A stretch of 11,177 bases of DNA. Source: Candidatus Nanohalobium sp. (GTDB lineage Archaea > Nanohalarchaeota > Nanosalinia > Nanosalinales > Nanosalinaceae). The notes beneath the pieces are model-generated. The model was not told the DNA's origin and ran no database searches. It saw only the letters and a list, made by a program, of their open reading frames with translations. Both the position numbers and the translations under genes were made by a program. Positions 1 to 11,177 of this stretch are shown here, piece after piece; the stretch's first letter is position 1, and every line of letters starts with the position of its first letter. The stretch covers positions 1-11,177 of the forward strand of contig JBDGSL010000037.1 of the NCBI GenBank assembly GCA_042217555.1, in the 5' to 3' direction.

Positions 1-49
1 CAAACCTCGTTCCTTCTCGAAGCGGTTTCTGCAACGCGAAAACCTGTGA

Positions 50-239
50 TGGGAAAGCCGGGATTCGAACCCGGGACCACTGCGTAACCCACATATTTCT
101 GGATTTAACACGTTTAATCATCGGGCACGAAGACATGAAGTGTCTTCTCAAGCAGCCTTTCCAGAAAAAGGCCGCATCCCTCATCGCTCACAACCAAGTT
201 GTTATGAGCGCAGCACTCTAACCACTGAGCTACTTTCCC
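50..239 (-). tRNA. tRNA with CAT anticodon (non-initiator; Ile2 or elongator Met), 117-nt intron at 37/38 (86..202)
   Basis: Minus strand reads GGGAAAG-TA-GCTCAGTGGTTAGAGT-G-CTGCG-CTCATA|intron|A-CGCAG-TGGTC-CCGGG-TTCGAAT-CCCGG-CTTTCCC-A. BHB motif: CUCA(32-35) pairs with intron UGGG, bulges UA|A and UU|A. No A1:U72 or triple G-C anticodon stem, so not initiator. The G1-G2-G3 acceptor resembles archaeal Ile2; a 37/38 intron is common in elongator Met. CCA is not encoded. Confidence 0.93.
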
Positions 240-240
240 C

Positions 241-423
241 GCTTGTTACGCTAAGCGAACGCAATAGAGCATTCAAGCAAGTTGAATGCACTTCGGGATC
301 AAGAAGTCATCTCCCGAAAGCCATGCTTGCCATGGCTTCTTGCGTGTCACTCCAAAATCGCTGACGCGATTTTGTGCGTTCACAGAAACTCCTTGCGGAG
401 TTTCGCGAAGAGCGTAACCAGTC
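241..423. repeat. Multi-hairpin palindromic element (MITE/REP-like or structured spacer RNA) between the two tRNAs
   Basis: Terminal inverted repeat CTTGTTACGCT (242-252) / AGCGTAACCAG (411-421), 10/11 match. Five internal hairpins at 269-289, 292-318, 318-338, 353-374 and 385-404. Shares sequence blocks with the tRNA-Val intron. Confidence 0.7.
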
Positions 424-425
424 GA

Positions 426-585
426 TGGGTTCGCCCGGATTTGAACCGGGGATCTCCGCCAGTTTGAGGCAGTTTTCTACACGCCTAAACGCTTTCTGAA
501 AGCCATTCTGTGAATGGCTTCTTGCGTTGGCTTAGCGTAACAAGCCTTGTCAAGGCGGTGTCATAACCAGCTAGACTACGAACCC
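426..585 (-). tRNA. tRNA-Val(GAC), 86-nt intron at 37/38 (462..547)
   Basis: Minus strand reads GGGTTCG-TA-GTCTAGCTGGTTATGAC-A-CCGCC-TTGACA|intron|T-GGCGG-AGATC-CCCGG-TTCAAAT-CCGGG-CGAACCC-A. Clean BHB: UUGA/UCAA central helix, bulges CA|A and AC|U, outer GGC/GCC helix. Confidence 0.95.
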
Positions 586-628
586 TTTTTCTTTTTGTGT
601 TTTGTGTGTTGTGGGTTTCTTTGGTTAT

Positions 629-640
629 GCTTAAATAGCT
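629..640. promoter_or_regulatory. Putative (possibly bidirectional) TATA box between tRNA-Val and the zinc-finger ORF
   Basis: TTAAATA at 632-638 (TATTTAA on the minus strand), about 35 nt before ATG 672 and about 47 nt before the mature tRNA 5' end. Confidence 0.45.
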
Positions 641-671
641 GGGATATGTATCTTTGTTAGGTGAGGTTGAA

Positions 672-827
672 ATGGCTCCTGAATGTGATAAATGCGGCGA
701 GGACTTGTTTGTTAATCCTGTGGAGAGGCCGGATGTTGACTGGGTGAGAGTGGTCTGTTCGGAGTGTGGGAATGTGACTGATGTTTCCATGATCCGGCTG
801 TCTGCTACTGTCAAGAACCGGGAGTGA
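672..827 (+). CDS. 51-aa C(P)xCG-type zinc-finger microprotein (not in ORF track)
   Basis: Translates to MAPECDKCGEDLFVNPVERPDVDWVRVVCSECGNVTDVSMIRLSATVKNRE*. Two CxxCG knuckles; Shine-Dalgarno-like AGGTGAGG at 659-666. Confidence 0.8.
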   Translation: MAPECDKCGEDLFVNPVERPDVDWVRVVCSECGNVTDVSMIRLSATVKNRE

Positions 828-873
828 AAGATGTTAAAAGCGTATTTGCCTCCTCTTTTCTTTGTGATTCAAA

Positions 874-1407
874 ATGGTTAACAAGTGGCATGACTATGAG
901 ACCGGGCCTGATGCTCCGGAGACTATTTATGCAGTGATTGAAAATCCTGACAGCACGCAGAACAAGTATGAGTACGACAAGGATATGGAGAGTGTGGTTC
1001 TTGACAGGGTTCTGTATTCTTCTATCCAGTATCCTGGTGACTACGGTTTTATACCTCAGGCATATTACAAGGATGGTGATCCGATGGATGTCCTGGTTTT
1101 GACGACGCATTCCACGTTTCCAGGCTGTGTGATCGAGGCAAGGCCGATCGGTATCCTTTACATGGACGACGACGGTGAACAGGACGACAACGTTATTGCA
1201 GTTCCTACAGAAGATCCTCGGTGGGAAGATGTCGAAGACCTGGACGACGTCAACGAGCATAAGAAGAGGGAGATCGCCGAGTTCTTCGCCACGTACAAGA
1301 ACCTGGAGCCGAAGAAGGAAGTCGAGATCGAAGGCTGGGGCGGAAAAGAAGAAGCACACGAAGCTATTGAGAAGAGTCAGAGGCTTTACAGCGAAGAGTT
1401 TGAATAA
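874..1407 (+). CDS. ppa: Family I inorganic pyrophosphatase
   Basis: Motifs NKYEYDK, LDRVLY, YPGDYGFIP, DGDPMD and FFATYKNLE. Confidence 0.97.
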   Translation: MVNKWHDYETGPDAPETIYAVIENPDSTQNKYEYDKDMESVVLDRVLYSSIQYPGDYGFIPQAYYKDGDPMDVLVLTTHSTFPGCVIEARPIGILYMDDDGEQDDNVIAVPTEDPRWEDVEDLDDVNEHKKREIAEFFATYKNLEPKKEVEIEGWGGKEEAHEAIEKSQRLYSEEFE

Positions 1408-1417
1408 AATTCTTTCC

Positions 1418-1670
1418 TTATCCTAATTTTTCTCTTATTATCTTGATAGGGTTTCTTGCATCTGAAATAGCTTTTCTGTGGGCTTCTTTCCAGTCTTCGG
1501 TTTCCTGAAAATGTTTCTCTGCTTGTTTCCAGTAGAAGTTTCTGGCAGAGAACTTTCTGCGGTTCCAGCGATCTCCTCTTGGCTTAACCCGTACTCCGAC
1601 ATGACTGCTGCGTCCCTCATCCTGGAGAATCTGGAAGTCATAGATATCAGGCCTGAGTCTAAATCTGTTT
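1418..1670 (-). pseudogene. 5'-truncated gene remnant with no start codon, directly downstream of vapC
   Basis: Stop-free minus frame 1684->1418 reads ...RFRLRPDIYDFQILQDEGRSSHVGVRVKPRGDRWNRRKFSARNFYWKQAEKHFQETEDWKEAHRKAISDARNPIKIIREKLG*. It looks more protein-like than the tracked ORF 1438..1641 and ends convergently 10 nt from the ppa stop. Confidence 0.4.
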
Positions 1671-2066
1671 TTATTCCAGCGGGTTTATCGCTTCTACATC
1701 TTCAAAGTCCGAAGTGTTTTCAGTGTAGATTACTTCGTAGCCGTTCTCCAGTGCTGTCTGTTTTATCATCTTGTCCCAGAAATCGCTTTCTGCACCTAGT
1801 GCCTGGTTGAGAACTTTTCTGCCTGCTTCGATCACCTCAAAGCCAGGATCATGTTTAAGATCGTGGACGAATTCTGCGGCCTCCTCTATATTCACGTTGT
1901 TCCTGTGGATTGCCAGACTGTAGCATTCCGAAAGAGCTCGGAGAGGCAGAGCTGCTTCCTTATTCCTGGACTTTTTCAGAAACTTCAGTGCCTCCTGATG
2001 CTTTTCCGAATCCTTATCGAGCGCATAAAATAGAATATTCGTGTCGATTGCAAACCTATCTTTCAT
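1671..2066 (-). CDS. vapC: PIN-domain toxin (VapC family)
   Basis: Motifs IDTNILFY, LSECY, FWDKMI and YTENTSDF. Start set at ATG 2066 (MKDRFAID), overlapping the antitoxin end. Confidence 0.9.
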   Translation of the reverse strand: MKDRFAIDTNILFYALDKDSEKHQEALKFLKKSRNKEAALPLRALSECYSLAIHRNNVNIEEAAEFVHDLKHDPGFEVIEAGRKVLNQALGAESDFWDKMIKQTALENGYEVIYTENTSDFEDVEAINPLE

Positions 2067-2283
2067 TTGCTTCATCCCTGTCAAAATCTTCACCACCGAG
2101 TTCCAGGCCTTCCTCAGCTATCTCCTCCCATCTTCTCTTACCGGAGTCGTTTTCCCTTATCCATTTTTCGAGGGCCTCGGAGACGGCCTCTCCCATAGCA
2201 CCTTTGCCACTGTCCAGTTCCTCCAGTTTTTCACGGAACCTTTCCTCAACCTCATCGTCGATCGTAACAGTTACAACACCCAT
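2056..2283 (-). CDS. Ribbon-helix-helix antitoxin (VapB/CopG-like)
   Basis: MGVVTVTIDDEVEERFR...KGAMGEAVSEALEKWI RHH pattern with acidic tail; upstream of and overlapping the PIN gene. Start ATG 2283 follows SD-like AGGTGG. Confidence 0.85.
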   Translation of the reverse strand: MGVVTVTIDDEVEERFREKLEELDSGKGAMGEAVSEALEKWIRENDSGKRRWEEIAEEGLELGGEDFDRDEANER

Positions 2284-2299
2284 CTTTACAGCCCACCTA

Positions 2300-2332
2300 C
2301 CTAAATATTTAGGCATCTATTTATTTAAATAA
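2300..2332 (-). promoter_or_regulatory. TA promoter with palindromic operator
   Basis: Perfect 14-bp palindrome CCTAAATATTTAGG (2300-2313) downstream of palindromic TATA TTATTTAAATAA (2321-2332). Confidence 0.6.
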
Positions 2333-2338
2333 TTGGTT

Positions 2339-2520
2339 CTAGCTGCCCGTACTCGAGTACCTTGACAGACCGAACTTCCAGAACCTGTAGGCTATGAGGT
2401 AGAATACCGGACCTGCTATTATTGACGCTATCTGCCAGTTTGTCCATCCCGGTTTATCTAGGAGGAATGTTGCAGGGAAGAATGATGCGAATAACAGTAC
2501 GAAGTTTATAGCAGATAAGT
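2339..2520 (-). pseudogene. C-terminal fragment of an ABC-2 family (DUF990-like) permease
   Basis: FASFFPATFLL, one TM helix and the terminal FWKFGLSRYSSTGS* signature of this permease family; only about 60 aa remain of a normally much longer protein. Confidence 0.65.
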
Positions 2521-2585
2521 CGACGCGGCGGCTGCGCATAGGCGACTACAGGGCCTTCTTCGACATACTAGAAGAAGAGGTGAAG
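2520..2585 (+). pseudogene. Internal fragment of a RelE/ParE-family toxin gene
   Basis: The + frame from 2523 reads TRRLRIGDYRAFFDILEEEVK, matching the RelE core motif RLRxGDYR; no recognisable N-terminus. Confidence 0.6.
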
Positions 2586-3065
2586 TGGCCCACTACCTTG
2601 AATCCTGATGGATTCGAGGAAGAGGGGCTTCTGTGCGACCTTATCCCTGAAAAGGAGAGTTTTGTTTTCCACGATACTTTTCTCATTCATACCGTCAACA
2701 CAGAGACTTTACGCTTCGAGGAAAGTTTGAATTAGGGAAACCATTCCCATATACTAACCACAAAAAAGTGGTTTCCTTATTCACTTCTGGTAGCTCCACA
2801 CTACTCTCTACACCGTCCGATTTGACTGGGAAAAAGTCAAATCATTCGGCTTACCTGTTTTTCACCCAATCAGTATTTGTTGGTTGCCGGGTTGCGTTAT
2901 TTGGTTAGGCAGAACAGCCTTACTGCCGTAATACCTATGTTTTAGAGTGTTAGAGTTAAAAAGCTGATTCACCCCTAACCTTAAAAAAGATTCGAGGATA
3001 GGGTCTTCTCAGCAAAAAGATAAAATTTACAACCGTGCTCCCACGCGACAAAGCCTATAGATAAC

Positions 3066-4685
3066 TTATTCTTTCACCGTCACCGGCACACCTTTCTCCT
3101 TCAGGAGTTCTACCTGCTGTTTGACGAAGTCCTCCTCATTACTTCCCTTGGTTGCGACCATGTAGACCTGTGCGTCTCCGAACGGCCTCATAACTCTGCC
3201 TGCTCTCTGTGTTGCCTGTCTCCTGCTTCCTCCCTGTCCACTCATGACGATTCCTATTTCTGCGTCCGGAAGGTCCAGTCCTTCGTCACCGATCCTGGAG
3301 ACGATGATGGTTTTTAATTCGTCGTTCCTGAACTTGTCGAAGTACTCTTCTCTTTCCTCGAAGTCTGTTTCTCCTGAAATAAATGGTATGTCGTACTCCT
3401 CTGAGAGGTCTTCGCCCTGGTCGATCCAGTCACAGAAGATGATAGTCTTGTCGCCTTCATGTTCATCGAGGATCTCTTCCAGGTTCTGCTTTTTCGCAGG
3501 GTTCTTCGATGCGATAATCGCCTTCTTGATACCAGAGGCTTCCTCGTACTTGTGCCTGTAGTGGTCGGAAGCCCATTCAACTAGCTGAATTTCCACGTCC
3601 GGCTTGACGACGTGGCCTTCAGCGAAGAAACGGGCCCAGTCACTGCCTATCTCCTGGCCGATCAGGGCGAATATTTCACGCTCCTTGGTGTCTTCTCTTA
3701 CAGGCGAAGCTGATAGCCCAATTCTTCTTGTGGACTGTAGGTCGGCTGTCTTCCTGAAGAGCTTGGATGGGATGTGGTGTACTTCGTCGAAGATGATCAA
3801 TCCCCACTCCTTTCTGAAGATATTGGTTTTCTCTCCGGCCATGTGGTATGTGGCGATTGTCACGTCGTTCATTTCCTTCTCGTCTCCATGATACTCTCCT
3901 ATCTGGTCCTCTGTCAGTGTTGTTTTGTCGAGAAGTTCTCTCTTCCACTGTCCGATCAGGTTTCTCTGCGGGACAAGGATAAGTGTTGGCGCGTCGATCT
4001 TCGTAAGCAGTCCGATTGACGTAACTGTTTTACCGGATCCTGCAGGGTTGGCCAGTACTGCAGCCTTCTTCTCGTACGCCTTCTCAACGTATTCTTTCTG
4101 GTATTCTCTCAGCTCAATATCTTCCGCCAGGTCGGCTCCGATCTTCTCATCTGACTCTCTGAACTTGGAGTTGTCTTCGACAGGATAGCCTTTTTTCACC
4201 AGGGCCTGCTTGATCTCTGCCCGGGACTTGCTTCCCATCGCGATACGGGACTCAGTATCCGATAAGTCGACGGAAAGGTTCTTCCTGACCTTGTCAAGAC
4301 TGCGAGCCCACTCCATCCTCTCAGGATCTTCAGCGACAAGAGAGTGGTACCGGCCTCTATGCTCAATCGAGAACATCTCCTGCTTGTCGTATGTCCTCTC
4401 CAGCCACTCCAGGAAACGAGGATAGTTCCCAACGACTCTAGTATAAACCTCTTTCATCTCCTCAAGACTTTTGTCCGAATTCCAGATATCCATCTCCTGA
4501 ACCTTGAACTTGTAATGCTCGCCCGAACTGGTTTCCATGTGGGCCAGCGAGGAAATCTCATTCAAAGTCTCCTGATCCGGATGCGAAAGAATAATCTCCC
4601 TCTGCGGCTCAAAAAACACAACCTGATTCCTGATTTTCTCAATTAACTCATCCTTAGAAAGATCCTCCAAGTTTTCCTCTGACAT
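3066..4685 (-). CDS. xpb: XPB/Rad25 (Ssl2-like) SF2 DNA helicase
   Basis: Q motif LREYQ, Walker A PAGSGKT, DEVHH, SASPVRED (XPB RED motif), DEGLDLP and QRAGRVMR, plus an N-terminal extension. Start probably ATG 4685. Confidence 0.9.
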   Translation of the reverse strand: MSEENLEDLSKDELIEKIRNQVVFFEPQREIILSHPDQETLNEISSLAHMETSSGEHYKFKVQEMDIWNSDKSLEEMKEVYTRVVGNYPRFLEWLERTYDKQEMFSIEHRGRYHSLVAEDPERMEWARSLDKVRKNLSVDLSDTESRIAMGSKSRAEIKQALVKKGYPVEDNSKFRESDEKIGADLAEDIELREYQKEYVEKAYEKKAAVLANPAGSGKTVTSIGLLTKIDAPTLILVPQRNLIGQWKRELLDKTTLTEDQIGEYHGDEKEMNDVTIATYHMAGEKTNIFRKEWGLIIFDEVHHIPSKLFRKTADLQSTRRIGLSASPVREDTKEREIFALIGQEIGSDWARFFAEGHVVKPDVEIQLVEWASDHYRHKYEEASGIKKAIIASKNPAKKQNLEEILDEHEGDKTIIFCDWIDQGEDLSEEYDIPFISGETDFEEREEYFDKFRNDELKTIIVSRIGDEGLDLPDAEIGIVMSGQGGSRRQATQRAGRVMRPFGDAQVYMVATKGSNEEDFVKQQVELLKEKGVPVTVKE

Positions 4686-4778
4686 GCCACAACCGTTAGA
4701 CACAAAGCTTTAAAACAGTCAAAACACAGAGCCAAACCCACAACTAGCAGCTCTGAAATAGCCAAAGTCCTCGAAAGA

Positions 4779-4820
4779 TTTTTAAGAACAAAAGTACCTT
4801 ATTTTGTCATGGGTACTTTG
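4779..4820 (+). promoter_or_regulatory. TATA box and inverted-repeat operator overlapping the antitoxin start
   Basis: TTTTTAAG at about 4779-4786, ~25 nt before ATG 4809. Inverted repeat AAAGTACC (4791-4798) / GGTACTTT (4812-4819) spans the start codon. Confidence 0.55.
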
Positions 4821-5039
4821 AAGGTTGAGGGCGACGACGAACTTATCCGAAAGTTCAAACAGAAGGCCAGAGAGGAGTACGGCCAGAAGAGAGGTAGTAT
4901 AAAGAAGGCGACCATGGACCTGATCGAGAAGTGGGTTGAGCAGGATGAGAAAGTGGACTGGGGAGAACTCCGAGGCGCTATCGACAGCGACAAGACTTCA
5001 ACAGAACTTGAAGATGAGGCATGGAAGAAGGTCGATTAG
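4809..5039 (+). CDS. Ribbon-helix-helix antitoxin (VapB-like)
   Basis: MGTLKVEGDDELIRKFK...KRGSIKKATMDLIEKWV; same family pattern as 2056..2283; abuts the PIN gene. Confidence 0.85.
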   Translation: MGTLKVEGDDELIRKFKQKAREEYGQKRGSIKKATMDLIEKWVEQDEKVDWGELRGAIDSDKTSTELEDEAWKKVD

Positions 5040-5441
5040 ATGTACCTGATAGATACCAACGTTTTTCTGGAGCTTTTGCTGGATCAGGAAAAGGCAGACG
5101 AATGCGAGAAGTTACTGGGGAAAATTCTTGAGGGAAGAGTCAACGCGGCCGCAACAGAGTTCACTATACATTCAGTTCAGGGAACGCTGGCTGATAACCC
5201 AGAGACTATCAAAAGGTTCCTTGAAAGCGTTAACTCGACTATAAACATCCAAATTCTGGAGACAGAGATGGAAGAGGAGATAATAATATCGCAGTACTCA
5301 AAGGAGTCTTCACTATGCTTTGACGATGCACTTCAGTACACAGTAGCCCAAAGAGAAAACATCGAAAAGATAATAAGCTACGACACAGACTTCGACAACA
5401 CAGACCTGAAAAGAGTAGAACCCGAAGAACTACTAGGATGA
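5040..5441 (+). CDS. vapC: PIN-domain toxin (VapC family)
   Basis: Motifs YLIDTNVFLE, FDDALQY and IISYDTDFD. Confidence 0.92.
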   Translation: MYLIDTNVFLELLLDQEKADECEKLLGKILEGRVNAAATEFTIHSVQGTLADNPETIKRFLESVNSTINIQILETEMEEEIIISQYSKESSLCFDDALQYTVAQRENIEKIISYDTDFDNTDLKRVEPEELLG

Positions 5442-6079
5442 AAAATCAGCTCAGGCAGATTCTATCACAGGTCGCCGATTTTGAAGACCCGAGGATCAAA
5501 CTGGAGCAGTACATAACACCTCCGGCACTGGCCGCAGATCTGATCTATACAGCGTATATGCAGGGCGATATCGAGGACAAAAAAGTTGTAGATTTAGGGA
5601 CAGGCACCGGGATACTGGCGATCGGAGCGGCAAAAGTTGGTGGAGAAGTCACCGCTGTCGAGAAAGATCAGGATGCTCTGGAGTTAGCGGAGAAAAACGC
5701 TGAGGAGGCCGGAGCCAAGATAAACTTCGTCGAAAAGGATGTAGAAGAGTTCTGTGGAAAGGTCGGAACCGAAGGTTCCAGTGCTTCAAGAAACTCCGGA
5801 GAGCTTCGGCCGTTTGATACAGTTGTCATGAACCCGCCTTTTTCTGTTCACTCGGATACCGGGCTTTCCTTCTGGGAGAGGGCTGTCGAGGTCTCTGATG
5901 CAGTGTATGGGATTTCTCCGCGGGGCGCCCGTGACAGTATAAAAAGTTTGGTCCGAAGTTCAAACCATAAACTTGAGGGTGTACAGGAGTACGATATTGT
6001 CTTGCCTGCGAGTTACGGCTTCCATACTGAGGAAGGCCGTGAAACACCTGTAGACCTGATAATCACGAGGAGAACTTGA
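5438..6079 (+). CDS. METTL5-family N6-adenine RNA methyltransferase, with a ~17-19 aa insertion
   Basis: Motifs LEQYITP, VVDLGTGTGILAIGA, VVMNPPF and YGFH; conserved position upstream of rpoL. Confidence 0.92.
   Translation: MKNQLRQILSQVADFEDPRIKLEQYITPPALAADLIYTAYMQGDIEDKKVVDLGTGTGILAIGAAKVGGEVTAVEKDQDALELAEKNAEEAGAKINFVEKDVEEFCGKVGTEGSSASRNSGELRPFDTVVMNPPFSVHSDTGLSFWERAVEVSDAVYGISPRGARDSIKSLVRSSNHKLEGVQEYDIVLPASYGFHTEEGRETPVDLIITRRT
5758..5815. repeat. In-frame palindromic insertion within the METTL5 gene
   Basis: Outer stem AAAGGTC(G)/(C)GGCCGTTT; inner hairpins GGAACC-GAA-GGTTCC (5765-5779) and GAAACTC-CGGA-GAGCTTC (5790-5807). Confidence 0.65.
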
Positions 6080-6085
6080 TAAACA

Positions 6086-6328
6086 ATGGAACTTGAGACC
6101 GTGGAGAAAGAGGACCGGCTTATCGTCGACATGCAGCAAAACCACACCCTGGCCAACCTGATCAGAAAGGCAATCTGGGCGAACGACGGAGAAGCAGGAT
6201 ACGACAAAGGCCACCCACTCGGCGACGAATCCAACCTAGTCATCAAGGACGACGACCCGGAAGAAACACTGGAAGACGCTATCGAGACAGCCCGGGAATG
6301 GATGAACGACCTGGAAGAACAGGTCTAA
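6086..6328 (+). CDS. rpoL: DNA-directed RNA polymerase subunit L (Rpo11)
   Basis: Motifs NHTLANLIR and AGYDKGHPL; size and gene context fit. Confidence 0.93.
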   Translation: MELETVEKEDRLIVDMQQNHTLANLIRKAIWANDGEAGYDKGHPLGDESNLVIKDDDPEETLEDAIETAREWMNDLEEQV

Positions 6329-6414
6329 ATCTTTTCTCTCAGATTTTTCCTAAAACTAGCCATTTCTAGATTTTTAGAAGGCTGTTTATAAGGCAGTATT
6401 CCGTACTTTTCTGC

Positions 6415-6672
6415 ATGAGCTACGTGGTTGAGGTCAAGGAGTCCGCCGAAGAGGAGATTCAATCCCTTGAAAACAGCAAGCAGGAGGAGATACTCTCCCA
6501 ACTGGAGAAACTTGAGAATTATCCGGAAAGATACGGCAAGCCTCTGCGCGGCCAGTTGAACGGACTCTGGCAGTTGAGATCAGGAAAGTACAGAATATGG
6601 TATACTGTCGAAGACGAAACTGTAGTAGTTAGAGCCGTGAAACACAAAGAAGATGCCAAAGAACACTACTGA
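6415..6672 (+). CDS. relE: RelE/ParE-family toxin
   Basis: YVVEVKESAEEEI...GKPLRGQLNGLWQLRSGKYRIWYTV...VKHK; own TATA TTTATAA at 6386-6392. Confidence 0.9.
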   Translation: MSYVVEVKESAEEEIQSLENSKQEEILSQLEKLENYPERYGKPLRGQLNGLWQLRSGKYRIWYTVEDETVVVRAVKHKEDAKEHY

Positions 6673-6839
6673 CCGACTTCTTCCTTTAGCTTATCCAGAC
6701 TCTTTGAAGGCTCGTCTTGACTTTCTTTGAGCTGCTCCATGACCTCTTCATCCTCAAGAGTCTCGATTGTAGCCTTCATAGACTCGTACTCTTCCTTTGG
6801 GATATGCACATATCCATCGTCAAAACTTACCTCGGACAT
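6666..6839 (-). CDS. Small acidic putative antitoxin (Phd/YefM-like C-terminal region), convergent with relE
   Basis: MSEVSFDDGYVHIPKEEYESMKATIETLEDEEVMEQLKES resembles the 'EEYESxxETLE-L' segment of RelE-partner antitoxins. TTTAA about 25 nt upstream of ATG 6839. Confidence 0.7.
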   Translation of the reverse strand: MSEVSFDDGYVHIPKEEYESMKATIETLEDEEVMEQLKESQDEPSKSLDKLKEEVGQ

Positions 6840-6919
6840 AAAAAGGCAAGATCCGTCAACAGTTAAATCAGTTTCGATAACACGGCAAGTTATTTCTTGC
6901 AGAAGAATCAATATGACCT

Positions 6920-7450
6920 ATGCCGAACCATCTGAGATGCCAAGTTGAGTACACCAAAGGTTTTGATAACTTCGCAGAGGTCTAATCAACGATATTAAAC
7001 CGATAACAGAGCTTGATGAGGTTGAAAGCTCCTACTTTTTCTGGCAAGATTAATCGGAGAAGTTTCACAGACACATCCAGCTAGATTTAATCATATCCGA
7101 GGATGTTGATGAGGAAGCTTTCAGGCAAAAGGCTGGCTCGAATCTGGAGGAGAAAGGACGGGAAGTTCTACTGGGAGGAAGACTTCGCTACAACATGGTT
7201 TGCGCGGAACGATGCGGAGTCAGATATTCTACTGAAGCATAGAATCAAGAATGCGGAGCTGGCGCTTGAAACCCTGGAGGAGCACAGGGAAGGAAATCTT
7301 GAACGTAAACCCAGCGAACTTGTGAACCGTAGCTATCATTTATCAGCGAACCAGCATGGAATGACTCACTGGGATGAGTTCAAGTACTGTATCAAGAGAG
7401 CGATGCAGATACCTCTAATCCAGCTCAAGCACAGATTAGAAATTAACTAG
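6920..7450 (+). pseudogene. Disrupted ~176-aa gene, weakly resembling the lantibiotic dehydratase C-terminal (elimination) domain
   Basis: ATG 6920 MPNHLRCQVEYTKGFDNFAE; frameshift near 6981; LINDIKPITELDEVESSYFFWQD*(TAA 7051)SEKFHRHIQLDLIISEDVDEEAFRQKAGSNLEEKG; frameshift near 7160; FYWEEDF...YHLSANQHGMTHWDE...LEIN*. The tracked ORF 7103..7450 is the 3' part. Confidence 0.55.
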
Positions 7451-7489
7451 GACGTTCCAGAATTAAGCTTTGAGAGTTATACCGTAACC

Positions 7490-8035
7490 ATGAAGGACGG
7501 AATCAGAGTTCTGGGTATTGATGATGCAGCCTTCGAATTCGAGGCAGAAGAGACTTTTCTAACTGGTGTAATCTATCGCGGCACCGAGTTTGTAGAGGAC
7601 ATAGAAAGCATCAAAGTCGAGGTGGATGGCGAAGATGCCACGGAAAAAGTGTTGGAGCTTTATGAAAATACTTCTAACCACAAGCAACTTAAAGCGATAC
7701 TCACTGATGGAATAGCTTTTGCAGGGTTCAACCTGATAGATATAGAAAAAGTATCAGAAGCTACAGGCAAGCCTGTCGTGGCTGTGACGAAAAATGAGCC
7801 GCATCGAGAGAAATTTATGAAGGCCATGAGGAAAACTGAGAACTATGACAGAGCATTTGAGAGATTTGACGATCCAATAGAAGTTGAGCTTGAGGATGGA
7901 AGTTGTTTCATACAGTTTTCGGGTTGTACGGAGAGGGAAGCGAGGAGCCTTGTGAAGAAGAACATCATCCAGGGTCAGGTGCCTGAGTCTATCAGGGTTG
8001 CGGATATGGTGGGAACTGCTTTAAATCATGAGTAA
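7490..8035 (+). CDS. DUF99 family protein (endonuclease V-like)
   Basis: Motifs IRVLGIDD, VDGEDAT, DGIAFAGFNLID and VPESIRVA. Confidence 0.92.
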   Translation: MKDGIRVLGIDDAAFEFEAEETFLTGVIYRGTEFVEDIESIKVEVDGEDATEKVLELYENTSNHKQLKAILTDGIAFAGFNLIDIEKVSEATGKPVVAVTKNEPHREKFMKAMRKTENYDRAFERFDDPIEVELEDGSCFIQFSGCTEREARSLVKKNIIQGQVPESIRVADMVGTALNHE

Positions 8036-8048
8036 GGAAATCTGTTTT

Positions 8049-8792
8049 ATGGAGTTTCTTGAGAACGTGGTTGAAGGTGAGAACGAATTTTTTGAGTGGT
8101 TTTATTTCCTGTCGCTGGCATTGGTGCTTGCGTTTGGAACTATAACGACTACAGGCACGGTTTTGCAGACGGATAAGCCTGTAGTTTCAGTTGTTTCGTG
8201 TTCGATGTACCCTGAGTATCACCGAGGTGATATCCTGGTTGTTCAGGGCCAAAAGTTTGGAGATATAGAGACTGGAGATGTTATTGTCTACAGTGTTCCG
8301 GACCGAGCAGATCTGAGTGTGAACGGTGAGAAACACATACTGGAGAAGAACTCGCCGATGTATAACTCCTCTACTATGACAGCAGCCGGTGAAGTAAAGC
8401 TGATAGAGGTGAAGCCTGATCTTGAGGCAGGCCAGGATGGAAACGTGGATGACGAAGTGGTACTGGAAGTAGATGGTGAAGTCGTGAAACTGGAGGAAGG
8501 AAGTTCTGCAGAAGAAGTGAAGGTGGAGAAGGCTGTTGCAATGCCTATACCTGTTGTCCACAGAGTTGTGGAAAAACAGGACAGTTACCTGGAGACGAAA
8601 GGAGATAACAACAGGAAAAAGCTTGATTTCGAGAGCGATGTAAGACCGTTCCAGATCCACGGTACCGCTGCTTTAAGGATCCCTCGCCTGGGTATCGTCA
8701 AGCTTCTGGCCATGGACCTTGTCGGATTTCAGGCCGGTGATCCTCCAGGTATAAACAGCAGTTACTTCTGTGGCAGGTCCGGCCTCAGGTAA
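8049..8792 (+). CDS. sec11: Signal peptidase I, Sec11/S26B type, with ~80-aa insertion
   Basis: N-terminal TM helix; box B VVSCSMYP, RGDILVV, GDVIVY, box D PVVHRVV and box E TKGDNN..D. Start taken as ATG 8049 (alternative 8028). Confidence 0.88.
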   Translation: MEFLENVVEGENEFFEWFYFLSLALVLAFGTITTTGTVLQTDKPVVSVVSCSMYPEYHRGDILVVQGQKFGDIETGDVIVYSVPDRADLSVNGEKHILEKNSPMYNSSTMTAAGEVKLIEVKPDLEAGQDGNVDDEVVLEVDGEVVKLEEGSSAEEVKVEKAVAMPIPVVHRVVEKQDSYLETKGDNNRKKLDFESDVRPFQIHGTAALRIPRLGIVKLLAMDLVGFQAGDPPGINSSYFCGRSGLR

Positions 8793-8818
8793 GAAGGGGG
8801 AAACAGTCTTCCCTTTTT
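8791..8818 (+). terminator. Hairpin plus T-run after the signal peptidase
   Basis: AAGAAGGGGGAA-ACAGTC-TTCCCTTTTT immediately after the stop; the T-run merges into TTTTAA, a likely TATA for tfs. Confidence 0.45.
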
Positions 8819-8847
8819 AAGTTTTCAACAGGAATTGATACTTCAAT

Positions 8848-9180
8848 ATGGAATTCTGTGATGAATGCGGAGGAATGCTTGTATCCGAGAAGAAGGACGG
8901 AGAATCAGTTATGAAGTGCAGAAGCTGCGGTAAGTACCAGGATGTAGAGGCAGAGGAGATGAAAGTAACTGAGGAAAAGGAAGAGGATCCTATGGACCGT
9001 TTGAATGTCAACGAAGGAGACGGTGATGAGACCGAGCATCCGACCACCGAGAAAGAATGTCCTGCATGCGGAAACATGGAACACGAGTTCTGGATGAAAC
9101 AGACAAGAGCATCAGACGAGCCACCGACACGGTTCTACAGGTGTACTGACTGCGGAAACGTCCACAAAGAATACGACTGA
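8848..9180 (+). CDS. tfs: Transcription factor S (TFS/RpoM family)
   Basis: Two zinc ribbons (FCDECG/CRSCG and CPACG/CTDCG) and the acidic hairpin QTRASDEP. Confidence 0.96.
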   Translation: MEFCDECGGMLVSEKKDGESVMKCRSCGKYQDVEAEEMKVTEEKEEDPMDRLNVNEGDGDETEHPTTEKECPACGNMEHEFWMKQTRASDEPPTRFYRCTDCGNVHKEYD

Positions 9181-9186
9181 ACCCTT

Positions 9187-9786
9187 TTACTCCACTCTCA
9201 GATCGGTTTCATCAGGAGATACGGCATTCAGCGAAGCCCTCAGCTTAGAGATCTTTTCCTCCAGTCCCTCTCTCATATCCTCCATATCCTCCTCATAACG
9301 TGACTCCGCTACCTTCGACTCCAGACGAGCCCTGTTAACTTCCATATCTGACGTAAGCTCTTCTTCCACTTCAAAGACTTTGTCCTCTACGTTGAAAACC
9401 TTTTTCTCGACTTTATCAATCTTCATGTCAAGCCTGCCTTCAACCCTGTCAAGCTGTTCCTCTATCTCTTTCTGCCTGTTCTTCAGTCTTCTCATCCTCT
9501 GGCCAAGAGCATCAAGCCGGTTCTCTATACGGGTTTCACGGCCTTCTTCCTCAGCCATATCCCTCATACTGTTCTCCTGTATATCTATAAGCTCCGTAAC
9601 AACGTCCTCTATTTCGTCAAGTCTCTGTCTGTTCTTTTCAGCAACGTTTCTGTCTTTTACTTCGGACTCTACTTCCTGTACGGCACTGTCTATAGCATTG
9701 ACGTGAGACTCCAGGTCTTCCAGTCTTCTGGACAGGTTCTGTACGGCTTCAGCCGCTTTTTCACCTTCTTTCCCCAGGAAATCCAT
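9187..9786 (-). CDS. Hypothetical coiled-coil protein
   Basis: 199-aa acidic ORF with near-continuous heptad pattern; no recognisable catalytic motif. Confidence 0.75.
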   Translation of the reverse strand: MDFLGKEGEKAAEAVQNLSRRLEDLESHVNAIDSAVQEVESEVKDRNVAEKNRQRLDEIEDVVTELIDIQENSMRDMAEEEGRETRIENRLDALGQRMRRLKNRQKEIEEQLDRVEGRLDMKIDKVEKKVFNVEDKVFEVEEELTSDMEVNRARLESKVAESRYEEDMEDMREGLEEKISKLRASLNAVSPDETDLRVE

Positions 9787-9919
9787 ACCAGGTATTTATG
9801 GACGCCGGTATTTCAAACTTCCCCGGCTACAGGACAACACTCCGCAGCGAGAGCATGGACAGAGCAAATTTTTTTGGAACGCCCCCTCAGTTAAAACATT
9901 TTACCGGCAAAACTTGTGT

Positions 9920-10249
9920 ATGCCAGATAATCCACGTAGAGCACCTGCAAGGCCGAAAAAGATAGATGAGATAAATCCACAGAGCGATATCCGTGTGAGG
10001 ATTGTAGGCACTGTTCTCTCACTGGAAGAAGACTCAGTATCACTTGACGATGGAAGCGGGACAGTAGAAGTTTTCATTGAAGAGGAAGAACTTGAGGAAC
10101 TTGAGGAAGGCCAGAGGATCAGGGTCCTGGGAAGAGTACTACCAACGCCCGACAGCTTCGAGATCCAGGGAGAAATAGTTCAGGACTTCTCCAGCATCGA
10201 CCAGGAACTTCACGACAGAGTTAAAAAAGTAGTTAACACTACCGAGTAA
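9920..10249 (+). CDS. OB-fold replication protein A small subunit (RPA14/RPA3-like)
   Basis: RRAPA...IDEI...RVRIVGTV, LDDGSG, GQRIRVLGRV and EIVQDFS..D resemble Thermococcales RPA14. ATG 9920 lies about 24 nt after TTAAAA. Confidence 0.8.
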   Translation: MPDNPRRAPARPKKIDEINPQSDIRVRIVGTVLSLEEDSVSLDDGSGTVEVFIEEEELEELEEGQRIRVLGRVLPTPDSFEIQGEIVQDFSSIDQELHDRVKKVVNTTE

Positions 10250-10263
10250 CATAAGTGGTTGAA

Positions 10264-11019
10264 ATGTTCAAAGCGGAAATTGAAGAAACCGGACTGCTCA
10301 AGGACTCGATGAAAACCATATCAGACCTGATCAGCGAAGGAATATTCCAGCTGACTGAAGACGGTATCCAGCTGGTCGCTGCAGACCCTGCCATGGTAGG
10401 ACTAGTCGACTTCACACTGGAAAAAGATGTATTCGAAACATACGAACTTGAAGAGGAACAGAAAGTCGGGTTAAACATCGAAAACTTCTACTCAATCCTC
10501 AGAAGAGCCAACTCAGGTGACAAAATCACGCTGGAAGTAGACGAAGACACCAGCAAGTTCAAAATCACCATGAAAAACTCAAGCACAAGAGACTTCTCAC
10601 TTCCCATCCTGAACCTGTCCGAGGACGACATACCAAGCGTCGGAGACCTCAACCAGTTCACATTTAACGCAGAACTCGACACCAGCGTACTTGAAGGCGC
10701 CATAAAAGACGCCATGGTAGTAAGCGACGCCGTAACCATTACAGCAGATGGAAACAACCTGGAGATCTCAGCAGAAGGAGACCAAAGCGGGGTAGACTTC
10801 ACAGTACAGGACGGAGCGGAAGGGGTCCACGAAATGAACGGAGACGACGCCAAATCAATGTTCAGCCTGGACTACCTATCCAAGATGATCGGGGCCAAAA
10901 AACTATCCGATACAGTCACCGTCAAACTCGGCCAAGACTTCCCGATGAGAATGGAGTTCACACAGCCAGACCAGGCACAGCTAAACTTCGTACTGGCACC
11001 ACGCATCGAAGAAGAATAA
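10264..11019 (+). CDS. pcn: DNA polymerase sliding clamp PCNA
   Basis: Motifs MFKAEI, AADPAMVGLV, SMFSLDYL, LGQDFPM and FVLAPRIEEE; 251 aa. Confidence 0.98.
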   Translation: MFKAEIEETGLLKDSMKTISDLISEGIFQLTEDGIQLVAADPAMVGLVDFTLEKDVFETYELEEEQKVGLNIENFYSILRRANSGDKITLEVDEDTSKFKITMKNSSTRDFSLPILNLSEDDIPSVGDLNQFTFNAELDTSVLEGAIKDAMVVSDAVTITADGNNLEISAEGDQSGVDFTVQDGAEGVHEMNGDDAKSMFSLDYLSKMIGAKKLSDTVTVKLGQDFPMRMEFTQPDQAQLNFVLAPRIEEE

Positions 11020-11083
11020 CTTCTTCGCATGCTCTAAACCAGAAAATCTCCGATTTTCGGATCCACGCATCGAAGAAGAATAA
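10999..11083. repeat. 21-bp perfect direct repeat of the PCNA 3' end flanking a 43-nt palindromic insert
   Basis: CCACGCATCGAAGAAGAATAA occurs at 10999-11019 and 11063-11083. Confidence 0.9.
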
Positions 11084-11144
11084 ACCTCCACACTCCTTTC
11101 CCCTCTCCCTTAATTACTTGAGAATTTCTCCACCTAAACTGATC

Positions 11145-11177
11145 ATGTCCGAAGAATACGCAGTCCCGGCCACAGGC
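11145..11177 (+). CDS. Probable gene start, truncated by the window edge (MSEEYAVPATG...)
   Basis: ATG 11145 opens a frame running to the end of the window; the acidic N-terminus is typical of this genome. Confidence 0.45.
   Translation, partial: MSEEYAVPATG

Follow-up and report, generated by a model that had tools for sequence, protein, structure and literature searches.

A two-hairpin element family as the probable source of a recent tRNA-Val(GAC) intron in Nanohaloarchaeota

The window, which is the whole 11,177-nt stretch analysed here, forms the start of a contig in a 1.3-Mb nanohaloarchaeal genome (labelled G000). Two interrupted tRNA genes lie on its reverse strand, tRNA-Met(CAT) at positions 50-239 and tRNA-Val(GAC) at positions 426-585. 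An initial tRNA scan of the window in no-intron mode found no tRNA, and an Rfam search over positions 1-900 returned no family except tRNA. Farther along, three small gene pairs (1671-2316, 4809-5441 and 6415-6911) were observed, which resemble toxin-antitoxin modules, two of the PIN type and one of the RelE type.

The tRNA-Val(GAC) gene consists of exon 1 (585-548), an 86-nt intron (462-547, reverse strand) placed between positions 37 and 38 of the tRNA, and exon 2 (461-426). The insertion is exact with respect to intron-less orthologues, which correspond to the two exons without the intron, and removal at 37/38 restores an intact tRNA. The anticodon arm of this tRNA occurs in a single tRNA copy in the assembly, where a second Val(GAC) gene was not found. 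On the reverse strand the intron opens with a first hairpin (529-546), made up of the arms GGCTT (546-542) and AAGCC (533-529) around the invariant loop GTTACGCT (541-534). The invariant linker ACGCAA (522-527) and a second hairpin (500-520), a perfect palindrome with a variable tip, come afterwards. The remaining tail (462-499) pairs back with this head and closes a predicted BHB, and the pre-tRNA-Val as a whole is strongly structured (z = -4.1). Assembled contigs from runs X1 (possibly the source run) and X2 (another sample taken in that study) reproduced positions 432-576 without any difference from the window; they extend 30 and 29 letters past the two intron junctions, the bridging threshold being 31 letters. 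Runs X3-X10, with small shares, were excluded from this evidence.

Two further elements of the same kind occupy the spacer between both genes (240-425). The first (311-424, reverse strand) is found directly behind the 3' end of tRNA-Val, with its head loop at 418-411, its linker at 345-340 and its hairpin 2 at 338-318, and it contains a nested double hairpin (404-385 and 374-353). The other (240-298, forward strand) is antisense to tRNA-Met and abuts its 5' end, with the head at 240-257, the loop at 245-252, the linker at 259-264 and hairpin 2 at 266-292. The latter is present at the same place in genomes G001-G004 and, being common to G000-G004, it predates the Val intron. The tRNA-Met(CAT) that it targets has an intron of 117 nt (86-202), whose core was conserved in the 14 genomes (14/14) with an ARAGORN call; in contrast to that of tRNA-Val, this is an old intron. 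Wherever this intron was called among the relatives, its core retains the boxes ATGAG and ATGATTA and presumably resembles a box C/D guide, and in G020 the intron is expanded to 203 nt through hairpin insertions.

The first-pass annotation of this DNA had proposed that the intron is homologous to a neighbouring intergenic element, based on an inverted match of 241-264 with 545-522 (23/24) and a direct match of 316-345 with 498-527 (25/30). Both matches were reproduced and are the top local repeats of the window; with the whole 1.3-Mb genome as background their E values were 4e-5 and 0.02, respectively. In full, the inverted arms span 241-275 and 511-545 (35 nt, 86%), around the core 241-264/522-545. 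The sole mismatch of that core (257 versus 529) belongs to a compensatory pair, whose other half (240 versus 546) lies just outside the match as first described. The matches are real, but they hit different spacer elements (240-298 and 311-424); the spacer holds two separate elements placed tail to tail instead of a single one. The palindrome GCCTTG-A-CAAGGC was also present at the exon-intron junction as had been reported. As a cause of the insertion it was rejected: an AGGC start is also found where no such palindrome forms, namely following the Val gene of G021, which has no intron, and in the Arg(TCT) intron of G000, and consequently the palindrome is considered incidental.

The age of the intron was studied by comparing the Val(GAC) loci of 34 genomes of the phylum. 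An intron was present in 13 of them and absent from 21, two of the latter loci ending just after the junction. The congeners G001 and G003 are intron-less, and G002 carries a different intron with a variant of the head. Five of the 13 introns have the head, with different arms in each, one is an apparent decayed relative and seven are of another type; presence is mixed in four genera and a fifth has two unlike types. Since an intron is found in only 13/34 genomes, with unlike types, and is lacking in two congeners, that of G000 is probably recent, and not ancient and invariant in the phylum. This agrees with the proposal that the element also lying beside it gave rise to the intron or enlarged it. 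Gains and losses cannot be counted because the tree of the neighbouring pyrophosphatase gene is poorly resolved (15 of 33 forks open). Separately, similar Val introns were noted in loci L004 (G002) and L223 (G049) of two different genera; these loci also cluster in the pyrophosphatase tree (97/85), which suggests a transfer of the whole locus.

Searching the genome with the intron and the spacer gave matches in many other tRNA introns and spacers. In other genomes even closer copies were found, and the neighbour need not have been the donor: the first 34 nt of the Val intron are identical to the flank behind the intron-less tRNA-Val of G021, and its start matches a Thr intron of G001 at 31 of 33 positions. 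The neighbouring element is thus a relative of the intron, as had been suggested, although as one member of a phylum-wide family and not as half of a local pair. A single local event of inverted duplication linking the intron to the spacer, or else a faulty assembly, would fit the observations that the head closest to that of the intron within G000 is the Met-side neighbour, and that these two copies pair in the unconstrained dicistronic fold. Nevertheless, the closer copies in other genomes, the identity of positions 432-576 in two samples and the 145 family sites described below make this explanation hardly credible. That the spacer is a mere local duplicate of the intron was specifically rejected, because its antisense copy is the older of the two. 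We consider it very probable that the Val(GAC) intron is a recent intron that was seeded by a family of two-hairpin elements.

The ends of the intron are compatible with archaeal splicing. In the predicted BHB of tRNA-Val, the intron bases TCAA (467-464) pair with TTGA of the exon (553-550), and GCC (470-468) with GGC (546-544), giving a central helix with 4/4 pairs, bulges of 3 nt at both splice sites and a lower helix of 3 bp. Enforcing this structure costs 1.3 kcal/mol (-60.3 versus -61.6 kcal/mol in the free fold). Among 109 canonical introns, positions 32-35 of the tRNA find pairing partners in the final intron bases (3.49/4 versus 2.56 in shuffled sequences), and in 30 introns with a head the 3' end also pairs with the 5' arm of that head (3.5 versus 3.05; 0/2000 shuffles). 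In the Cys and Thr introns of G020 a 42-nt body is identical, and the two arms vary together with the intron end. The BHB score alone is unspecific (112/405 random positions pass), and for this reason only excisions restoring a tRNA were counted. By these sequence tests the Val intron is an archaeal BHB intron, with its splicing predicted.

Concerning the enzymes, G000 encodes RtcB and one EndA of 182 aa, and from this single short protein we infer an alpha4-like type. According to the available text of PMC5829648, DPANN alpha4 EndAs with an L3 loop are associated with more disrupted tRNA genes. In G000, insertions in the D-loop of tRNA genes were observed (C3 26960-27120, C12 115150-115320 and C74 1-156), some of these genes having two introns, and this despite its single short EndA. 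The RtcB of G000 (C12 82506-85223) lies in a frame of 951 aa in which the Pfam match is in two parts, suggesting an intein.

The head of the family is defined by a covarying stem of 5-6 bp, the invariant loop, the linker ACGCAA and then a second palindrome. This strict pattern was found in 42 of the 70 genomes of the phylum (reversed control, 0/70), and the other 28 had no match to it. After dropping four loci (two duplicates and two loose-pattern hits), the census comprised 145 distinct sites. Of these, 46 are in tRNA introns, 31 directly at the 3' side of a tRNA, 16 directly at the 5' side and antisense, and 4 in a D-loop, after the 5' half; the rest are 20 sites no farther than 300 nt from a tRNA, 3 close to a T-loop motif and 25 others. 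In consequence, 120/145 sites coincide with a tRNA or a T-loop motif or have one no more than 300 nt away, and about two thirds of all sites lie outside introns. The placement is narrow: 45 of the 46 intron heads begin just after position 37, the 5' antisense copies stand 3-6 nt from the tRNA end in all 15, out of 16, that have a measured distance, and 29 of the 31 3' copies start within a span of 4 nt. Stem positions 1-5 are paired in 94% of cases (56% in shuffles, with a maximum of 62%) and show three or four Watson-Crick types each, positions 7-8 being at background level. On the element strand, hairpin 1 has T-G at position 2 in 47/145 sites and hairpin 2 has A-C in 28 cases versus 2 with G-T. 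Given that related genomes, and hence the sites of kin, are not independent, these statistics are descriptions more than tests. The Rfam search of 20 head loci outside tRNA genes gave no family.

Taken by themselves, the strong structure of the pre-tRNA and the strong enrichment of hairpin elements at tRNA genes might also be expected of old, immobile signals for RNA processing or stability that the host maintains by selection. Such an origin is very improbable, as occupancy is patchy among close relatives and the empty orthologous sites largely refute it; in addition, 28/70 genomes have no strict head, the 5' and 3' copies are oppositely oriented and many copies are surrounded by target repeats. 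With 46 of its 145 sites in tRNA introns, the family gives substance to the earlier suggestion of a possible route to new archaeal tRNA introns, and the Val(GAC) intron likely shows one such route.

The tRNA genes of G000 were then considered together. As many as 34 of the 41 tRNA calls are interrupted; relaxed ARAGORN output, mostly noise, was dropped and one spurious call on C75 was removed before this count. The Rfam tRNA search (18 matches in G000) was left out of the counts because it missed many intron genes. Among the 34 interrupted genes, 19 match another intron or non-tRNA DNA (0-3 and 0-1 in 20 shuffles) and 16 match another intron (0-1 in shuffles), these matches being partial, and 15 have no such match at the thresholds used. 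Elements are nested in one another and in the end hairpins of IS605. Arrays of element units were observed behind tRNA-Gly and tRNA-Glu (C27 26649-26965 and C37 12704-12891), and a unit behind tRNA-Glu ends in the 3' end of tRNA-Gly, indicating that it was copied from the Gly locus; such transfer from one tRNA locus to another would be recent. Protein genes are also affected, as at the other end of the window a related insertion (10999-11083, forward strand), with a hairpin GAAAATC..GATTTTC (11042-11058), repeats directly 21 nt of the 3' end of the ORF at 10255-11019, which presumably encodes PCNA.

Some rules were evident at the junctions. The bases 5' of the head stem are variable target sequence, the outer stem pairs include target bases and the final 1-3 bases of the target find their complement in the 3' arm. 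At the 27 of 31 3' sites where this is testable, since nucleotide 73 falls within the stem, that nucleotide of the tRNA pairs with the element arm in 26 (null 17.7; 0/5000 shuffles). Target repeats of at least 10 nt flank 24/145 sites, in particular 13/31 at 3' ends, 7/20 near a tRNA, 2/4 in D-loops and 2/25 of the others, versus 1.9% of 2900 random positions. At the same threshold they were found in none of the 46 introns, the 16 antisense 5' sites or the 3 T-loop-motif sites, and no trace of a decayed repeat was detected in introns (0.255 versus 0.247). The repeats measure 12-23 nt at 3' sites and 12-40 nt over all non-intron copies, vary in length and are often ragged on the inner side. The fullest form, seen in 7/9 such 3' sites, is made up of head, palindrome, inverted second hairpin type and repeat. 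As many copies have target repeats and the introns and 5' copies have none, a single outcome or a single route does not suffice.

The head was also searched for beyond the phylum. Its 22-base form was found in at least 123 metagenome stretches, corresponding to at least 112 distinct sites. Among the 112 sites listed, a cut at BHB-like boundaries restores a tRNA in 26. Clean T-loop introns, after which 14-15 nt of tRNA remain, make up 14 of these, and the other boundaries are in part wrong. Of ten neighbouring proteins looked up on these contigs, four fall in clusters named Woesearchaeota. Apparently, the head opens T-loop introns on metagenome contigs, some of them from Woesearchaeota. In the metagenome loci L375, L404, L409 and L456 the head was observed within a longer structured region that is delimited by GACA...TGTC and has G- and C-rich arms; this may be a non-coding RNA into which the head was inserted. 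Viral carriers were rejected, as in viral contigs the loose pattern gave 120 matches, of which one had a stem of at least 4 bp, and two strict patterns gave none, that is, matches were at chance level or absent.

Taking into account that 16 copies are antisense to the tRNA transcript and others lie at the ends of protein genes, insertion would occur on DNA; the invariance of loop and linker, in turn, points to recognition by a protein. We propose that the element may be copied into single-stranded DNA at nicks where the tRNA gene folds, namely at loops and where the acceptor stem ends. The invariant loop and the linker would be read by a protein, and the 3' arm would pair with the target end as a guide. 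The chemistry would be most like that of HUH/Y1 enzymes (IS200/IS605, REP), with the enzyme being a host protein or supplied in trans. Insertions breaking a single-copy tRNA would be lost. Those surviving would lie outside the mature tRNA, or in a tRNA rebuilt by target duplication, or would terminate with the junction copied in inverse orientation (anti-32-35 plus anti-arm), forming a BHB for EndA and RtcB. The Val intron would have been kept on account of its predicted excision by the host tRNA endonuclease. Mosaic introns would arise from later insertion of other hairpins and from copying between tRNA loci. Taken as a whole, this protein-guided insertion on DNA, with the intron kept through splicing, seems to us about evenly poised between right and wrong. 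The strand signals of hairpin 1 (T-G) and hairpin 2 (A-C) conflict with each other, which argues against the guided route, and the pairing of arm and target could have arisen after insertion through palindrome correction.

A search for the mobiliser gave no candidate that tracks the element: Y1 TnpA was present in only 3/41 genomes, reverse transcriptase genes in 7/70, Cas1 in 3/70 with none in G000, and IS110 in 0/70. A screen for HUH motifs in 1432 crude ORFs of G000 produced 35 motif hits, and the TnpA-type motif pair was found only in the TnpA of IS605, whose gene has a TnpB-type gene behind it. The head is absent from the ends of this one IS605 of G000, which carries other hairpins. TnpA lies beside a head in 1/253 loci; in this single case (L373, 598-1108), some 85 nt separate the end of a Y1 transposase gene from an antisense head. 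IS605-type ends were seen to carry GAAACTC..GAGTTTC and GAAATC..GATTTC inside their end hairpins (L034 1340-1430 and 2910-2995, on C11 of G000), and the same hairpin types occur in an IS605-type end on C1 of G000, at about 40330-40470.

These negative results favour a model that needs no dedicated enzyme, in which the replicative polymerase stalls at folded single-stranded tRNA DNA and switches, by a microhomology of 1-3 nt, to a copy of the hairpin at another place; the element and the filter on surviving insertions would be as above. A return in register would leave no repeat and a return 12-40 nt back would leave a target repeat, while snap-back synthesis would perfect the stems and write the inverted intron end. 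Repeats of variable length, frequently ragged at the inner edge, the nesting of elements in each other and in IS605 end hairpins, the Gly-derived unit behind tRNA-Glu and intron ends that mirror their own 5' junction would all fit template switching. However, the 8-nt loop and 6-nt linker are invariant across the phylum and the Woesearchaeota contigs while the stem covaries, which speaks for recognition by a protein, and the register is tight at 3' sites (29/31 within 4 nt). Template switching is for these reasons a serious but somewhat unlikely explanation.

Another possibility was that the intron RNA itself is the mobile unit, reverse-spliced or ligated into pre-tRNA and then copied to DNA, with the flanking copies as by-products. 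Introns are indeed the largest class (46/145), whole intron bodies are common to different isotypes, and G000 has EndA, RtcB and two reverse transcriptase genes. These two proteins, of 315-332 aa (L349 on C75 and L350 on C38), have an Avd-like gene beside one and a likely target beside the other, and look like diversity-generating retroelements, which weakens the case. Moreover, 16 copies run opposite to the tRNA and further ones are located at protein gene ends, several genomes lacking a reverse transcriptase (present in 7/70) carry heads, and reverse splicing is not expected to give target repeats. We regard mobility of the intron RNA as improbable.

A wider proposal could also be made. DPANN archaea may share undescribed gene-less single-strand mobile elements that would read the tRNA gene in its folded state, in which a hairpin arm picks the site by pairing with the target end, the splice site is self-written and the enzyme belongs to the host. 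Such an archaeal 'introner' would explain a large part of the introns in the tRNA genes of Nanohaloarchaeota (at 37/38) and Woesearchaeota (in T- and D-loops), an idea that we put forward tentatively. No published description of the head element was found in a search confined largely to open-access main texts; of relevance to its novelty may be the ncRNA table in PMC10266531 and preprint tables. For two nanohaloarchaea in culture, the accessible text of PMC10266531 gives 15 and 4 tRNAs with introns and does not comment on their source, and that of bioRxiv 10.64898/2026.09.22.753630 does not mention nanohaloarchaea.

The value of the system is that one defined element exists both as an intron and as a free insertion, and that congeners differ in whether an orthologous site is occupied or empty. 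Its rules can be written down (fixed register, arm-target pairing, and target repeat or BHB) and make the question of intron gain testable, for which cultivated nanohaloarchaea and oligonucleotides are suited. The family also explains why most tRNA genes of G000 are interrupted (34/41) and why the no-intron scan was empty.

REP sequences have a conserved tetranucleotide 5' of the hairpin foot. The head has none, since the bases preceding its stem are variable target. According to the portions available of PMC3333891 and PMC6006769, REP, BIME and REPIN elements are short palindromes with many extragenic copies, inverted doublets, mosaics, tandem amplification and flank capture. The head elements are likewise short multicopy extragenic palindromes that form inverted doublets or mosaics. 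They differ in having no TnpA-REP gene flanked by repeats, in keeping their conserved letters in the loop and linker, in their strong tRNA targeting and in their predicted conversion into spliceable introns. In archaea, only the IS-type subclass of Y1 has been seen, as far as the available text of PMC6006769 goes. With IS200/IS605, as described in the available part of PMC3333891, the head elements have in common a subterminal hairpin, guide-like pairing of arm and junction and strand-specific asymmetric ends. In IS200/IS605, according to the same text, the junction pairs with an internal guide and no target repeats are made. Unlike miniatures of these elements, many head copies have target repeats of 12-40 nt and the head is not in the IS605 ends of G000, where GAAACTC/GAAATC hairpins are present and appear nested in the end hairpin.

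Casposons insert at the 3' part of tRNA genes with a target repeat of about 15 bp, according to the available text of PMC5137440. Head copies are found at tRNA 3' ends with target repeats, which measure 12-23 nt and occur in only 13/31 of these sites. In contrast to casposons, the head elements have no terminal inverted repeats, their left and right ends being different hairpin types, G000 has no casposase/Cas1, and repeat length varies, with no repeats in introns. A mobile-element model of intron gain, with a duplicated 5' fragment of the tRNA, was described for tRNA-Thr(GGU) of Caldiarchaeum (PMC3293823, in its accessible text). That element is of 1.8 kb and has a recombinase, whereas the head elements are gene-less, measure 50-150 nt and themselves form the intron. 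Finally, the transposed BHB introns of Thermoproteales are similar in different isotypes of one genome, were gained after species split and have been attributed to a proposed DNA-level route, as given in the accessible parts of PMC4090602 and bioRxiv 10.64898/2026.10.13.758758. G000 also has related introns in different tRNA isotypes. Unlike in Thermoproteales, the head sequence is also free at tRNA ends, on either strand and often with a target repeat, and it is a defined head with a covarying stem, so that the moving unit is not the whole intron only.

Follow-up and report, generated by a model that had tools for sequence, protein, structure and literature searches.

The closest described counterparts of the element reported here are the Rickettsia palindromic elements (RPEs), long stem-loops of 105–150 bp that encode a conserved peptide and have terminal inverted repeats of 12 bp (Ogata et al. 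2000, 2002, as summarized in PMC2229807 and PMC10969869). An archaeal precedent comes from Methanocaldococcus jannaschii, where palindromic coding repeats are fused in frame into protein-coding genes (Suyama et al. 2005, as cited in PMC2229807); it concerns a different lineage and is likened here by description, not by sequence. In the account of Haloquadratum walsbyi given in PMC3119063, SMR-A is a highly conserved unit of ~110 bp that makes no target duplication and inserts into IS605 terminal palindromes, and terminal-only PATEs consist of two palindromes (~52 bp), depend on TnpA and likewise leave no target duplication.

The two-hairpin repeat that we describe from Nanohaloarchaea is, like RPEs as summarized in those sources, a dispersed palindrome that lies both between genes and within RNA genes and, in frame, conserved proteins, probably as neutral loops. 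It is multi-copy in the genome, its in-frame copies are absent from orthologues and it is predicted to occupy a fold-sparing surface loop; it differs in its small unit (~45–50 bp), two short hairpins, freely varying stem letters, several reading frames and DPANN hosts. With cores of 41–57 bp and two hairpins in place of a single long stem-loop of 105–150 bp, the repeat works like RPEs but is a different family. SMR-A and PATEs, compared by description only, share with it a tiny, transposase-free format in hypersaline archaea, and one copy in this genome has a similar IS605-end placement, whereas the nanohaloarchaeal repeat has a 4-nt duplication signal and TnpA occurs in just 2 of 49 family genomes. 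This signal, and the fact that the repeat is not the end of a Y1 element, set it apart from PATE/REP elements mobilized by Y1 HUH enzymes. With MITEs, as outlined in PMC10969869 and PMC2229807, it has in common a short, probably non-autonomous unit, terminal inverted bases (CGAA/TTCG) and, at family level, a putative flanking duplication signal, but its inverted ends span only 4–5 bp, its interior covaries instead of being copied faithfully and no cognate transposase was found among the enzyme families searched (listed below). A literature search, with most subscription journals outside its reach, returned no description of the repeat in Nanohaloarchaea; the accessible text of PMC10266531 and of bioRxiv 10.64898/2026.06.17.729505 does not contain it, and by eye the two-hairpin architecture is not seen in the five nanohaloarchaeal ncRNAs of the PMC10266531 supplement.

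The window, meaning the whole 11,177-nt stretch of DNA analysed, is one contig (C31) of a 1.31-Mb genome (G000), and its proteins have nanohaloarchaeal relatives. The gene of interest encodes a METTL5-family enzyme by its class I fold, motif I, NPPF and EQY motifs, with human METTL5 and Pyrococcus PH1948 as the closest solved structures (sequence E 1e-28; fold search TM about 0.8). The fold is common to the METTL5/PH1948 structures (6H2U, 9OHL, 1WY7), whereas the window enzyme has an extra 17-residue loop on the side where the human protein binds TRMT112. With the insert excluded, comparison with the orthologue of a congener (G002) gives dN 0.093, dS 0.96 and dN/dS 0.097, a ratio that averages over pre-insertion time too and that indicates purifying selection on METTL5 outside the insert. 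The features are:

5438..6079, plus strand: METTL5-family (16S rRNA m6A) methyltransferase gene, 213 aa, motif I (DLGTGTG) and NPPF intact
5762..5812, plus strand: in-frame insert of 51 bp (17 codons, V109–P125), net gain set by orthologue alignment
5765..5779: hairpin 1, GGAACC-GAA-GGTTCC, a perfect 6-bp stem (6/6 pairs)
5780..5789: linker of 10 nt, its final A preceding hairpin 2, an arrangement as in the repeat family
5790..5808: hairpin 2, GAAACTC-CGGA-GAGCTTC (5790–5807) plus a terminal G, 6/7 pairs
5831..5842, plus strand: catalytic NPPF motif (N132–F135), at the end of strand β4 far from the insert

The original prediction held that an in-frame palindromic insert of Gly/Ser-rich peptide interrupts METTL5. 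Alignment of orthologues, which it had proposed for fixing the boundaries, bears this out with a net gain of 5762–5812, two hairpins and seven Gly or Ser among the 17 residues; the peptide KVGTEGSSASRNSGELRP is encoded at 5759–5812 within the ORF. The 51 bp correspond to a 43-bp two-hairpin core plus 8 bp, the exact ends being uncertain by a few bases. All 29 orthologue loci in relatives lack the insert, including three congeners at 80–89% identity, as do all 20 of a further set of orthologues drawn mostly from other families, and 118 of the 119 other homologues listed (the best 120 of 908 examined). A protein search limited to the insert region matched only itself. In the same study, a second sample yielded a contig that covers 5300–5955 with four substitutions (one at 5717) and crosses the insert gap-free, so an error of one assembly is unlikely. 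The insert is also beyond chance, since a lineage-specific indel coincides here with a relaxed two-hairpin pattern seen in only 1 in 3,000 random coding windows.

The single A·C mismatch in hairpin 2 is decay. The RNA minimum-energy fold includes a four-pair closing stem, which agrees with the predicted closed two-hairpin structure as far as its parts go; the closing stem is no family trait (33 of 101 copies at ≤ −8 kcal/mol, versus 23.8 on average and at most 36 in shuffles, no clear enrichment), and the fold does not rise above shuffled sequence, with no excess stability as RNA (z 0.03 on the plus and −1.59 on the minus strand) or as DNA (z −1.11 and −0.75). The 8-mer arm GAAACTCC at 5790 is indeed identical to 385–392, in a hairpin of the same repeat family; alone, the 8-mer has 83 occurrences genome-wide. 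Searching the genome with the insert by BLASTN turned up no clear copy (best E 0.067), and the family emerged only through motif and structure searches.

The repeat unit reads GAA-stem-TTC, linker, AGAA-stem-TTCG. A motif for the hairpin-2 arm has 19 genome matches, against 0–2 in each of ten shuffles, and a generic two-hairpin descriptor using the GAA/TTC-type bases gives 68 strand hits, or 46 loci, against none in three shuffles; applied to the 0.97 Mb of G002 that was retrieved and to G003, the same descriptor yields 19 and 14 loci. The descriptor was composed after the METTL5 copy had been seen, and a covariance model was therefore built from 26 other copies, with both METTL5 copies (the second is described below) left out. 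This model spans both at full length, scoring 22.2 bits for the window copy and 23.2 bits for the other (locus L031). One perfect hairpin alone can reach 20–26 bits, so a 22-bit score lends moderate support only. Stems covary strongly, with 94% of cells paired and 51 double-sided changes against 14 shuffled, in training copies picked for pairing. Elements are unusually stop-poor (3.9 open frames of six versus 2.2 shuffled).

The model has matches in 40 of the 49 family genomes, in 10 of 20 further genomes from the same order and, weakly, in 2 of 12 outgroups, with no convincing match among those 12 archaea. Four genomes (G018, G019, G022 and G035; 92–99% complete) have no model matches, though family relatives have dozens, with G009, G025 and G062 among the repeat-rich genomes. 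The insert derives, as the RPE-like reading proposed, from a dispersed palindromic family with members in spacers, in the introns of tRNAs, in a 23S rRNA gene and in further proteins. An Rfam scan of the window and four element-bearing loci returned tRNAs only and no family model for the repeat, and viral contigs gave no full two-hairpin consensus; of their 30 single-hairpin hits, none was convincing. A loosely defined pattern, run over 61 genomes, was discounted as too unspecific against its control. Further units in the window are:

351..406: well-preserved copy between two tRNA genes, holding the 385–392 arm (fold z −3.74) and included among the training copies
11006..11060: copy at the end of the PCNA gene, between two 21-nt direct repeats, a family match
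127..174, minus strand: family-like unit inside a tRNA-Met intron, weak at 13.4 bits

The spacer at 246–418 is flanked by an 8-bp inverted repeat. Both adjoining tRNA genes, tRNA-Met(CAU) at 50–239 and tRNA-Val(GAC) at 426–585, each on the minus strand, carry introns (117–119 and 86 nt) packed with hairpin modules, and were found by Rfam and missed by ARAGORN. At 10999–11083 the last 21 nt of the PCNA gene recur 64 nt downstream, around the two-hairpin unit, whose hairpin 1 is formed by the gene end and its inverted copy; a comparable layout is seen at a tRNA end (C3:58814).

Comparison of G000 with G002 shows many loci that hold the repeat in only one of the two genomes, with a difference of about 45–60 or about 100 bp; the sites lie at start codons, in the introns and flanks of tRNAs, in an rRNA gene and in coding sequence. 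The repeat behaves like a mobile unit, and is likely mobile, since congeners differ in its presence by about one or two units at a time. On the core+8 diagonal, 16 of 101 copies are flanked by an exact 4-nt direct repeat versus 1.7 shuffled (104 copies less three duplicates; the duplication offsets were chosen after the data were seen), and 6 of 52 versus 0.9 away from start codons. At the METTL5 copy such a duplication is not preserved, with 1–2 of 4 matches by eye, and several other filled/empty differences also deviate from core+8.

A scan of other genes, as had been proposed, found similar inserts. Comparison of the proteomes of three congeners gives 73 gaps of 10–45 residues, 47 of them well anchored, and seven fit the relaxed pattern; two of these were dropped as start-codon copies, not coding inserts. 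In the genome, 5 of 46 loci lie inside orthologue-supported coding sequence, all in frame: METTL5, an AsnB–Dph6 fusion, a UvrD-like helicase, Hel308 and endonuclease III. In so gene-dense a genome, this small share inside genes suggests that coding copies are strongly filtered. Apparent frameshifted coding copies were rejected, as they read as antisense shadow frames across gene junctions. In two congeners Hel308 has in-frame inserts that resemble the element, each at a site of its own (L124 of G003; G000 C39:11506), and more decayed candidate inserts are seen in G000 Elp3, GluRS and Pus10.

The same METTL5 site is filled in a second lineage. Protein P0068 (locus L031), 56% identical to the window enzyme, has 17 extra residues at the same codon, orientation and frame. 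The original prediction was set against a loop that orthologues share at protein level without DNA palindromes; here orthologues lack the loop, and this sole homologue with it has both DNA hairpins and different, compensated stem-1 letters. The two inserts share 13 identical bases across the linker end and arm 2, and L031 measures 51 bp where core+8 would predict 54. In trees made without the inserts, each insert-bearing gene nests among insert-free orthologues, and grouping the two in a single clade is rejected (AU p 5e-46). Among 104 copies, the two in METTL5 match each other best, reciprocally, and no other copy has at least 12 bases in common with either; given this mutual match, a shared origin fits at least as well as separate gains. 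One family genome with an insert-length match (G069), perhaps holding the same gene as L031, was counted once. No third METTL5 case came from the insert-region protein search or from a metagenome scan for METTL5 alleles with a hairpin before the β4 codons, whose four hits were the L031 allele again and three unrelated, element-free proteins. The AsnB–Dph6 fusion likewise has an in-frame repeat in two genera, where junction and orientation coincide (L198:1503–1548, G001; L200:1503–1548, G017); the junction is empty in G000 and G002, and G003 may hold a collapsed remnant. G000 AsnB–Dph6 has a different copy elsewhere in the protein (C1:51757). One start codon is filled in G000, G014, G028 and G033 and empty in G002 and G003, and there copies from different genera differ in sequence and orientation.

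This recurrence could also reflect one insertion, after which only the patch holding the element passed between nanohaloarchaea that occur together, or the same subfamily re-inserting itself at one target in a homing-like way. The agreement of the METTL5 copies in codon, orientation, frame and 13 bases, their standing as mutual best matches among 104, and the common site, orientation and similar element at AsnB–Dph6 in two genera all fit such a history, which we nevertheless consider unlikely: flank identity between the two METTL5 genes is not raised, no recombination tract is seen and the genes are just 56% identical, 2.8% of family pairs have at least 13 bases in common anyway, and the start-codon copies across genera differ in both sequence and orientation. 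Far less probable is an ancient insertion in the family ancestor, followed by many precise losses through short-duplication recombination and retained in two lineages. Repeat-mediated clean deletion is described for Haloquadratum elements in PMC3119063, and the possible AsnB–Dph6 remnant in G003 and the somewhat decayed state of both METTL5 copies fit it too; against this, the tree needs two changes for two gains versus many losses, the empty alleles have near-uniform loop length with no remnant, and hairpins would hardly be durable that long in a neutral coding loop.

That the insert is an archaeal bulge-helix-bulge mRNA intron, cut out by the tRNA splicing endonuclease to leave an insert-free protein, is highly improbable. 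The repeat family does occur in tRNA introns, and the L031 copy has a strict bulge-helix-bulge hit exactly at its 51-nt borders, but by our own reading that hit requires five G·U pairs, and it disrupts hairpin 2. The window copy has neither a strict nor a one-sided 51-nt motif, while both window tRNA introns were detected as controls; the motif occurs in 17 of 104 family copies against 17.3 shuffled, and splicing does not require that all five coding copies in the genome be in frame. Ordinary low-complexity loop expansion with hairpins arising by chance can be given the least credence of all. Folding energy at the level of shuffles and the 40 of 47 well-anchored congener gaps (10–45 aa) that do not fit the relaxed pattern would be expected of it, whereas the rarity of that pattern in coding windows, an insert length equal to core+8 and a second lineage having both hairpins with compensated stems speak against it; that rarity, those hairpins and the full-length covariance-model match already largely refute it. 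We favour the reading that the 17 residues are the predicted translation of a partly decayed ~50-bp two-hairpin repeat, which probably inserted itself, in frame, in a METTL5 surface loop and is probably carried there as a near-neutral passenger. New protein sequence would be created in the literal sense that had been proposed, but there is no sign of peptide function and a tolerated passenger is more likely.

AlphaFold2 models the insert block as a low-confidence loop (pLDDT 48 versus about 95 for the core) just before β4 (residues 126–131), in keeping with the expected disordered surface loop. The insert had been placed next to the catalytic NPPF motif, which holds in sequence and not in the fold: since the insert precedes β4 and NPPF (132–135) follows it, the two lie at opposite ends of the strand and, from the rise of six residues, should be roughly 20 Å apart. 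In human METTL5, residues R115, M116, F120 and D121 contact TRMT112 according to PMC6735865; these residues align with the insert loop and with F126–D127 at its end. That source also records that Haloferax METTL5 binds Trm112 and that METTL5 is non-essential in human cells, and PMC6144793 notes that Trm112 is missing from some other archaeal orders too. Searches with the Pfam Trm112 profile, whose 40 positions may miss a divergent homologue, found it in none of the 49 family genomes and in none of 69 order genomes over cut-off; 5 of 12 outgroups and 7 of 14 controls were positive. Three points make the loop likely to be tolerant: its place on the Trm112-binding face of the fold, the negative Trm112 search in this archaeal family and the dispensability of the enzyme in human cells. 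Residues 67–108 are the least conserved part of the alignment (0.63 versus 0.69–0.83). Positions corresponding to human V54 and L76 are polar in 54 of 54 sequences each; polarity of the partner face as a sign of partner loss was dropped, as a Trm112-bearing outgroup is also polar at the L76 and V78 positions.

As a mechanism, we propose that the repeat is a non-autonomous mobile element moved in trans. The moving enzyme would read the paired GAA/TTC hairpin bases, not the stem letters, and leave about 4 bp duplicated; our best guess, a conjecture, is an enzyme acting in trans, by cut-and-paste or by copying, that a virus or plasmid would bring in for a time. Coding copies would persist only if in frame and in tolerant loops, and the second METTL5 lineage would most likely have gained its own copy at the same permissive, possibly preferred, site. 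None of the candidate enzymes searched tracks the repeat: Y1 TnpA, in the two genomes mentioned above, does not, nor do reverse transcriptase (7 of 50 genomes), DDE_Tnp_1 (7 of 50) or TnpB (11 of 50 over cut-off), and the single-contig genome G009 has 45 model matches without any of the four. Of seven Y1 loci, one has a repeat copy, which lies inside the element's end hairpin and does not form that end. At this tnpA–tnpB (IS605-type) element on G000 C11, a two-hairpin copy sits within the presumed left-end hairpin loop (L210:1330–1430) and, by eye, a related unit lies inside the right-end palindrome (L210:2900–2995); the ends are those we take to be such by likeness to haloarchaeal IS605 end patterns. 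A reverse transcriptase gene (G000 C75:52121–53277) lies about 500 nt from another repeat copy.

A broader and more speculative proposal, which we put forward as doubtful, sees in the repeat a mobile unit of Nanohaloarchaea, encoded by structure and lacking a transposase, that re-targets the same nucleotides in unrelated lineages (METTL5, AsnB–Dph6, start codons, hairpin loops). Its mover would be an enzyme of the host or of a virus with no role in mobilizing DNA known so far, and loss of the Trm112 hub would have opened methyltransferase partner faces as landing pads for the repeated birth of new peptide loops. What is new is the recurrence of the insert at one site and the proposed explanation by a vacant partner face. 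Protein-coding palindromes thereby reach DPANN archaea, beyond Rickettsia, Wolbachia and Methanocaldococcus, with a much smaller, structure-conserved unit. The same METTL5 loop filled in two lineages is a natural replicate that makes the question of neutrality or usefulness testable in a small enzyme, and makes testable too whether landing sites reflect target preference or tolerance after partner-protein loss. Same-site inserts can also mislead indel-based phylogeny in Nanohaloarchaea.

Several other observations were made along the way. Three small antitoxin–toxin-like pairs lie in the window (2056–2316/1671–2096, 4809–5441 and 6415–6840), two with PIN-type partners and one with a RelE-like partner; Pfam confirms PIN only for 5040–5441. 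A ~450-bp non-coding stretch at 2580–3025 has 72–87% identical copies on C1, C12 and C45, those on C1 and C12 with extra hairpin units. In G002, a copy at L081:1240–1296 lies within an apparent 23S rRNA gene, identified by eye, and is absent from G000 (52 bp difference). The ribosomal-protein operon of G000 (C12:91786–105521) has many repeat copies on start codons, with a Shine–Dalgarno-like GAGGTG in the last arm and the ATG duplicated.
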